Shown: positions 1 to 64,000 of the stretch, in pieces | How the letters are laid out: every line of letters begins with the position of its first letter | How positions within the stretch are numbered: position 1 is the stretch's first letter | Virus record (IMG/VR): IMGVR_UViG_3300050343_000191 | Coordinates: 1-64,000 of that record | Length of the DNA: 64,000 nucleotides | Direction: 5' to 3' (one strand) | Notes under the pieces: model-generated | What the model was told of the DNA's origin: nothing | Database searches by the model: none | Seen by the model: only the letters and a program-made list of their open reading frames with translations | Made by a program: the position numbers and the translations under genes

Positions 1-201
1 TCCCGGTGATATAAACGTATGATAAGCATATTCTGATATTGAATCATATAAACCCCCTACGATTCCACCAGTGGCAGTAAATGCACCACCACCACCACCA
101 CCACCACCACCAGAACCAAATCCTTTACCAATATCAGAAGACTTATAACCCTCTAGCAGCTTACCTAAAGCTCTACCCTTAATAGATTTAAATGGAGACA
201 T
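1..201 (-). CDS. Glycine-rich virion/tail-associated protein, runs off window start
   Basis: ATG at 201 reads MSPFKSIKGRALGKLLEGYKSSDIGKGFGSGGGGGGGGAFTATGG..., open to position 1; resembles the other Gly-rich genes here. Confidence 0.7.
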   Translation of the reverse strand, partial: MSPFKSIKGRALGKLLEGYKSSDIGKGFGSGGGGGGGGGAFTATGGIVGGLYDSISEYAYHTFISPG

Positions 202-204
202 CTA

Positions 205-558
205 TCAAACCTCCTTATCGCCATTAACTAATACATTGATAGTGCCACCAGAAGCACCAACTTGAAGAGTATCTCCAGTGTCCTCAAGCACAATAGGATA
301 TGCTGGTTCTATTAAAACTGTTTCCTTAGCAGTTAATGCTACATTAAACATTCTTGTAGCATCACCAACTGCACCACCATTTGGAATCACGTAAACGTGT
401 GCTGTACAAGCAACACCTGCACCACTGGTAGCACTTCCATCGTGAATTGCAATAGACTTTACATATACTTTCTTATTGCTAGCAACAGTAACAGCTGCAG
501 ATGTAGCTCCCGCTGCAACTACAGTTACATTTGATAATCTTCCTCTAGTGAGTGCCAT
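205..558 (-). CDS. Small virion structural protein
   Basis: 117 aa ORF; same type as 7169..7501 and 21135..21464 (small beta-rich proteins ending in V/L-x-I/V-L-E/N-type motifs); late promoter upstream. Confidence 0.65.
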   Translation of the reverse strand: MALTRGRLSNVTVVAAGATSAAVTVASNKKVYVKSIAIHDGSATSGAGVACTAHVYVIPNGGAVGDATRMFNVALTAKETVLIEPAYPIVLEDTGDTLQVGASGGTINVLVNGDKEV

Positions 559-577
559 GACTTATCTTTTTAGTTAT

Positions 578-1027
578 TTAGGAGAACAGGTACATATCAA
601 GAGCAAAGTTGCCCTCGTAATCAGCAGCACTTATTGCAGCGCCAACATTCACATTGCCATCAACTGCTAAACTATCAACAGCAGTAACAGCAGTATCAAT
701 TGTAGTTGTGGTTCCGTTTACAGTAAGATTACCACTCAATGTAAGATCGGCACCAGTAGCACCTGCTGATAATACCCCAGTACTACCAGCAGTTCCGGAA
801 GTATTTCCAGTTACGTTACCAGTTACGTTACCAGTAACAGCACCAGTAAGAGGTCCACTGAAACCAGTAGCAGTTACAATACCAGTAGAACCAGTAACAC
901 TGAAACCATTATCAAAGGTGGTTGACCCCTGAAAACTAGTAGCACCAGTGACATTCTGATTAACAACGGTAGCGGTAACAATACCAGTTACATTAAAGAC
1001 TGATGATCTGGGAGTTTTGGTAGTAAG
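578..1027 (-). pseudogene. 5'-truncated tail-fibre-like reading frame with no start codon
   Basis: 150 open codons, ...FNVTGIVTAT...GFSGPLTGAVTGNVTGNVTGN...LTVNGTTTTIDTAVTAVDSL...DMYLFS*; in-frame TGA at 1028-1030 and no ATG before the fibre-like sequence. Confidence 0.65.
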
Positions 1028-1538
1028 TCAAAGGAAATAATAGTCCTGTGTTTTCTTACCTGATTGGGATGAACAAAGTGTAAGGTATATGATGGAGAGA
1101 TAAAGATTGTTCCCTCCTTTACATTCTGTGGATATGCAAGTGATGTAGTATCAGTTCTTGGGTCTTGCCAGGGTGCTACAAAACAAGTGGGAGTATGAAC
1201 TTTAGGGTCAAAATCAACATAAAGAATACCAGTAAATCCCCAACTCTTATGGTTATGAATTGTTTGCTGGTCTCCTTTTTGATAACGAACTGCCCAACAT
1301 CAGTCATACTACAAGTGACTTGTGCTTCCTGGACAAACTCCCATAACTCATCCTTGATTAAGTCTTGGAAGTAATGAAGATAAGATTTCTTGTTAGTCTG
1401 TCTATCAGTCTCAAAGGTTTGGAGGTCAGTTCTTACAAACTTCTCCTCCTTTAACCTCTTCAGCAATCCTTTCTTCTTAAAATCCCAATCCTTAATTTGA
1501 TATTGATAGGTAGGATATTCAAAAAGAGGTGCCTTCAT
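988..1538 (-). pseudogene. Putative 2OG-Fe(II) oxygenase with one frameshift
   Basis: Adding one T at about 1296 restores DVWAVRYQKGDQQTIHNHKSWGFTGILYV...LHFVHPNQVRKHRTIISFDLLP, with HxH...H...R-x-x-x-S-F motifs. Confidence 0.7.
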
Positions 1539-2269
1539 CGTGCTCTATCCCATGCACAGTGTGCTCTTTGTCCATCAGCAAGAACATAATGGAAGAAGAT
1601 TTGATGGTAATACTGCTCTGCTGCAGGAGTTTTACCAAACAGTTTCTTACTCTTCTTACCAGTAAAACCAGGCATCTTATCACGCCAGTGTGGTCTTTCA
1701 CATCCTTTATACAACAAACCATCACCAGGTTTGAGTGTCAGTGAACGGTTCTCACCAGGAACAAGAACAGTTGTCTTCTTCTTATCGGTATATGTATCAG
1801 GAGTTTTAATCCAGAAGGGCCAATCAGCATCCTTACCTTCTAGGTTAGTGCTGACATGAACTGATACAGAGATTTCACATGCATCACGATCTGCGTGCTT
1901 GGTTAATTCCTGTCCAGGAAAATAATATCTATCATAATAATAGGTATTATATAACTTACGACCAATGATTTCTTCTAGTTTTAGACGAATACCAGAGTGA
2001 ATCACACGATATTGTGGGTGCCAATAACGTGATGTCGAACCTTCTACCTGTTGTTCTACAGGAACATGATTAAAATGTTCTGGGTTCTTATCCCAATAGT
2101 TATACTGTCCTTTCTCTTCTGGGACTGGGTGATAAAGTTCTTCAGCATCCCAAAGGTCCTTTACAACCAGATATCCATTCTTATCAAAGGATTCATTACG
2201 AGTCCATGCAGTTCCAGTATTTTGCTTCTCTTGAAACAATAACTGCAGTTCGTTCATTTGTTCTGCCAT
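1535..2269 (-). CDS. 2OG-Fe(II) oxygenase-like protein
   Basis: ELTKHADRDACEISVSV, LKPGDGLLYKGCERPHWR, QIFFHYV motifs. Confidence 0.8.
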   Translation of the reverse strand: MAEQMNELQLLFQEKQNTGTAWTRNESFDKNGYLVVKDLWDAEELYHPVPEEKGQYNYWDKNPEHFNHVPVEQQVEGSTSRYWHPQYRVIHSGIRLKLEEIIGRKLYNTYYYDRYYFPGQELTKHADRDACEISVSVHVSTNLEGKDADWPFWIKTPDTYTDKKKTTVLVPGENRSLTLKPGDGLLYKGCERPHWRDKMPGFTGKKSKKLFGKTPAAEQYYHQIFFHYVLADGQRAHCAWDRAR

Positions 2270-2278
2270 TTCTATCTC

Positions 2279-2900
2279 CTACTTCCAACGTGGGCCAACA
2301 ACCCATCCAACAATAGATCTACGAGTTCCTTTTGTTACCTTTAGAACTCTATGTTGTGTGCGAGAATCAAATAGAACAACACAACCACGTCTTTCGTGGA
2401 GCAATATAAGAATTACCTGCTTCATCCATTAACTGAACATTACCACCCTCATAATCATCAGGATCAGAGAGTTGGACTGAGAAAGAAAGTTTCCTTACAA
2501 GTTCAATATTCTCATTCACAAAGTCCTGTGCAAACCATCAGAACGATTACCAACACTTACTGGTTTATATTGTGTTGCCAATCCTGCATCATTGTGCCAT
2601 CCATAAAATTGACCTTCACCATAACGAGTATATTGCATTGACTCACCATCAATGTTTCTCAGGTCATACAAAAAGTTCTCACGGTTTGCTCTTTGCACAT
2701 AGTGCCACAAGAAAACCACCAACCCAATGTGTAGTAGGAATCCATGCATTCTGTGAATTCCTTTTGTCTTTGTTGAGAGCATCTCCATGTAACTTGGAGT
2801 CTGCCATCTGCTCATCAAATGTTTCTGTTAGATCTCTATCAAGGATATCTACAATATCTTCAGGCAGATCCGAATAATACCAAACGCTTTGGAATGCCAT
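2279..2900 (-). pseudogene. PKHD/prolyl-hydroxylase-type 2OG-Fe(II) oxygenase with three frameshifts
   Basis: Frames join as MAFQSVWYY...WHYVQRANRENF...FYGWHND...RKLSFSVQLSDPDDYEGGN...FDSRTQHRVLKVTKGTRRSIVGWVVGPRWK*; shifts near 2710, 2531, 2391. Confidence 0.8.
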
Positions 2901-3595
2901 ATACCTATAATGTATTCAGTTGTATTATATATCAGTTTTAGTGGGATGTCAATATAACTGTTATTGCTACCGCCGCCGCCACCGCCGAACCAACCGCCGC
3001 CGCCGCCGCCACAGTTCTGACTGCCTGGTCCACCATTACCTCCGTACCAAGCACCACCACTTTGACCACCAGAACCAGCAGGACCACCACCACCTGGAGT
3101 AGCGCCACGACCTCTAAGATTTTGATTTGGACTTTCTGGACAGTCGGAACCATTAGGTCCACCACCAGCACCACCACGGGCATCACCATAACCATCATTA
3201 CCACCAGCACCAGATCCGCCAGCAACTCCTAAAATATAGCTTGCATTTCTAGAAACTGGTGAAACATTACTATCATTGACCCAAACCCCTGCAAATCCAC
3301 CTCCAGATCCATTTACTCCAGTTCCGGGACCCCCACTATAGAAGTTCTGATTACCATTTGCGACACCACAGATATAAGCAAACGTAGTTCCTGGAGTGGC
3401 TGTACCAGTGATACGAGTATATCCACCATAAGGAGATCCTCCGCCTCTACCACCATTACTAGATTTTGCACCGTATATGTGCAGTTCTACATCTACAGCA
3501 CCAGCACCACCACCGCCCACTAAGGATCCGGTAGCACCACCACCCATACCCATCATACCCTGGATGGGTTTTTCTTTTTTATGCCAATTAAACAT
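2849..3595 (-). CDS. Glycine-rich virion protein; true 3' end uncertain
   Basis: 248 aa Gly-rich ORF (MFNWHKKEKPIQGMMGMGGG...); last 30 or so codons overlap the promoter and next gene. Confidence 0.65.
   Translation of the reverse strand: MFNWHKKEKPIQGMMGMGGGATGSLVGGGGAGAVDVELHIYGAKSSNGGRGGGSPYGGYTRITGTATPGTTFAYICGVANGNQNFYSGGPGTGVNGSGGGFAGVWVNDSNVSPVSRNASYILGVAGGSGAGGNDGYGDARGGAGGGPNGSDCPESPNQNLRGRGATPGGGGPAGSGGQSGGAWYGGNGGPGSQNCGGGGGGWFGGGGGGSNNSYIDIPLKLIYNTTEYIIGIWHSKAFGIIRICLKIL
2924..2952 (-). promoter_or_regulatory. Sigma70-type early promoter
   Basis: TTGACA-17 nt-TATAAT, directly upstream of the oxygenase cluster. Confidence 0.8.
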
Positions 3596-3612
3596 TTAAG
3601 TTATCCCCCCTA

Positions 3613-6150
3613 TCAAGAAGTTTTAGTTTGATTACCGACAACAACAAAAGTATCTGCGGCAGTTTTAATAATATTAAAAGTATAGATATCAACGCCAGAA
3701 GCACCACCATCTGATGGTGCAGAACCACCAATCCAATTTTCAGTTATAGCATTACCATCAATTTGGATTCCATTTATATAGTAACTAGAATTATTAGTTG
3801 CTTGAATGATAGTAACTGTAAGTGATTCACCAACTGCCATAGCATCATTTAAATTCTTAGAAGCACTATATTTGATATATGCAGGTACAGTTGCTCCTAA
3901 ATTTCCAGATCGATAATGAACCATACCCGATTCAAGGTAAATATTACCAGAAGCAGAAATTGAATTTGTGCTAATATCACATTCTTCCTTAAGCATTTTA
4001 CGGGTGTTAAGACCCTCATCAAGGAACAATTGACCACCACTAAGTTGCCAATAATTATTTTGAGATGATTCAGACCAAGTAAGTGACTTATCACCACCAG
4101 CACCACCGAAGAGTGTAAGTCCACCACCATTAGCAGTAGTGTTAGTTGGTGTGGTTACAGAACCAATACCAATGTTCTTATCTTCTATGCTGAGAGTTGC
4201 CGTATCAATGGTCGTTTGAGTTCCATTAACTGTGAGATTACCACCAACAGTGAAGTTTCCGCCAACAGAACTTAATGTTGAAACATAAGATCTAACAGCA
4301 GCCTGCGTTGGAACTTTAGTATTGCTATTCTGCGACATTGTTCCATCAGTCGAGAACTCATTAACGGATGCACCGATAAGTCCACCAATAGAACCAAGTT
4401 GAAGTGATTCCAGACCACTCAGATCGAAGGCGGAAGAATCAAGAGTAACCTGTCCAGTTGCCTGCTCAACCCTAAACTGATCACCAACGTAGAAGTTACC
4501 ATCTTCATCAGTAGCAACATAATAAACACGACCTGGGTCTGTTGCAAGAGTAACAACTTGATTTGCTTGCGCTTTAGCTTGAGTTGGACTTCCTGGCCAG
4601 TTAGTAGTATCCGAACCACCAGTACCAACATTCAGGAAATCGTGACCAGTAAGTCTAACTTGACTATATTCTTTTCTTACATTTAGAGCAACGCCAGAAG
4701 CAACTGGTGTTGCTCTTGAAGTTGAGAATACCAGAACGTGATATGCAACAGAGTTAGCAGTAACAGAACTTACCGACTGAATCTGATATGCGTTACCATC
4801 AGTAGTAGCAAACTGTAAAGAATCTCCAGGATCTGCAGAAGTGCCAAATTGTGTTACCAGGATTCTACCAGACTGATTACTCTCTACAGTACCAGCAACC
4901 AATGTAGCAGAAGCAGATGAACTTCCACCAGTTACAACTTCATTAGATTGGAAAGTTCCAGACTTACCAACAATGTAAAGGACTTTTGGTTCTGATTGAA
5001 CATTTGCAACATATGCTGTTGCACCTGATGTAACACCAGTGATTTGTTCTCCAGCAGTAAAACTACCAGTAACATTACCAGTATATGTAAGCATCGTACC
5101 ACTAACGGTACCAGTATTAGCAGTTTCAGAAGAATCAAATCCTTTAGAGAATACACCAAACTCGCCATAAGAGTTGGAAGAGTTCAGAGATCTAATCTTA
5201 GAACCACCAGTTGCGGTGTAACCAATCTGACAATAGTAAGTAAATCCAGAAATAATTTCCGCATTAGCATTATCCTTTGCCCAGATACCCAATCCATCAC
5301 TGTGAATATGAGTAACGGTGTGGAACAACATACTGCGGTTTCCACTTCCATGAAGTGAACCGTCTACAACAGCACCAGTAGCACCAGTACCAAAAGTAGT
5401 TACGTTGTAAATATATGGCGACTTAGTAGCAATAGGACTTGCTGCGTTCAGAGCAAAATAAACACCACCAAGAGTAGCAGCAGTCGGATCACTACCAGGA
5501 GAACCTTTAGTGTATCCATCCATCCCATCACAGATGATATCCTGAATGATCACACCATTACTACATCTAAACAATGTAGATCTTTTATTAACAACAGATC
5601 CGCCGGAATCCAAACCAGCAGCGGGTTTGATTATGGTAGCACGAAGGTTATCACCAACAATTGTACAGAAAGCGGGAATAATAATTGGAAGTTGTGCTTC
5701 TTCATATGTTCCAGCTTTTACAAAGATAACTGCAGGGGCTGTTGCTGATGGAGTTACTGGTAAGTTAGAGCAAGCATACTTAACAGATGCCCAAGCAGCG
5801 TCGATTGATCCACCACGTCCAGATGCATCAACACCATTTTTAGAAACATAATAAACGTTGGTGGCACCACCCAGGTCACCGAACACAACATCAGTTCCAT
5901 CAGATTTCAGAATCTGACCAGCAGATCCAAGCGTAAGTTTGGATATCTTTCCAGTACTATCATAAGCAAGAACGTCGCCTCTAGTACCAGAGTTAATGTT
6001 GGTACCTTGAAGGTTAAGATCACCAGTTGAAGTGAATGTTGTGACCCCAGAAACGCTCAAGGAACCACTTACATTCAAACTATTTGAATCGGGAATATTG
6101 ACTGTCGTTCCAGTTCTTCCCTTAATATTATCTACTCTTAAAGTGGACAT
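3613..6150 (-). CDS. Tail fibre/spike-like protein with beta-helix-like region
   Basis: 845 aa; NVYYVSKNG...IFVKAGTYEE...IVGDNLRATII beta-helix-like start, LSIEDKNIGIG fibre motif, C-terminal GASGVDIYTFNIIKTA. Confidence 0.75.
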   Translation of the reverse strand: MSTLRVDNIKGRTGTTVNIPDSNSLNVSGSLSVSGVTTFTSTGDLNLQGTNINSGTRGDVLAYDSTGKISKLTLGSAGQILKSDGTDVVFGDLGGATNVYYVSKNGVDASGRGGSIDAAWASVKYACSNLPVTPSATAPAVIFVKAGTYEEAQLPIIIPAFCTIVGDNLRATIIKPAAGLDSGGSVVNKRSTLFRCSNGVIIQDIICDGMDGYTKGSPGSDPTAATLGGVYFALNAASPIATKSPYIYNVTTFGTGATGAVVDGSLHGSGNRSMLFHTVTHIHSDGLGIWAKDNANAEIISGFTYYCQIGYTATGGSKIRSLNSSNSYGEFGVFSKGFDSSETANTGTVSGTMLTYTGNVTGSFTAGEQITGVTSGATAYVANVQSEPKVLYIVGKSGTFQSNEVVTGGSSSASATLVAGTVESNQSGRILVTQFGTSADPGDSLQFATTDGNAYQIQSVSSVTANSVAYHVLVFSTSRATPVASGVALNVRKEYSQVRLTGHDFLNVGTGGSDTTNWPGSPTQAKAQANQVVTLATDPGRVYYVATDEDGNFYVGDQFRVEQATGQVTLDSSAFDLSGLESLQLGSIGGLIGASVNEFSTDGTMSQNSNTKVPTQAAVRSYVSTLSSVGGNFTVGGNLTVNGTQTTIDTATLSIEDKNIGIGSVTTPTNTTANGGGLTLFGGAGGDKSLTWSESSQNNYWQLSGGQLFLDEGLNTRKMLKEECDISTNSISASGNIYLESGMVHYRSGNLGATVPAYIKYSASKNLNDAMAVGESLTVTIIQATNNSSYYINGIQIDGNAITENWIGGSAPSDGGASGVDIYTFNIIKTAADTFVVVGNQTKTS

Positions 6151-6189
6151 ACTGCGTTATCCTTTAATTGGCCAATAAGTTGAAATTAT

Positions 6190-6687
6190 TTATATAACGA
6201 GAACCGCACCATCATCTACAGTGACGATGACACTATTATCAATATCGAAAGGTACATCTACCTGAGCACCAGTTGGAATCTGAGAATACCCAACTTTCTT
6301 AACTCCAGTTAAACTAATATTCTCGGTGACAGAAGTTCTAACATTATCATCAAACTTCGTTGCTCTTTGAAGATTAGTTCCCGATGCTCCTTGTGCCATA
6401 AAATTGACATCAAAATCTGTTTTAGTAGTTGTCAGAAGCATACAATCATCATCGATAGTAACCGTAACACCATTATCAATATCTATAGTTGCATCAGAGT
6501 GTGTGAATATCTCGACAAACTTTTGTGGAGAACTAATAGTAGTATCAGCAGTAAACCCACCGTGATGAACAAACAGTAGTTTATCAATAGTATCTTGTGT
6601 GGTATTAAGACCACCACCGCCGCCACCTGCGCTTACATCATCATCAAGACCATTAGATCCAACCTTAGTAATTTTTTCTAGTGCCAT
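6190..6687 (-). CDS. Hypothetical virion-associated protein
   Basis: 165 aa, MALEKITKV start, within the tail gene block. Confidence 0.6.
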   Translation of the reverse strand: MALEKITKVGSNGLDDDVSAGGGGGGLNTTQDTIDKLLFVHHGGFTADTTISSPQKFVEIFTHSDATIDIDNGVTVTIDDDCMLLTTTKTDFDVNFMAQGASGTNLQRATKFDDNVRTSVTENISLTGVKKVGYSQIPTGAQVDVPFDIDNSVIVTVDDGAVLVI

Positions 6688-6695
6688 ACTACCTC

Positions 6696-7169
6696 CTAGT
6701 AAAGACCAAGTACATTAGTACGAACAGTAGTTCCTGCCGCAACCTCAACAACTACACCAGTTGCAACCTTAATGCTATCAGATGCTGTGAATACTACCTT
6801 TCCTTGTGCTTCTGTCGCACTAACTGTCGCATTTGCAGTTAATTCTAAAAGTTCTGGACTAGTAAACAAATAATTCAGATTGTTAGCAGAACCTAATCCA
6901 TCACCAATACCACCAACACCAGTGAGATTAGATCCATCACCACTAAATGAAGATGCAGTAAGAATACCAGTAACGACGGCACCAGAAGAATTTGCCTGAA
7001 CCTTTACAACATTATTATGCTTAAGTGTTGAAGGATCTGCTAAACCAGTTAGATTACTACCATCTCCATGAAACTGTGTGGCAGTAATAACACCTGTTGA
7101 GTTTATATTATGAGTATCATAATTCTCATTAGGTTTGATTACACCTTTGGTAATCTTAGTAAGTGCCAT
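6696..7169 (-). CDS. Tail-fibre-like protein
   Basis: 157 aa; TGVITATQFHGDGSNLTG motif occurs twice. Confidence 0.7.
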   Translation of the reverse strand: MALTKITKGVIKPNENYDTHNINSTGVITATQFHGDGSNLTGLADPSTLKHNNVVKVQANSSGAVVTGILTASSFSGDGSNLTGVGGIGDGLGSANNLNYLFTSPELLELTANATVSATEAQGKVVFTASDSIKVATGVVVEVAAGTTVRTNVLGLY

Positions 7170-7501
7170 CAGGTCATCTCCAAGATAGTGAGTGCAACAT
7201 CAAGACTTGCATTAGTATCACTATTTGCTGTCAATGTATCCGTCGTCTCCAAGACAACTTTGTTTCCCTGCATAAACTCAAGAGTGGATCCTTGAGGAAT
7301 AGGAACGTTTTTCAATATTTTAATATCGTCAGATCCTGCTCTAGTAATTCCAACTCCAACATTGATTCCACTACCAGATGTATTACACAAAGTAATACCA
7401 ATCACTGTGGTAGTTGTGGTTGGTGTGGAAGGCACAACATAAACGTTTTCGGTCGTTACACCAACGTTAGCCTTTGTTTTTAATTTAAAGTCGTTCGCCA
7501 T
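7169..7501 (-). CDS. Small virion structural protein
   Basis: 110 aa MANDFKLKTKANVG...DVALTILEMT; paralog-like to 21135..21464. Confidence 0.7.
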   Translation of the reverse strand: MANDFKLKTKANVGVTTENVYVVPSTPTTTTTVIGITLCNTSGSGINVGVGITRAGSDDIKILKNVPIPQGSTLEFMQGNKVVLETTDTLTANSDTNASLDVALTILEMT

Positions 7502-7547
7502 GTTTTATTGACCTAATGCGTCCATATCGATATATCAAGTATTTATA

Positions 7548-7943
7548 TTACCCGAATGCAATAGCAAATCTAATCGCATCTTCACCACTAGCACCTGCAG
7601 AAGCAGCAGCAATAGTACTCATATCAACAACAACAGTAGAACCGTATCCAGTTACAGTAATACCTGTACCAATAAAATTTATATCCGTAAAACCTGTACC
7701 AACTCTATTAGCAATAACACCACTGTTAGGAGTTATCGTTCCAACTCCAGCACCTACTCCAGAAGTGAATAATTCACCATTCTTATAAAGATTATCAGTG
7801 AAATTAATATCACCCTGAACGTGTAGTTGATAATCAGCAACAGTCGTGCCAATGCCAACACTAGCGGCAATACCAAGAGTTCTATTAGAGTCATTGATAT
7901 TGACTATAGAACCTAATTGTGATAGTTCCCTATTATTAGCCAT
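7548..7943 (-). CDS. Tail-fibre-like protein
   Basis: 131 aa; MANNRELSQ, VGIGTT...LHVQGDI fibre motifs. Confidence 0.7.
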   Translation of the reverse strand: MANNRELSQLGSIVNINDSNRTLGIAASVGIGTTVADYQLHVQGDINFTDNLYKNGELFTSGVGAGVGTITPNSGVIANRVGTGFTDINFIGTGITVTGYGSTVVVDMSTIAAASAGASGEDAIRFAIAFG

Positions 7944-7963
7944 TACACATTTTTAGTTATTTA

Positions 7964-8824
7964 TTAATAGGTCAACTGAATAATTAAGAATCCACCTTTA
8001 CCAGATCCACCAGGTTGACCAGTTGGACTTGGGTGATTAGATCCAGCTCCGCCGCCCCCACCACCATATGAGTTTCCATAGATGACTACACCGCCACCGC
8101 CGCCACCGCCGCCACTATTAGCATTACCCCAAGGTTGACCACCAGTACCTCCACCAGCACCACTATTGGGAGCAGCAGAACCAGGACTCTCGGTGCCACC
8201 ACCACCACCGCCACCCGTTCCAGAGATTGACCAGGCAGGTGCAGGTCCCACACCAAGAGGTGCAATTACACCTGAAACAGAAGTAGTTCCTCCAGATCCA
8301 CCAGGGTTTCCAGAACCACTTCCACCATCACCATCAGTATGTCCACCACCACTACCACCACCTGATCCAGCATTAGAAGCACCAAATCCAGGATTACCAG
8401 TATTATATCTTGGTGCAACAGATCCACCACTACCACCTTCATTACCAGGTCCAGCAACCATAGATCCACCAGGTTGACCAGAACTAGCACCAGCTTCCCA
8501 AATGGCAGTTCCACTATGACTTCCAGTCTTTATATATGATGGACCATTCGGAGAAGTGCCAATATAAATCGTCTGTCCTGCTACTGTTGCATTAGGAACT
8601 GTATACCCAGCAAGGTTTCCAGCACCACCACCGCCACCAGCGTGACCACCAGTATTACTACCAGTACTATTTGGTCCAGGAGAACCCGCAGCAACACCTG
8701 CAACTTTGAAAAAAGAAACAGCACCTGGAACGGTTATTGTTGTGGATGTGCTTCCATCATAAAAATATTCAAATGATTCTGGAGTAGATCCACCACCATA
8801 ACCTAGAAACATTTGTTGCATCAT
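7964..8824 (-). CDS. Glycine-rich virion protein
   Basis: 286 aa Gly-rich, C-terminal GGSGKGGFLIIQLTY. Confidence 0.7.
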   Translation of the reverse strand: MMQQMFLGYGGGSTPESFEYFYDGSTSTTITVPGAVSFFKVAGVAAGSPGPNSTGSNTGGHAGGGGGAGNLAGYTVPNATVAGQTIYIGTSPNGPSYIKTGSHSGTAIWEAGASSGQPGGSMVAGPGNEGGSGGSVAPRYNTGNPGFGASNAGSGGGSGGGHTDGDGGSGSGNPGGSGGTTSVSGVIAPLGVGPAPAWSISGTGGGGGGGTESPGSAAPNSGAGGGTGGQPWGNANSGGGGGGGGVVIYGNSYGGGGGGAGSNHPSPTGQPGGSGKGGFLIIQLTY

Positions 8825-10072
8825 TAACTAATACCTCCACCAGCAATGTATGCTTTAGCACTTGAACCACCTGAAGCAATTAAAATTGTGCAAACAGTTC
8901 GTGCTGCTAGGGTTTTATTACCAGTAGTTCCATCAGAAGCATTGTAAAGACTTAATCCACTACCTTGAGTGATAGGTACGTTACTAGAACTACCTGAAAC
9001 AATTGTAATCATATCGCCAGTACTAAAAACGTTGTCAGGAATTGTAATTGTAGAACCGTTATCAACTCTTACCATTTTTCCTGCATCGGCAGCAACTAAG
9101 GTGTAATTAGTAGTTATAATATTTGATCCAAGTCTTCTCAGTGGACCGATTGAGTCACTGACTGTTCCAGATACTGTGACACCAGTTGCTGTGGTTTCAA
9201 GTTTCTTGGAGTTGTCGTAGTAAAGTTCTACATAAGGTGTATTAGTATTATTATAACATATAATTGTTTCTTTATCTGGTCTAGCACTTATATGAACTGT
9301 ATAAGAATTAGATCCTGCTGCGTAAATCTTTAGTGCAGCAGTAGATGATTTTATAATATTGTCAGTACTATCATGATAAATCTCTAAATCATCACCAGCA
9401 CCAGCAGTGAACTTACCGTTATCAGGAACTCTGACTTTGCCATCAGAAGTTATACGAAGTCTTTCTGTACTTGATGCTCTAAATTTATGTTCAGAAGCAT
9501 CATAATTTATTTTTTTGTAAGCAGTAGCATCCCTGTCGTAAGAGCTTATATAAGCAGTTGGCGAGTCATTTAGTACATCAGTTGCATAATATATTTCTAG
9601 TCCCACTCCACTTGTGGGGGCGACATACGCTGCTGCTTTTGCTCTTAACGAACCTTCAACATCTAATTTAATATTTGCATCTATGGTAGTTCCTATACCA
9701 ACCGACCCCTCAACATTTAAACTATCGACCTGTGTAATGGCAGTATCAATAGTTGATGTTGTCCCTTGAACATCTAAGTTGCCAAGAACAGTAGCATTAG
9801 TAACTTGAATACTTGGATCACCAGTGAGTCCAGTAGCATTACCAGTTACGTTTCCTGTAAGAGGATCCACTGAAACCAGTAGCAGTTATAACTCCAACAT
9901 TATTAATATTCTTTGCACCACCATCTAAGTTACCACCAAGTGTTGGTGTAGTATCACTACTCAATTCTACAACAGCACCACTCTCCCACTTCACTCCAGT
10001 GAAAGTAAAATTGATTCCACCTACTGCAAAAGTATCATTTACAGTAGGACTATTAGGAAAATTAATTGCCAT
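8824..10072 (-). pseudogene. Tail fibre protein split by a +1 insertion at about 9866
   Basis: MAINFPNSP...ATGFSG continues as PLTGNVTGNATGL... if one base is removed (AGT GGA T CCT CTT versus AGT GGA CCT CTT in the fibre at 578-1027). Confidence 0.75.
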
Positions 10073-10089
10073 TATAGATTTTTAGTTAT

Positions 10090-11337
10090 TTATGTTAAGT
10101 ACCTAATGATAACAATACCTGAACCACCATCTTTACCTGCTTGTGGACCAGATTGACCCCCAGCACCACCGCCACCAGTATTAGTCCCACCAGCAGTATT
10201 TGTTCCAGTTGGGGTACCACTTCTACCATTTCCACCACCACCAGCGGCAGCATCAATACTAAAGGGAGTATTGCCTGGTCCAGTATCTGACCAAGCACCA
10301 GCAGAACCACCACCTCCAAAATATCCACTATCTCCAACAGAAGTAGGGATCCAAGGGATTGTCGGTACTCCTATACCAATAGCACCTTTTGCATTATTCC
10401 CAGTTGGCCAGTCACCAGGACTTCCTCCTGGATTTCCAACACCACCAGCACCACCGCCGCCTCCACCCATATATGGATCACCACCAGGATTTACACCTGC
10501 TCCACCCACATTACCATAAGTAGATCCACCAGCAGGAACACTATTTCCACTTGAAGCACCACCCTGTCCATTTGAACTGCCAGGAGATGATCCTCCACCA
10601 CCTCCACTACCACCACCAGCACCATCAGTAGCATTATTTCTACCAGCACCACCACCTTTTCCTACAAATGGGAAAGGTCCAACACCTGGAGCATCAAATG
10701 TAGAGTCACCTCCATTAGAGGCATTTCCTCCACCACTATTGCTTGTTCCACCACTACCACCACCACCAGTAACAATTTCATATGTTCCTGGACCAATCGT
10801 TAGTCCAGACTTATAGGAGATACCTCCTCCACCTCCTCCCCCACCACCATAACCACCGTTAGGTGATCCAGCAGCACCAGCACCGCCGCCACCTACAACA
10901 AAGACATCACAATCAGCAGATCCACTTACAACTGCAAAATTTTGTGAAGATAAAAATGTATGAACAGTATATGATCCGTCAGTAGTTTTTGTTCCACCAG
11001 TTGCACTAAAGGCACCACCACCATCAGCAGTACCAGAGATAGTTTTCCAACCACCATCACCAGCATAAACCTGCATTCCGACAGCAGGAATATAAATTAT
11101 AGTTCCAGTTGCTGTTGAAATACCAGCATCTCTACCAGTAGCAGTTGTAGTTCCAAGACCAACTGCCTGTGGTTTTAAAAAAGTATCGGTTACAGTCAGT
11201 TCACCACCAACACTCATATCAGTGCTGATCGCAACATTCACTGCTTTGATATTAAGATTGTTAGGACTTTCAATCTCCGGTGTACCTGATGCACCAATCA
11301 GATTAATATCCTTTACGCCAAAACTTTTATCTGCCAT
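10090..11337 (-). CDS. Glycine-rich virion/tail protein
   Basis: 415 aa; MADKSFGVK start, GYTVHTF-like motif, C-terminal GGSGIVIIRYLT. Confidence 0.75.
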   Translation of the reverse strand: MADKSFGVKDINLIGASGTPEIESPNNLNIKAVNVAISTDMSVGGELTVTDTFLKPQAVGLGTTTATGRDAGISTATGTIIYIPAVGMQVYAGDGGWKTISGTADGGGAFSATGGTKTTDGSYTVHTFLSSQNFAVVSGSADCDVFVVGGGGAGAAGSPNGGYGGGGGGGGGISYKSGLTIGPGTYEIVTGGGGSGGTSNSGGGNASNGGDSTFDAPGVGPFPFVGKGGGAGRNNATDGAGGGSGGGGGSSPGSSNGQGGASSGNSVPAGGSTYGNVGGAGVNPGGDPYMGGGGGGAGGVGNPGGSPGDWPTGNNAKGAIGIGVPTIPWIPTSVGDSGYFGGGGSAGAWSDTGPGNTPFSIDAAAGGGGNGRSGTPTGTNTAGGTNTGGGGAGGQSGPQAGKDGGSGIVIIRYLT

Positions 11338-11354
11338 TTCAGGTTTTTATATAT

Positions 11355-13397
11355 TTAGGATTGCTTGAATGAGATACCACTGATATTTACACCAGTGATT
11401 TTTGGTATAGCACCACCAGCATATGGATTACTAATAACACGATTAGGTGCTCCTCTTAAGTTACCATTACCACGAGTATTATATGAGTCATTTATTTCTG
11501 ATGCTAGATCATAAGTAGCACTATAATTTTGTGACCAATACCCAGTATCATTAAGTCCAGGATATGGATCAGACATCACTCCATCAACCGATCCGTGACG
11601 GAATAACCACGTTCTTACATCTGCCTGATTTGCTTTTCTATTTGTCTGAAGATATAAACATATCAATGAAACTGCATTGGGACAAGCAGCACTTGTTCCG
11701 TTAAACCATTGATCATAAAAGTTAGAGTCATCATCTCTAGCATAATTTTCACTAGTAGAATATCCAGCACTCATAGTCATTTCACCAGGAGCAAAGATAT
11801 CCACCATAGGACCATTGGCAGAATAACAAACCTTACGGATAGCATATGCTGTAGCACCTTGTTTTGAGTCTGCTGGTTCTACACAACAATCCAAAGCACC
11901 AACACGAATAGTTCCCTTACCTATAGTATGAGTTCCACTAAATCCTTGCTGAACACCAAGAGCACGACAAATATAAGTTGAACTGCCACTATACCAATTA
12001 TCAAAGTCAGCATCAGTAGAATCTGACAACTTCTGATTACTATTTCCAGCAGAAGAAACGAAAATTACACCAGCAGCAATAGCATCTTCTGCTGCAGAGT
12101 TTGAACTAGAACTTCCCGTATTATAAACTCCAGAACCACTATAGGCAACAGCACTACTACTTCCAGATATATTTCTAGTAAATTGTTTATGATTTCTTGC
12201 AGCACCAGCATTAGAAGGAACACTAGTATCACTTCCAGTACCAGTATAACTCAAAGTATTTCCACGATACCCAGTAGAATAACTTACACCGTTAGAATTT
12301 CCAGTTTCACTCCTTGAACCATAACTGTTGCTACAGATAGTAGGATCTGGATCACCAGGTTGAGATACCTTCTTCGCTTCGTGGAATAAAGTAACAACAT
12401 CAACAGCAGTTACATTTGATAGGACACCACCAGCACCACCAAAAGTTCCACGAATACTCCAAACATTAGATTCAAATGCTAGTCCAAAAGAGTTACCACC
12501 CACTTGAGCACAACAAGCAGTTCCGTGAGAATGTATGATTCTTCGAGAAGAACCTGTTTCATCGGCAACATTAGTCTTTGAATGACTATGAGCCACAGTG
12601 TAATTACTTGATATAGATGAAACAGTACCTAATGATTGGAACTCAGCAGATCTACTACTAGAATTAGTCCACCAAGCACGAGCAGCAGTGCTAGAAATAC
12701 CAACACCCAAATCTACACCATCAACAATCTTAGTATATGTGTGATTGTTGGTCGTAAAATAATCTGGATCTATTTTATAAGGACCATCAAGAATTAAATC
12801 CTTTGCTCTATATGTTCCATCACCTTTCTTAAATTCTGGGTGCAACATACCACATCCAGTATCAATGATTACAGCATCAACATTCTTACCAGATAAAGAA
12901 TAGTGAACATCAGTATTATGAATTGTATTAGTGGTAATACCTACACCTTTATATGGTTCGCTACTTTGATTATTTGCAAATGTAATTGACCAATTTGATC
13001 TCACACCATTTGTATGTGCAATAGATTCTGTATCAAGAGCGGCAGGAAGTGCTGGTTTATTGAAAGCAACGTTCTTTCTAAAACGAAGAGTATCTAAAGA
13101 CTGTGGTTGAGGATACTTATCAGGATTTAATTCAACACTTTCAACTTTAGGATAAGTTTTTAATACTTCTGCCTCAGCAGCACTCATCATATAGATTGAA
13201 GTTCTTAGAGAAAAAGGTTTCTCATTGACAGTATCAATTTTTCTATTAGGAATACCATCTATTTCATTCTCATTGATAATATAATTGTGAACCTGTGTCC
13301 AATCCTCTGGAAGATTAACAACAACCAGATACTCATCAATAGCATCAGGAGTATAGTCTACTACAGGTGTTACTTCTTCGTTACCGATTATTTCCAT
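11355..13397 (-). CDS. Subtilisin-family (S8) serine peptidase
   Basis: Catalytic motifs in S8 order: VIIDTG (Asp), HSHGTACCAQVGG (His), FNGTSAACP (Ser); N-terminal propeptide-like segment. Confidence 0.8.
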   Translation of the reverse strand: MEIIGNEEVTPVVDYTPDAIDEYLVVVNLPEDWTQVHNYIINENEIDGIPNRKIDTVNEKPFSLRTSIYMMSAAEAEVLKTYPKVESVELNPDKYPQPQSLDTLRFRKNVAFNKPALPAALDTESIAHTNGVRSNWSITFANNQSSEPYKGVGITTNTIHNTDVHYSLSGKNVDAVIIDTGCGMLHPEFKKGDGTYRAKDLILDGPYKIDPDYFTTNNHTYTKIVDGVDLGVGISSTAARAWWTNSSSRSAEFQSLGTVSSISSNYTVAHSHSKTNVADETGSSRRIIHSHGTACCAQVGGNSFGLAFESNVWSIRGTFGGAGGVLSNVTAVDVVTLFHEAKKVSQPGDPDPTICSNSYGSRSETGNSNGVSYSTGYRGNTLSYTGTGSDTSVPSNAGAARNHKQFTRNISGSSSAVAYSGSGVYNTGSSSSNSAAEDAIAAGVIFVSSAGNSNQKLSDSTDADFDNWYSGSSTYICRALGVQQGFSGTHTIGKGTIRVGALDCCVEPADSKQGATAYAIRKVCYSANGPMVDIFAPGEMTMSAGYSTSENYARDDDSNFYDQWFNGTSAACPNAVSLICLYLQTNRKANQADVRTWLFRHGSVDGVMSDPYPGLNDTGYWSQNYSATYDLASEINDSYNTRGNGNLRGAPNRVISNPYAGGAIPKITGVNISGISFKQS

Positions 13398-13398
13398 A

Positions 13399-15087
13399 TC
13401 ACCTCATTGTTTGGCGTGTAACTTTATAAGTTGTCGTTCCACTTACACCAGTCTCTGGTGTTGCCTGTAGGAGAAGATTGCCTCCACTGATTGTAGCACT
13501 CATTGAAACAAGCAATCCACTCTTGTGCATAATCGCATACTCCTGAGAGAATGCTGTTGTTCCATCTTGCATCACAAGAACTTTCTGTGCTTGCATATTA
13601 CTACCGTTCTCAATATGAATTATGTACTCAGCAGTCTTGATAGCGTTGTTAGCAACTCCAGTGATTGTATCAATCGTTTGAGCAGCTCCAGCAGATGCAG
13701 TCCAAGAACCTTCATTTACTACGTCACCAAGTATGATGATCTTGCCCAACATACCACTGTGATTAGTACATTGATAATATAAAACATCAGGGGCATCATA
13801 CTGAACGTTGAAGTCTATATTTCCTGATGATGCACCATTGTTTGTTACACCATCACTATATGCAGTTCCATTGGAATTATATCTAATCTGGAAAGGATGG
13901 GAACCACCAGAATTATTTGTAAATCTATAAGTCTGCCCTCTTACCAGGTAGATGGTTGGATCATTCTCAGCGCCAGTTAATCCTGGTCCAGTAAGTGTAT
14001 AGTCACTAGATCCACTAGAACCAAGGGTCCAGACGGAAACAATGTCAGAGTGAGTACCAGATATATTAGTCAGTGCTGAACCATCAATCGCAGGAAGAGT
14101 ACCAGTAAGATTACCAGCAGAAAGATTAGTCAGTCCAGAACCATTACCAGTTGGTGTAAGATAATCAGTTCCCGCAATTGCAGCAGAAATAGTTCCACTA
14201 CCATTTGCCTTAACAATACCATTGATAGCACCAACAACTGGATCAGTTTCAGTATAAGAAGTCAGATAAGAACTTAAATCAGGTGGAGTATATGTGAAAA
14301 CACCAGTTCCATTATTATATGATATTGCTCCAATTTGTAATGGACTATTTGCAGTTCCTACAGATAGTGCTTGACGTGATTGTCCCTGAACATCAGGTGG
14401 TGTGAATGTAAATACACCATTTGAATTATTATAAGCAAGAGCACCAAGTTGCAATGGTGAACCAGCAGTAGTAACAGAAAGATCTGTAAGAGCAATACCT
14501 CCTCCACCACCAGTCTGATCTGCTACCCAAGCATAATCAGAACCATTCCAACTTAAGATTTGACCTGAAGAAGCAGTTCCTTGGTTTAAATGAGAGTCTA
14601 CGTCAGAGTTTCCATAGGAACCACCGCCTCCGCCGCCTCCGCCGCCACTGGAGGGATTGAACTCAACCCATTGAGCACTGGATCCATCATTATAATAGAT
14701 ATGTCCTTTCGCAGTATCACTTTCCCACCACAGGTCACCAGAAGCAGTTCCGATACCAGGAGGATTGTCACCGATAGTTACGTTTGCTTTACCAACAAAG
14801 TTTACACCATCAAATGAAGTAGCAGTTAATATCCCACTTACTATAGCACCAGTTGTAGTTGCCTGAACTCTTGTTACACTATTAGAATCAACAAGAGAAG
14901 TTGAATCAACACTAATTCCAGAGAGTTGAGATCCATCCCCTCTGAAAGAAGTAGCAGATACAACACCTACAACATTTAATTTTGCAGTTGGTTGGGTCGA
15001 TCCAATGCCAACACGATCATTGGCAATGTCAACGAATAAGTTATTATCCGAAACAAGATTGGCAGTATGTCTGGTCTTATTTCCCAT
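13399..15087 (-). CDS. Tail fibre-like protein
   Basis: 562 aa; RVGIGSTQP, SGDLWWESD, duplicated YNN..GVFTxTPPD, PTIYLVRGQTYRF...YDAPDVLYYQCTNHSGM module. Confidence 0.75.
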   Translation of the reverse strand: MGNKTRHTANLVSDNNLFVDIANDRVGIGSTQPTAKLNVVGVVSATSFRGDGSQLSGISVDSTSLVDSNSVTRVQATTTGAIVSGILTATSFDGVNFVGKANVTIGDNPPGIGTASGDLWWESDTAKGHIYYNDGSSAQWVEFNPSSGGGGGGGGGSYGNSDVDSHLNQGTASSGQILSWNGSDYAWVADQTGGGGGIALTDLSVTTAGSPLQLGALAYNNSNGVFTFTPPDVQGQSRQALSVGTANSPLQIGAISYNNGTGVFTYTPPDLSSYLTSYTETDPVVGAINGIVKANGSGTISAAIAGTDYLTPTGNGSGLTNLSAGNLTGTLPAIDGSALTNISGTHSDIVSVWTLGSSGSSDYTLTGPGLTGAENDPTIYLVRGQTYRFTNNSGGSHPFQIRYNSNGTAYSDGVTNNGASSGNIDFNVQYDAPDVLYYQCTNHSGMLGKIIILGDVVNEGSWTASAGAAQTIDTITGVANNAIKTAEYIIHIENGSNMQAQKVLVMQDGTTAFSQEYAIMHKSGLLVSMSATISGGNLLLQATPETGVSGTTTYKVTRQTMR

Positions 15088-15108
15088 TAGACTGTTTTTA
15101 TGTATTTA

Positions 15109-15348
15109 TTAATCGATGTGGACCCTAATGGCACCATCACCTCTAGGGTAGATCTGAACTCCATCCTCAAGTTGTTCTCTACGTGGATCAACAAAGATTG
15201 CTGAAACAGTTCCAGAACGACCACTTTCCTCACTAAACTTGCTATTCCAAATTGGCATAGCAAATCCAATATTTTGGGCAGGTTCATACCCACCATTTGA
15301 TTGATATTGTGGAACAGATGCTACAGCGATTCCATTAAGATCTGCCAT
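15109..15348 (-). CDS. Hypothetical protein
   Basis: 79 aa ORF coupled to the upstream gene by TGATG overlap. Confidence 0.55.
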   Translation of the reverse strand: MADLNGIAVASVPQYQSNGGYEPAQNIGFAMPIWNSKFSEESGRSGTVSAIFVDPRREQLEDGVQIYPRGDGAIRVHID

Positions 15349-16310
15349 CAGGTAGTCCTCACTGCTATACCATCACCAGAAATAACACTATACTCTTCGG
15401 ATCCAGAAGAAACAATAATATTATCAAATACCGTCAAATCAGTAGCAACATAAGCAAGGTTTGAATTATATCCTACAGGAACACCACCAGAGAACAACAT
15501 AACATTAGGAACAACCTGTTGGTTACCACCAATATTATATTGTAGTTGGAAAGCATTTGACCAGTTTATATTAAAATAATAGTGAGCTCCTTCACTATGA
15601 CCTAACCCACCATGAACTCTAGTTCCTTTTTTCGTAGCGGTTTCAAACCATCGGGTATTAAAAAATCTATGAGGAGTTGTATTTGCAGTTCCGTTTTTAT
15701 CATAGATATATGCAGTAGCTTCAATACTATTCCATGCTTGCCCATAATGACCAGTGGAATAAGAATAACTGGAATTTTGATAAGCGCTAATTGTTCCTAG
15801 TCCCCAAGTTAAAGGAATAGCATTCGCAGTCTCTGTAGTATTAGTTGCTTGAATATATCCAAAACATCCTTCTGGTTCACTATTTACATCATTGGTAAAA
15901 TATACCATACCAAATGTCCCATCAGATGCCAATGCAGTTTTTACTCTGAATGTTTCAGTTAGATTACCATAATTATTATAGTAAGAAAGAACTGTTCCTT
16001 CACCACCATTAGTGCTGGCATTTCCCTTTCCAGTTACATCATTCGTTGAGGAGTCATATCCAGTCCCCATCACCATATGAAGATACATCTGATTACTAAC
16101 CTGTTCACTCTTAAGTTTCATATACGTATTAGCATACGTACCAGAACCTTTGGTAATCTGATAGATTAATGTAGTATTATCTTCAAACTGAATAGCACTA
16201 TTTGCCAAACCAATAGATGGCATCAGTGCTTTGATCTTTGAGATCTGATCATTTGCCGAAGCAGATGAATCAAACGTAATGTTTGATTGTGTGGTTATTG
16301 TGATTGCCAT
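15348..16310 (-). CDS. Hypothetical virion-associated protein
   Basis: 320 aa ORF within tail block. Confidence 0.65.
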   Translation of the reverse strand: MAITITTQSNITFDSSASANDQISKIKALMPSIGLANSAIQFEDNTTLIYQITKGSGTYANTYMKLKSEQVSNQMYLHMVMGTGYDSSTNDVTGKGNASTNGGEGTVLSYYNNYGNLTETFRVKTALASDGTFGMVYFTNDVNSEPEGCFGYIQATNTTETANAIPLTWGLGTISAYQNSSYSYSTGHYGQAWNSIEATAYIYDKNGTANTTPHRFFNTRWFETATKKGTRVHGGLGHSEGAHYYFNINWSNAFQLQYNIGGNQQVVPNVMLFSGGVPVGYNSNLAYVATDLTVFDNIIVSSGSEEYSVISGDGIAVRTT

Positions 16311-16317
16311 TTTTTAC

Positions 16318-19300
16318 TTATGCCTCCAGAGACAAGTAGTTGAAAGTAATAGTTGTGATTCCAGTAGGACCGTCATTCGTATAACGGTATTGATAATTAT
16401 TCGTAACCACATCCTCAACATTAGCAAATATTGTCTGTGGTGATAAGTAAACGGTTCCAACCCCACTCTTGATAGTTTCAAGAAGAACACCAGATCCTGC
16501 GAGTGGATCAGTGAAACGAGTTCGATTAGCATCGGCAGTAGCAAGGTCAGCACGACTATAAAGTCTTAACCAACCAGTTGATATACCAACAAATGATGCT
16601 GAAAGTATAACACCAGATTTAGGTAACGTAACCGTTCCTGTCACAGTTGCTCCAGTATTCACGGAACCAGTGGTAATCTCTCCAGTATTACGAGCATTAG
16701 ATGCTTTTGTATTTATAGTTGCGGTGCCCGATGAGAAGGTAACCGTCTCAATAGCATCTCCAGTAAAGTTCAGTGATGTAGCATTACCAATCAGTTGTCC
16801 ACCAGATTGAATACCAACGGAAGAAATACCAGAAGAACCGCCACCAGATACATTAACGTTAGAAATTCCAGTAATTCTACCATTAGCATCAACCGCAATT
16901 TGAGGGACTGTAGAAGCACTACCATAGGTTCCAGTAGCGGCACCAGTAAGTCCCGTCAAGTTAGCACCAGAACCACCGAAAGAAGTGGCAGTAACAACAC
17001 CACTTGTATTAGCACTAAAGTTATTTGAGAGTACAGCGTTCAATCCAACATTTGCCGTACCATCAAACTGAACTACATTTGCATTTACATCACCAGAGAT
17101 TGAAAAATCTCTTAGGGTTTCCAATTTATCCGCAGAAGATGCTCTAGGAGCAACGACCTGTTGAGAGTATGAAAGAATTTGCCACTGGTTAGTTCCAACA
17201 CCAACAACCCAATCTCCAGGGAAAGCACTACTAATTCCAGATGTAATAAATGTTGCTGGAGTAACATCAGTACCACCAGTACCAACAATAAAGTAATCTC
17301 CAGTTGTAATTCCAACAGTTGGAAGTGGTTGACCGACAGTTGGATAAGATCTTGTTTCACCAACAACAGTATAAGATGTTACCTGACCATCAAGAGCATT
17401 ATAAAAACCAACAATATTCAGATTAGTTCCTAAAGCATTAACTTGAGATTGAAGATTATCGGTTACAGAATTATTAACTAATCCTTGACCGTAGTTAATA
17501 ATATTGGTGGTAACAATACCAGTGATAGATCCACCATTACCAGCAAAACCAGCAGCAGTTACATTACCATTGTCTCTGATACGAACCGTAGCGCCAGCGT
17601 TTCTGATTTCGTTACCATTTAAATAAAGATCACCACCAAGTTGTGGTGTTGTATCTCCAACAATATTAGAGGTAACTGTAACCATTCCAGAAACTACTGG
17701 ACTTACATCAAGTCCAGCGCCAAAGTTAATTGTTGCAGCACTACCAACTAAAGTATTATCATCTCTAATGATCGATACTCCAGTTCCACCAGAAGTTCCA
17801 GTTGCTGCTGCAGTAAGTCTTCCGTATTGATCAACTGTAATATCAGCATTCGTATAAGTTCCAGCAGATACACCACTAGATGTTAAACTCAGAGATATAT
17901 TTCCAGAAGATCCACCACCAGATAATCCAGTACTAGCAGTAACATCAGTAATTAAACCGAGACTTGTAAGATTTACATTCTGCCACTTACCAGCAGAAAC
18001 ATTGTATTGGAGTAATTGATTATCAGCAAGTGATCCTAAAGTTACATCATTAAGTCCATTTAAGTTAGAAGCACCAGAAACATTATTAACCCAAACATAA
18101 TCACTACCAGTCCATCCCAAAATTTGATTACTGGAAGCACCCGATACGTTTAAGTGAGTATCTACATCACTGTCAGCATATGATCCATTTACAACCCAAT
18201 CATAATCACTCCCATTCCAACTCAATACTTCTCCAGTAGAAGCAGTTGAAAGGTTCAAATGAGAATTGACATTAGTATCACTATATCCACCACCACCGCC
18301 ACCACCAGGAACGTTGGCAGTAAGACCGATGACTTCAACAATATCATTCTCCGAAGCACCAGTATTCAGCGCAATATTAGTTCCAGAAGCAGCAGTATAT
18401 TCATCTTCACTCAGTTTTACTCCATTTAAAAATACATCAACAAATCCAATAGTATAAGTTCCATTAAATGTTGTTTGATTATTAGTGGCAGTTGTTGCAG
18501 TAGCAACCTTAGTGGCAAAACTACTAGCAGCACCAACTACTGTAGATGCAGAAACGTTTCTCCACTGACCGCTAGCATTATTGTACTGAAGCAGTTGTCC
18601 ATCACCAAGAGTACCGATAGTAACATCAGTAAGACCATTTAAATTAGAAGCACCACCGCCGCCGCCTCCGCCGCCACCATAGGTGCTAGTAACGTTATAA
18701 GAATGGAACTCAACAATCTCACCAACAAAAGCAGGTGTGTTCAGAACAATCTGATTACCATTAGTAGCAGTATATTCAGAAGAGCTCAGTTTGACACCAT
18801 TAACAAATACATCAAGGAAATCAATATTATATGAAAAATTAAATGCGGTCTGTCCAGCAGTTGCAGTATTTGTTTGTGTTGTTCTAAGTGTTGGGAAATT
18901 TGCCCAAGTAACACCCGTTCCTACGTGTCTGAGATATTGACCAACAACACCTTCAGAACTACCAGCAGTAACTGGTCCGCCAAGAGTGGTAATACCAGAG
19001 ATATCAATGTTTGAAACGATTAATCTATCGTTTAGAGAATCATAAGCAAGATCAGAATCAGTAGCAACGTTAACCATCGTGCCACTGGTGAGACTTGTAA
19101 GAACAATTCTCTGTGTACCAGATGCAGCATTGAGAGTAGCACCAGTATTGACTAAGTTACTACCATCACCATAGAACCTGGTAGCACTAATAATGCCTGT
19201 AGAGGCATACATTGTAATAGCACTACCAACGTGAACATTATTAGCAAACGTTGTGATACCAATAACATTAGGTATTGTAGTGTTATTAAGTACCGTCAGA

Positions 19301-21120
19301 TCGGTAAATGTTGGAGTGGAAGAGAACGTAATCGTTGCAATTCCATTTGGTTGTGGATCAGCAGTTGCTGTGACATTAATACCACGGAAGTCAAGAGTAT
19401 GAATACTTCCAGCAGTTCCAACTGTTCCACCTTCTTCCAGAACGTTAAAACCATTCAGGATATTATTAACTGAGAAGATACCAGGAACAGTTGCCCATTC
19501 CCACTCACTTCCAGTAGATCTTAAGAGTTGTCCTGATTGACCATAAGTAGATCCATTTGTACTGATACCACCAGATACTTTAAGATTTTCAGTGTTTAAA
19601 GTATTATTGCTAGCATCAAAGGTCAGATCTGCATCAGTAGCAGCATCAACCATTGTGCCGCTAGTGAGTTGAGTAGTAACTAACCTCTCAACACCACTGG
19701 TTCCACTCAGAGTAGCACCAGTATTCAGAAGGTTACTACCATCACCATAGAATGCAGTGGCACTAACAATACCAGTTGCAGCATATGCGGTGATTGCTGA
19801 TCCAACATTAAATTCAGAACCGTTAAATGTTAAATTAGCATCATCTTCAAGTTCTCCACCAACACCCGCAATAACAATACGGTTATCTGTTAGATCTTCT
19901 ACCTTTGCAGTAGTAGCATTAATGCCACCATTTACATCAATAAGACCAGTAAATGTAGATACACCAGATACATTTAATTGATCAAGTTCAGTATGTCCAT
20001 CTACATCTAGATTTCCATCAAAGTCAACATCACCAGTAGCAGTGATACCACCAACAAAGAAGTTGGGAGCATATAAATCTGTATTGAACTCCATACGGGA
20101 GTTCGCATTATTCCAGGTAATAGTTTTATCACCAGCAGATCCATAGATGGTGATACCCGCACCATCAAGTGCTGCGTTAGAAAGTTTTGGATCGGCAGAA
20201 GCAATACCAATATTAATGTCTTCTACTTCAAGTGCTGTGGTATTCAGTCGGGTTTCAGTACCCTGAACAATCAGATTACCAGCAACGGTAAGATTACCGT
20301 TAGAACTAATATCAACGTTGCCAGCAAATGTAGAGACTCCAGCAACTCTTAATTGATCAAGTTCAGTGTGTCCATCAACATCAATATTACCACTTAAATC
20401 AATATCACCATTAACTACAAGTGTGCCATCAACAGTAGTATCATCAAGTGTTGTACTACCATCAACATTCAGACCATCAAGTTCTGTAGTGCCATCAACA
20501 TCTAAATTACCATTGAGGTCTGTATTTCCTGCAACGGTAGCAATACCTGATACATTTAAATTATCAAGTTCCGTATGACCATCAACGTCTATTCCACCAA
20601 CAAAAGTAGAATCACCAGATACATTTAAAGAATCTGTATCAGTAAGTCCTGTTACTTCAACACCACCAGTTGTAGTATGAAGTTTGCGTGATCCAACGTG
20701 ATGAATTTCTGATGGACCAGCAGTATAAAATCTTGCTAATGTGCTTCCACCACTACTTTGGAAATGAATACCAGTTCCATCACTAGTCAGATTTAAGTCA
20801 CCGGTCCCAGTGTCCTTAATATAACTCTGTCCACCACTATCGTGATATACCTTTAGATCCTGACTATCTCCCCAAGAGACTATTACGTTATCAGGATAGT
20901 TAACACTACCACTAAATGTAGCAACACCAGTAACATTCTGACCAGCAACAGTCAGCGTATCTGTAATGTTAGTTGGTCCAACAACAAACAGAGAGAAATT
21001 CTGTGCGTCCGTTGTTCCAATGCCAACCTTTCCAGTTGTTTGAAGAACTGTTTTACTCTCAGTATATCCTGATATACCAAGTTTTAAATTGGATTGTCTA
21101 CCGCTAAGGAACTTGGACAT
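16318..21120 (-). CDS. Long tail fibre protein
   Basis: 1600 aa; repeated VDGHTELDxLNVSG, FYGDGSNL, DVFxNGVKL, QLLQYN and HLN..AS..xxLxWxGSDY modules. Confidence 0.8.
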   Translation of the reverse strand: MSKFLSGRQSNLKLGISGYTESKTVLQTTGKVGIGTTDAQNFSLFVVGPTNITDTLTVAGQNVTGVATFSGSVNYPDNVIVSWGDSQDLKVYHDSGGQSYIKDTGTGDLNLTSDGTGIHFQSSGGSTLARFYTAGPSEIHHVGSRKLHTTTGGVEVTGLTDTDSLNVSGDSTFVGGIDVDGHTELDNLNVSGIATVAGNTDLNGNLDVDGTTELDGLNVDGSTTLDDTTVDGTLVVNGDIDLSGNIDVDGHTELDQLRVAGVSTFAGNVDISSNGNLTVAGNLIVQGTETRLNTTALEVEDINIGIASADPKLSNAALDGAGITIYGSAGDKTITWNNANSRMEFNTDLYAPNFFVGGITATGDVDFDGNLDVDGHTELDQLNVSGVSTFTGLIDVNGGINATTAKVEDLTDNRIVIAGVGGELEDDANLTFNGSEFNVGSAITAYAATGIVSATAFYGDGSNLLNTGATLSGTSGVERLVTTQLTSGTMVDAATDADLTFDASNNTLNTENLKVSGGISTNGSTYGQSGQLLRSTGSEWEWATVPGIFSVNNILNGFNVLEEGGTVGTAGSIHTLDFRGINVTATADPQPNGIATITFSSTPTFTDLTVLNNTTIPNVIGITTFANNVHVGSAITMYASTGIISATRFYGDGSNLVNTGATLNAASGTQRIVLTSLTSGTMVNVATDSDLAYDSLNDRLIVSNIDISGITTLGGPVTAGSSEGVVGQYLRHVGTGVTWANFPTLRTTQTNTATAGQTAFNFSYNIDFLDVFVNGVKLSSSEYTATNGNQIVLNTPAFVGEIVEFHSYNVTSTYGGGGGGGGGASNLNGLTDVTIGTLGDGQLLQYNNASGQWRNVSASTVVGAASSFATKVATATTATNNQTTFNGTYTIGFVDVFLNGVKLSEDEYTAASGTNIALNTGASENDIVEVIGLTANVPGGGGGGGYSDTNVNSHLNLSTASTGEVLSWNGSDYDWVVNGSYADSDVDTHLNVSGASSNQILGWTGSDYVWVNNVSGASNLNGLNDVTLGSLADNQLLQYNVSAGKWQNVNLTSLGLITDVTASTGLSGGGSSGNISLSLTSSGVSAGTYTNADITVDQYGRLTAAATGTSGGTGVSIIRDDNTLVGSAATINFGAGLDVSPVVSGMVTVTSNIVGDTTPQLGGDLYLNGNEIRNAGATVRIRDNGNVTAAGFAGNGGSITGIVTTNIINYGQGLVNNSVTDNLQSQVNALGTNLNIVGFYNALDGQVTSYTVVGETRSYPTVGQPLPTVGITTGDYFIVGTGGTDVTPATFITSGISSAFPGDWVVGVGTNQWQILSYSQQVVAPRASSADKLETLRDFSISGDVNANVVQFDGTANVGLNAVLSNNFSANTSGVVTATSFGGSGANLTGLTGAATGTYGSASTVPQIAVDANGRITGISNVNVSGGGSSGISSVGIQSGGQLIGNATSLNFTGDAIETVTFSSGTATINTKASNARNTGEITTGSVNTGATVTGTVTLPKSGVILSASFVGISTGWLRLYSRADLATADANRTRFTDPLAGSGVLLETIKSGVGTVYLSPQTIFANVEDVVTNNYQYRYTNDGPTGITTITFNYLSLEA

Positions 21121-21134
21121 TGCTGTGAGTTATA

Positions 21135-21464
21135 TTAGTTTAATGTTTCTAAAAGGCTGACTGTAACCTTAATATTAGTCCCATCACTAGCAGATAAAAC
21201 AAGTTTATCTCCAGATTCAAGAACAAGTCTACCAGTCACCATTGCCAAAGCATCATTACCAGGAATAGGTGTAGACTTTGTAAGTTCGGTGACTGTACTA
21301 CTTCTCTTATGAGAGAAGGTAACATCGTGAGATGTTGTATCGATATTTGCTGCCTGAGCCATCAAAACAACAGCAGTATATCCTACAGGAGCAGTATAGA
21401 TCTCAGTTGCACTTGTAGAAGCAACCGGATTAACAGTTTTGAATACATTTAACGGTAAAGCCAC
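21135..21464 (-). CDS. Small virion structural protein
   Basis: 109 aa MALPLNVFKTV...RLVLESGDKLVLSAS...VSLLETLN. Confidence 0.7.
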   Translation of the reverse strand: MALPLNVFKTVNPVASTSATEIYTAPVGYTAVVLMAQAANIDTTSHDVTFSHKRSSTVTELTKSTPIPGNDALAMVTGRLVLESGDKLVLSASDGTNIKVTVSLLETLN

Positions 21465-21468
21465 TTTT

Positions 21469-23646
21469 TTATTCTCCTCCTAATGCTAGAATTAACGGTG
21501 TGACGTTTGCAAATAAACTCTTGGAATAGAAATTACCAGAAATAGTTCCAGTAACTTGATCAATCACAACACCCTCACCGATTCTGAAGTTACCTCCTTG
21601 GTCTGTGCTGGTATAGATTACTAATCCACCATTACGATTGTCAACTTCATTCTCTTGTATCATAACACCACCACGAGAAGGAAGTGATGAAACTGGATCA
21701 CATCCAGAACCAATATATTCAAACGAATGAGAAGAGGCGAGAACTCTACTTTGTTTGAAGAAAGGAACTGTAGTACCAATTCCTATAGAATATGGAAGGT
21801 TTTCGTTGAAAGTAACGGTAGAGATCCCAGCAGATATTGGTGTGGAAGACTTAACTGTATAGTATGTTGGAAGTAATTCTATTATAGCTGTTGCTGTATT
21901 TATTCCAACATCAGGAGCAGAAAATGTGACAGTAGGTACAGTCTCATATCCACGTCCACTTGATAAGATTTCAATATCAGTTACAAATCCATTCGTAACT
22001 GTAGGAACTGCAGTAGCAGCAATACCCCATATTTCAGATGGAGAATCAATCGCCATTGTTGGAGTAGAATTATATCCACTACCAGCATTAGTAATTGTTA
22101 CTTTTCCAACGGTATAATATAATTCATCAAAATATACAACCTGACCATCATAAGGTCTGACCACATTTAAATCTACATTTCCACCTTCAACATAAGTATG
22201 CTCCCTATCGTTAGGTCCTACGTGAACTGTGAATTGATTTGGTGCAGGAACAGACTTAATAGAAAATACATAACCATTATCTCCACTTGGGAAGTTAGAG
22301 ATTGTACTGATAGCAACTACACCACCAGAAACATAAGTATGAGAAATTGTTGAATGACCAACATTTACAACAAACTTATTGGAAGCAGGAACTGATGTCA
22401 CATCAAATACATGATTTGAAGCACCATTCCCCGCACCAGGTGCTGGTGGGAAAGTTCCATTTGATGCACCACCACCAGAATTACAGTTAAATGTAAAGTC
22501 TCTGAGTGTAGCAGCAATGCCAACAGTAAAATCGTGATTAGCAGAAGTGGTAACTGTCATCACACCACTCTGTGCATCATAGTCTGCTGCACTGACATTA
22601 TAGTCAGTTGTTCCTACTGAAGAGTCGCAGGTAAACTTAAGATTAGCGATGGTAACTGCAGCACCAACATTATATCCATGATTACTTACAGTAGTAATAG
22701 TTGTCAGACCAGTGACACCATCATAGACGGCATTGGTGACACTGATTGGATCTTCTCTATCTATATGAAGGGTAAAAACATCCGCATTGACTGCAGAGGT
22801 TACACTTATAATACCAGTAAACTGTCTCGGTCCTACACCATCAGCAACTAATCCAAAGTCACCAAATGAAGAGTTGGAGTTAGTAACATCACACTGACCG
22901 CCAGAACCACAGAAGATTGACTCTTCATTGTTAATGGTAAACAGTGAAACTAACTGTGCATAACCTTCATTTGTGATTGAACAACCGATGCCACACTGAT
23001 TATACTGTGTAAAGGAATCACAAACAAAACTCTTAAAAGGTCCAATAACATTATTACCATCAATCTTCATACCAATACTATTGGTGACAAAGTTTGTACA
23101 GTTCAAAAGATATGGTGATTGTCCAGAGTATCTGATTACATCTGGATCAAATGCTGCGATTGCCTTTCCATGATTCATCGTTCCTGTGAACGACATATCA
23201 CTGATTAAATTTCCAGGTGCTACGTGAAATAAATCTTGATCTGCGTTCTGAGGGACAACAGTAACTTCTCTGAGACTGTCTCCAACAATACTTACTTGAG
23301 GACCAACCTTGATTGGGTTATCCTCTACATAAGTTCCAGCACTAATTTTAACAATAGATCCTGCGATTGTTGAGGCGATGGAGACTGCTGCTTTGACTGT
23401 TGCTTTAGCATCGCCTGGTTTTTTACCCGTGTTGGTATCTTTTCCGTCTTTTGTGACATATAAAACATTCGTAATACTTGCGCCCGAACCGACTCTAACA
23501 ACGTCCGTTGCCAGACCTGCCCTCGCTCTGAGAGTATACAGTTCTGCATCATTTGTGTTAAGAGCTAATTCTCCTAACTGTAGATCTGCTACCTGTGGTA
23601 CCTTATTGGGTACGGCAGATCGTTTAATCCTAAACGGTGTCGCCAT
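21469..23646 (-). CDS. Virion structural/tail protein
   Basis: 725 aa; NVLYVTKDG..D beta-helix-like start, duplicated YD..xG.xTxTT..NH modules, GNFRIGEGVVIDQ tail motif. Confidence 0.75.
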   Translation of the reverse strand: MATPFRIKRSAVPNKVPQVADLQLGELALNTNDAELYTLRARAGLATDVVRVGSGASITNVLYVTKDGKDTNTGKKPGDAKATVKAAVSIASTIAGSIVKISAGTYVEDNPIKVGPQVSIVGDSLREVTVVPQNADQDLFHVAPGNLISDMSFTGTMNHGKAIAAFDPDVIRYSGQSPYLLNCTNFVTNSIGMKIDGNNVIGPFKSFVCDSFTQYNQCGIGCSITNEGYAQLVSLFTINNEESIFCGSGGQCDVTNSNSSFGDFGLVADGVGPRQFTGIISVTSAVNADVFTLHIDREDPISVTNAVYDGVTGLTTITTVSNHGYNVGAAVTIANLKFTCDSSVGTTDYNVSAADYDAQSGVMTVTTSANHDFTVGIAATLRDFTFNCNSGGGASNGTFPPAPGAGNGASNHVFDVTSVPASNKFVVNVGHSTISHTYVSGGVVAISTISNFPSGDNGYVFSIKSVPAPNQFTVHVGPNDREHTYVEGGNVDLNVVRPYDGQVVYFDELYYTVGKVTITNAGSGYNSTPTMAIDSPSEIWGIAATAVPTVTNGFVTDIEILSSGRGYETVPTVTFSAPDVGINTATAIIELLPTYYTVKSSTPISAGISTVTFNENLPYSIGIGTTVPFFKQSRVLASSHSFEYIGSGCDPVSSLPSRGGVMIQENEVDNRNGGLVIYTSTDQGGNFRIGEGVVIDQVTGTISGNFYSKSLFANVTPLILALGGE

Positions 23647-23703
23647 TTATTCGCATTCGGTATTTACCAAAAATTGCAGTATTTACTGCTATAGTTTATT
23701 TAT

Positions 23704-24075
23704 TCAACTCGCATTATTCCTTCTTGGGCGATATGCAAATAAGTTGGCAGGTTTTTCAGGTTTCATCCAGTCTTTAATTTTTTCATATCTTTCAATACTA
23801 AAAAACTCCTGAGAAAGATACCATTCTTCCCAAGGAGTATGACCTTTATCCTGATTACACGAATGGCAAGCACAAAGAACATTTTTAGTGAAATCTGTGC
23901 CGCCCTTTGCTTTAGCAACAATATGATCAATTGTAAGTTTGTGCTCTGATCCACAGTATGCACATTTTAAATCCCATTCTTCCTTTATCTTTTTCCTCCA
24001 TAACCTTTTTGCTTCAGCAGAACTTGTAGTTTCGAGATTGAAGACATAGGCTTGTGGAGAATTGTACAGAGGCAT
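23704..24075 (-). CDS. HNH endonuclease
   Basis: CAYCG...TIDHIVAKAKGG...NVLCACHSCNQDKG. Confidence 0.9.
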   Translation of the reverse strand: MPLYNSPQAYVFNLETTSSAEAKRLWRKKIKEEWDLKCAYCGSEHKLTIDHIVAKAKGGTDFTKNVLCACHSCNQDKGHTPWEEWYLSQEFFSIERYEKIKDWMKPEKPANLFAYRPRRNNAS

Positions 24076-24098
24076 AAGATCTTGCGTCTTACAATTAT

Positions 24099-24239
24099 TT
24101 ATTCCTGATGCTTCTTTCTACACGCTGCTCTACAATATGCTCTTGCTAAACTGTCAACATTGCTACAAGGTTTATCTTTTTCACCACAATACGGACACTT
24201 AGCATCGGGAGAATCATTCGGGTATGAAAGCTTCTTCAT
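24099..24239 (-). CDS. Small Cys-rich protein, 46 aa
   Basis: Hand translation MKKLSYPNDSPDAKCPYCGEKDKPCSNVDSLARAYCRAACRKKHQE*. Confidence 0.55.
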   Translation of the reverse strand: MKKLSYPNDSPDAKCPYCGEKDKPCSNVDSLARAYCRAACRKKHQE

Positions 24240-24615
24240 CACTTTGATTTAGTTTGGGAAATGGAAACATCACATCAAATTCTTCGTCAGAAAGTTCTTT
24301 CCAAGAACCACCAACTCCACCATCCATATTTACCACAATATCATTAGTGGGAAGTTGTTTGGCAGAACTAACATCAATTATGTCACCGGGAAGAGGATTA
24401 AATGTATAGTAATGTCCTTCCCATCTATTGTTTCTCATATTGAGAAGATTGACAGCATCTTTTTGACTACCACAATCGGCAATCTTTTCACCTCTAGGAT
24501 TGAACACTGAATAATAACCTCTCATTTCCCCTCCAACAGAAGCAACCATTTCATTTCTAGTAGGTAATTCCAAAATACGTTCTTCTGGGTCAAGTTTACC
24601 AAGCATTGAATTCAT
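24214..24615 (-). CDS. Hypothetical protein
   Basis: 133 aa ORF downstream of a sigma70-like promoter. Confidence 0.65.
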   Translation of the reverse strand: MNSMLGKLDPEERILELPTRNEMVASVGGEMRGYYSVFNPRGEKIADCGSQKDAVNLLNMRNNRWEGHYYTFNPLPGDIIDVSSAKQLPTNDIVVNMDGGVGGSWKELSDEEFDVMFPFPKLNQSDEEAFIPE

Positions 24616-24628
24616 TCAACTTAATACA

Positions 24629-24657
24629 ATTATACCCCCAAAGTGGGGGTATGTAAA
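24629..24657 (-). promoter_or_regulatory. Sigma70-type promoter with palindromic spacer
   Basis: TTTACA-17-TATAAT; spacer forms ATACCCCCA-3 nt-TGGGGGTAT. Confidence 0.6.
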
Positions 24658-24660
24658 GGG

Positions 24661-25326
24661 TCATTTTTTAACTGCTGCCCAGTCTTTGTCAAAGATCTCA
24701 AGACCCTTATCAGTAAGGATGTGATCATACATCTGATCAAAAACCTTTGGTGGCATAGTACAGATTTGAGCACCATTATACCAAGAACGAACGGCACGTT
24801 GCACACTGCGGATAGAAGCAGAAAGAATCTGAGTTCTCACACCATGAATACGATAGAGTTCAGAAATAGAACGAACAACTTCAAGACCAGCGACCGACTG
24901 ATCATCAAGGCGACCAACAAAAGGTGAAACGTAAGTAGCACCTGCCTTAGCAGCAAGTATTGCCTGAGCAGCACTAAAGATGAGAGTTACATTAACCTTA
25001 ATATTCTCATCAGAGAGTTCTTTACAGACACTCAAACCATCCCTAGTCATAGGAAGTTTAACAGTGCAGACATCACCAAACATATCAGAAAGTCTACGTC
25101 CCTCATGATACATCTGAGCTGCACTACCAATAACCTCCATACTGATATCACGAACACCAATATCTTTGATGTCCTGGTATACATCCATAGGATTTCTACC
25201 ACTCTTCATAATCAAAGTAGGATTGGTAGTGACACCATCTACTAAACCTGTTTTGAAATATTCATTAATAACGTTGGTGTCAGCTGTATCGAGAAAAATT
25301 TTCATATAGTTATGAGTATATTTCAT
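24661..25326 (-). CDS. talC: Transaldolase (phage TalC type)
   Basis: MKIFLDTAD...DGVTTNPTL...VKLP...VNVTLIFS..QA...YVSPFVGRLDD; alternative start at 25305. Confidence 0.95.
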   Translation of the reverse strand: MKYTHNYMKIFLDTADTNVINEYFKTGLVDGVTTNPTLIMKSGRNPMDVYQDIKDIGVRDISMEVIGSAAQMYHEGRRLSDMFGDVCTVKLPMTRDGLSVCKELSDENIKVNVTLIFSAAQAILAAKAGATYVSPFVGRLDDQSVAGLEVVRSISELYRIHGVRTQILSASIRSVQRAVRSWYNGAQICTMPPKVFDQMYDHILTDKGLEIFDKDWAAVKK

Positions 25327-25670
25327 TATTGAACGTGTACATTACCAATCATACCAGCACCTTTATGAGGAGCACACCAAAAAGTGTAATCTCCAGAATC
25401 AGGGAAAGTAATATCAAACTCTTCACCTGACATCATAGCGAGTGCTTCATGACTGAGTTCGGGGTGATCCTCAACAACTACGTTGTGAGGTGGGAGCATA
25501 TTGTTCACAAAATGAACTGACTCACCTGCTGATATTGTAACATCTGCTGGTTCAAAAATCAAGTTGCCGTTTGAACCCATCATTACATCAGCGGCATATG
25601 CTAACCTTGGCAAAAATACAATTAGCGCAAAAACAATACTCAAAATTAGTGTTCTAGTAATTTTCTTCAT
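25326..25670 (-). CDS. petE: Plastocyanin
   Basis: Signal peptide, FEPADVTI...NNMLPPHNVV, YTFWCAPHKGAGMIG copper ligands. Confidence 0.95.
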   Translation of the reverse strand: MKKITRTLILSIVFALIVFLPRLAYAADVMMGSNGNLIFEPADVTISAGESVHFVNNMLPPHNVVVEDHPELSHEALAMMSGEEFDITFPDSGDYTFWCAPHKGAGMIGNVHVQ

Positions 25671-25743
25671 TATAATGAAGCAACTACTATATCTATTGCA
25701 CCATCAGATTTTTATACTCACTTTTGTCACGACTTCATGACGT

Positions 25744-25771
25744 AAAAAAAGACCCCCTCTTGAAGGGGGTC
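25744..25771 (-). terminator. Intrinsic terminator
   Basis: GACCCCCT/AGGGGGTC stem followed by T7 on the minus strand. Confidence 0.75.
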
Positions 25772-25809
25772 GAAACGGACAATCAGGACAACCAGCGCCG
25801 CAACATCCT

Positions 25810-26022
25810 CTATTCTTTATCATACAATTTCTCTAGTTTTTCTCTAGAGAGATCCACATACATTAACTCTTCACCTGGTTCAGGTGCTTCAGGATGCTTT
25901 GGTTTGGGAGGTTTACTCATCTCTATATTAATAGATTGAATGTTACTCCACATCATTGCAAACGCAGCACCACCAATGGCAGCGAAGCATACGAAGTATA
26001 AAAAGACTTCAAAGTTATTCAT
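25810..26022 (-). CDS. Small membrane protein
   Basis: 70 aa, N-terminal TM helix, KPKHPEAPEPGEELMYV. Confidence 0.65.
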   Translation of the reverse strand: MNNFEVFLYFVCFAAIGGAAFAMMWSNIQSINIEMSKPPKPKHPEAPEPGEELMYVDLSREKLEKLYDKE

Positions 26023-26264
26023 GCTTCTTGTAGTGATTGAACTGTGTTGTGTAATTCCCCAACATCACGGAGACCCTCAGCACTAAACCAAGGGGCATTT
26101 GCCCAACTGAATCCTTCACCAAAAGTGTTATCAGGTGCTGTGATGTACCAATGACATGCTGTGTCAGGCACATCTACTGCACACTTAGACCAGTCATCAC
26201 TCCACTGTGGGACTTGCACCCACATTAGAGCAGCAAACATAATACTGAAGAGTGATTTAATCAT
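26019..26264 (-). CDS. Hypothetical protein
   Basis: 81 aa Trp-rich ORF, overlaps next gene by ATGA. Confidence 0.65.
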   Translation of the reverse strand: MIKSLFSIMFAALMWVQVPQWSDDWSKCAVDVPDTACHWYITAPDNTFGEGFSWANAPWFSAEGLRDVGELHNTVQSLQEA

Positions 26265-26292
26265 GTCTTATTAAAGGTTATGGAGTGAAGTT

Positions 26293-26703
26293 TTAGTTAG
26301 AAGAATCATTATTAAAGAGTCTCAGTTTTATGAGATGATCTAGTGAGAAATTACCAGGACCACTGAGAACTATACATGCTGCACCTCCCCAGTAAAGAAC
26401 TAAAAGTTCTAACAAGTAGATGTTAAATCCAGATGTAAACAGAGCATGATAAATTGCGAATGATATTGTACCTAAGATTGCTAAGGCACCCAAACGAGTG
26501 CCAAGTCCACAGATAACCAACCAACTCCCCACAATCTCAGCAAATGCTGCAAAGTATGAGGAGACGATTGGGAATGGAAGATGTAATGGTCTTACAAATG
26601 CATCCGCAAAGTTTTCAATGTTCTCTAGTTTCTCATATCCATGATGGATAAGCATAGTGCCTAACGCTATACGAAGTAATAAGAACCCTAGAGATTGAAT
26701 CAC
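26293..26703 (-). CDS. DoxX-family membrane protein
   Basis: [17 protein letters not shown]...[16 protein letters not shown]...GPGNFSLD. Confidence 0.85.
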
Positions 26704-27755
26704 AATGCGTTACCTCTAGGAAGAACTTCTTCTGGGAATACGAATGACTCATGTGGTTGATCAACTGGTGCCAACCAGGCACGTAATCCTTCATTCAGAA
26801 GAATATTTTTTGTGTAGAAGGTCTCAAACTCAGGATCTTCTGCTGCTCTGATCTCTTGACTCACGAAATCGTAAGCACGAAGATTGAGAGCAAGACCAAT
26901 AATGCCAATACTGGATGTCCAAAGACCCATAACAGGCACAAACAACATAAAGAAATGAAGCCACCGCTTGTTAGAAAACGCAATGCCGAAGATCTGCGAC
27001 CAGAAGCGGTTTGCAGTGACCATAGAGTAAGTTTCCTCCTCTTGTGTTGAATCAAACGCCTTAAAGGTGTTTGCTTGTTCTCCATCCTCATAGAGTGTGT
27101 TTTCAACAGTAACGCCATGAATTGCCGATAACAATGCTCCTCCAAGTATACCAGCAACTCCCATCATATGGAATGGGTTGAGCGTCCAGTTATGGAAGCC
27201 CTGTAGGAAGAGTAGGAACCTAAAGATCGCTGCAACACCAAACGACGGCGCAAAGAACCAACTGGACTGTCCGAGAGGATAGATGAGAAACACACTGACA
27301 AAAACAGCGATAGGCCCAGAGAACGCAATAGCGTTGTACGGACGAATTCCAATTAACCTAGCCAACTCGAATTGACGAAGCATGAAACCAATGAGGGCAA
27401 ATGCTCCGTGGAGTGCCACAAAATTCCAGAGTCCCCCAAGTTGGATCCAGCGGACGAAATCCCCCTGAGCCTCAGGACCCCAGAGAAGAAGAAGAGAATG
27501 ACCCATAGCGTCAGCTGGAGTGCTAACTGCCGCTGTAAGAAAATTTGCACCCTCAAGATAGGAAGTAGCGAGACCGTGGGTATACCAGCTCGTTGCGAAA
27601 GTCGTGCCAGTAAGCCAGCCCCCAATAGCAAGATAAGCAGTGGGTAGAAGAAGAAGTCCAGACCAACCAATAAAAACGAAACGATCCCGTTTAAGCCAGT
27701 CGTCGAGTACATCGAACCACCCCCTTGTTGGTACTTGTAGTGTACTTGTAGTCAT
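26700..27755 (-). CDS. psbD: Photosystem II D2 protein
   Basis: [16 protein letters not shown]...[12 protein letters not shown], full length 351 aa. Confidence 0.99.
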
Positions 27756-27772
27756 TTATTTTTTCCTTGATT

Positions 27773-27985
27773 TTAGTTAACAATACCTGTTAAGGCAAAT
27801 TTTGTTTGATCACCTGGTGTATTTTCATAGGTAGAAGAGTCTCCATATCCTTTGTGATCATTATAACCAACCATACGACCTTTCGTATTTTGAAGGGCAG
27901 GCATAAAGACAATGAATAAGAAAACTCCTGGTGCGCCGATGAATGCAACGGCAACAATCACATAATACGTAAGAAGTTCAGTCAT
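27773..27985 (-). CDS. Small membrane protein between psbA and psbD
   Basis: 70 aa, N-terminal TM helix. Confidence 0.65.
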   Translation of the reverse strand: MTELLTYYVIVAVAFIGAPGVFLFIVFMPALQNTKGRMVGYNDHKGYGDSSTYENTPGDQTKFALTGIVN

Positions 27986-28008
27986 AATAAAACTTAATAT
28001 TTGAAGGT

Positions 28009-28036
28009 AAAAAAGAAGGGGTCCGAAGACCCCCGC
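28009..28036 (-). terminator. psbA intrinsic terminator
   Basis: GGGGTC-TTCG-GACCCC followed by a T-rich tail. Confidence 0.8.
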
Positions 28037-28060
28037 TTCTTACTAATTGTAGCAGGTTAA

Positions 28061-29143
28061 TCAACCAACTGTGGGTGCTGTAAGAGCAACAGGAGTTGAC
28101 TCAGCAGCAGCAAGATCCAGTGGGAAGTTGTGAGCGTTACGCTCGTGCATAACTTCCATACCAAGACCAGCGCGGTTCAGAACGTCTGCCCAGGTGTTCA
28201 ACACACGACCCTGACCATCAAGGATGGACTGGTTGAAGTTGAAACCGTTCAAGTTGAATGCCATCGTAGAAACACCAAGTGCGGTGAACCAGATGCCAAC
28301 AACAGGCCAAGCAGCAAGGAAGAAGTGCAAGGAACGGGAGTTGTTGAATGAAGCGTATTGGAAGATCAGGCGACCGAAGTAACCGTGTGCAGCAACGATG
28401 TTGTACGTCTCTTCTTCTTGACCGAACTTATAACCATAGTTCTGTGACTCTGTTTCAGTCGTCTCACGGACGAGTGAGGAAGTAACGAGACTTCCGTGCA
28501 TAGCAGAGAAAAGAGATCCACCGAATACCCCAGCAACGCCGAGCATGTGGAACGGATGCATAAGAATATTGTGCTCTGCCTGGAAGACGAGCATATAGTT
28601 AAAAGTACCAGAGATACCAAGAGGCATAGCATCGGAGAATGAACCTTGACCGAAAGGATATACGAGGAATACTGCACTCGCAGCAGCGACTGGTGCCGAG
28701 TAGGCAACACAGATCCATGGACGCATACCTAAACGGTAAGAAAGTTCCCACTCACGTCCCATATAGGCATAGATGCCGATGAGGAAGTGGAAGACTACGA
28801 GTTGGAAAGGACCACCGTTATACAGCCACTCATCAAGTGATGCGGCTTCCCAGATGGGATAGAAGTGAAGACCAATTGCGTTGGAAGATGGAACAACTGC
28901 ACCAGAGATGATGTTGTTACCATACATGAGTGAACCAGCGACGGGTTCACGGATGCCGTCGATGTCCACAGGGGGAGCAGCGACGAAGGCGACGATGAAG
29001 CAGATAGTTGCTGCCAACAGAGTTGGAATCATCAGTACGCCGAACCAACCGACATAGAGGCGGTTATTGGTAGAAGTTACCCACTCGCAGAAAGATTCCC
29101 ACGAAGAGGTTGTTTGTTGTTGTTGAAGTGTAGCGTTAGCCAT
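28061..29143 (-). CDS. psbA: Photosystem II D1 protein
   Basis: [15 protein letters not shown]...[14 protein letters not shown], 360 aa, uninterrupted. Confidence 0.99.
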
Positions 29144-29149
29144 TGAATT

Positions 29150-29270
29150 GATAAAAAAGTAAGATCATCAGGGAAATGATGGTTTTACTATTCCTGTATC
29201 ACCCTTAGATACAGGTATGAAAGACGTGATTTAGACACCCTATAGGTCTTGGTTTGCGGGGTGTTACGAA
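29150..29270 (-). ncRNA. Structured psbA leader, probable PhotoRC-II-type cis-regulatory RNA
   Basis: About 160-nt leader with CCTGTATC/GATACAGG and CATCA/TGATG hairpins and AAACCAAGACCTATAGGGTGTCTAAA; position and look match my recollection of phage psbA leader motifs. Confidence 0.6.
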
Positions 29271-29307
29271 CAGTTAAGAAATGTGTTGGTTTCTTAACCT
29301 CTCGACT

Positions 29308-29341
29308 TATTTATAATACTACGGTTTTCCCGACCTGTCAA
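29308..29341 (-). promoter_or_regulatory. Overlapping early (sigma70) and late (T4-type) psbA promoters
   Basis: TTGACA-17-TATTAT, with TATAAATA at 29308-29315 overlapping the -10 box. Confidence 0.75.
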
Positions 29342-29344
29342 CCC

Positions 29345-29506
29345 CTAATACCGATATTCCTCAATCCTATTCAAGACTCGATTGAGATACTTGTGAGCCA
29401 TATCCTTTTCCCCCTGCCAAACAGTCTTTGGTTCTCCATCAACCTCATGCTTGAGTTTGAGAACGTGACATATCAATTCATCTTTGTTCAATTGATTTTT
29501 TGGCAT
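29345..29506 (-). CDS. Small hypothetical protein, 53 aa
   Basis: Hand translation MPKNQLNKDELICHVLKLKHEVDGEPKTVWQGEKDMAHKYLNRVLNRIEEYRY*. Confidence 0.6.
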   Translation of the reverse strand: MPKNQLNKDELICHVLKLKHEVDGEPKTVWQGEKDMAHKYLNRVLNRIEEYRY

Positions 29507-29554
29507 ATAATAAAAAAACTCTACTCAGTATATAGAGTAGAGTTGAAAAGTCAA

Positions 29555-29734
29555 CTATTTATGTGTGATGAAATCATCACTATCTTTTTTTTTACTTTCT
29601 ACAGTTTTATTAATTATAATAATTTTCTCACCATCGTGAGTAAACTGTAGTTCATCATCTGGATGCCATAGAAGTTCTTCGTACATATCATCAAGTTTCT
29701 GCATGTCTTCATACAGTTGATTATGATTAGTCAT
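29555..29734 (-). CDS. Small hypothetical protein, 59 aa
   Basis: Hand translation MTNHNQLYEDMQKLDDMYEELLWHPDDELQFTHDGEKIIIINKTVESKKKDSDDFITHK*. Confidence 0.6.
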   Translation of the reverse strand: MTNHNQLYEDMQKLDDMYEELLWHPDDELQFTHDGEKIIIINKTVESKKKDSDDFITHK

Positions 29735-29756
29735 ACTTATTGAATACTTTATAGTA

Positions 29757-30047
29757 TTAATAAAGATTCTCTTCTTGATCCGTTTGGATTACACAATCGC
29801 TAGTAGGATATGCAACACATGTCAGTACAAATCCAGTTTCAATCTGATCATCATCCAAGAACGATTGATCGGACTGATCTACTGTACCAGAGACAATTTT
29901 ACCAGCACAAGAAGAACAGGCACCAGCGCGACAGGAATAGTTGATGTCAACTCCTGCTTCTTCTGCTGCGTCTAAGATGTACTGATCATCTTGACAAGTA
30001 ATAATTTCATCACCATCAGAAGTTTGAAGTGTAATCTTATAATCCAT
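29757..30047 (-). CDS. petF: Plant-type [2Fe-2S] ferredoxin
   Basis: [14 protein letters not shown]...[10 protein letters not shown]...[11 protein letters not shown]. Confidence 0.97.
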
Positions 30048-30069
30048 TAATTTTTGTGTGTGAATTAAA

Positions 30070-30098
30070 ATTATATAGATGATTTGCTACTTTGTCAA
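30070..30098 (-). promoter_or_regulatory. Sigma70-type promoter of petF
   Basis: TTGACA-17-TATAAT. Confidence 0.8.
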
Positions 30099-30235
30099 GT
30101 ATTAGGTGATGTAGCAGGGATCATCATACCACCATCAAAGTGGTCGTCATCGTCATCTGTAGTCTCAACTAATAGTAACATAAAAAAGAATGGTGCCAAT
30201 AAAAAAATAGTTGTTTGTGCCCATTCTATACTCAT
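30095..30235 (-). CDS. Small membrane protein, 46 aa, with acidic tail
   Basis: MSIEWAQTTIFLLAPFFFMLLLVETTDDDDDHFDGGMMIPATSPNT*; ATGA-coupled. Confidence 0.55.
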   Translation of the reverse strand: MSIEWAQTTIFLLAPFFFMLLLVETTDDDDDHFDGGMMIPATSPNT

Positions 30236-30297
30236 GAGTTTCTAACTGCTGCGCCAATTGGAATAAGAAACAGCAGTGCTGCTACTACAAATCCCAT
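30232..30297 (-). CDS. Hydrophobic microprotein, 21 aa
   Basis: MGFVVAALLFLIPIGAAVRNS*; start and stop both overlap neighbours. Confidence 0.45.
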   Translation of the reverse strand: MGFVVAALLFLIPIGAAVRNS

Positions 30298-30404
30298 CAC
30301 CAGATACCTGGAATGATTTGTCCTGTGACTGCATAACTACCCATTGCGGCAATGACTCCGATCATTGCTGCCCAACCATTGATGCGTTCTGCGTTTTCGT
30401 TCAT
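30297..30404 (-). CDS. hli: High-light inducible protein, 35 aa
   Basis: MNENAERINGWAAMIGVIAAMGSYAVTGQIIPGIW*, with the AExxNGxxAMIG motif. Confidence 0.9.
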   Translation of the reverse strand: MNENAERINGWAAMIGVIAAMGSYAVTGQIIPGIW

Positions 30405-30414
30405 TGTTTTGTCC

Positions 30415-30501
30415 TTAGTAAGTTTCGGAAAGTTGTTCTACAGTGTAACCAAGAAGACAGAAGAAAGCAACTGTCGTGACGGTAAAAATAATCTCAGTCA
30501 T
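30415..30501 (-). CDS. Hydrophobic microprotein, 28 aa
   Basis: MTEIIFTVTTVAFFCLLGYTVEQLSETY*; TGATG-coupled to the upstream hli. Confidence 0.5.
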   Translation of the reverse strand: MTEIIFTVTTVAFFCLLGYTVEQLSETY

Positions 30502-30719
30502 CAGAATCCGAACGCACCAAAGAAAAATACACTGCCACTAGTGGCATAAGAGACGACAGCAGCAACAAATCCAAGCATAGCAGTGCGTCCATTCAATTTC
30601 TCCGCCCTTTCGGCATATGTCTCATATCCATAACGTTGTGCGTCAGTCTCAGAGACGTACATCTGGGGCTCTTTAGCGAACAGATTCTGTTGTCCACGAT
30701 CATTAGTTGTTACAGTCAC
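30501..30719 (-). CDS. hli: High-light inducible protein
   Basis: AERAEKLNGRTAMLGFVAA motif. Confidence 0.92.
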   Translation of the reverse strand: MTVTTNDRGQQNLFAKEPQMYVSETDAQRYGYETYAERAEKLNGRTAMLGFVAAVVSYATSGSVFFFGAFGF

Positions 30720-30746
30720 GATACACTCCGTAATGTTTCTTTACAT

Positions 30747-30775
30747 ATTATATAGGAAACGTAAAGTTTTGTCAA
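30747..30775 (-). promoter_or_regulatory. Sigma70-type promoter of hli cluster
   Basis: TTGACA-17-TATAAT. Confidence 0.8.
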
Positions 30776-30813
30776 TACTTATTTTCTTCATATTTGATCA
30801 GAATCTTGAATGA

Positions 30814-31620
30814 TCACTTTCCTTCAAATCCAGGTGGCAATCGTCCAGCATATGGATTGTAATCAAACATATCATTCCAGTTATCAATGTCTGCTGCTTG
30901 ATTTTTCCAAAACTGCCAGAGACCTTCGTAACTGCTCTTATGGAATACATTAATATGAACATCATGAATATCAGATCCTAAAGAAATCTGATATAAAAAT
31001 AAAGGCATAGCAAAAGTATTACCTGAGTTATAAATCAAATCATCAGCAACCGCACGGGGTTTGACACCTTGATCCAGTTTATACTTATCACCACGACAAT
31101 GAAGTTTTACAAGTTTCTCTGCATGATGTCTAGTAATCAGATAACAAGCGGTAGAAAAGTCATTTACAAATCTACGATGCATTTGAACTGTAATCTGAGC
31201 AGGATTAATGATTGCTAACTGAACTACATCATAATCATAAGGAATCTTGGCATAGAAATCTTTCCAAGTAAATCCCCAATGAAATGCTGTAGATATATCA
31301 CAATCATCTTCCATCATCAAGGCACAAGGTGCATCAGTTTCTAAAAACATCTTAATTGCTTTAAGATGAGATGTAACACACCCAACTTCACCTGAAGTCA
31401 TCTGATCTGGATACTTACCCTTAAGGATCTCACCTAGATCATTATCATCTCTACCGTCATAAGCAGAAACACGTTGGTAGTTTTCCACTTCCCAATGTTT
31501 AAACTGCCCCTCCATATATTTCCAACGATCTTCTTTATCATCAAGATTGATAACATAGATTGGAGGAAGACCTCTTAGTTTATGTACAGATTTATTCTTG
31601 TCCATCAGATAACTTGCCAA
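30814..31620 (-). CDS. Glycosyltransferase family 25-like
   Basis: IYVINLD...RVSAYDG...GEVGCVTSHLKA...LMMEDD. Confidence 0.85.
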   Translation of the reverse strand: MASYLMDKNKSVHKLRGLPPIYVINLDDKEDRWKYMEGQFKHWEVENYQRVSAYDGRDDNDLGEILKGKYPDQMTSGEVGCVTSHLKAIKMFLETDAPCALMMEDDCDISTAFHWGFTWKDFYAKIPYDYDVVQLAIINPAQITVQMHRRFVNDFSTACYLITRHHAEKLVKLHCRGDKYKLDQGVKPRAVADDLIYNSGNTFAMPLFLYQISLGSDIHDVHINVFHKSSYEGLWQFWKNQAADIDNWNDMFDYNPYAGRLPPGFEGK

Positions 31621-32411
31621 CCCTTCACATATAGATCTTTAGTATCTTTATCAGAATTATCCTCCCCAAACCACTTAGAAGGCGCTACAACGTCGTCAGA
31701 ATCAGATAACCAAGCACCCCACCAGGAGAAAGAACTATTGGCAATGATATGGTGCTGACACAATGTCATAAGGCACATATCAATATACTGGTCTCCAGAT
31801 TCAGAAACCATAAAACGATCACCCGAAAATAGTTCTTGTTCCTGGCACCATTCAGGATCATCAGAGAAGATAATTACAGGAAGTACTTTATCAAACTTCT
31901 TCAATGCCTTCTTATAATAATCTAATCCAAGAGTAGTATGATTTGGGTTCTTTAGATAATCAGTCCTACGAACGTGAAGTGAGATTGCCTCACCAACATC
32001 TTCAATCATTTCCTTACAAGGTTCCAAGATCTCTGTCTTGAAGGTAAAGTCTTCACAAATTTCTGATTCAATGTTTTTGAAATACTTTTCAGATTGAAAA
32101 AATCCAGCAATAGAAATTTCATCTGGACACATATTAAAAAGAAACTCATCAAAATGAAAGTGCTTCTCTTCTGCTACAGGAGCATATCCACGATCAAGCA
32201 TATGAATGTTCCTAGTTTGAACATTAGACATATTGAAAGGATAAAACAATTCAATTTTCATTTTAAATCCAAAAGGATCGTCAATGACTTGATCGTGATT
32301 TGGAATACAAAAATCTATGCCACGATTTCTAGCGATGCCTCTGAGAGAAGCATACTGGAACATTTGATTTCCAAGTCTACCCAGTCTTCCTAGATGATTA
32401 AACGCTAGCAT
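31605..32411 (-). CDS. Alpha-1,2-fucosyltransferase-like (GT11)
   Basis: GRLGNQMFQYA, SLHVRRTDY, CQHHIIANSSFSWWGAWL. Confidence 0.9.
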   Translation of the reverse strand: MLAFNHLGRLGRLGNQMFQYASLRGIARNRGIDFCIPNHDQVIDDPFGFKMKIELFYPFNMSNVQTRNIHMLDRGYAPVAEEKHFHFDEFLFNMCPDEISIAGFFQSEKYFKNIESEICEDFTFKTEILEPCKEMIEDVGEAISLHVRRTDYLKNPNHTTLGLDYYKKALKKFDKVLPVIIFSDDPEWCQEQELFSGDRFMVSESGDQYIDMCLMTLCQHHIIANSSFSWWGAWLSDSDDVVAPSKWFGEDNSDKDTKDLYVKGWQVI

Positions 32412-33225
32412 TTACTTCACTCCTACGTGTTTTGACATACTCTTGCTTTTCATAATAATCGACAATTGATTTTTTATCAAGCCCTCTCATCCTTTGCCAA
32501 ATTCCCATATTCTCCTGCCACTTTGGATTATGGTAATGAGAATTGAATGTTCTTTCGTGATTGAGATGATAACACATATCATTGACTCTACCAACTCTAG
32601 CACCCATAACTTGAATCCTATACAAGAATTCACAATCTTCTGGACCCCAGGCAAGGAAATTTTCATTCCACATATATGAATCGATCTCAGTTTGTCTACG
32701 AATCATTTGACCCAGACCCATTACAGATGGTGAGATATTACATCCCGATGACAAAACATTCAAATCAAATTTAGATTGTATGAACTCTTTGAACATCTCA
32801 ATCGGATAGTCAACAAGATACTGATAAACACCAACACCATAACAATAGACAGCATCAAACTGCCCACTCTTAATCATATTATATGCTGCCTTATAACTTG
32901 ATACTGGCAACAAATGATCCACATCATAGTTGTAAACAATTTCAGTATCTGCCGCTAAAACTAAATCATTCAGAATTTTAGTCTTATGAAAGAAACTGTC
33001 TTGACATTCCTCAAATCTATGTGTAATTGTTTGAGGAAACTTACCAAATATTTTTTCAAGTGCAGGAATAACCTGCTCTCTAAAAACAGACTTCTTATCG
33101 TTTTCCTGAACAATAATTTTACACTCAGGAAAGTTGTAGGTTAGATACCCAATACTAGTAATGACATTTTTTAATCTATCTTCACTTTCAATCCTACAAG
33201 GCATCAAAAAAGTTAAATCATTCAT
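32398..33225 (-). CDS. Glycosyltransferase (GT-A, galactosyltransferase-like C-terminus)
   Basis: YNYDVD (DxD), WNENFLAWGPEDCEFLYR, YHLNHER. Confidence 0.75.
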   Translation of the reverse strand: MNDLTFLMPCRIESEDRLKNVITSIGYLTYNFPECKIIVQENDKKSVFREQVIPALEKIFGKFPQTITHRFEECQDSFFHKTKILNDLVLAADTEIVYNYDVDHLLPVSSYKAAYNMIKSGQFDAVYCYGVGVYQYLVDYPIEMFKEFIQSKFDLNVLSSGCNISPSVMGLGQMIRRQTEIDSYMWNENFLAWGPEDCEFLYRIQVMGARVGRVNDMCYHLNHERTFNSHYHNPKWQENMGIWQRMRGLDKKSIVDYYEKQEYVKTRRSEVNASV

Positions 33226-34072
33226 ACTCTACCTCAACCCATCCATCTGGAAGGAGATCATCCATATTGTAGTTTTCATAGAAATTACCAAACCAAGGAT
33301 TTGGTGCAACAATTGGTTGCCTTTTATTCTTCATCAACCAAGCACCCCACCAACTCATTGTACTGTTTGCAAGGATACCACCCTCACATAAGGTCATCAT
33401 ACATAAATCAAAATAAGGGATAAGTGAGTTTTGTCTACCAAACAACGTATCGCTTGTTTGTGGATACTTTTCTGTGTATTCGGAAAGCATAAACCTATCA
33501 CCAGAGAATAGTTCTTGTTCCTGACACCATGCTATATCATCAGAGAAAACAAGAACCGTAGAATCCTCTGAGAACAGTTCTAATGCTTTCTCATAGTATG
33601 ACATAGGAATCAGAGGGTGGGCAGCAGTATGAACTGCATAGTCCCCTCTACGAACGTGTAGGAAGACGGGATTATCAAACTGCTCAACCACTTCAGAACA
33701 AGGTTCCAAAATCTCATCCTTGAAAGTATAGTCACCTCTAATTGTATCTTCAATATTCAAAAAATACTTTTGAGTAGTAAAGTGATCATGAAGATTTACA
33801 TTATCAGGACAACCATCAAAGAAGTCTTGTGCAAAATGAAACTGTCCTGTTTGAATGCTTTGAGCACTAAGTTGCCCAAAGTTTTTATCTTCCACAGAAG
33901 ACATTCTGAAGCAATCAAACAATCCATAGTTTGAATCTCCATAATTGTCTGGAGAAGGAATCAACCAATCAAATCCACGATTAGCAGCAACTCCTCTTAG
34001 TCCTGCATACTGAAACATCTGATTTCCCAGACGACCATTTGATCCTAAACGATTATAACTAATGGTCATCAC
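33218..34072 (-). CDS. Second GT11 fucosyltransferase-like protein
   Basis: GRLGNQMFQYA, LHVRRGDY, ILANSTMSWWGAWL. Confidence 0.88.
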   Translation of the reverse strand: MMTISYNRLGSNGRLGNQMFQYAGLRGVAANRGFDWLIPSPDNYGDSNYGLFDCFRMSSVEDKNFGQLSAQSIQTGQFHFAQDFFDGCPDNVNLHDHFTTQKYFLNIEDTIRGDYTFKDEILEPCSEVVEQFDNPVFLHVRRGDYAVHTAAHPLIPMSYYEKALELFSEDSTVLVFSDDIAWCQEQELFSGDRFMLSEYTEKYPQTSDTLFGRQNSLIPYFDLCMMTLCEGGILANSTMSWWGAWLMKNKRQPIVAPNPWFGNFYENYNMDDLLPDGWVEVEYE

Positions 34073-34689
34073 TTCCTCCTAATATAAAGAGCATCTCCCC
34101 AGATGCCACCAGACCAAACAGTTTCAACTCTGTCCATGTCATAGTTGGCAAGATACTCATCTAACTCTTCGATATAAGCATTGTTTTCATAAACCTCATC
34201 ACGATTTACTTCACAATAAACATAATCAATATGATTCAAAGTTTCAGTACCACCTTTTAAAACTTCAAGTTCATACCCCTGAACATCCATATTGATGAAA
34301 TTGAATTCTTCAGTCTCATCACTATAACTATCTAACCGCATCATATCAACTTCTTCAGTTCCTTCAAAAAGAACTGTAGGATGGTTTTGTATGTGCTTCA
34401 TAGGTCTAAGAATAGAACTACTCATCTGCTCATTATTACTAAGGTACATTGTTACCCTTTTTTCTTCATTGCCAAGAGCAACTTGATGACCAGAAATATT
34501 TGCATTCATTTCAGCAAGATTTTCTGCAAGGATTTCAAAATTAGCAGTCAGTGGTTCAAACAATATAATATCTTGAATACCACCATCAATGTAGTCAGAA
34601 ATCTCTTGACCCCTATGAGCACCAATATGGATGATACCTTTGATATCCATATTATATTTTTCTTGAATGTTTCTAAAACTGAATAGCAT
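34069..34689 (-). CDS. FkbM-family methyltransferase
   Basis: IIHIGAHRG...FEP...INMDVQGYELEVLKG. Confidence 0.88.
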   Translation of the reverse strand: MLFSFRNIQEKYNMDIKGIIHIGAHRGQEISDYIDGGIQDIILFEPLTANFEILAENLAEMNANISGHQVALGNEEKRVTMYLSNNEQMSSSILRPMKHIQNHPTVLFEGTEEVDMMRLDSYSDETEEFNFINMDVQGYELEVLKGGTETLNHIDYVYCEVNRDEVYENNAYIEELDEYLANYDMDRVETVWSGGIWGDALYIRRK

Positions 34690-34691
34690 GA

Positions 34692-35507
34692 TTATTGCAA
34701 ATAGGTTTTGTAAATGTTATCTTCATTAATTAATTGATCTCTGACAATCTCAAGATTTTCTTTCACAGCATCAATTTTATCATAGTACATTTCGGAAGTC
34801 AATTTAGATACATCAAAGTTATCTGTCAAGGTGATGATTCCATCTGGATTAAAGAACTTATCAATATCAGGAGCACCATAGTAAATTGGTATTGTTCCAG
34901 TAGAAAAACAATCTTGAACCTTTTCAGTAAAGTAGGATTCATATGATGCGTTTTCAATAGCAACAGAAAACATATAGTCAGATAATCCCTCTTCCTTAGA
35001 TTCAATATCATTGAATCCACGTCCATAAAAATCAACTGACCCCTGAAGTTTTTGTGCCCAAGAAAGTCTGTTTTGATGTCCAGCACACATAACTTTATTT
35101 GAACAAATCATTGAGACTAATTTAGTCTTCTCATAAAGTTTTGGTTCTGGTATCCAACTCCCATAAAGAGGGGCATACTTAAACTTGCGATGCAAGTCAA
35201 GCATTTCTTTATTATGTGTGAAGATGGCATCAAAAATTCTAACATAATGAAGGTAGTTTCTTTTTACATCTTCATATACATTTGGTTTTATTTCTTTTGA
35301 TTCCAATAATAAAGCATACTTCTTTATGCTAGTATCGTCATCAAATGCCATTCCAATATTTTCATCAATATAAAAAGTATCCTCTGCTCCAGAGTCTACC
35401 CAATCAATAAACTTTGATTCTTGTTTATAAATTGATGATCCTTTATTCCCTCTTTCATAATGATTGAATCCTCCACCAATCAAATTGTATTTCTTTTTGG
35501 TACCCAT
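34692..35507 (-). CDS. GT10-like fucosyltransferase
   Basis: YMFSVAIEN...YFTEKVQDCF..GTIPIYYG. Confidence 0.75.
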   Translation of the reverse strand: MGTKKKYNLIGGGFNHYERGNKGSSIYKQESKFIDWVDSGAEDTFYIDENIGMAFDDDTSIKKYALLLESKEIKPNVYEDVKRNYLHYVRIFDAIFTHNKEMLDLHRKFKYAPLYGSWIPEPKLYEKTKLVSMICSNKVMCAGHQNRLSWAQKLQGSVDFYGRGFNDIESKEEGLSDYMFSVAIENASYESYFTEKVQDCFSTGTIPIYYGAPDIDKFFNPDGIITLTDNFDVSKLTSEMYYDKIDAVKENLEIVRDQLINEDNIYKTYLQ

Positions 35508-35519
35508 AAATAATAAAGA

Positions 35520-36203
35520 TTGAAGAATAGTATGAAGGTTTTGTCATTTTCATTATGGGGGGATAACCCCAAGTACACTGTCGGCGCAATGAAAAACTCA
35601 GAACTTGCTAAAGAGTTTTACCCAGATTGGGAGATGCGTCTATATCATAATGATTCTGTACCTGACTATGTATTAGAGGACTTAGAAAGCAATAATGTAA
35701 CTCTAGTCAATACAGAACAAGATCTAACTCACTGGAATGCACTCTGGAGATTTATGCCAGTCTCTGAAGATATTGAGTGTATGATATCCAGAGATTGTGA
35801 CTCTCGCCTCTTTGAAAGAGACGTTGCAGCAGTTAATGAGTGGTTAGAATCTGGCAAGATGTTCCACATCATTAGAGATCATCCAGGTGGTCATATGTGG
35901 GAGATTAACGCTGGTATGTGGGGTTGTAGAGGTGGTTTCATATTAGATATCAAAAATCAGATCGAAGACTATATGGCAAGTCGTTCTGACTTTGATAGAT
36001 CTATTGATCAATGCTTCTTGAGAGATGTCATCTATCCAAAAGCAAAAGAAAGTCTATTTTCCCACGATGAATACTTTGGATTTGAACCATCTACACGTAT
36101 CAAAAGAGATCGTAAATTAGATAACTATGCTTTCATTGGAGAACCATTCGATGAGAACGATAATCAAATTCACAATCATAGAGATATGATCGCTCAAAGA
36201 TAG
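35520..36203 (+). CDS. Putative glycan-modifying protein on the opposite strand; likely start ATG 35532
   Basis: KVLSFSLWGDNPKY...WRF...ISRDCDSR...AAVNEWLESG..FHIIRDHP...INAGMWG...DQCFL. Confidence 0.8.
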   Translation: MKNSMKVLSFSLWGDNPKYTVGAMKNSELAKEFYPDWEMRLYHNDSVPDYVLEDLESNNVTLVNTEQDLTHWNALWRFMPVSEDIECMISRDCDSRLFERDVAAVNEWLESGKMFHIIRDHPGGHMWEINAGMWGCRGGFILDIKNQIEDYMASRSDFDRSIDQCFLRDVIYPKAKESLFSHDEYFGFEPSTRIKRDRKLDNYAFIGEPFDENDNQIHNHRDMIAQR

Positions 36204-36904
36204 TCAAGACCTTCTGGCAAAATTTTCTGCTGATGTAATGCCATATTGTTATTATAGATGACACCATCATTTGGATGAGGTGTTGCAACTTTAGATGTAG
36301 GTAAGGAGCAAACACGAATATTACACAGATCTTTTACTGTGTATCCAAAGTTATATGCACGGTGTGCCATATCACCATCAGCACAATAGTACTTATATTC
36401 AGGGTTGTACATTCCAATCTCCCTGAATATTTTTTTATGATAGAGACCGTAGTTCATAACAATCTCTGTACCACCATCAGGTATCGTATTACAAAGACAC
36501 CATCCTTTAGTGTGGTCAGTTCCTTCTAACCAAACGGGATTATTAACATCCTCGTATGATCCGTACTTCCAATTAAAAAGATAGAAGTCGTGACCAGACT
36601 GGAGTTCAATAAAAACTTCAGACCATTCGTTTGCAAGAATGACATCATCATTCCATTGACAGATCACTTCGTGAGTTGCTTCCCGAATACCCAAATTCAT
36701 AAAGTGTGGGTATGAACTTCTACCACCAACTTCAATGAGTTTGATCTGTGGATGATTCAACTCTTTAATATAATCGATAGTGCCGTCAGTACTACCACCA
36801 TCTACCAATACAAGTTCAAGTCTTTCATCAGACATTACAGTATTTTGGATCAATGCTGGAAGCATTCCAATCCGATTAAGTGTTCCAGTTACAATACTAA
36901 TCAT
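36194..36904 (-). CDS. Glycosyltransferase family 2
   Basis: MISIVTGTLN...VLVDGGSTDGT...NLGIREA...WNDD...YCADGD. Confidence 0.88.
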   Translation of the reverse strand: MISIVTGTLNRIGMLPALIQNTVMSDERLELVLVDGGSTDGTIDYIKELNHPQIKLIEVGGRSSYPHFMNLGIREATHEVICQWNDDVILANEWSEVFIELQSGHDFYLFNWKYGSYEDVNNPVWLEGTDHTKGWCLCNTIPDGGTEIVMNYGLYHKKIFREIGMYNPEYKYYCADGDMAHRAYNFGYTVKDLCNIRVCSLPTSKVATPHPNDGVIYNNNMALHQQKILPEGLDYL

Positions 36905-37581
36905 CAGTCAATTTCAATAAAAGGATTAAGTCCAACAGAGTTCATACATTCTTCATACTGTCTGACATAGTTGTGTTGATATAAAGTTGGTTTATCTAAT
37001 TTGAAAGAACAAATAAGTTCTTTAAATGAAGACTGCATAAAGTGAACCTCTTCAGCATTCTCAATGAGTGTAAGATAATCAAACACATTAAACTGCTTAT
37101 CGTTCATAACAATCTTGTAATCAGTCCTTACCTTCTCAAGATCAATAGAGAACCCACGCATCGAATCATCGTGAACAAAGACATACTTTTCTCTAGTAGG
37201 ATTTAATGCTTCAATAACTTCATTCTCTTTAGCAAGATCTCTCTCCAAATAGAACTCATCAAATCGAATAGAAAAATCAAGATCTGCCAACTTATAAAAT
37301 GCTTTGTCAAAAGCAAGTTCAGGCATTAGACCACTGAGATCAGAGAATCCAATCTTGATACAATCAACTCCAGTCTTTTGAATGTAAGAATCAATCTGTG
37401 CATCACTTTCAGATCCTATGACTTGAAAGTTATCAAGATCGCGATACATATACTGAACATTCTTTACGTTATGCTTGTAAGCAAACAGCGTGATTGCACC
37501 ATACTCTTTATAAAAATGACGGACCATACCATTGTTAATGATATGATCTCCAAGTCCTAGATGGTGATAGATATACTTCAT
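36904..37581 (-). CDS. Hypothetical protein, glycosyltransferase-like
   Basis: 225 aa starting HHLGLGDHI (GLGD motif), within glycan island. Confidence 0.6.
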   Translation of the reverse strand: MKYIYHHLGLGDHIINNGMVRHFYKEYGAITLFAYKHNVKNVQYMYRDLDNFQVIGSESDAQIDSYIQKTGVDCIKIGFSDLSGLMPELAFDKAFYKLADLDFSIRFDEFYLERDLAKENEVIEALNPTREKYVFVHDDSMRGFSIDLEKVRTDYKIVMNDKQFNVFDYLTLIENAEEVHFMQSSFKELICSFKLDKPTLYQHNYVRQYEECMNSVGLNPFIEID

Positions 37582-38345
37582 GAATTTAAATTAACGATTG
37601 TCTTCTGTGTATTTGCTCCCATAATCAAAGCAAGAAGACTTACATTTGAAAAACTATAGAGAAAGTGCTTACACCTTGAAAGAATGTAGACATTGGACAA
37701 TACTTCCTCATTGACCACATCTCTATCTGATAGTCTATGAAGAGGTGTACCATCTTCACTCATTCTAACTTCATTATCATATAAAAGCAAGTCTCCATAG
37801 CAGGACTTTAACTTATTAAAAAATTTACTATCGTCTGTCGCTAAAAAAATATTATCAATTAAATTAGATTCAAAGTAACTATCAATTTTATCAATTATGT
37901 TATCAATATTTGGTTCTTCAATCTCAGTATTTTTATCAGTTCCTCTTATCTGAACAGCAAGAGTTTTATCCGTAAGTCCAAGACCTTTATATTTGTTCTC
38001 AAATTTCAGCAACTTATCTTTTTTAATTGACAAAATATTTTGAAGGATCATGTTCTTCAGAATCAAATTACTAGGATCAGCAACTGTATGGGCAGAGTAT
38101 TCACTATGATGTAGTTCATTTGAAAAAAATCTTTCCAACCACCAAGATCCAGCATCATACTCGGACTCTCCTTTATGAATAGAATCAAATAATTCTAATG
38201 TCTGAGATTCCACTACTTGACAATCACAATCACCGTAAACAGAATAATGCTCTAACGCTATGTCAATAATGGCACAGACTATAGAGCAAAATCCTTTATA
38301 CGAATAGTTGTACTTGGGATCATTCAGTGTAATTTTAACAGTCAT
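37578..38345 (-). CDS. NodZ/O-fucosyltransferase-like protein
   Basis: AVQIRGTDK, IFLATDD, YILSRCKHFLYSFSNVS. Confidence 0.7.
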   Translation of the reverse strand: MTVKITLNDPKYNYSYKGFCSIVCAIIDIALEHYSVYGDCDCQVVESQTLELFDSIHKGESEYDAGSWWLERFFSNELHHSEYSAHTVADPSNLILKNMILQNILSIKKDKLLKFENKYKGLGLTDKTLAVQIRGTDKNTEIEEPNIDNIIDKIDSYFESNLIDNIFLATDDSKFFNKLKSCYGDLLLYDNEVRMSEDGTPLHRLSDRDVVNEEVLSNVYILSRCKHFLYSFSNVSLLALIMGANTQKTIVNLNS

Positions 38346-38686
38346 AATCCAGTATTTCTATCCAGATTATAAGAATATGCAGTTTTCAGTCCGCTTGGTT
38401 TGATATCATTCACAAGTATTCTTTCTCCATTTGGCATATCATATATGATTTTGTCATACTCAATTTGATTTTCCAAAAAACACTTTTCAGCAATACCCTT
38501 AAACTCACTATGTCTTGCAGTAATGATAAGAACATAATCAGTGTCAGTTATATTCTTATGAAAGAAGTCTTTAATTCCTGGAAGTAAAGTATCCTCTCCA
38601 CACTTATATCCATTATGAATAACAAGAGTACCGTCAAGATCAAAAATCCAAGTCTTATTCAGTCTTGAGAAAATGCTTGTGTCCAT
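38342..38686 (-). CDS. HAD-superfamily phosphatase
   Basis: WIFDLDGTL, ITAR, GERILVNDIKPSG. Confidence 0.8.
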   Translation of the reverse strand: MDTSIFSRLNKTWIFDLDGTLVIHNGYKCGEDTLLPGIKDFFHKNITDTDYVLIITARHSEFKGIAEKCFLENQIEYDKIIYDMPNGERILVNDIKPSGLKTAYSYNLDRNTGL

Positions 38687-40176
38687 AATTCACATCCTTT
38701 ATAAAAAGCGTACATTGCAGCATCAATATCTTCTTTAACATACCCAGTCAGAGATAACCAAATGGTAGCGTTTATTAGAAGCATTTCTTTTTTAGTCATC
38801 CCAGATCTACTAATTACGTAGTCTGACATTTGCTCATATCCATTGGACTTGATTTCAAGATCAACACAATCATTTAATATACTTACTTTGAATTGTTTAG
38901 AATTAATTGAATCGTAGTTTCCAGATACAGAATAATAAAGTTTTGCCCAGTCATATCTTCTATCACCATAAATCTTTGTACTACCAAAGGTTCCACGAGG
39001 ATCAATCAACCATACTTGACAAGTATCATCAACTAGTACATTGCTAAAGGTACAGTCTCCGTGAATAATATTATAAGTTTCAATATTACTGATAGCACTT
39101 ACAATATCTTCAAAATATGAAAGATTGTAGTAAGGATTAATACAGTCCTTTCCATTGATGTTAATAAAAGATCTATGAACCAAAGGAACTATTTTAGAAA
39201 CCTCATCAATCCTTTGATATGGTTTGGAAAAATATACTTGCATACAATCTCCAATATTACCTTCAGTAGAATCAATATTATGAAGTGTATCTAAAGTGTT
39301 ACAATAATTCTCAATTATATCATCTTTTTGATCACTAAGATTCCAAGGATGTTTCCCGTGAATTGTTTGAAGAATTAAAGGATCTGTTGCATATACTTTT
39401 GGAATCTTATCAAATTTTTCATCAACAAACTTATACCAATTCTTTTCATTTTCATGAACTGAAATATATTTCAAGTCAATACAACGTTTGTATACTAAGT
39501 CATCAATAATATCAACTTTATTAAAAAATCTATGATTTGGTCCTTGAGATATGAGTTCTTCATATCTATCTTTCTCACCAACTTCAAAACAATCGTGATT
39601 GTAGAATGTGGAAATATTTTCAGCAGTATATTCTTCAGTTAAAAATCCTCTAACTAAAGATTCTTTCGTTGATAATTTATCAAACTTAGATTTATCCCAA
39701 AAAACAAAGAAACCAGATACTCCACATTCTATAGATGATTCATTCACAAATTCACCATCATACTTCCACCTACAGTTAAATGTATTTGAAAGACCGACAA
39801 GAAGTTCAGTTTCAAGAACAAACTCTTGTTCCTTCTCAAAAAAGAGATCTGACCAAGTAACAATAAAAGGTTTTCCTTCAGGTATAAGGGAAACTGCTTT
39901 CGCAAGACCTCCAGCAGTTCCTGATTCCTCAGTTCTTACAATTTGATAGTCATAGTCACTACCAAAACAATCAAGATAAGAATCAAGAACATCAACTAAG
40001 TGATCTCCAATAATAATAATTTTCCTATCTTTGTACACTTTCATAGTGTTCAAAATCATCGGAATACCATTCACAGGAACTAAACACTTTGGTCTGTTCT
40101 GAACATAGTGTCCCATTCTGGTTCCTTTACCACCAGATTGAATGATTACATATTTAATTTCTTGTGATTGGATCAT
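38659..40176 (-). CDS. Sugar nucleotidyltransferase fused to a phosphotransferase/kinase-like domain
   Basis: N-terminal IQSGGKGTRMG...PKCLVPVNG; C-terminal IIHGDCTFSNVL...LIDPRG...YDWAKL. Confidence 0.8.
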   Translation of the reverse strand: MIQSQEIKYVIIQSGGKGTRMGHYVQNRPKCLVPVNGIPMILNTMKVYKDRKIIIIGDHLVDVLDSYLDCFGSDYDYQIVRTEESGTAGGLAKAVSLIPEGKPFIVTWSDLFFEKEQEFVLETELLVGLSNTFNCRWKYDGEFVNESSIECGVSGFFVFWDKSKFDKLSTKESLVRGFLTEEYTAENISTFYNHDCFEVGEKDRYEELISQGPNHRFFNKVDIIDDLVYKRCIDLKYISVHENEKNWYKFVDEKFDKIPKVYATDPLILQTIHGKHPWNLSDQKDDIIENYCNTLDTLHNIDSTEGNIGDCMQVYFSKPYQRIDEVSKIVPLVHRSFININGKDCINPYYNLSYFEDIVSAISNIETYNIIHGDCTFSNVLVDDTCQVWLIDPRGTFGSTKIYGDRRYDWAKLYYSVSGNYDSINSKQFKVSILNDCVDLEIKSNGYEQMSDYVISRSGMTKKEMLLINATIWLSLTGYVKEDIDAAMYAFYKGCELWTQAFSQD

Positions 40177-40745
40177 TTTAATTTACCGATACTTCCACCA
40201 GGATGATTAAAAACAAATTCTTCTAACTTAAGATTTCTTCTACTCGATATCTCACAAGCAACTGATTGCAAGAACACTGTAAATATTGCAATAGAAGAAG
40301 TTGGTACAATATTTAAATGATCCGCTTCATTATCAACTTGCAAATCAATATCCAGATAAGAATAGTTGCTAGATTCGTTACCTGGATTTGAATGTATTGT
40401 AATTAGTTTACAATTCTTCCTGTTCACACAACGGAGAAAATTAAGCAACTCTTCAGTATTACCACTCTTAGATATTGCTATCACGATATCAGTAGAAGAG
40501 ATAACTCCCATATCTCCGTGAACACTATCAACAGGATTTAAAAAGAAACATGGTAAACCTATAGAAGAAAAAGTTGATGTTGCTTTTGCTGCTACGTGCC
40601 CATTCTTTCCTACACCAGTGAAAAATATTTTACCAGTGCAAGTAAAAAGTAGATCTACAAGTTTATCTGCTTTTTGAGTGTCAAGACTATTATAAGATGT
40701 AGAGATAGAATCTAAGTGTTTTTTAAAGAACTCCGCTACAGACAT
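40173..40745 (-). CDS. SIS-domain sugar-phosphate isomerase (KdsD/KpsF-like, no CBS domain)
   Basis: FTGVGKNGHVAAK..STFSSIG...HGDMG...ISKSGNTEEL...PTSS...HPGG. Confidence 0.85.
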   Translation of the reverse strand: MSVAEFFKKHLDSISTSYNSLDTQKADKLVDLLFTCTGKIFFTGVGKNGHVAAKATSTFSSIGLPCFFLNPVDSVHGDMGVISSTDIVIAISKSGNTEELLNFLRCVNRKNCKLITIHSNPGNESSNYSYLDIDLQVDNEADHLNIVPTSSIAIFTVFLQSVACEISSRRNLKLEEFVFNHPGGSIGKLK

Positions 40746-41686
40746 TCTTTATACCACTTATATGTTGATTCGATTCCTTCTTTAAGACCAATCTTAGGTT
40801 CCCAACCAAGTGCTTTGATTTTACTTACATCTAAAAGTTTTCTTGGAGTACCATTGGGTTTATCAGTGTCCCAGATAATACCACCATTAAAACCAACTAC
40901 ATCAGAAATCATACTTGCAAGATCACCAATCGCAATATCTTCACCAGTTCCAACATTAAGAGATTGATCTCCATCATAGTTTACCATAGCAGCAAAACAA
41001 GCGTCTGCAAGGTCATCGACGTGAAGAAACTCTCTCTTAGGTGTTCCGTCACCCCAGAGACGAATTGACGGATTGAAAGGTCCACCGAGATCGTGATCAA
41101 TTACACCCTTACCATCATCAAACTTACGAATCAATGCAGGAAGAACATGAGATGATTCAGTATCAAAGTTATCATTTGGACCATAAAGATTCGTAGGCAT
41201 TAAAGAAATTGCATTGAATCCATACTGCTTACGATATGCCTGACACATCTTAATCCCAGCAATCTTTGCTATTGCGTAAGCATCATTCGTAGGTTCTAAG
41301 GGACCAGTCAAAAGATATTCTTCTTTGATTGGTTGTGGACATTCCTTAGGATATATGCAAGAAGATCCGAGAAACAAAAGTTTTTTAACACCAAACTTTC
41401 TAGCAGCATTAATGATATTTGATTGAATCATCAAATTATCATAGATGAAATGTGCAGGAAAATCCCTATTAGCAAGAATACCTCCTACTTTTGCAGCAGC
41501 AAGATAAACATATTCTGGTTCATTATTAGTAAAAAACCTTTCTACATCATCTTGCCGCCGAAGATCAAAATGACTTGAAGGTGTTGATAAGATATCCGTA
41601 TACCCCTTTCGATGGAGCATACGGACGATTGCTGATCCCACCATCCCAGTGTTACCAGCAACATAAACGCGACTACTACTGTCCAT
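40736..41686 (-). CDS. fcl: GDP-L-fucose synthase
   Basis: [54 protein letters not shown]; start set at ATG 41686. Confidence 0.95.
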
Positions 41687-42677
41687 AAAGCACCATGTCC
41701 TCAACTAATTCTTTAAACGAAATTTTAGGTTCCCAACCCAATTTCTCTTTTGCCTTAGTGGCATCACCCAATAAAGTTTCAACCTCAGCAGGTCGAAAAT
41801 ATTTAGGATCGACTTTGATGACTGGTTTCTTAGTATTCCAGTCATAACCAACTTCATTCATACCGTCACCCATCCATTCAATCTTCATACCGAAATAGGG
41901 TGCTGCTGCTTCAACAAAATCACGAACAGAATACTGAGTTCCAGTAGCGATAACATAATCATCTGGTTTATCTTGTTGAAGCATCAACCACATTGCTTCT
42001 ACAAAGTCTTTTGCATGACCCCAATCCCGTCGTGCATCAAGGTTTCCGAGAGATAATACATCTTGCTCCCCAACTGAAATTCTTGACAATCCTCGCGTAA
42101 TTTTTCTAGTGACAAAGGTTTCTCCTCGTCTGGGACTTTCGTGATTGAATAATATTCCAGAACTTGCGTGTAGTCCATACGACTCTCTATAGTTCTTGAC
42201 AATCCAGTATCCATAGAGTTTAGCCACACCGTAAGGCGAGCGTGGATAGAACGGAGTAGTTTCTCTTTGAGGAACTTCTTGAACAAGACCATACAACTCC
42301 GAAGTAGATGCTTGATAGATACGAACTTTGTCTTCCATACCTAGAAGACGAACTGCCTCAAGAATACGTAGGGTTCCAAGACCATCAGTATTGCCAGTAT
42401 ACTCAGGAGTTTCAAAAGAAACTTTTACGTGACTCTGAGCTCCGAGATTATAAATTTCATCAGGTTCAACTTTTTTGATAACACCAATAATATTAGTAGA
42501 ATCAGTTAAGTCGCCATAATGAAGAATAAGTTTATCATAAATGTGATCAATACGATGAGTATTGATCAGGGAAGAACGACGAACAATACCGTGAACTTCA
42601 TATCCTTTCTCAAGAAGAAGTTCTGCCAAGTATGATCCATCTTGTCCTGTTATACCCGTTATTAACGCTACAGACAT
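41676..42677 (-). CDS. gmd: GDP-mannose 4,6-dehydratase
   Basis: [45 protein letters not shown]. Confidence 0.97.
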
Positions 42678-42726
42678 AAAAATTGTAATCTCAATTCATT
42701 GTAAAACAAAAACGTGTAAATGTCAA

Positions 42727-43548
42727 TTACACCTCACAATTAGTAAAAGTGATTTTACCATTTCTGGTTGCCCAGATTGGATAATCTCTACCATATGTAT
42801 TCCATATTTTTGCCTGCGCTGGTCCCACAGGAACTCCACTCAAACCAGCAGCATCCCAAATGGTTTCAAAAGTATGATCCTCGTGGAAAGTAAAATCATC
42901 ATATTGAGAATAGATCTTCATCATCAATGAAAGAATTGATTGATCGTGCCTATGATCATTAAAGATTTGATGGTTCTCAAATTTTGAAGGACTATCATCA
43001 AGATAACGTCCCCCATCTTTGATGCAGAGTTCTTTCCACTTATCCACAATCTCAATCATAATAGGATTGTGTTTCATCAAGAAAATACCTGAGATGATTT
43101 GTCTAGTGACCATATGACTATCATCTGGTCCAGCAATATGTCTATAAGTGTCCATCTTAGTCCACTGAATCTCTGGGAGATTCAAACTAAAGAATACTCC
43201 ATTGTTTTCAAGACACTCATTATAATACTGCTCCATCATTTTTATTCCGTTCTTGTTGAGTTCACAACCACTATCAACATATAGAAGAACGTCACCTTCA
43301 GGAATGTTTCTTAATGCCTTACCAACAAAATAGGGTTTACAAGCGTAGTACCCATAAAATTTATCAGGCATACCAACTCTAGGCATCATCATTTTCTTTG
43401 CGTGATTTTCCCAGAAATCTCCAGTCAAATCATCCTCAGAAAACTGTTGGATACTTTTAAAGATACCAAAATTCTCTGCTTGTTTGATAATCCTATTCTT
43501 TCCAAGAGAAAAGTTCTTATCACCAAATAGTACTAAGTGTAGATTCAT
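42727..43548 (-). CDS. Putative glycosyltransferase
   Basis: KPYFV...LLYVDSGC...QWTKMD...HRHDQSILS. Confidence 0.65.
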   Translation of the reverse strand: MNLHLVLFGDKNFSLGKNRIIKQAENFGIFKSIQQFSEDDLTGDFWENHAKKMMMPRVGMPDKFYGYYACKPYFVGKALRNIPEGDVLLYVDSGCELNKNGIKMMEQYYNECLENNGVFFSLNLPEIQWTKMDTYRHIAGPDDSHMVTRQIISGIFLMKHNPIMIEIVDKWKELCIKDGGRYLDDSPSKFENHQIFNDHRHDQSILSLMMKIYSQYDDFTFHEDHTFETIWDAAGLSGVPVGPAQAKIWNTYGRDYPIWATRNGKITFTNCEV

Positions 43549-43550
43549 AC

Positions 43551-43577
43551 AAAAAAGGATGGTCTTTCAACCATCCT
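43551..43577 (-). terminator. Intrinsic terminator directly upstream of a start codon
   Basis: AGGATGGT/ACCATCCT stem plus T6, 2 nt before the ATG at 43548. Confidence 0.75.
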
Positions 43578-43760
43578 ACCATAGGTCTTTACATGCACGC
43601 CACTTGTTCTTTGACAGGAAACAAGAAACCTGGCGGGAGTAACCCATCCGCACCACCTCGTTTTAGGAACGAGGAAACCAAAAAGGGTCTAATGACTCCA
43701 CCACCTAGTTTTTAAAACTAGGAAACTTCGGGATTGAAGGGGATCCTTCACCGACCAGGG
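43578..43760 (-). ncRNA. Multi-hairpin cis-regulatory RNA, manA/wcaG-motif-like
   Basis: Three GTTTC-hairpin-GTGGYG units with compensatory stem changes; lies upstream of gmd/fcl(wcaG). Confidence 0.7.
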
Positions 43761-44042
43761 CTAGTTTTGAGACGATACCGAGTCTGTAACATAACAAGGA
43801 ACACCATCTGGATCTAACCATTTAGGATATTCTGGGTCTTCAATAGCAAGAAGCAGCTGATCTCCATTATCAAACAAATAGATGTCAGAGTACTTCTTAG
43901 TATATTCATTTGCTTTCTGCAAACGAAAATCTGGATTACCATTGAGTTGAATATAACCTCTCTGCACAAAACGATAAGGAAACCTCTCGTGAATGACAGT
44001 AGTCTTTGTTGAAGCAACAGACTTAGGATCTAGATCGTTCAT
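43761..44042 (-). CDS. Hypothetical protein
   Basis: 93 aa ORF, ATGA-coupled to the upstream gene. Confidence 0.65.
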   Translation of the reverse strand: MNDLDPKSVASTKTTVIHERFPYRFVQRGYIQLNGNPDFRLQKANEYTKKYSDIYLFDNGDQLLLAIEDPEYPKWLDPDGVPCYVTDSVSSQN

Positions 44043-44707
44043 GAATGTAAAATTTGAGTTGATTCTATATTATCAGATTGGAGTGCTGTCCAGATATCGT
44101 TTGTGACAATATTTGGATCGACATACCAGTCTTCAAATGCGTGTCCACAGTTTTTGACGTTTGATGCAACCAGTTGGTAGTTATTGCTTTGGAAGATATT
44201 GCGAGACTCTTCCATAACATCTATACTACCCTGATATGCATCTGTCTCAAAAGTAACAACAGAAAATCTATAAGATTCCAAATCAATTTTTTTCAAAGCA
44301 GCAAGAGATTGATACGAAGGATCAATATCTACTTGCAAATAGTCAATTTGATTTGGTAAATTATTCTCTTCAAAAACCTTAGAATAGTTTACTTGAGTTG
44401 CATCAGTACAGATACACTTGTTCAACCTTTTACTATTATAAAAGTTTGCTAAATCAGTATTGATTTCAAAAGAAACTCCAGACCAATTAAAAACACTTTC
44501 AAGAAGATAAGTATTATTAATATTAGTCGGATGTGCTCCACCTATTTCAACATAGGTTCCACTCTCTTTACCGTTTAGCATTGTAAGAACGAAAATATCC
44601 TGCAGTGCTTGAGAGTAGTTTTGGTCTACCCGCTCAACACCATTGAAAGATACTTTCAACTGACTAGAAATAAATTCTTGTCTGCTGACTGTTGAAAAGT
44701 CATCCAT
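44039..44707 (-). CDS. FkbM-like methyltransferase
   Basis: GTYVEIGG...NNTYLLE...WSGVSFE...IDYLQVDID. Confidence 0.75.
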   Translation of the reverse strand: MDDFSTVSRQEFISSQLKVSFNGVERVDQNYSQALQDIFVLTMLNGKESGTYVEIGGAHPTNINNTYLLESVFNWSGVSFEINTDLANFYNSKRLNKCICTDATQVNYSKVFEENNLPNQIDYLQVDIDPSYQSLAALKKIDLESYRFSVVTFETDAYQGSIDVMEESRNIFQSNNYQLVASNVKNCGHAFEDWYVDPNIVTNDIWTALQSDNIESTQILHS

Positions 44708-44922
44708 TCAACCAACCTCAACAGTTTCAAGATCATTGTAAATGAGTTCCATCAACATTTCATAATCATCAAGTGGTTCTCCTGAAAACACCGCTCCAGA
44801 TTTTCGTAGAAGCGGCGTACCTTTTTGAAAAGTTTCGGATTCTTTACATCAAGGAAAATTTCGCCAGCGGCAGCAGCACGGAGAGTGCTGATGTCCTTTT
44901 TGAATTTTTCAGTCAGTGCCAT
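44708..44922 (-). pseudogene. Small hypothetical gene with 1-nt deletion in an A run at about 44801
   Basis: MALTEKFKKDISTLRAAAAGEIFLDVKNPKLFKKVRRFYE then shifted SGAVFSGEPLDDYEMLMELIYNDLETVEVG*. Confidence 0.6.
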
Positions 44923-44945
44923 TGTTGTGTTTGGTTTACCCTTAC

Positions 44946-44974
44946 ATTATAAGGTTTTATCTATATGTAGTCAA
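44946..44974 (-). promoter_or_regulatory. Sigma70-type promoter
   Basis: TTGACT-17-TATAAT. Confidence 0.7.
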
Positions 44975-44977
44975 GGT

Positions 44978-45072
44978 GCCAGTGGTTATACTGGCAGTTG
45001 AATGGTAGATTCCTATCGCCGCTACTTCTGAACCTACCAAAGGAAAGCACCGCAGTTGTTACAAGAACAACA
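44978..45072 (-). ncRNA. Candidate small structured RNA (possible H-type pseudoknot)
   Basis: No ORF; GTTGTT/AACAAC hairpin, GGTAGGTTC/GAATCTACC stem, TGCCAGT/ACTGGCA hairpin; own promoter upstream. Confidence 0.5.
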
Positions 45073-45077
45073 TAAGT

Positions 45078-45106
45078 ACTATAACACTACTTGTGATGAC
45101 TGTCAA
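45078..45106 (-). promoter_or_regulatory. Sigma70-type promoter
   Basis: TTGACA-17-TATAGT immediately upstream of the candidate RNA. Confidence 0.65.
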
Positions 45107-45256
45107 ATGGTGCCCAATGTTGCCAACCGTATTTGTGAACTAGTGCATACCGATAATAGGCACAAAAACCAATGCAAGACTGAGTGTTCCAATTCCAAAA
45201 GGATTATTGAGTGTGGCAGCAGCAAAGTGTGCTGCCTTGAGTGCGATGTGGGTCAT
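45087..45256 (-). pseudogene. Small membrane protein gene with 1-nt deletion at about 45145
   Basis: MTHIALKAAHFAAATLNNPFGIGTLSLALVFVPIIGM; adding one base restores LVHKYGWQHWAPFDSHHK*. Confidence 0.55.
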
Positions 45257-45516
45257 ACGTATCCTCCCCAGATTTTCCAAAGATCTAAAAAGTAAAAGTT
45301 AATCTCACTTATAGTTCCTGAGGAATGATTCTTGCCCCTCAGTTTCAGCCCACTTCTTACAAAATCTAGAAAATCAGGTGAACTCATTACGTAATTTACC
45401 CCATACATTCTAGCGAATGCACTCATAGCAAAATCATAACGTCCTTTAATGTGCTGTTCCATTTCCATCATAGTCATCACTTTCGTAGTAGAAATTCTCA
45501 CCCCTATAAAGTCCAA
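45253..45516 (-). CDS. Hypothetical protein
   Basis: ORF with MEQHIKGRYDFAMSAFARMYG; start uncertain. Confidence 0.55.
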   Translation of the reverse strand: MDFIGVRISTTKVMTMMEMEQHIKGRYDFAMSAFARMYGVNYVMSSPDFLDFVRSGLKLRGKNHSSGTISEINFYFLDLWKIWGGYV

Positions 45517-45573
45517 AGGTTATAGTAAGAAGCACAAATGGAATTGATACCCAGAGTAAGACATTCGATAGAG

Positions 45574-46044
45574 TCATTCAACATTACCTGGTGATAGTGA
45601 TTGGAAAATTTTAGAACAAGCATCAATAGCAACATGTGCTCCATATACCCCTGAGAAAATATATAAGACACCTAACTTAGAACAGTATAGTTCCAGTTCC
45701 TGACATTTTCTTATGTCTGTGGTACTGTGATCAATGATAATATCACCCTCCTCAAGTAAAGGTAGCAATTCATCAAGTGTGTCTTCTGCTTTTTTCTCTG
45801 GCAGTGTGATTTGGAAGATGCCAGGAATTCTTCCTGCACTAGTGAACTTCTTACCATCAGATTTAACTGCTTGGACAAGATACTCTAGTGAAGTTACACA
45901 TCCACTAAGGTGCCCTGCTTCATATTGTCCACAGGCATTCTCATAGTTAGTGCTACTGTAACCCCAGACTTCAATACCCTTTGCAAGCATACGACGAGCC
46001 ATACCTTCACCAGTACGACCTAGACCAATCAATCCAACTTTCAT
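45574..46044 (-). CDS. 6-phosphogluconate dehydrogenase-like, NAD(P)-binding domain only
   Basis: MKVGLIGLGRTGEGMARRM...LLEEGDIIIDH; 156 aa, lacks the C-terminal domain. Confidence 0.7.
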   Translation of the reverse strand: MKVGLIGLGRTGEGMARRMLAKGIEVWGYSSTNYENACGQYEAGHLSGCVTSLEYLVQAVKSDGKKFTSAGRIPGIFQITLPEKKAEDTLDELLPLLEEGDIIIDHSTTDIRKCQELELYCSKLGVLYIFSGVYGAHVAIDACSKIFQSLSPGNVE

Positions 46045-46051
46045 AATTTTC

Positions 46052-46267
46052 CTATAAATTAATTTTCAACCAAGGCAATAACGGTGGAATTACTCCGACG
46101 AGTCGAAGTAAACCCTCAGCAAAAAGTGCGAGAACAACCCAACCAACACACATAGAGATAATTCCAGCATTACGATTGTGCTTTCGTATTGCATCATCAA
46201 TCATCTCCTGAACTTCTTTTTTAGTTGTAAAATGATCTGGTATTATCTCAGGCATCCGATGAGACAT
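46052..46267 (-). CDS. Small membrane protein
   Basis: VQEMIDDAIRKHNRNAGIISMCVGWVVLALF. Confidence 0.65.
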   Translation of the reverse strand: MSHRMPEIIPDHFTTKKEVQEMIDDAIRKHNRNAGIISMCVGWVVLALFAEGLLRLVGVIPPLLPWLKINL

Positions 46268-46403
46268 TCTTTTTCATATCAAGTGGGTCTGGTTGTCCTC
46301 CAACTATAGCACAGGCACGCACATAAAAATAGTTGTTTGTTGTGCCGTTTTCCTCAAAAACTTTTTTAATTGTTGCCCAGTTTTGAAATTCGTCGGGATG
46401 CAT
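46248..46403 (-). CDS. Small hypothetical protein, 51 aa
   Basis: MHPDEFQNWATIKKVFEENGTTNNYFYVRACAIVGGQPDPLDMKKNVSSDA*. Confidence 0.55.
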   Translation of the reverse strand: MHPDEFQNWATIKKVFEENGTTNNYFYVRACAIVGGQPDPLDMKKNVSSDA

Positions 46404-46485
46404 GGTAGAAAGAAAATGTCTACAATACTATTTACTGTATCAAATTGCTACACTCAATAAAAATATGCGTATATTCTCACAATTT

Positions 46486-46740
46486 TTATCTGATATCAAA
46501 ATCCAATTTACGTATTTTACGTTGCTTTCTTTGTTCCTGAAAAGCAAGATCTTCTTGAGTAAGAACACTTTCTTTCTTACTTGAATAAGAACTTAGCATA
46601 ACAACTTGTCCTAAATCAACTGCCGAAATTTTATCTCCACGAACTGTTGTCATATTTGGACAACCACAGCAGACAGTTTTTATTGGATGCCCAATCAACT
46701 CCTTACCACAGGAGCGGCACCTAACTTTTACATTATCCAT
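46486..46740 (-). CDS. Cys-rich (zinc-ribbon-like) protein
   Basis: MDNVKVRCRSCGKEL...CCGCPN; start set at ATG 46740 because the longer ORF overlaps a tRNA. Confidence 0.7.
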   Translation of the reverse strand: MDNVKVRCRSCGKELIGHPIKTVCCGCPNMTTVRGDKISAVDLGQVVMLSSYSSKKESVLTQEDLAFQEQRKQRKIRKLDFDIR

Positions 46741-46792
46741 TTTTTTATAATGTGATCCTTCCTTCAAAGAAGTCTTTCCAGATCTATTTATA

Positions 46793-46864
46793 TGGGCGAA
46801 GAGGGGATCGAACCCCCGACAATCTCCGTGTAAAGGAGGCACTCTACCGCTGAGTTATTCGCCC
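46793..46864 (-). tRNA. tRNA-Val(TAC)
   Basis: GGGCGAA/TTCGCCC acceptor, TTTACAC loop, GGTTCGATC T-arm. Confidence 0.92.
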
Positions 46865-47040
46865 GTATCCTTATATTCTAACATATACTCTACCGTATTT
46901 GCAACATCATCCATTGCAGTACGAAGTTCTTTCTGCGCTCCAGAGTATTGTTCTATTTTTGTGACACCATTCTTAAACTCTTCACATAAAGTCCATCGCC
47001 ACTGATGCATACTTTTGGAATACCAAAGATTAATCTTCAT
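46855..47040 (-). CDS. Hypothetical protein
   Basis: 61 aa MKINLWYSKSMHQWRWTL. Confidence 0.6.
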   Translation of the reverse strand: MKINLWYSKSMHQWRWTLCEEFKNGVTKIEQYSGAQKELRTAMDDVANTVEYMLEYKDTGE

Positions 47041-47248
47041 TAGATAACTCAGATTCTAACATATCTAGTTTACTCTGCAACTTCCCAATTTCACAAACAA
47101 GATGCATATGTTCATTTTCCATATTTTCTAATCGATATTGAAGTCTTTCAATTAATTCATATAAATTAGAACAACTTGCCACATTTTGTTCTCCTTTATC
47201 AGAATCTTTATAAAACCATTTAAGAAGTCTTTTAGCTTTCTTTTTCAT
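47030..47248 (-). CDS. Hypothetical coiled-coil protein
   Basis: 72 aa with heptad pattern. Confidence 0.6.
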   Translation of the reverse strand: MKKKAKRLLKWFYKDSDKGEQNVASCSNLYELIERLQYRLENMENEHMHLVCEIGKLQSKLDMLESELSNED

Positions 47249-47272
47249 AAAAAAGGGAAACTTATGTTTCCC
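47249..47272 (-). terminator. pstS terminator
   Basis: GGGAAAC-ATAA-GTTTCCC plus T run. Confidence 0.7.
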
Positions 47273-47284
47273 ATTATACTATTT

Positions 47285-48253
47285 TCAATTAATATTGTCA
47301 ACAGCAGCAAGTGCTTTCTGACGAAGATCCTCAGGCAGTGGAACATAACCAAGACCATCAGACATTGCCTGTGATTTCTCACTCAACATATAACGAAGGG
47401 TCTCCTTCACACCAGTCTTGGATTCAGGGTATGCTAGGACCCATGTCAGAGAGACAATAGGATATGCATTGGAACCAGTAGGATTAGCATCAGCACCACG
47501 AAGTTGGTCGTCAAGGACGATTCTTGACAGACCTGCTGCAGATGTTTCAGCATTTGCTGTGACATAGTTACCTGCTTTGTTTTGCAGGGATACTTGTTGG
47601 AAACTATTACTGTTGACAACAAAACCATAGTTCAGGTAACCAATAGCACCTTCAAGTTGTTTGATACCAGCAGCAACGCCACTGTTACCTTTACCGCCAA
47701 TACCAGCAGGCCATGCTACTGCTTTACCAGTGCCGACATTCTTCTTCCACTCAGGAGAGAATGCAGACAGGGAGTTAGTGAAACCTTTTGTGGTGCCACT
47801 ACCATCAGAACGCCATATAGGAACAATAGTTTTACTATCACACCCGAAGGTAGACCAGTTAGTAATCTTACCAAGATATACATCAGCAAGTTGTGTCTGT
47901 GTCATCTTGACTTCACAACCAGGATAGTTATATGCAGGAACAATAGCACCACCAGTCATAGGAATATGGACCATTGGAATTTTCTGCTTCTCATCACTTA
48001 CAGCACCATCACTGGCACCAAAGTCAACTGTATTAGCAATATACTGACGGACACCAGCACCACTACCAACTGCTTGATAGTTTACTTGATTACCAGTCTC
48101 TTGATTATATCTTTGAAACCATGAAGTATAAAGTGGAGCAGGGAATGTAGCACCTGCTGCATCAAGTCTGAATGTAGTATTATCCGATCCACTACCACAA
48201 GCGACCATCATAGGAGTGACAGCAGCGATTGATGCGATTGCTTTGAGTTTCAT
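47285..48253 (-). CDS. pstS: Phosphate-binding protein of the ABC transporter
   Basis: Lipobox MVAC, AGATFPAP, YQAVGSGAG, DFGASD, RSDGSGTT, YPIVSLTW. Confidence 0.97.
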   Translation of the reverse strand: MKLKAIASIAAVTPMMVACGSGSDNTTFRLDAAGATFPAPLYTSWFQRYNQETGNQVNYQAVGSGAGVRQYIANTVDFGASDGAVSDEKQKIPMVHIPMTGGAIVPAYNYPGCEVKMTQTQLADVYLGKITNWSTFGCDSKTIVPIWRSDGSGTTKGFTNSLSAFSPEWKKNVGTGKAVAWPAGIGGKGNSGVAAGIKQLEGAIGYLNYGFVVNSNSFQQVSLQNKAGNYVTANAETSAAGLSRIVLDDQLRGADANPTGSNAYPIVSLTWVLAYPESKTGVKETLRYMLSEKSQAMSDGLGYVPLPEDLRQKALAAVDNIN

Positions 48254-48282
48254 TTTAGTAAAAAAACTTTTTTATATAGAGA

Positions 48283-48301
48283 CAATTAATACAATTTTAA
48301 T
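48283..48301 (-). promoter_or_regulatory. Putative Pho box
   Basis: ATTAAAAT-TGT-ATTAATTG, an 11-bp-spaced TTAA repeat upstream of pstS. Confidence 0.45.
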
Positions 48302-48305
48302 CATT

Positions 48306-48332
48306 AAAAAGGGGACCCTCGTCAGGATCCCC
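48306..48332 (-). terminator. Intrinsic terminator
   Basis: GGGGATCC/GGGTCCCC stem plus T5. Confidence 0.7.
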
Positions 48333-48363
48333 GAACATCTAGATGTTTATTTTATATGAGCGA

Positions 48364-48735
48364 TCAGAAGTTGTACTTGACGCCCAACTTACCTGCATAA
48401 CCACGGTCAAGATCTTCGTCGCCTGAGCCAACGAAAGATACTTCACCATATGCACCAAGTGCGTCCGTCAGTGCAAGACCAAGACCTGCTTTGCCTGAAG
48501 GAACGGTGTCGCTGTCGCCACCATCGGGAGTCAGTACAGTAGCACCGCCCTGCACGTAGAATGAACCAGCTTCACTGAATGCGCCTTCGTACCCTACGTG
48601 AACGTCCGTTCCAGCGCCGTTGTACTCCGATCCAGTCCAACCGGCATTGGTTTCTACGTTGACGTAGGGACCTGCAAGGGCAGCGCCAGCAGAAGCGAAC
48701 AGAGCAGCAGAGGCTGCGAATACAGATTTAAACAT
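48364..48735 (-). CDS. Secreted outer-membrane beta-strand protein
   Basis: Signal peptide, alternating beta pattern, C-terminal GVKYNF ending in Phe. Confidence 0.75.
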   Translation of the reverse strand: MFKSVFAASAALFASAGAALAGPYVNVETNAGWTGSEYNGAGTDVHVGYEGAFSEAGSFYVQGGATVLTPDGGDSDTVPSGKAGLGLALTDALGAYGEVSFVGSGDEDLDRGYAGKLGVKYNF

Positions 48736-48889
48736 TTTTGTTACCTTTAGTTACTTGCGGAATGGATACCCGCAGATGAATAGGGACTCGACTGTCCCGT
48801 GTTAAGTATTACCTTTTGTTACTTTAATTGTCTGAAAGACAAAAGGTTTATTATTTAGGTGTAAATACTCTTACGATCTTTACACCAAG

Positions 48890-48960
48890 AGCGGAATACC
48901 AGAATCGAACTGGTGACGAAAGGTTGGAAACCTTTAGTTTTGCCTCTAAACTAATTCCGC
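48890..48960 (-). tRNA. tRNA-Gly(TCC)
   Basis: GCGGAAT/ATTCCGC acceptor, TTTCCAA loop, U discriminator. Confidence 0.9.
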
Positions 48961-49037
48961 AAGTGGTAGGGAATTACTTCCCTTACACATCCTTCACACG
49001 GATGAGAGTAGTATATGACAACCGTTGTAGATTGTCA

Positions 49038-49109
49038 AGCCTCTGACAAGATTTGAACTTGCGACCTGAGCTTTACAAAAGCCCTGCTCTACCACTGAGC
49101 TACGGAGGC
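49038..49109 (-). tRNA. tRNA-Thr(TGT)
   Basis: GGGCT-TTTGTAA-AGCTC anticodon arm, GTTCAAAT T loop. Confidence 0.9.
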
Positions 49110-49111
49110 AA

Positions 49112-49184
49112 CTCCTCCACCTGGACTCGAACCAGGGACAGGGTGATTAACAGTCACCTGCTCTACCAACTGAGCTATAGAGGA
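49112..49184 (-). tRNA. tRNA-Asn(GTT)
   Basis: TCCTCTA/TGGAGGA acceptor, CTGTTAA loop. Confidence 0.93.
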
Positions 49185-49375
49185 TTGTTTGCCTTTTCTT
49201 CCTTATTGGTTTTGAAGTAGAGTTTATAGTATCTCTTCTTCATTTCATTAATAGCATTCATATCTTCTTCAAAACCCATATATTTGAGCATTTGAGAAGA
49301 ACCTTCCAACTCACTAATGAGTCTAAGGATGTTGACTGCTACTGGTGGTTGTCCACCAAAATCATATTTGCCCAT
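49175..49375 (-). CDS. Hypothetical protein
   Basis: 66 aa; stop codon lies within the first 10 nt of tRNA-Asn. Confidence 0.6.
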   Translation of the reverse strand: MGKYDFGGQPPVAVNILRLISELEGSSQMLKYMGFEEDMNAINEMKKRYYKLYFKTNKEEKANNPL

Positions 49376-49394
49376 AAGGAATAAAAAAGGACAA

Positions 49395-49468
49395 CGACTC
49401 GTGTAGGATTTGAACCTACGACCGACTGCTTAGAAGGCAGTTGCTCTATCCAGCTGAGCTAACGAGTC
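49395..49468 (-). tRNA. tRNA-Arg(TCT)
   Basis: GACTCGT/ACGAGTC acceptor, CTTCTAA loop. Confidence 0.93.
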
Positions 49469-49476
49469 AGAAGGGA

Positions 49477-49866
49477 TCACCCCTGCCAATGATAATGGAA
49501 GAAGTTTCCTCTAGAATCGCACATTGGATCTTCTGCTACCACACGATATGGTAGCATTCTTTGACCTTTAAAACTTGTTCGATCACCAATCACAGAGTAT
49601 GCATCAAGAAGATTTTGATTATCTTTTAATCGGTTGACAACACTCTGTTTTGCAGAGGGATTCCAATATAGAAATCCTTCATATTGACCAGGAGCATAAA
49701 CAACGTCTGCTACTGTATTAGGAAAATAAGGAGAACGAACACGATTCAAAATTGAAACAGCAACACAAAACTCATCACGAGTATTGGGTACTGCCTCTAC
49801 CTGAACGGCACGGGCAAGATGATCGTAATCAACGGCACTCAGTGCCAGGATAGTTTCTAAAATCAT
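49477..49866 (-). CDS. SleB/Hydrolase_2-like cell wall hydrolase
   Basis: LARAVQVEA...VAVSILNRV.SP.FPNTVADVVYAPGQYEG. Confidence 0.8.
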   Translation of the reverse strand: MILETILALSAVDYDHLARAVQVEAVPNTRDEFCVAVSILNRVRSPYFPNTVADVVYAPGQYEGFLYWNPSAKQSVVNRLKDNQNLLDAYSVIGDRTSFKGQRMLPYRVVAEDPMCDSRGNFFHYHWQG

Positions 49867-49897
49867 AGTAGTATTTTACAGTACAGTGGAGGAATTG

Positions 49898-50311
49898 TCA
49901 ACGTATTCCAGATTTCCAACCACTAGGACCTTCTTGGAAATTTTCAGAACCGCCTTGGGTTTCTTCTACAGTGGTCCAGTTCTGAGTTGCAATCTCATAC
50001 ATCTTAGCATGGATATCTTCAGATTCGCAAGTTTCTTCAGATTTCGATTTTTGCTCTTCTTGTTTAATTTCAGTTTCCCTTTTCATGTAATCCGCTTGCT
50101 TCTCAGTCGGTGTAGGAGTAGGTCCAAACCAAGGATCATCTTTAAGATATACAGGTGCAGGAATCCCAGTATGTGGAGTAGTATCTTTATTTAATTTTTT
50201 AGATTCTTTATCAGTAGTAAATTCTTCTTTATAAATTCCTGCTTTTTTTTGAAGTATAGACAGTTGTGTCTCTACAGTTTGAGTAAGAAGTTCAGTAAAA
50301 CGTTTAATCAT
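49898..50311 (-). CDS. Hypothetical protein
   Basis: 137 aa charged ORF. Confidence 0.6.
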   Translation of the reverse strand: MIKRFTELLTQTVETQLSILQKKAGIYKEEFTTDKESKKLNKDTTPHTGIPAPVYLKDDPWFGPTPTPTEKQADYMKRETEIKQEEQKSKSEETCESEDIHAKMYEIATQNWTTVEETQGGSENFQEGPSGWKSGIR

Positions 50312-50880
50312 GTGTAGATATTGAATGAAATTGAAATTCGATCCTTTTCACTATTGCTTCCAGTGACATAATGCCACAAGTGTCCTGGAAGTATATACAG
50401 TCTTCCAGTATCTGGTTCGATGATATATTCTAGCATATCAGCACGATTTTCGTAAAGATCACAATACTGAGATCCATCATTTCTTAAGATATGCAAATTC
50501 CCAGATCTATCTGGGACTTGGATATAATATATGCCAATCAAATCTGCACGTCCATGAGAGTGCATTACATTATAGTTATAAGACTTATTAATATTACACC
50601 AGTACTCTATGTTAGAAACTGATAATCCAAGACCTTTCTGATCGAGAAGATCATTAGAAAATTTTTCTACTATATCTCTAAGTTTACTAAACTTAGTTCC
50701 AACAAATGTGGGAGAATGATATCCACCTTCATTGGAAAGATTTTCTGACGGATGTCTATTTTCAATATCATATGCCTCCTCCAATTGTGACATCATATCA
50801 ATCTGAGGGATACAAGAACACACAAAACTTGGAAATATATTCTCATCTATTACATGATCATACATATTGCATTTCAGCAA
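50308..50880 (-). CDS. 2OG-Fe(II) oxygenase-like protein
   Basis: WCNIN...MHSH...GIYYIQVP.SG...LWHYV...RISISFN. Confidence 0.85.
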   Translation of the reverse strand: MLKCNMYDHVIDENIFPSFVCSCIPQIDMMSQLEEAYDIENRHPSENLSNEGGYHSPTFVGTKFSKLRDIVEKFSNDLLDQKGLGLSVSNIEYWCNINKSYNYNVMHSHGRADLIGIYYIQVPDRSGNLHILRNDGSQYCDLYENRADMLEYIIEPDTGRLYILPGHLWHYVTGSNSEKDRISISFNIYT

Positions 50881-51001
50881 AACAATTATATTCAGTATAA
50901 CTATAGCACAAATAATCTAAAAAAAAGTAACTGATGAACATAAATCTCTTATTTAATTTTCATACTTCTAAATACCTACACTTACCTCTTTCGGTTTTAC
51001 T

Positions 51002-51496
51002 ATGAAACGGTTTCTACCTTTCATAATGTTATTGATGACCGCACCAGCAGCGAATGCAGGTGCTCTTACTCATAAGTTATCTTCTAGTGTTCAATTAACC
51101 GTTGATGCAGCTGCTACTAATGTCACAAGACTTGGTAGTAACTTCTCAATTTCAGGCAGCGGTGTAGATACTACTGACGGGACAACAGTTAATACAATTT
51201 CTACTGGTGCAATTACCAGTGGAATTTATGCCCCAGGCACAATTGCTGCTACTCAGGATAATCCTGGTAGTGCTTTCAGTTTCTCTCAGTCTTATACACA
51301 GGCTGATGCAATCCCAACTTCTGCACCTACTGTTGGTGCTGTAGCAAACTTTGGAAATATTACTTCCACTGCTGCTGGTGTTGTTGGTGATCTTGATGGT
51401 GGTATTACAACTGCGGGTGTAATTACTTTGACGGCTGGTGGTTCTGGTACAAATGCTACTGGTCAATTTGTCAGTGAGCTCACGATCCTACACTAA
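51002..51496 (+). CDS. Secreted-type Ser/Thr/Gly-rich protein
   Basis: Signal peptide MKRFLPFIMLLMTAPAANA; TAAATA at 50969-50974. Confidence 0.75.
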   Translation: MKRFLPFIMLLMTAPAANAGALTHKLSSSVQLTVDAAATNVTRLGSNFSISGSGVDTTDGTTVNTISTGAITSGIYAPGTIAATQDNPGSAFSFSQSYTQADAIPTSAPTVGAVANFGNITSTAAGVVGDLDGGITTAGVITLTAGGSGTNATGQFVSELTILH

Positions 51497-51518
51497 ATAA
51501 AAATGGAGGTCAGAAAAC

Positions 51519-51989
51519 ATGACTTCTGGAAAGACAATCATATATATTGTGATGTCTGCGGTGGGAGTATGTCTTATTCCTGCCGCTGCGCTGGCGGTCC
51601 CGGTGGTCCCAAATTTCACCCAGGGCTCAATGACGAGTCACACAGAGACAACATCAAAGGTGACTGAAACGATTAACTCTATAGATTATGCAACAGGATG
51701 GCAGTATTCAGTATCGGGTACAAACGTGACCAACGGGGGGCAATCCCTCAGTCCAAACCCAACAACAAACTCAGTGATCGTGAATCCATTAGGAGGAACA
51801 GAGGGGCAAGTAACAAGTGCCAACTCTGGTCTCGATTTAAATGGACAGAGTTTCACAATCGCAGAACCGGGAGCAGCATTCCAGTTCACTCAGACTTATA
51901 TGGGACCGGGTGTAACGAATCAAACAGTGATTCAAAGAACCACAGAGGTTACCAGCATAACCGATACCACAAGTATCTTTACCCAGTAA
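51519..51989 (+). CDS. Secreted-type Thr-rich protein
   Basis: ...PAAALA then VPVVPNFTQGSMTSHTETT. Confidence 0.75.
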   Translation: MTSGKTIIYIVMSAVGVCLIPAAALAVPVVPNFTQGSMTSHTETTSKVTETINSIDYATGWQYSVSGTNVTNGGQSLSPNPTTNSVIVNPLGGTEGQVTSANSGLDLNGQSFTIAEPGAAFQFTQTYMGPGVTNQTVIQRTTEVTSITDTTSIFTQ

Positions 51990-52975
51990 TTGCTTTACTA
52001 GTATCCTCCCCCGTCAGTGCTGCTGATGTGGGAGGTGTTTCTGCGACTGCAAACCCAATCGCTAATAGTTCAGGCTCAGTTACGAACCAAGCTATTCAGG
52101 TTTTACAGGGACCATACATCACGAATCAATATGGTGGTGGCATTGCTTGTCAAGGACCGACTGCTAATATCACACCATTCATCACTCATGCTCGTAATGA
52201 GAAGGATCCATTTGAGACACACTACATGGAACCTCAATATGATAACAGAGATTTTGAAGGTCAACTAGTAGAAGTTACCAGAAATGTAAAGAACTGGCCT
52301 TGGTCGGATCATTATGATGATAGGACATATACAAACTCTGCAGGTGAGACTGTACGTGCCTATGAAGATGGTGCAGATATGCCCATCACAGTTATGGAAA
52401 TGATGGGAGATGGTGTCCCCGATAATCCAGGATCAGAACTCTGGGAAAAACCAGTAAGAACTGGTGACACTAGAAATTACAGTACCAGTCTTGGTTTATC
52501 TGCAACAATCTCTTTCCCACTTGATGGTGGTCTACAAGAACGTTGTAAGACAGCAGCAGATACTCAGATTGCTTTACAAGGTCAGATGCTTGCTAATAAG
52601 CGCCTCGATTTTGAGATAGCTCGTTTGAAGAATTGTGGCGAACTCATGCAAAGAGGAATAAGTTTCCACCCCAGAAGCCCTTATTTTAAAATATGTGCAG
52701 ACGTGGTAGTTAACAATGTTAATACCGTCAAGCAACATCGTCACTCTATCCCTTCGGTTTCAGTGCCGAACGTAAGATCTTTATCGCCCGGTTCCGATCC
52801 CGTTGCTCCGCCTTCCTCTCAGTCGCAGACAATACAGGGGGCTTCTTACCCCGTAAGGCAGCAATCTTCTTCACAACCTTCTTCGTCACAGGTTTCACCA
52901 CTTTTAACAAAAGATCAGCAAGAGGCTTTGCGAGCAGTGCAGAGGTCGTCGCAACTACAGCAATTGAGGCGGTAA
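51698..52975 (+). CDS. Secreted-type protein; real start unresolved, probably near 51970
   Basis: Protein-like from KYLYPVIALLVSSPVSA|ADVGGVSATANP; upstream part overlaps the previous gene. Confidence 0.7.
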   Translation: MAVFSIGYKRDQRGAIPQSKPNNKLSDRESIRRNRGASNKCQLWSRFKWTEFHNRRTGSSIPVHSDLYGTGCNESNSDSKNHRGYQHNRYHKYLYPVIALLVSSPVSAADVGGVSATANPIANSSGSVTNQAIQVLQGPYITNQYGGGIACQGPTANITPFITHARNEKDPFETHYMEPQYDNRDFEGQLVEVTRNVKNWPWSDHYDDRTYTNSAGETVRAYEDGADMPITVMEMMGDGVPDNPGSELWEKPVRTGDTRNYSTSLGLSATISFPLDGGLQERCKTAADTQIALQGQMLANKRLDFEIARLKNCGELMQRGISFHPRSPYFKICADVVVNNVNTVKQHRHSIPSVSVPNVRSLSPGSDPVAPPSSQSQTIQGASYPVRQQSSSQPSSSQVSPLLTKDQQEALRAVQRSSQLQQLRR

Positions 52976-53555
52976 CAGTTATCATACCTGCTGATGGTAT
53001 GTTCTGTACAATCTGATCAGGTATTGTAAGGTTTTCAAATACAGGGAGACATTCTTTTCCTACTGTCTCATACCCAGTAATCTTTTTATTACCCTCTAGG
53101 ATTTTTCCTACAGGGTTTTTTAATTCTTGTGCTCTACTAGGACACTCTGCTTTTGCAGCATCAGTTCTAGGAGGTGATGGAGTTTCAGGCGTCTCTGGTG
53201 GTTTTGCTTCTGGAGTGTTTGGGACGACTGGAGGTGGAGGAGACTCTGTTGTTATCTTTAACCTACGTGGATCATAATCTATTGGATTGTAACTAGGAGT
53301 TCCTGCATCACAGAATACTTGTACACCATCTCTATCTTCTTCTTTGAGTGTTTGATTCTCACTACTATCTCTATGTGACTCAACACATCCAGGTATATTA
53401 ACAATAGGAACACCCACCTGTGTAGTCACGGGTGGGTAAATTGGTAATGCCTGTGAAGGATTAATCATCCAATCAGGCATTACATTAATATTCAAATCCC
53501 GAATATCACTAATACGAATACTATTATTCGGAATACTAATATTGGGTATATCCAT
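52746..53555 (-). CDS. Pro-rich membrane-anchored hypothetical protein
   Basis: MDIPNISIP...; TM helix near C-terminus; start set at ATG 53555. Confidence 0.7.
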   Translation of the reverse strand: MDIPNISIPNNSIRISDIRDLNINVMPDWMINPSQALPIYPPVTTQVGVPIVNIPGCVESHRDSSENQTLKEEDRDGVQVFCDAGTPSYNPIDYDPRRLKITTESPPPPVVPNTPEAKPPETPETPSPPRTDAAKAECPSRAQELKNPVGKILEGNKKITGYETVGKECLPVFENLTIPDQIVQNIPSAGMITVTASIAVVATTSALLAKPLADLLLKVVKPVTKKVVKKIAALRGKKPPVLSATERKAEQRDRNRAIKILRSALKPKG

Positions 53556-53797
53556 TAGTCTTTCCAACCACCTTTCAATACCCATTCATCGTGGTATTGA
53601 TTTTTCCAAGAACTACTAATTCCATATGAAGGTTGAATAACCTGCTCAATGTATCTCCTATTTTCTTTTGCGAGATTGAGACTCAGAGTTTCTAAACTCT
53701 TTACTCTACCATCAACTTGGGATGCCCACCATACGGCACCAGCACCCTGAACCAAAAGAAAGGATACAATGGCAAATGGAACTTTGAAGTCTTTCAT
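53555..53797 (-). CDS. Small membrane protein
   Basis: 80 aa with N-terminal TM helix. Confidence 0.6.
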   Translation of the reverse strand: MKDFKVPFAIVSFLLVQGAGAVWWASQVDGRVKSLETLSLNLAKENRRYIEQVIQPSYGISSSWKNQYHDEWVLKGGWKD

Positions 53798-53799
53798 TA

Positions 53800-54054
53800 T
53801 TAAAATGGAACTGCGCCACCAGTAGCAGCAGGCATACCCATAGCACCACCAGTAGCATCAGGAAGTTCTGGCATTGCAGAATCCATCATTCCAGGAAGTT
53901 GTCCAGCAATTGCTTCTGCTGCTGCAGATGCAACTTGAGATTTGATATTCTCAACAATAGAATCCTTATTGAGATATAGTGCAGTACCGCCACCGACGAT
54001 ACCTGCAGTTCCAACAAAAGAAAGAACTGCTAAAACATTAATTACTTTTTGCAT
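53800..54054 (-). CDS. Small membrane protein
   Basis: MQKVINVLAVLSFV...PELPDATGG. Confidence 0.65.
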   Translation of the reverse strand: MQKVINVLAVLSFVGTAGIVGGGTALYLNKDSIVENIKSQVASAAAEAIAGQLPGMMDSAMPELPDATGGAMGMPAATGGAVPF

Positions 54055-54079
54055 GATTTTATTATTGTCATTATACTAT

Positions 54080-54286
54080 CTAGTCATCAACAAAGTATTT
54101 GTCTAGAACATCAAGACGTTCTTGTTCCTTTGCGATCATATCAATTTGGTCTTGGATGGCACTCATAATATCTGGATGCTCACCAATACCAACAGGACTT
54201 CTAAAGTAAACCTCAACATTCATCTTGGCTCTTTTGATATTTCCAATAGCACTTGCTTTAAGTGCATCAATCATTTCTCTTCTCAT
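54080..54286 (-). CDS. Hypothetical protein
   Basis: 68 aa, PVGIGEHPDI. Confidence 0.65.
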   Translation of the reverse strand: MRREMIDALKASAIGNIKRAKMNVEVYFRSPVGIGEHPDIMSAIQDQIDMIAKEQERLDVLDKYFVDD

Positions 54287-54378
54287 TTTAATCCTCTGTA
54301 ATGTTACAAGTTAATTCGCAGTTTTCCCCTCCAAATTCAGAGTCTGGGATAAAAGGGGCAGATCCACAGACAGCACTT

Positions 54379-54837
54379 CTACACCAACGTGCCGTGTTCC
54401 CTTCGGATTTCTCTAAGTGCTTCGAGATCCATATCTTTTGTTCCTCCGTCATATGCATGGGCATAACCCTCCTCGATCATTTGTTCGTTGAGGGACAAGT
54501 CGCTGTCCCCAATGTAAAGCCAACCAAGAAGACGCCCATATTTACCGACGCCACCAACAAGTTCAGTCCTAACAGACAACTCATCGTCACCAGCGATAGT
54601 ACTCTCCAGTTTTTCTTTGAGCCAGTTGGTTGCGTCGATTCCAAGTGCCTTCTCCTCTAGGTTTCTCGTCCTTTTCTCTGGTGTATCAACTCCTGCAACT
54701 CTAACTCTTTCTTTCTTGTATAGATCAAACCCCAGATCAATGGTGACATCAATAGTATCGCCGTCAAGAACACGATTAATCTCCGTTACTCTGAAGTTGT
54801 AGCAGGACTTCCTGCTTGGTGGTGTCATCGATCCCAT
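54379..54837 (-). CDS. Thermonuclease (SNase-like) family nuclease
   Basis: RVLDGDTID...RVRVAGVDTPE...GKYGRLLG...LNEQMIEEGYA. Confidence 0.88.
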   Translation of the reverse strand: MGSMTPPSRKSCYNFRVTEINRVLDGDTIDVTIDLGFDLYKKERVRVAGVDTPEKRTRNLEEKALGIDATNWLKEKLESTIAGDDELSVRTELVGGVGKYGRLLGWLYIGDSDLSLNEQMIEEGYAHAYDGGTKDMDLEALREIRREHGTLV

Positions 54838-55063
54838 AATTCATCTCCTTGGCATCTGCTGCCATTACTATTCCTAATAAAATGATTGCTGCTGATATAA
54901 CGGCACCAGCACCCCATACCCACTTTTCCAATTTACGAACTCGCGCACGAAGTTCGTCAACCATATCAGAGTCTCCACCACCTTCAAGTTGCTCAACTCT
55001 GTGTTTCAGGAGTGCTATCTCCTGATCCTGTTGTGCGTCCTTGAGTTCGATCTGGTTCGGCAT
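54776..55063 (-). CDS. Coiled-coil/membrane hypothetical protein
   Basis: Coiled coil followed by TM helix. Confidence 0.55.
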   Translation of the reverse strand: MPNQIELKDAQQDQEIALLKHRVEQLEGGGDSDMVDELRARVRKLEKWVWGAGAVISAAIILLGIVMAADAKEMNYGIDDTTKQEVLLQLQSNGD

Positions 55064-55199
55064 CTTTCAACTCCTCAAATGCTTCCCCTAATATGTATAC
55101 AACATATCCTAATGCTAATCCTACAGCAATGATTACTAATATAATTACTGACCACACAGGATCGTCTGGATTGTCTAGAGGACGTAATAACAAATTCAT
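54993..55199 (-). CDS. Small membrane protein
   Basis: DPVWSVIILVIIAVG. Confidence 0.55.
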   Translation of the reverse strand: MNLLLRPLDNPDDPVWSVIILVIIAVGLALGYVVYILGEAFEELKDAEPDRTQGRTTGSGDSTPETQS

Positions 55200-55272
55200 T
55201 TTTTAACTGGTAAAGTAAGTTCCATTCCTATTGTAAGTAATAGCACAAAGGCAAATACAAATATTCCGCTCA

Positions 55273-55449
55273 TCATAATCTATTTCCACTCTGTGCTGAA
55301 GGAATTAATTGATATGCCATCTTATCTCTCAACTTATTAATATGCTCATCATTATACTGCTTAAAGTTTCCTCTCTTATCAACTTTTTTATAATAGTGTA
55401 GCGCATTGAGGATAATAGTGTAATCCTCCATTGTCAATTCAAATTTCAT
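55273..55449 (-). CDS. Small hypothetical protein, 58 aa
   Basis: MKFELTMEDYTIILNALHYYKK...; TAATG overlap. Confidence 0.55.
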   Translation of the reverse strand: MKFELTMEDYTIILNALHYYKKVDKRGNFKQYNDEHINKLRDKMAYQLIPSAQSGNRL

Positions 55450-56012
55450 TAGCAGTCATTAAGCATAGAACCAACGGTAGATCCAGCAGCAGAACCTATT
55501 CTGCCGCCTAAAAGTGATACCCAACCAGCAGCTAACCATCCAACATATGGAATGCCAATTACAGCAGGAACACCAACTCCAGCAGCAATACTAGTTCCCG
55601 CCATCGCACCTTGTGACCGTGCTCCAGCGTCCGCCACGATACACTCTATTTCTTTTGCAGACTTTCCCTCGCCGTCTACAGCACCTCCTAGATTTCTAGT
55701 GCCATCCATAGTGTATTGATCTCTACGCCACTCACGGCGACTTTCATTACCACCACCAAACAATCCTCTCTTTTCTTTATCTAATGATAAAGATTTTTGT
55801 GACTCAAGAACAGCAGGATCGTTTGCTTTGTATTCTATACTATAACCTTCTTTACCTGCCTCAATCTTATATGAGGAATAATCTCCTTTAGGGAAATTAA
55901 TAACTGGTGCTTCTGGTACTCTTGTGGCATTGATTATATGCCCCAGAACGCCGATGTGTGCTACAGCAACAACACCGCCAACTCCTAACGCAGTCCATTT
56001 AAAGAAGTTCAT
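55449..56012 (-). CDS. Membrane protein with glycine-zipper-like C-terminus
   Basis: GAMAGTSIAAGVG...GGRIGSAAGSTVG. Confidence 0.7.
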   Translation of the reverse strand: MNFFKWTALGVGGVVAVAHIGVLGHIINATRVPEAPVINFPKGDYSSYKIEAGKEGYSIEYKANDPAVLESQKSLSLDKEKRGLFGGGNESRREWRRDQYTMDGTRNLGGAVDGEGKSAKEIECIVADAGARSQGAMAGTSIAAGVGVPAVIGIPYVGWLAAGWVSLLGGRIGSAAGSTVGSMLNDC

Positions 56013-56016
56013 AAGA

Positions 56017-56469
56017 TTACACGGTAGGTTTTACGGGTGGTTCACCATCATTAGTGACAAACTTAATTGGTGCTTGCTCTACACGAATAGTTTGAGCAGG
56101 TGCAGTTTGTGCTGCAGCAGCAATCAATCTTTCCATATCTGCTTTACTGATTCCACCACCACCATTTGCAGAACCATTACCATTGCCACCTTTCTTTGCT
56201 GCCTGAACACCGAAAGTAGCTAAAACTCCGGTGAAGACGCTGGCGATAAAAGTTGGATCTAGTTTTTGCTCTGGAATACCGAGTACAGGTGGTAACTGGA
56301 TGTACGCCAGCGTGAGTATTCCGCCGCTCCAAACAAGGATGCCAAGCCTAACAAAAGTAGAAAGAATATCAAGCTGCTCTTCTTTGTCACTTGCTGCCTC
56401 CTTCATCTTCCCAAGAATACCTTTCTTCTTGGGATCTTCCTTCTTAACTTCTTCAGACATTAACTGCAC
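56017..56469 (-). CDS. Two-TM membrane protein
   Basis: VRLGILVWSG...DPTFIASVFTGVLATFGVQ. Confidence 0.7.
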   Translation of the reverse strand: MQLMSEEVKKEDPKKKGILGKMKEAASDKEEQLDILSTFVRLGILVWSGGILTLAYIQLPPVLGIPEQKLDPTFIASVFTGVLATFGVQAAKKGGNGNGSANGGGGISKADMERLIAAAAQTAPAQTIRVEQAPIKFVTNDGEPPVKPTV

Positions 56470-56484
56470 ACAAGGCAGCTTTAT

Positions 56485-56706
56485 TTATGGTTCAAGTATT
56501 TCTGTAGAAATATTTGTTTGATTTATTTGATTGTATTTTTGGCAAAGAACATCACTTGATTGATGTTCCCATTTGTGATACGCATCCTTTAGAGCCTGTA
56601 GATAATCAGTTCCACCGTAACCTACCATTTCATTGGCAACGATTTTCTTGATTAACACATCTCTTGTTAAATGTGTCATATGTAAATAGTTGTTGTCCAA
56701 TAACAA
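56485..56706 (-). CDS. Hypothetical protein
   Basis: 73 aa ORF. Confidence 0.55.
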   Translation of the reverse strand: MLLDNNYLHMTHLTRDVLIKKIVANEMVGYGGTDYLQALKDAYHKWEHQSSDVLCQKYNQINQTNISTEILEP

Positions 56707-56786
56707 ACTCTTACATTATAAGACTTAAGGGATTAGTTCAAAGAGTTTGCTTTGGGTGATTGTTCCGATTTCCTTATCGGGTGATA

Positions 56787-57464
56787 TTATTTAGTAAGAT
56801 AACCATTTTCAACTAACCACTCACGGGTCTTTGGAGTCGGATCATAATCGGACCACATAGTACCTGCAGCACAAGACTGAAGTGCTCTCATAGTCATGTT
56901 TTCAGTTTTACCTGCCCAGGTTGCTTCCTTCTCCCAAGGAATAGCAGAAGGTTGTAATACATACGCTCTCCGTGCCATCTCTTGCCACATCTCAGGAACA
57001 TCATCCTCATGATGAATAATGGCAATCAGACTGTTATCAATAGTTCCTGCCATACAATCCTGTGCAGCGTGCCATCCTTCGTGACGCATCACACTCATTA
57101 ATACGTGAGGACGCTTCATGAATGTCTTGTTTAGAAAGAAGTTATTGCTTACCGTATGATAAACTCCACGATGTCCAACTGGGAAATATTTTTCATCTGC
57201 TAGAAACACGTTAACTCCGACCTGGTTAAGGGCGACAAGCATAGAGTTGAATTCGCTAGCAACAGAATAAAAATCGTCAGTATTGGGATACTCACTAGAA
57301 ACATCCAAAAGACTGAAGACCTCTTTAACTTCATCCTTACACTCTCTGAGTAACATACACCCCATCGAATGATTGGTATAATATTCGTTATCTTTTAGGG
57401 GGTCTGAAAGGGCAGGTAGGGCAACCGCCACCGCAGCAACCAGTGAGGCAATAATTTTTTTCAT
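56787..57464 (-). CDS. Secreted putative zinc metallopeptidase
   Basis: Signal peptide; MRHEGWHAAQDC (HExxH). Confidence 0.65.
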   Translation of the reverse strand: MKKIIASLVAAVAVALPALSDPLKDNEYYTNHSMGCMLLRECKDEVKEVFSLLDVSSEYPNTDDFYSVASEFNSMLVALNQVGVNVFLADEKYFPVGHRGVYHTVSNNFFLNKTFMKRPHVLMSVMRHEGWHAAQDCMAGTIDNSLIAIIHHEDDVPEMWQEMARRAYVLQPSAIPWEKEATWAGKTENMTMRALQSCAAGTMWSDYDPTPKTREWLVENGYLTK

Positions 57465-57560
57465 AGTTTAAAATACTTGTTATAAAGAGCAGATGCTTCA
57501 AGATGTTTACCGTGATTTGTAAGATATTTAATTCTATCAAGAATTTTTCTCTTAAAGATT

Positions 57561-57779
57561 TTAGATGTTTCCTCCATCTTCATCTCCTATGTATTCTAGT
57601 GAAATTACATCATGATCTGTTTTATTAGGATCTAACCACTCAGCAAATTCTTGATGAATAGAATATGCATCTTCCAGACTCTCATATAATTCAGAACCTG
57701 GATAATTTTCAGACAAATGGTGAATGCGATCTATAGACCAATCATTAATTTTCTTTAGAGTTGATTCTAAAGTTACCAT
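57561..57779 (-). CDS. Hypothetical protein
   Basis: 72 aa acidic ORF. Confidence 0.55.
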   Translation of the reverse strand: MVTLESTLKKINDWSIDRIHHLSENYPGSELYESLEDAYSIHQEFAEWLDPNKTDHDVISLEYIGDEDGGNI

Positions 57780-58191
57780 AGTCTTTTCGCATATAGCGTC
57801 CTAGAATATTACTATTATAATACACTGGCGAACCATCGTCAAGTGCTTCAGATAATACATTGTTAAGAAACAATTGTTTTGTTTCTTCAAAGTTACAAGT
57901 GCCCTTGGTTTTATGTAAACTTAATATTTCTCTACTGAAGATCTCTTTGCCATATTTTTTTACATCATCTTTCAATTCAGGACAAGATCCATAATATTTT
58001 TTCCAATCAGATTCTTGTTTTACTTTTCGTTTTTTACCTGGTGGTGTTCTAAATGACCAAAAATACTTTCTCCCAATGTACTGTCGTTTGTTTGAGAGAT
58101 TGGTAATTTTATAAACAAAACCAAAGTAATCCCCAACATCATCAGTATTAAAAGTTCGTTCCAGGTATATCCAAGGATTTTCATAACTCAT
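57745..58191 (-). CDS. GIY-YIG-family nuclease-like protein
   Basis: GFVYKITN...QYIGRK...YYGSC. Confidence 0.8.
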   Translation of the reverse strand: MSYENPWIYLERTFNTDDVGDYFGFVYKITNLSNKRQYIGRKYFWSFRTPPGKKRKVKQESDWKKYYGSCPELKDDVKKYGKEIFSREILSLHKTKGTCNFEETKQLFLNNVLSEALDDGSPVYYNSNILGRYMRKDYGNFRINSKEN

Positions 58192-58312
58192 GTATAACTC
58201 ATACTATTGTATTATATGAGCTATTATTTATCTTCAAACCTAACAAACCAACTCTACTCATGGATTAGAGTATTGTCAAGCCCTTGATAAATACTCAATA
58301 AAGTCATATAAT

Positions 58313-59725
58313 ATGGCAGTCTACGTTAATAATATTACTCTCAACACAGGAGAATATTTTTCCAGAGATTTTTATCTGGATAATATTAATGGCACCCCAT
58401 TAAATCTGTCTGGGTATACGGCAGCATCTCAAATGAGAAAACACCCAGAAAGTGTCAATGCAACAGCAGATTTTAATGTTGGGTTTATAGACAGAGCGAA
58501 CGGAAGAATAAGAGTATCTTTAGCAACTACAACAACAAGATTAGTAAAACCTGGACGATATGTCTGGGATATAATGTTTACTGAGTCAAATCCTTCTGGA
58601 AATAGTGCAGTTTGGACAACTCTTGAAGCAAATAATTATGGATCATATAGAGGATATACAAATAGTTCCTGGTCTACTTTTATGAATACCTATGCGTATT
58701 CTAGAGTTCCACAATCAGGAAATCTTAGTGACGATAGTGATCCCTATGGTGTTAAACAAGATTCCTATCAAGTATTTTTCCCATATGATGGAGTTTATCA
58801 AATAGATGCTGCTGCTGATAATGTTGGTTCTGTAACAATCAATGGAACATCATTCAATGCTGCAGCATTGAATGCAACAAATGTTGGAGTAGGAACCATA
58901 TCTCTTAATAGGGGTGATCATACTGTTGCACTATCACAACAGAATGCGAATAATGGGCTAGGATCTTTCGATGCTAATCCAGTTGGTTTAGCAGTTAGTA
59001 TTACATATGTTGGTGGTACTGGATATGGAAAGAAGAGTATTGTTATAGAAGGGAATGTATTAGCAACACCAGATATCACACCAACTTGTGTGAAAACTGA
59101 TTACACTTACGATAGATTGGGTGTTATCATTGAAACATCATCTGCTGCTGGATCATCACCTGCAGTAAGTGGTCACGATAATATTGGTATTGATGATATC
59201 ACCGATTATGGTGTTGTTCATATGGGCGTGAACTTCAATCAATGCAGTATGTTTGATGCTGGCAGTAGCACTACAAGAGACTTACTTGAGGATGCTTCTT
59301 CTTTATCTAAAATTAATTCCTATATTCAAGCTGGTGGTGTTATTTGGTTAAACACTGAATGGTGGAATGGTGCCGCCACTGGAAGATCTTGTTCTGATAG
59401 AGATAATATCAATGCAATGCTTACACTGCTAGGTACAGAAATAAGGACTACTGTGGACCAAGCATTTATTGGTAATGCTGATAGGTCATCTGAAGTTAGT
59501 ATAATTAATAGTGGATTCCCACTCACAGAAAATCACAATGCTTCCGTAATATTCACAGGAGGAACTCCCGTATATACAATCGAAAGTGGAAACAAAGTAT
59601 TATCCACTTACGAAAAAATAGGTCAAGGTATTTTGTTTGTTCAGGGTGATAGTAATATCTTCCCTGGTCCAGCATATCCAGAAACTTATTATAATGCCCT
59701 TCGTTCTCTGGTTCTAAATAGTTAG
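58313..59725 (+). CDS. Virion structural protein (baseplate/tail-associated-type N-terminus)
   Basis: NLSGYTAASQMRK...PGRYVWDIMF; ATAAATA at 58287-58293. Confidence 0.7.
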   Translation: MAVYVNNITLNTGEYFSRDFYLDNINGTPLNLSGYTAASQMRKHPESVNATADFNVGFIDRANGRIRVSLATTTTRLVKPGRYVWDIMFTESNPSGNSAVWTTLEANNYGSYRGYTNSSWSTFMNTYAYSRVPQSGNLSDDSDPYGVKQDSYQVFFPYDGVYQIDAAADNVGSVTINGTSFNAAALNATNVGVGTISLNRGDHTVALSQQNANNGLGSFDANPVGLAVSITYVGGTGYGKKSIVIEGNVLATPDITPTCVKTDYTYDRLGVIIETSSAAGSSPAVSGHDNIGIDDITDYGVVHMGVNFNQCSMFDAGSSTTRDLLEDASSLSKINSYIQAGGVIWLNTEWWNGAATGRSCSDRDNINAMLTLLGTEIRTTVDQAFIGNADRSSEVSIINSGFPLTENHNASVIFTGGTPVYTIESGNKVLSTYEKIGQGILFVQGDSNIFPGPAYPETYYNALRSLVLNS

Positions 59726-59730
59726 AAAAA

Positions 59731-60324
59731 ATGTCGGCAGTATACGTTCATAATATTACTATAGATAGTGGTACCGACTATGACCAAGAATATGATATGT
59801 TTGAGGTCGGTGGTAAGGTTGTAAATCTTAGTAACTATTCTGCTGCTGCACAAATAAGAAAGCATAGAGGAAGTGCAACTTCTACTAGTTTTGTTATAGG
59901 TTTTACCGATAGAGTAAATGGTAAAATTAATCTTACTATTCCTAACTACACTACAGCAAAACTTAAACCTGGAAGATATATTTACGATATTCTTTTTACA
60001 AAACCAAATGGTGGCAAGGAAATCGTTCTTGAGGGTAGTGTAAGAGTTAGAGCAGGCATTTCAACTGGTTGCTCATTCTCAACTCCCAGTAGTGCTCAGA
60101 GACTTTGTATTGGTGTGATTGATGAAAGTAATAGTCAATCAGTATCTGGAATGTCTACAAAATGGGCACAGTTTAGATCTACATATCCAAATAGAATATT
60201 CTACCTACTACAACCAACCACTGTTGGTTTTGGTGTGAGTGTCAATAGTACAAATTATGATACGTTGAGATGCCCAAGTAATTTCTTGACAGAAACCACC
60301 GTAAACGTTCCACCTCTTATCTGA
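59731..60324 (+). CDS. Virion structural protein, paralog of the preceding N-terminal domain
   Basis: NLSNYSAAAQIRK...PGRYIYDILF...IVLEGSV. Confidence 0.7.
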   Translation: MSAVYVHNITIDSGTDYDQEYDMFEVGGKVVNLSNYSAAAQIRKHRGSATSTSFVIGFTDRVNGKINLTIPNYTTAKLKPGRYIYDILFTKPNGGKEIVLEGSVRVRAGISTGCSFSTPSSAQRLCIGVIDESNSQSVSGMSTKWAQFRSTYPNRIFYLLQPTTVGFGVSVNSTNYDTLRCPSNFLTETTVNVPPLI

Positions 60325-60325
60325 T

Positions 60326-61645
60326 ATGACTTTTAACTGGCCAGACATACCGTTTTCGGGAACAGAAGTTGATGCTTTCGTTGTAGAGTATAAGGCACTT
60401 GCACAGGCAATCATTGATGATTATGATAACTATGATGTCAATCTAGGTAGAGTTAAGTTGCCATTCAAACATAGAGAAGATGTAAAAATATTTTTAGAAT
60501 ACGGATTGACTTATGCCGCGTTTGCGGTAAAGCAGAGAGCAGGTAATAGTGGTCCAGGAGGAGATTTTCAACTGAGTAACAGTCCATTAAGTCTTATATT
60601 ACCACCTATGGTTATAGAAAGATTGATAGACGATACTGGTCCTAATAGTGACGACAACGCCAGAAAAGAATGTTTTGAAAATAATGCGAATGGTAATAAC
60701 CCTGATGGGTCATCAAGTGACCCAGACAGTGGAGAGAACTTAAATCCTTTAGAATGGTATATTGATGAAGTTGGAGATAATATCGATGATTTAATTACTG
60801 ATGAGTGTCCACCAGTAACCAACATAATAAATGAAACTAAAAATAATAATGAAGAAGAAACTTGTCTAGATGCACTTTTATCAGGATTTTTCAGTGGTTT
60901 TAGTAACGCATTTTCGGGAGTAAGATTTGCTGGTGCTTACTTATCAGCATTAACATTTAAATTCGTTCACCGATATATTATAGGAACAGGTGGTGTATAT
61001 ACACTTTCAGATCTTCACTCAGAAATAAATCCAAATGCTGGAGTATGGATGCGAGAAGATATTATAAGTGCTTTAAATAAACAAAATCTTCCCCTTGCAG
61101 CAAATTTAAGTGCAACAGACAAAGCAAATTATGGGATGGATCCGAATGGAAATGCTTATGTACTAAATGGTGTGATTGCTCCTGGTTTTAAAAACTCTCT
61201 GGGAAATTTTACAGTAATTACTGATGGTACAGAAAATACATTAACAATACCATTTGGAGGAGAACAAAGAATAGTTTTATTAGAAAATGGACTAACTAAT
61301 ATTAGTCAAATAAAACAAGTCAGAGATGACTATGGATTTAATGATTATGGATATACAAATGAAAGAGCATATGTACAAGGAAATATGCCTGGAGATCCAA
61401 TACCAGATGATCAAATAAAATCCGGAACTGAATGGATAGATGAAAATACATCTCCTTGCGAAGCTTCATCATATACACAAAACAGAGATAATAGTGATAA
61501 TCCAAAATGGAATTATACAGATATTTCAGCATATATTAGATATATAATCGCATCAAATCATGGTGTAGGTAGAGTAGATCCTAATGGATATATAAATGCG
61601 CCCTGTGTCGGAAAACCTTTTGCAGTTCATTTTGATTGGAGATAA
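60326..61645 (+). CDS. Hypothetical protein
   Basis: 439 aa acidic Asn-rich ORF, no recognised motif. Confidence 0.7.
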   Translation: MTFNWPDIPFSGTEVDAFVVEYKALAQAIIDDYDNYDVNLGRVKLPFKHREDVKIFLEYGLTYAAFAVKQRAGNSGPGGDFQLSNSPLSLILPPMVIERLIDDTGPNSDDNARKECFENNANGNNPDGSSSDPDSGENLNPLEWYIDEVGDNIDDLITDECPPVTNIINETKNNNEEETCLDALLSGFFSGFSNAFSGVRFAGAYLSALTFKFVHRYIIGTGGVYTLSDLHSEINPNAGVWMREDIISALNKQNLPLAANLSATDKANYGMDPNGNAYVLNGVIAPGFKNSLGNFTVITDGTENTLTIPFGGEQRIVLLENGLTNISQIKQVRDDYGFNDYGYTNERAYVQGNMPGDPIPDDQIKSGTEWIDENTSPCEASSYTQNRDNSDNPKWNYTDISAYIRYIIASNHGVGRVDPNGYINAPCVGKPFAVHFDWR

Positions 61646-62475
61646 CAATGAGAACTTCTTACGTCTTAGCATTAAACAACATTGGATTTTCTTTGGGTGA
61701 TCCAGTTATAAAAAACGAAGAAGGAGGACAAGAAACTTTTGTCTCTGCTGGTAGTAGTTTTTATTATATGGATATCCATAAATTTAGTGACACTATGGGA
61801 ATTGATAATGTGGCATCCAGAGGTCATAGAAATGGATTTGGATTTGAAAGTCAGAATGAAAAGGTTTTAGAACTTATGGGAGTATTTCCCCCATTAGATC
61901 CTACTGCTGGTATTGGGACCTGGTCAAACGTTGCTTCTGCTAGTAGTGATACATATCACGTTGGATATAAAACTATACAAAATAATCTAGAGAATGTAAC
62001 AAAAGCAATGTTAATTGCCATATTAGATAATGACGGAAAACGTTCTACCAGTGTAGGAGTAGGAACAACTGCAGCAAAGAAATCAGTATTCTTTAATGCA
62101 ATATCAACCCCTAATGCAAGAAATACATCTATAGCACCTTGGAATGGATGGAATAATCCTGTAGGTGTATGTACTCCAACCTCAGTTTCAAGAAGTAGTA
62201 ATGTTGCTATCGTCACTACAACTCCCGCACACGGATTAAGCACATCATATGATGATTGGGGTATATCGATGAACCTAAATACAGGTATATCTACGTCATT
62301 TAATACTTCAAAGGTTACATATCCCAATGGTGTTCCGATAAAAATTATTGACACAAATACATTCTCATATCAAAATGTTGGTATCAATACGACATCAACA
62401 TCGGTGACTGGAATAGCATCAGTTCATATTGGTTGGGGCGGAACTAGTATAAATCTACGTATGGCAATATCTTAA
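61636..62475 (+). CDS. Hypothetical, probably virion-associated
   Basis: 279 aa; VTTTPAHGL motif resembles the TT..NH modules of tail proteins. Confidence 0.65.
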   Translation: MEITMRTSYVLALNNIGFSLGDPVIKNEEGGQETFVSAGSSFYYMDIHKFSDTMGIDNVASRGHRNGFGFESQNEKVLELMGVFPPLDPTAGIGTWSNVASASSDTYHVGYKTIQNNLENVTKAMLIAILDNDGKRSTSVGVGTTAAKKSVFFNAISTPNARNTSIAPWNGWNNPVGVCTPTSVSRSSNVAIVTTTPAHGLSTSYDDWGISMNLNTGISTSFNTSKVTYPNGVPIKIIDTNTFSYQNVGINTTSTSVTGIASVHIGWGGTSINLRMAIS

Positions 62476-62476
62476 T

Positions 62477-63205
62477 ATGAATATATCCGACTTAAAACAA
62501 AACAATCCTAGACAATACTATGATCTAGTTGCAAGTGGGAAATTATCATATTCCGATGCTGGTGCTCTAGTTTGGGGTAATAGAGTTACGAATGCATTTG
62601 CAGAAGGTTTTCTTGGTGGACCATTTCCGCCAGATTACAGAGCAATAGCAGAACCTTCAGATTTTTCAACACCAACGACATTTGCTGCAAGTGGAGCATA
62701 TCCAAAACCTTGGAGAAGTTACGCTCAAAGAACACAGAATGCTATTTACACAAACGTTGGACCTTATGCAGCATTAGTTGGATGGTCTGATGCAGATACA
62801 ATATGTGATTTAAAAAATAAGACAAATAATATAAAACAATCTAGATTATGGGGAAGATGGGGTGTAGCAACATCGGGACCTAATAGTGGACAAGGTGCAT
62901 TCTTTATGCAAGATTGGCATACTCCCTCTGAAGGACCAAATAATGCACACTATTATAATACTCAAGCATCACCAGATCCAGAATGGCAGTTACGTGTAGA
63001 TTGGTGGGAGTCTATAACCAAAAAAACAATCTTTACTAGATTTGAAAATACTGGATTAATTTGTCAAATTGAAGTTGCATATAAACATTTGGCGTTTGAT
63101 GATGTTGGATATTATCAAGGTCCCGATATTAATGGAATTGCAGATGCCAGTTATGATTTATTAGTTGCCATGGTAGCGTTAGCAGTAGCAATAAGGTGGT
63201 TATAA
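62477..63205 (+). CDS. Hypothetical protein
   Basis: 242 aa Trp/Tyr-rich ORF with hydrophobic C-terminus. Confidence 0.65.
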   Translation: MNISDLKQNNPRQYYDLVASGKLSYSDAGALVWGNRVTNAFAEGFLGGPFPPDYRAIAEPSDFSTPTTFAASGAYPKPWRSYAQRTQNAIYTNVGPYAALVGWSDADTICDLKNKTNNIKQSRLWGRWGVATSGPNSGQGAFFMQDWHTPSEGPNNAHYYNTQASPDPEWQLRVDWWESITKKTIFTRFENTGLICQIEVAYKHLAFDDVGYYQGPDINGIADASYDLLVAMVALAVAIRWL

Positions 63206-64000
63206 ATGCCAAGACCCAGTTTAAGCAATAGAGGTAATTTTAAAGCATACCTACGCCACTTCAAAAGAAAATTTAATAGCAATCTTCAAAAACTTCCAGA
63301 GTATTGGATTGATGCTATCCTATCATCAAAGGCAGCAGGAATTAGCACATCCGCTGACGTTAATGTTATTATATTTGATAACAAAGATACTGTTGATATT
63401 ACAAGTGCCTCCAACAATAACGAACTAATTTATATTCCAGCAATTGCTGGTGATGAGATTAGTCTGAAGATTGGTTCATCTGTAGTAACATTAAGTTTTG
63501 ATGCTGAGGGTGATCCAGTAACATTCAAAGGAACCACCTACGGTATTAATGATACAATACCTGCAAATATAGGTGGGAAAAACTTAGTAGTAAAAGGACT
63601 TGGTGGAGCATTACTTCAACCATCATCAGCACCATCATATAGTGTTGGTATATCAACAAACTCTGTAAATGAAGGCAGTTCTGTAGATATTACAGTTAAT
63701 ACAACCGATGTTGGTGCTGGAACTACACTATTCTATAGTACTAATACCACCACAGCATCTGCTGCAGATTTTGTAGACAACTCTTTAACTGGATCTTTTG
63801 TTGTTGTTGGCACTGGGTCAACAACTGGTATTGCAACAATAACAAGATCTATTACATCTGATGCAATTAGTGAATCAACTGAAAAGTTTATAATAGAAAT
63901 TAGAGAAGGATCTACATCTGGAACAAAAGTTACAGAAACTCAAAATATATCAATCAAAAGTGTTGACTCATATTATACAATAACTGAAAGTGCCGCATCA
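63206..64000 (+). CDS. Structural protein, runs off window end; Calx-beta-like repeat
   Basis: ATG 63206 MPRPSLSNRGNF...SVNEGSSVDITVNTTDV...ADF...AISESTEKFIIEI. Confidence 0.7.
   Translation, partial: MPRPSLSNRGNFKAYLRHFKRKFNSNLQKLPEYWIDAILSSKAAGISTSADVNVIIFDNKDTVDITSASNNNELIYIPAIAGDEISLKIGSSVVTLSFDAEGDPVTFKGTTYGINDTIPANIGGKNLVVKGLGGALLQPSSAPSYSVGISTNSVNEGSSVDITVNTTDVGAGTTLFYSTNTTTASAADFVDNSLTGSFVVVGTGSTTGIATITRSITSDAISESTEKFIIEIREGSTSGTKVTETQNISIKSVDSYYTITESAAS

What the first reader, a model, noticed from the sequence alone, without database searches (positions are those of the whole stretch)
43551..43760. Triple-repeat structured RNA plus terminator gating the fucose operon (riboswitch candidate)
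Seen on the minus strand: three units, GTTTCCTAGTT-ttaaa-AACTAGGTGGTG (43699-43726), GTTTCCTCGTT-cctaa-AACGAGGTGGTG (43651-43678) and GTTTCTTGTT-tcctgtcaaag-AACAAGTGGCG (43598-43629). Stems covary (TAG/CTA, TCG/CGA, TTG/CAA) while the flanks stay constant. A strong terminator follows 2 nt before the start of the GT-gmd-fcl block. Established: manA and wcaG motifs are orphan riboswitch candidates of cyanophages with no known ligand. Inference: attenuation of the glycan operon by a sugar-nucleotide or protein signal.
Basis: partly seen in the sequence, partly recalled or inferred. Interest (0 to 1): 0.72.

Follow-up and report, generated by a model that had tools for sequence, protein, structure and literature searches.

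The report
wcaG RNA before a phage terminator
The repeats are a textbook copy of the known but still function-less cyanophage "wcaG RNA", here sitting inside a longer four-hairpin RNA that ends at a strong terminator just before a promoter-less sugar-transferase-like gene, so it is a known element in an informative setting, not a new kind of thing.

Summary
All three units sit at the stated coordinates (3 matches against 0.14 expected). A 9-bp terminator plus T-run ends 2 nt before the ATG at 43548.

Rfam identifies 43589-43682(-) as wcaG RNA (RF01761) at 93.7 bits against a cut-off of 42. Units 2 and 3 are its P1 and P3. Unit 1 belongs to a 5' extension outside the Rfam model (h0 hairpin, CUGGUCGG, hairpin X, unit 1). 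Its hairpins covary across about 110 viral contigs.

The riboswitch reading is only partly supported:
- gmd-fcl has its own near-consensus promoter (42726-42698), so only the 273-aa GT-like gene is gated.
- In 61-65 of 83 relatives with a terminator, a sigma70-type promoter is nested in that terminator, so the downstream gene is independent of the RNA.
- This lineage has lost that promoter through a ~30-nt deletion. The gene stays under purifying selection (dN/dS 0.03-0.10), so read-through must occur.
- No cognate-specific antiterminator pairing was found.
- Downstream genes are diverse, and tRNA genes follow the RNA in 13 of 111 loci.

Best guess: a cis-acting element that sets read-through at the terminator, with an unknown effector that is more likely polymerase or protein than a metabolite. 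It is a new member of a known orphan family. Interest is moderate to low.

The parts
44946..44974 (-). Sigma70-type promoter-like site TTGACT-17-TATAAT. It probably starts the transcription unit orf56-orf222-orf93-RNA.
   Evidence: 11 of 12 matches; sequence read
43761..44042 (-). 93-aa ORF of family phrog_481, function unknown. Its last codons overlap the first RNA hairpin.
   Evidence: A homologue lies on the same strand within 1 kb upstream of the wcaG core in 73 of 103 loci.
43770..43785 (-). Hairpin h0 (AGAC-UCGGUAUC-GUCU), an H-type module hairpin outside the Rfam model.
   Evidence: Sequence. In relatives the 4-bp stem covaries (AGUC/GACU, AGAC/GUCU, CGUC/GACG, CGUG/CACG). 368 of 400 cells are paired against 140-166 when the partner is slid.
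43751..43758 (-). CUGGUCGG box, an extra copy of the UGGYG-type box.
43735..43750 (-). Hairpin X (UGAAGG-AUCC-CCUUCA), the counterpart of P2 in the upstream module.
   Evidence: RNAalifold consensus; weak second Rfam alignment
43699..43726 (-). It lies outside the Rfam hit.
   Evidence: Relatives chosen by their flanks alone show a 7-bp stem with CG/UA and AU/GC swaps (31 instances).
43685..43698 (-). Linker 'a', GAGUCAUUAGACCC. Together with the UGGUG box that closes unit 1 it reads UGGUG-GAGUC..GACCC. The sequence is conserved and there is no covariation.
43589..43682 (-). Canonical wcaG RNA (RF01761), full length.
   Evidence: 93.7 bits against a gathering score of 42, E = 1e-18
43651..43678 (-).
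   Evidence: alignment
43598..43629 (-). The loop CCUG (43618-43615) pairs with CAGG (43632-43629) to form a pseudoknot.
   Evidence: For the pseudoknot, all four pairs form in 72 of 86 loci, with five covarying types.
43578..43597 (-). Conserved 3' tail UGCAUGUAAAGACCUAUGGU.
43551..43577 (-). Intrinsic terminator: 9-bp stem, GAAA loop, hairpin -12.6 kcal/mol, followed by the T-run.
   Evidence: An equivalent terminator lies 11-23 nt after the last unit in 83 of 111 distinct loci.
42727..43548 (-). 273-aa ORF, glycosyltransferase-like by language-model features only. It has no promoter of its own in this lineage.
   Evidence: The ~30-nt deletion of the -10 box and leader is shown against L076, L051, L099 and L100. 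dN/dS is 0.03-0.10.
42698..42726 (-). Sigma70-type promoter-like site TTGACA-17-TACAAT between the 273-aa ORF and gmd.
   Evidence: 11 of 12 matches; sequence read
41676..42677 (-). GDP-mannose 4,6-dehydratase gene.
   Evidence: Pfam PF16363, E = 6e-154
40736..41704 (-). NAD-dependent epimerase of the GDP-fucose synthase type.
   Evidence: Pfam PF01370, E = 3e-66. The S-SKS1 homologue is annotated as GDP-L-fucose synthase.

Best explanation
Shown: the element is a wcaG-class RNA (RF01761). It is the 3' half of an RNA of about 235 nt with four main hairpins (43785-43551, minus strand). That RNA starts at the stop codon of a conserved small gene (phrog_481) and ends in a strong intrinsic terminator.

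Inferred transcription: a sigma70-type promoter at 44974-44946 transcribes it early, as the tail of the unit orf56-orf222-orf93.

Inferred mechanism: the folded RNA acts in cis on the polymerase that has just made it and sets how many polymerases pass the terminator 20 nt downstream. That read-through is the only visible source of transcripts for the promoter-less 273-aa glycosyltransferase-like gene, and an extra source for gmd-fcl.

The effector is unknown. Direct polymerase or protein binding, in the manner of HK022 put, Bacillus EAR or lambda nut, looks more likely to me than a small metabolite. The repeated UGGYG boxes and the variable number of modules are the reason.
For: - Identity: Rfam gives 93.7 bits against a cut-off of 42. 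Eleven of the 13 relatives tested also pass the cut-off.
- Extension: the H hairpin and unit 1 covary in relatives chosen without reference to their stems. RNAalifold recovers every hairpin.
- Link to the terminator: a terminator lies 11-23 nt after the last unit in 83 of 111 distinct loci.
- Need for read-through here: there is no promoter between the terminator and the ATG. About 30 nt carrying the -10 box and leader are missing compared with four orthologous loci. All six contigs of this lineage keep an intact 273-aa gene, with dN/dS of 0.03-0.10.
- Functional coupling: downstream genes are enriched for nucleotide-sugar enzymes. 36 of 108 are epimerases or dehydratases, 11 are cytidylyltransferases and 10 are this GT-like gene.
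- Protein binding: Weinberg 2010 already noted that the duplicated UGGYG may bind a dimeric protein.
- Analogy, from my own knowledge: the epsC/EAR RNA from the same 2010 survey was later shown to be a processive antiterminator of a polysaccharide operon.
Against: - In 61-65 of 83 relatives with a terminator, a sigma70-type promoter is nested in it, with the -35 box in the hairpin loop and the -10 box just after the T-run. In Syn9 a perfect TTGACA-17-TATAAT lies between the RNA and hli. In those phages the downstream gene does not need the RNA.
- No alternative pairing is specific to each locus. Cognate terminator arms bind the RNA no better than arms from other loci (rank 0.47, p = 0.32). In the window the best pairing is -7.1 kcal/mol against -12.6 for the hairpin.
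- The terminator is of ordinary strength (16th weakest of 83).
- In 13 of 111 loci a tRNA gene, not a protein gene, follows directly.
- There is no expression evidence. Metatranscriptome contigs cover the upstream genes, but none covers 42572-43643. That gap could equally mean the island is absent from those strains.
Confidence: 0.45

Rival explanations
1. Stable RNA acting in trans. The array of modules is released as a discrete small RNA. Its 3' end is made by the terminator, or by RNase P where a tRNA follows. It binds several copies of a phage or host protein or another macromolecule. The terminator is simply its end, and the 273-aa gene lives on leak-through.
For: - The number of modules varies from 2 to about 6. 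UGGYG boxes repeat, and H-type hairpin loops of the form NYGGANN repeat.
- The 3' end is defined by a terminator in 83 of 111 loci, or by an abutting tRNA in 13 of 111. In L039 the wcaG and tRNA-Leu matches overlap by 10 nt.
- A promoter for the next gene lies after the RNA in most loci.
- The most constant neighbour is the upstream phrog_481 gene, present in 73 of 103 loci, not any downstream gene.
- The RNA always lies just downstream of the phage tRNA cluster. From my own knowledge, this recalls the T4 stable RNAs C and D encoded in its tRNA region.
Against: - No promoter directly upstream of the RNA is evident in the window.
- No binding partner was identified. CsrA is absent from the phage and reported absent from cyanobacteria (PMC8136920).
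- The window's h0 loop lacks the GGA motif.
- The model does not explain the enrichment of glycan genes downstream.
Confidence: 0.28
2. Metabolite riboswitch, the reader's and Weinberg's proposal. The wcaG core binds a small molecule such as a sugar nucleotide, and binding decides whether the terminator forms.
For: - Junctions and loops are highly conserved, there are three hairpins, and a pseudoknot covaries.
- A terminator follows, and glycan genes lie downstream.
- Tandem modules are known for some riboswitches.
- The G-rich 5' arms of the terminators can pair with the invariant 3' strand of P2 in many loci.
Against: - In the papers I could search, no ligand has been reported in the 16 years since 2010.
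- Downstream genes share no obvious metabolite and include tRNAs, hli, porin-like and tail-fibre-like genes.
- A promoter separates the RNA from the downstream gene in most loci.
- The pairing with the terminator arms is not cognate-specific, and it is weak in this window.
- The RNA is a linear chain of hairpins with a variable number of modules and no enclosing helix.
Confidence: 0.15
3. Passive 3'-end or DNA-level element. The hairpins only protect the upstream mRNA from 3' exonucleases. Alternatively, the repeated roughly 50-nt modules plus the terminator/promoter cassette serve as recombination sites that shuffle gene cassettes, as proposed for PeSLs (composite promoter-terminator motifs) in T4-like phages.
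For: - The element lies at the border of a hypervariable region. Different gene cassettes sit downstream, and small ORFs are inserted between modules in about 30 loci.
- The composite terminator/promoter matches the PeSL concept (PMC4122927).
Against: - Near-invariant single-stranded sequences, compensatory changes in stems and a covarying pseudoknot point to selection on a specific RNA fold, beyond what a stabiliser or a recombination site needs.
- No other PeSL-like cassette was found in the window.
Confidence: 0.1

Closest known systems
wcaG RNA motif (Rfam RF01761; Weinberg et al. 2010, PMC2864571)
   Same: - Full-length match at 93.7 bits, with P1, P2, P3 and two UGGYG boxes.
- Found in a T4-like cyanophage, upstream of exopolysaccharide-type genes.
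- Their raw alignment already holds H-hairpin variants and tandem copies in the flanks.
   Different: - The window carries about 100 nt of extra 5' modules (h0, CUGGUCGG, hairpin X, unit 1). Against the Rfam model these score only 23.6 bits.
- In this lineage the promoter nested in the terminator has been lost.
PeSL composite terminator/early-promoter cassettes of T4-like phages (Arbiol 2010, PMC2839356; Comeau 2014, PMC4122927)
   Same: In most relatives the hairpin after wcaG is a terminator whose loop holds a -35 box (TTGCAT, TTGACA or TTTACA), with TATAAT just after the T-run. It lies at the edge of a variable region.
   Different: - In the window only the terminator half remains.
- The cassette is tied to one specific structured RNA and is not scattered through the region. 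No other copy was found in the window.
Processive antitermination RNAs: HK022 put and Bacillus EAR (the epsC motif). Cited from my own knowledge, not tested here.
   Same: - A cis-encoded multi-hairpin RNA lies directly upstream of terminators.
- It is associated with polysaccharide gene clusters.
- No alternative-pairing expression platform is needed.
   Different: - I know of no sequence or structural homology.
- No polymerase binding has been shown.
- Most relatives also carry a promoter after the terminator.
CsrB/RsmZ-type protein sponges
   Same: - Hairpins repeat in variable number and are followed by a terminator.
- H-type loops in relatives read ACGGAUG, ACGGAGA or AUGGAGA. This resembles the CsrA/RsmE site (recalled from memory).
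   Different: - There is no CsrA in the phage, and none is reported in cyanobacteria.
- The window's own H loop (UCGGUAUC) has no GGA.
- In the U-type units the conserved sequence is in the flanks, not the loops.
T4 stable RNAs C and D of the tRNA region (cited from my own knowledge)
   Same: A small structured RNA of unknown function encoded next to, and sometimes abutting, the phage tRNA genes.
   Different: Homology was not tested. In this window the RNA lies 3 kb from the nearest tRNA.

Membership tests
wcaG RNA (RF01761) | Score at or above the Rfam gathering threshold over the full model | tested here: met
   93.7 bits against 42, model positions 1-98 of 98, E = 1e-18
wcaG RNA (RF01761) | Three hairpins P1-P3 with two conserved UGGYG boxes | tested here: met
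   alignment. UGGUG follows P1 and UGGCG follows P3. The boxes are described in the Weinberg supplement.
wcaG RNA (RF01761) | Found in a T4-like cyanophage or marine sequence, ahead of exopolysaccharide or high-light genes | tested here: met
   The best DNA matches are Synechococcus phages. PhotoRC-II and tRNAs are in the window. GT-like, gmd and fcl genes lie downstream.
wcaG RNA (RF01761), the upstream module set 43690-43787 | Score at or above the gathering threshold | tested here: not met
   23.6 bits, E = 0.029. It resembles the H-variant rows of the 2010 alignment, but I do not file it as a second wcaG copy.
Terminator-type riboswitch | Binds a small-molecule ligand | not testable with these tools
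   No ligand is reported in the library.
Terminator-type riboswitch | Mutually exclusive antiterminator and terminator pairing | tested here: inconclusive
   G-rich 5' arms can pair with the 3' strand of P2 in many loci, but cognate arms do no better than non-cognate ones (rank 0.47, p = 0.32). In the window the figures are -7.1 against -12.6 kcal/mol.
Terminator-type riboswitch | No promoter between the RNA and the regulated gene | tested here: inconclusive
   The feature holds for the window's 273-aa gene. It fails for gmd (promoter at 42726-42698) and in 61-65 of 83 relatives.
PeSL terminator/promoter cassette | Stem-loop terminator fused to an early sigma70-type promoter | tested here: not met
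   The window keeps the terminator but lacks the -10 box and leader. Relatives meet the feature.
CsrB/RsmZ-type sponge | A cognate CsrA-family protein in phage or host | tested here: not met
   PF02599 is absent from the 231-kb phage genome, while the search did find it in control genomes. Cyanobacteria are reported to lack CsrA (PMC8136920). Host genomes were not searched directly.
Type III toxin-antitoxin (ToxI-like repeats, terminator, toxin) | Identical tandem repeats followed by a ToxN-type endoribonuclease gene | tested here: not met
   The units differ in their stems, and the downstream genes are sugar enzymes.
Processive antiterminator RNA (put/EAR-like) | The RNA makes the polymerase resistant to downstream terminators | not testable with these tools
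   Only the position fits: directly upstream of a terminator and ahead of a glycan cluster.

The most novel reading that the evidence does not exclude
wcaG is not a 5'-UTR metabolite riboswitch. It is the core of a longer modular RNA (2 to about 6 modules of roughly 50 nt) that forms the 3' end of the phrog_481 / tRNA-region transcription unit of cyanomyoviruses. It is bounded by a terminator with a nested early promoter. It works by binding polymerase or a protein, either to permit read-through or as a stable RNA. The Rfam model captures only half of it.
Probability: 0.45. Interest if true: 0.6.

Novelty: new member of a known kind. Interest (0 to 1): 0.35.

Why it matters
wcaG is one of the orphan riboswitch candidates that has gone unexplained since 2010, and it is common in ocean cyanophages.

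The comparative picture changes which experiment makes sense:
- In most phages a promoter sits between the RNA and the gene it was thought to control.
- The RNA is longer and more modular than the curated model.
- Its steadiest neighbour is an upstream small gene, not a downstream one.

This window is a natural variant in which the promoter has been deleted and a selected gene depends on passing the terminator. That makes it a clean template for testing whether wcaG controls read-through, and by what effector.

Tried and rejected
1. CsrA-sponge idea. H-type loops look like CsrA sites, but the phage has no CsrA and cyanobacteria are reported to lack it. The window's own loop also lacks GGA. Rejected as stated.
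2. Scan of genome contigs for the wcaG core. It returned only chance matches in GC-rich genomes, so it gave no host handle and no evidence for or against cellular copies.
3. Metatranscriptomes. These are Logan contigs only and at low depth. The upstream genes are covered, nothing covers 42572-43643, and one 454 contig carries a relative's H-plus-unit module. This does not settle whether termination occurs.
4. My first rule-based module annotators missed many H modules, including the window's own. I use only the flank-defined counts.
5. Loose promoter count. The criteria hit 41% of control segments. I replaced it with the position-specific count (65 observed against 25 in shuffles).
6. Fold of the 93-aa phrog_481 protein (pLDDT 75). 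There was no significant PDB or AFDB match, and the weak PC4/Lsm-like rows are not evidence.
7. A weakened terminator in the promoter-less lineage. Not seen: -12.6 kcal/mol against a median of -13.9.
8. CRISPR-like or ToxI-like repeat array. Rejected because the stems differ between units and the 'spacers' are conserved across loci.
9. Coding potential. Only short ORFs on the plus strand overlap the RNA.

Full report
**Observation**

On the minus strand the window reads, 5' to 3':
- the end of a 93-aa ORF (stop at 43763-43761);
- three units of the form GUUUC-hairpin-GUGGYG at 43726-43699, 43678-43651 and 43629-43598;
- a 9-bp GC-containing hairpin at 43577-43556 and a T-run;
- two nucleotides later, the ATG (43548) of a 273-aa ORF.

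The unit pattern occurs three times in 64 kb, against 0.14 expected. None of 100 shuffles reaches three. The stretch folds better than all 200 shuffles (z = -3.2).

**Identity**

Rfam places a full-length wcaG RNA (RF01761) at 43589-43682(-), with 93.7 bits against a gathering score of 42. It is the only copy in the 231-kb phage genome.

I also find a 4-bp pseudoknot between CAGG (43632-43629) and the P3 loop CCUG (43618-43615). In 72 of 86 distinct relatives all four pairs form, with five different covarying combinations.

The window is a T4-like cyanomyovirus. It carries PhotoRC-II and a tRNA cluster, and its best DNA matches are Synechococcus phages, S-SKS1 being the nearest listed.

**What lies outside the Rfam model**

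Unit 1 is not part of the hit. I collected 119 IMG/VR loci that share the wcaG core, which make 111 distinct sequences. Eleven of the 13 loci tested pass the Rfam cut-off.

Upstream of the core many loci carry further modules of about 50 nt. Each module is a hairpin, then a (C/G)UGGU(G/C)G box, then a small second hairpin or a ..GACCC tail. The main hairpins come in two kinds:
- H-type: a 4-bp stem with a 7-nt loop, usually NYGGANN.

I chose instances by loop and flank sequence only, so that pairing was not a selection criterion.
- The H stem is paired in 368 of 400 cells, against 140-166 when the partner is slid. It shows compensatory swaps (U-A 72 / A-U 18; A-U 67 / C-G 17).
- The upstream U unit has seven pairs with C-G/U-A and A-U/G-C swaps.

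The window has one of each kind: h0 at 43785-43770 (overlapping the last codons of the 93-aa ORF), CUGGUCGG, hairpin X at 43750-43735, then unit 1 and the linker GAGUCAUUAGACCC. RNAalifold on seven loci of this architecture recovers every hairpin.

The transcript-level element is therefore about 235 nt (43785-43551), with four main hairpins. It is not a triple repeat.

The weak second Rfam hit (23.6 bits, 43690-43787) reflects this upstream set. It fails the family cut-off, so I do not call it a second wcaG.

The 2010 raw alignment already contains H-type rows, and tandem copies appear in its flanks. Its supplement remarks that the duplicated UGGYG may bind a dimeric protein. The extension is therefore a refinement and not a discovery of a new class.

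**The terminator and what follows it**

A strong intrinsic terminator lies 11-23 nt after the last unit in 83 of 111 distinct loci.

Its apex is itself conserved (GTTGCATAAAC, TTGACAACAA or TTTACAAGA), and the T-run is followed by TATAAT.
- In 65 of 83 loci a -10 box (at least 5 of 6 matches) starts 2-10 nt after the hairpin. Shuffles of the same bases give 25.
- In 61 of those, a -35-like hexamer sits 16-18 nt upstream, inside the hairpin loop.

This is the composite terminator/early-promoter arrangement described as PeSL in T4-like phages (PMC4122927). In Syn9 there is no terminator, but a perfect TTGACA-17-TATAAT lies between the RNA and the hli genes.

In most relatives, then, the gene after wcaG has its own promoter downstream of the RNA.

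**This window is the exception**

Four loci carry an ortholog of the 273-aa gene: L076, L051, L099 and L100. They have the nested promoter and a leader of about 25 nt. The window and five contigs of its lineage lack about 30 nt. This leaves ..TTTTTG-TATGAAT.. with the ATG inside what was the -10 box.

The gene is intact in all six contigs and evolves under strong purifying selection (dN/dS 0.03-0.10). It must therefore be expressed, and the only visible route is through the terminator.

The terminator is of ordinary strength (-12.6 kcal/mol; median of 83 is -13.9).

gmd is preceded by its own TTGACA-17-TACAAT site at 42726-42698. The terminator therefore gates the 273-aa gene and not the fucose genes as such.

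The likely promoter for the RNA is TTGACT-17-TATAAT at 44974-44946, ahead of orf56-orf222-orf93. No promoter-like site lies directly upstream of the RNA.

**Neighbours**

- Downstream genes fall into many families: 36 of 108 are epimerases or dehydratases of several kinds, 11 are cytidylyltransferases and 10 are the GT-like gene. The rest include carbamoyltransferase, 2OG-oxygenase-like, porin-like and tail-fibre-like genes.
- In 13 of 111 loci a tRNA gene follows directly. In L039 the Rfam wcaG and tRNA matches overlap by 10 nt.
- The most constant neighbour is upstream. A phrog_481 homologue lies on the same strand within 1 kb in 73 of 103 loci.
- Where another small ORF appeared to be the upstream neighbour, it is in fact inserted between the H module and the U modules.
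- The phrog_481 protein gives a moderate model (pLDDT 75) with no significant fold match.

**Mechanism**

A classic terminator riboswitch needs an alternative pairing.
- Terminator 5' arms pair with the upstream RNA somewhat better than their own shuffles do (mean z = -0.69). The partner is usually the invariant 3' strand of P2.
- However, arms from other loci pair just as well as the cognate arm (rank 0.47, p = 0.32).
- In the window the best alternative is -7.1 kcal/mol, against -12.6 for the hairpin.

This is inconclusive overall and negative for this window.

The CsrA-sponge reading of the GGA loops fails for lack of a CsrA. Metatranscriptome contigs do not resolve termination.

Weighing these points, I commit to a cis-acting read-through element with an unidentified effector, more likely polymerase or protein than metabolite. 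My confidence is 0.45. A stable trans-acting RNA is the main rival (0.28). A metabolite riboswitch stands at 0.15, and a passive or DNA-level role at 0.1.

Steps that are shown:
- the identity, anatomy and covariation of the RNA;
- the terminator;
- the promoter layout;
- the deletion and the selection on the downstream gene.

Steps that are inferred:
- the transcription-unit boundaries;
- that read-through occurs;
- that the RNA influences it.

**Novelty and verdict**

It is not a new kind of element. Its value lies in the context, because it is a natural promoter-less configuration for testing what wcaG does. Interest is 0.35.

Noticed in passing
window 43761-44042 (-); 73 of 103 related loci: A small gene of family phrog_481 (conserved ..YxKWLDPDxVPCYV.. 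C-terminus) is the most constant neighbour of the wcaG module array, and its stop codon lies in or next to the first RNA hairpin. The AF2 model has four strands and two helices (pLDDT 75) and no significant fold match.
   Followed up: partly
L002, L007, L020, L058, L005, L011, L046 and about 25 others, roughly 60-350 nt upstream of the wcaG core: A small ORF (a 75-aa hydrophobic protein, or a 68-79-aa protein) is inserted between the H module and the U modules. Its ATG comes directly after the 'b' hairpin and its last codons lie inside the next hairpin stem. RNA modules therefore flank a coding cassette.
   Followed up: partly
L006, L027, L028, L029, L032, L039, L042, L048, L062, L087, L088, L110, L112: A tRNA gene (Gly-UCC, Leu-UAG or Met) starts right after the wcaG RNA. 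The intervening hairpin then lacks a good T-run. In L039 and L112 the variant P3 runs into tRNA-Leu.
   Followed up: partly
window 42698-42726 (-) and 44946-44974 (-): Two near-consensus sigma70-type promoter-like sites (11 of 12 matches each). One lies ahead of gmd and one ahead of the orf56-orf222-orf93 unit.
   Followed up: partly
window 29180-29276 (-): PhotoRC-II RNA (RF01717, 80.1 bits), another cyanophage cis-regulatory candidate from the same 2010 survey.
   Followed up: no
window 46793-49468 (-): A cluster of five tRNA genes on the same strand as the RNA, about 3 kb upstream. In the related loci tested, tRNA genes lie a few hundred nt to a few kb upstream of wcaG.
   Followed up: no
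window 37578-40745 (-): The glycan cluster continues past fcl with a SIS-domain protein, a 505-aa nucleotidyltransferase-domain protein, a 114-aa protein with weak PHROG matches (phosphoheptose isomerase family, polynucleotide kinase family) and a FUT8-like fucosyltransferase-domain protein.
   Followed up: no
L076 3825-4086 (+): An abiF RNA (RF03085) lies directly before a group I intron match, near that phage's tRNA cluster.
   Followed up: no
Read-laying run X4, contig over window 43692-43728: A 310-nt metatranscriptome contig matches unit 1. It then continues into a relative's H module (..CUGGUCGGGAUACCCCUC..). RNA from related module arrays is therefore present in marine RNA libraries.
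   Followed up: no

Follow-up and report, generated by a model that had tools for sequence, protein, structure and literature searches.

We have identified a widespread RNA family of T4-like cyanophages (Kyanoviridae and uncultured relatives) in which a sigma-70-type promoter is followed almost at once by a hairpin and an H-type pseudoknot supported by compensatory base changes. The family was recognised from a single copy on the minus strand of a 64,000-nucleotide stretch of viral DNA (hereafter the window), the first 64 kb of a 231-kb record rated complete. An earlier note, made from the sequence alone, had described this copy as a promoter-driven small RNA without an open reading frame (ORF) and with a possible H-type pseudoknot, and had proposed an early phage small RNA, a riboswitch-like element or a ribozyme. 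The observation itself is correct in every detail, and the comparative data presented here make it much stronger. The interpretation is only partly supported, because the element is a promoter-driven, ORF-free structured RNA with a true pseudoknot that belongs to no Rfam family, but the reading as a self-contained small RNA is not supported. The domain, to which we can as yet assign no function, lies usually either at the head of a tRNA cluster or just before one of many unrelated genes, and it is best regarded as a leader or processed RNA domain that does not depend on what follows it.

Features of the element in the window

The window belongs to a T4-like cyanophage; it carries wcaG and PhotoRC-II RNAs and five tRNAs, and the neighbours of the element match cyanomyovirus genes. 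Every feature that the earlier note had listed was found on the minus strand: the two promoters, the two simple hairpins, the 9-bp helix between GGTAGGTTC and GAATCTACC, and the crossing helix between TGCTTT and GAAGTA (Table 1). Both promoters match the consensus at 11 of 12 positions, and the first is the second-best promoter-like site in 4.5 kb. The only ORFs across the element encode 27 and 29 amino acids and are not conserved, and a small-ORF reading was rejected because the short and long forms of the family differ by indels of 1-2 nt and stops appear in the window's frames. Taken alone, however, the single sequence is not convincing: the nested minimum-free-energy fold, which cannot show the knot, is not significant (z = -1.55), and promoter-like sites overall are no more frequent than in shuffled sequence. 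It is the comparative evidence that puts the element beyond chance.

Table 1. Features of the element and its surroundings in the window (numbers after letters in the sequence column are positions in the conserved domain)
Feature	Coordinates	Strand	Sequence or description
Upstream small membrane-protein gene (phrog_1184)	45087-45280	-	1-nt deletion near 45141-45145
Sigma-70-type (early-type) promoter	45078-45106	-	-35 TTGACA 45106-45101; 17-nt spacer with extended -10 TG 45086-45085; -10 TATAGT 45083-45078; expected start about 45071
P0, 5'-terminal hairpin	45055-45071	-	GUUGUU / loop CUUGU / AACAAC; last pair uses C1 of the conserved CUGCGG
Linker	45053-45054	-	U2 G3
Stem 1, 5' strand	45044-45052	-	C4 G5 G6 U G C U U U; pairs with 45028-45020 (UGCUUU 45049-45044 with GAAGUA 45028-45023)
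Loop 1	45039-45043	-	CCUUU; U45039 may instead pair with A45003
Stem 2, 5' strand	45030-45038	-	GGUAGGUUC; pairs with 45012-45004
Unpaired A between the stems	45029	-	A
Stem 1, 3' strand	45020-45028	-	G A A G U A G32 C33 G34
Loop 3	45013-45019	-	GCGAUAG
Stem 2, 3' strand	45004-45012	-	GAAUCUACC; end of the conserved domain
Optional downstream hairpin	44977-44996	-	UGCCAGU / AUAACC / ACUGGCA; no U run
Second promoter (next gene)	44946-44974	-	TTGACT-17-TATAAT
Next gene (phrog_552, MALTEKFKK...)	44708-44922	-	ATG at 44922; frameshifted near 44797-44801
222-aa ORF	44039-44707	-	no Pfam or PHROG match
wcaG RNA with terminator-like hairpin plus U run	43556-43682	-	93.7 bits; hairpin plus U run 43577-43556
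PhotoRC-II RNA	29180-29276	-	80.1 bits
Weak second match to the motif model	21584-21634	+	13.6 bits

The downstream hairpin was not listed by a terminator scan. It is confined to one sub-lineage, being present in five of the sequences compared here (L006, L018, L021, L012 and L032; L numbers denote individual sequences in our comparison) and absent in the S-SKS1 type, and conservation of the family stops at the end of stem 2. The second promoter, in contrast, is conserved together with the next gene in S-SKS1, S-SCSM2R and L076, a viral contig. The weak second match in the window, which shares CUG..GU.ACCUCCUUGGU...ACCAUU with the motif, is probably due to chance.

Distribution of the family

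A blastn search of deposited phage genomes found the core of about 55 nt, in stretches with no annotated feature, in S-SKS1, ACG-2014f, SynMITS9220M01 and S-SCSM2R. A second query added S-SM2, Bellamy, S-B43, RB11-B, S-H68 and S-B05, and a covariance model added P-SSM2, so that the family is represented in about 10 cultured cyanomyovirus lineages. Pattern scans of IMG/VR gave at least about 280 instances in marine viral contigs, amounting to 173 distinct core sequences and 230-241 distinct contexts. Their flanking genes (nrdB, gnd, hsp20, purM, DNA polymerase and small cyanophage-only ORFs) place them all in cyanomyoviruses, including a low-GC P-SSM2-like lineage. The model found one copy in each of nine phage genomes, whereas contig L076 holds two (559-611 and 1733-1785, minus strand). 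In the deposited records that we examined the motif has no feature of its own, and several place a hypothetical protein over it or leave the region blank.

A model search of 151 sampled cyanobacterial genomes found nothing convincing: the best hit scored 26 bits, and the hits inspected lay inside protein-coding sequence (e.g., a MacB/FtsX-like gene) and were judged to be chance matches. A pattern scan of bacterial genomes was uninformative about hosts, in that all 120 matches were chance hits in GC-rich coding DNA, where about 110 were expected by chance for 19 fixed bases in 596 Gb. In marine RNA libraries, contigs carry the core (45003-45043) joined to the flanks of other phages. Because only assembled contigs were examined, these data show presence but give no transcript ends, strand or level, and DNA carry-over cannot be excluded; direct evidence of stability or of any activity is likewise lacking. 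In contigs from two of these libraries, 44041/44042 is joined directly to 44708/44713, so that the 222-aa ORF represents a gene-sized insertion/deletion difference between related phages.

The earlier note could not assign the element to a known family, and our searches agree with this. No Rfam 15 family (including glnA, Downstream-peptide, SAM-II, SAM-V, preQ1-I/II/III, HDV-like, pistol, hatchet, twister, manA, wcaG and abiF) overlaps the element at gathering thresholds. With permissive filters and E up to 10, the stretch of the window gave only two chance hits to eukaryotic families, neither covering the knot, and four other members with flanks gave nothing over the motif at E up to 5. No paper searched names the motif and the exact conserved string occurs in none of the searched texts, although a prior listing among bulk candidates is not excluded, since half of the supplements of Weinberg et al. 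2010 (PMC2864571) and all of those of Fremin 2023 were not covered. We therefore regard the family as new, but as an orphan structured RNA of cyanophages it stands alongside manA, wcaG and PhotoRC-II.

Covariation supports both helices

Does the pseudoknot hold across these relatives? The earlier note had stated that homologs failing to preserve the two stems would overturn its proposal; when this was examined, the stems proved to be kept through many compensatory changes. On 44 ungapped short-form sequences, both helices pair in 100% of cells and 10 of 14 pairs show changes on both sides. On a 99-sequence alignment, 99.4% of cells pair and 12 of 20 pairs are compensatory (7 of 8 in stem 1 and 5 of 12 in stem 2); none of 500 shuffles reaches this, and sliding the partners by 1-3 columns reduces pairing to 31-49%. 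Because this alignment was fitted to stem 2 only, stem 1 constitutes an independent test; R-scape was not applied. The 3' strand of stem 1 lies between the two strands of stem 2, so that the element satisfies the definition of an H-type pseudoknot with both helices supported by covariation. Many G-U pairs, which would be A-C mismatches on the other strand, show that the RNA is read from the strand carrying the promoter.

Stem 1 is longer than had been recognised, comprising nine positions (4-12 with 26-34). All six inner pairs show compensatory changes, as does the additional pair formed by position 5 of the conserved CUGCGG and position 33 of GCGGCGAUAG. Among distinct sequences, this pair is G-C in the 115 with G5 (114 of them GCGG, the one GCAG variant changing position 34 and not 33), U-A in 45 (CUGCUG with GAGG in 44, and CUGCUC with GAGG in one) and U-G in 6 (CUGCUC with GGGG), without exception, and position 5 had been left free in the scan that forced position 33 to differ from C. 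Position 6 faces G32 as G, A or C, and is therefore a purine-purine mismatch or a C-G pair, whereas C4-G34 is fixed apart from one sequence. An alternative register, in which CUGC pairs with GCGG with a 2-nt bulge, was considered and replaced by the register supported by the 5-33 covariation. In stem 2, which is 8-10 bp long, the distal pairs vary freely but the three junction-proximal pairs (U-A, U-A, C-G) never vary.

In contrast to the stems, the loops are nearly invariant, and about 20 unpaired nucleotides are conserved. The linker U2 G3 and the single A between the stems are invariant in all 99 aligned sequences, and positions 1-4 showed no variation in scans that left them unconstrained. 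The CCUU of loop 1 is invariant, its last position being U or C, and loop 1 lengthens with stem 2; in loop 3 the only natural variants seen are at G37 (to U, as in P-SSM2, or to A) and U39 (to C, as in S-SM2, or to A). Parts of the loops were fixed by our search patterns, so that their invariance is partly imposed, but the isolate hits from blastn and the model, which carry no such constraint, agree with it. We read loop 1 as a pyrimidine loop crossing the deep groove of stem 2 and contacting the invariant pairs as a triple helix, with loop 3 running along the shallow groove of stem 1, although this arrangement is an inference. The 5' hairpin P0 is also real: a compact hairpin of 5 bp or more closing exactly at C1 is present in 119 of 212 unique upstream contexts, against 11 of 212 after shuffling, with 53 different stem/loop combinations and frequent GAAA or GAGA loops.

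Genomic context

A sigma-70-like or extended -10 promoter precedes the motif in 191 of 241 unique contexts, with the end of the -10 box mostly 19-22 nt before C1, and P0 therefore begins within a few nucleotides of the expected start. About 20% of the copies have no promoter within 80 nt and lie inside longer transcripts. In close relatives of the window's copy, the -35 box and spacer lie inside the 3' end of the upstream small ORF. This gene is cut short in the window by its 1-nt deletion, whereas L021, L056, L006 and L018 read on through ...IIGMHLVHKYGWQHWAPFDSHHK to the stop codon, so that the last ~17 codons overlap the -35 box and spacer. The next gene is likewise frameshifted in the window, and relatives and RNA-library contigs carry one extra base there and give an intact protein of 71-73 aa; two 1-nt deletions within 400 nt suggest assembly errors in this record, or real decay.

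Downstream of the knot, 118 of 230 distinct contexts (51%) have a tRNA starting 2-6 nt (mostly 3-4 nt) after stem 2: tRNA-Arg(UCU) in 90, tRNA-Pro(UGG) in 26 and others in 2. On L076 and in S-SM2 these are the first tRNAs of two sub-clusters. On L076, one copy follows an ORF end and heads tRNA-Arg-Gly-Asn-Val, and the other, which has no nearby promoter, heads tRNA-Pro, followed by a VapB-like antitoxin gene. Of the other 112 contexts, 100 have a same-strand ORF starting within 150 nt, from more than 35 unrelated families and mostly 13-33 nt away. Judged by their N-terminal sequences, which were not scanned against families, these include PstS-, PurM-, deformylase- and gp32-like genes, a VapB-like antitoxin and many unknowns, and in 14 of them, as in the window, the ORF sits behind its own promoter. 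In the window itself the nearest tRNA lies 1.7 kb upstream of the element on the same strand and a promoter follows instead, so that membership of a phage tRNA array, although evident for about half of the family, is left undecided for the element as such.

None of the 230 contexts has a terminator-like hairpin plus U run within 70 nt of the knot. The RNA always runs on into a tRNA, an ORF or the next promoter, and an independently terminated small RNA gene, with a promoter and a terminator of its own, is thus not what we observe. The tRNA linkage, the extension of stem 1 and the near-invariant loops could not have been seen from the single sequence available to the earlier note, and our data do not choose among its three proposals, a small RNA, a riboswitch-like element or a ribozyme.

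Possible functions

How might such a domain act? The fold, its covariation, the strand, the promoter association, the absence of terminators and the mixed downstream genes are established by the comparison, but what follows on function is inference. We consider that host RNA polymerase makes the element early, as the first ~70 nt of a transcript, and that it is an autonomously folding leader whose action does not depend on its cargo. A function that serves tRNAs and mRNAs equally must act on transcription or on the survival or processing of the RNA, or else belong to the detached domain, and we tentatively favour action in cis, at less than even confidence. One route would be shielding the 5' end from 5'-end-dependent decay by host RNase E or J; RNase E is induced during cyanophage infection (PMC2518516). 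The other would be to make the polymerase that transcribed it processive, as the put RNAs of phage HK022 do. Where a tRNA follows, RNase P cleavage would also detach the domain as a compact RNA of about 70 nt (the knot plus the short spacer), so that a role after release is not excluded. Several points weigh against action in cis. One or two copies per genome is odd for a general expression aid, the near-invariant unpaired nucleotides are more than a mere stabiliser needs and point to a specific partner, which would also fit a released trans-acting RNA, an aptamer or a catalyst, the next gene in the window, having its own promoter, does not need the leader for its expression, and the copies without a promoter within 80 nt lie inside longer transcripts. 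Cyanobacteria lack Rho, which removes one classic reason for antitermination on untranslated RNA. The put RNAs are about 70 nt long, lie just downstream of early promoters in one or two copies per genome, act whatever genes follow and have no terminator of their own, and the motif shares these genomic features. However, put consists of two stem-loops and not a pseudoknot, there is no sequence relation, and it is unclear which terminators would need to be read through; read-through was not assayed here.

The main alternative, which we consider unlikely but do not exclude, is a stable RNA acting in trans. It would be made at the head of a tRNA array and cut free by RNase P at the tRNA 5' end, or by RNase E in the AU-rich spacer before ORFs, and the released RNA would then bind a conserved host or phage protein through its invariant loops as a decoy, sponge or cofactor, an anti-defence decoy being one candidate. 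This view is favoured by the low copy number, the near-invariant loops, the second promoter in the window, the frequent VapB-like antitoxin neighbour, and a spacing to the tRNA that matches the tRNA-to-tRNA spacing in the same arrays. Moreover, in S-B43, S-H68 and ACG-2014f the order is motif, tRNA-Arg, manA RNA, tRNA, with gaps of 0-3 nt, so that these arrays do carry structured RNAs other than tRNAs. The manA RNA (Rfam RF01745; L260 and L261, 1254-1616; L003, 1557-1915), listed as a cis-regulatory riboswitch candidate, there sits between two tRNAs with gaps of 0-1 nt and looks like a structured RNA cut out of a tRNA array rather than a 5' UTR element. T4 also keeps two stable RNAs of unknown role, rnaC and rnaD (species 1 and 2), packed against its tRNA-Arg; these lie downstream rather than upstream of that tRNA, are 119-139 nt long and show no homology to the motif (best 12.5 bits, inside a tRNA). 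Against action in trans, no copy has a terminator, half of the copies sit 13-33 nt before an ORF with no evident release site, and no partner is known.

A riboswitch-like aptamer, in which a triple-helix-type pseudoknot would bind a small molecule reporting host state and tune whatever lies downstream, appears improbable. Variable stems with invariant loops and junction are typical of aptamers, and the H-type knot with a pyrimidine loop over invariant U-A, U-A and C-G pairs recalls the SAM-II, SAM-V and preQ1-II folds, with conserved loops lying in the helix grooves; the local strings GUUCA and AGGAAC recall P1 of the glutamine riboswitch, which is no more than a lead. Cyanophages carry the orphan riboswitch candidates wcaG, PhotoRC-II and manA nearby, and some of the downstream genes are metabolic (the PstS-, PurM- and deformylase-like genes). 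However, the cargo is extremely mixed and half of it is tRNA, which argues against a gene-specific riboswitch; no terminator follows, no ribosome-binding site lies inside the knot or its 3' strand, and the distance to start codons is too long and too variable for a conserved expression platform. None of the models of these riboswitches matches at E up to 10, and the criteria for a riboswitch are thus not fulfilled, although ligand binding was not assayed.

A self-cleaving ribozyme trimming the transcript next to the tRNA or ORF is less likely still. The core is compact, pseudoknotted and rich in invariant nucleotides, and small ribozymes are common in phages, where some (the theta, HDV-like ribozymes) flank phage tRNAs. 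However, the topology is a plain two-stem knot in which only two helices cross, a single A takes the place of P3/L3 and 7 nt take the place of P4, so that the P3/L3/P1.1 core of HDV-like ribozymes is lacking, as are the parts of known small ribozymes. No ribozyme model of Rfam matches, even at E up to 10 (self-cleavage was not examined), and the motif lies 5' of the tRNA, where RNase P already cuts.

Least likely of all is a function as DNA only, such as a mobile promoter cassette or recombination hotspot of the PeSL (promoter-early stem-loop) type that shuffles genes in T4-type phages. The same promoter-plus-motif unit does occur before more than 35 unrelated genes, and in the low-GC lineage a terminator hairpin precedes it, as in PeSL cassettes. 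However, DNA homology alone does not produce compensatory changes in two crossing helices, and a recombination site would conserve the stems as sequence, whereas here the stems vary and the loops do not.

The T4 gene 32 mRNA leader also contains an H-type pseudoknot at the 5' end of a T4-type phage transcript, followed by an AU-rich unstructured spacer, and that leader also stabilises mRNA. However, a gp32-like gene follows the motif in only 2 of 230 contexts (L042 and L085) and not in the window, there is no sequence similarity, and half of the copies precede tRNAs, where translational repression has no meaning; the motif is therefore not a gene 32 translational operator. The manA, wcaG and PhotoRC-II RNAs (PMC2864571) occur in the same phages and genome neighbourhood, are found mainly in marine sequence, have covariation-supported folds and unknown function, and precede mixed genes. 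There is no sequence or model similarity to them, and the present motif is a simple hairpin plus H-type knot fixed at the expected transcript start without a terminator platform. The wcaG RNA of the window, which lies 1.3 kb downstream of the element, is followed at once by a terminator-like hairpin plus U run and then by a 273-aa ORF with no family match, which is a plausible riboswitch-style platform.

T4-like cyanophages are among the most abundant viruses in the ocean, and how they control early expression and make their tRNAs is poorly known. The family described here is clean and testable, with a defined fold and cultured carriers (S-SM2, P-SSM2, S-SKS1, ACG-2014f and S-SCSM2R). It is not excluded, although we think it unlikely, that the domain represents a new functional class of phage RNA used by a large fraction of ocean cyanomyoviruses: either a cargo-independent leader acting directly on the host transcription or RNA-decay machinery, as a put-like polymerase modifier or a bacterial counterpart of exonuclease-resistant RNAs, or a new aptamer or ribozyme class governing the maturation of phage tRNA arrays. 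Together with the manA RNA wedged between tRNAs, the position of the motif at the heads of tRNA clusters suggests that these arrays are mixed operons of structured RNAs cut apart by tRNA-processing enzymes.

The comparison also bears on existing annotation. A small gene annotated as VapB46 antitoxin in S-SCSM2R (MEFYSVEYWQKNWE...; L001, 1703-1966) recurs right after the motif, or after the motif plus tRNA-Pro, in L054, L070, L079, L103 and L113, and in S-SCSM2R its annotated start overlaps the tRNA. In S-SM2 (L259, GU071095.1), the tRNA coordinates in the GenBank table lie about 55 nt downstream of where ARAGORN and Rfam place the same tRNAs, and several hypothetical proteins are annotated over tRNAs.
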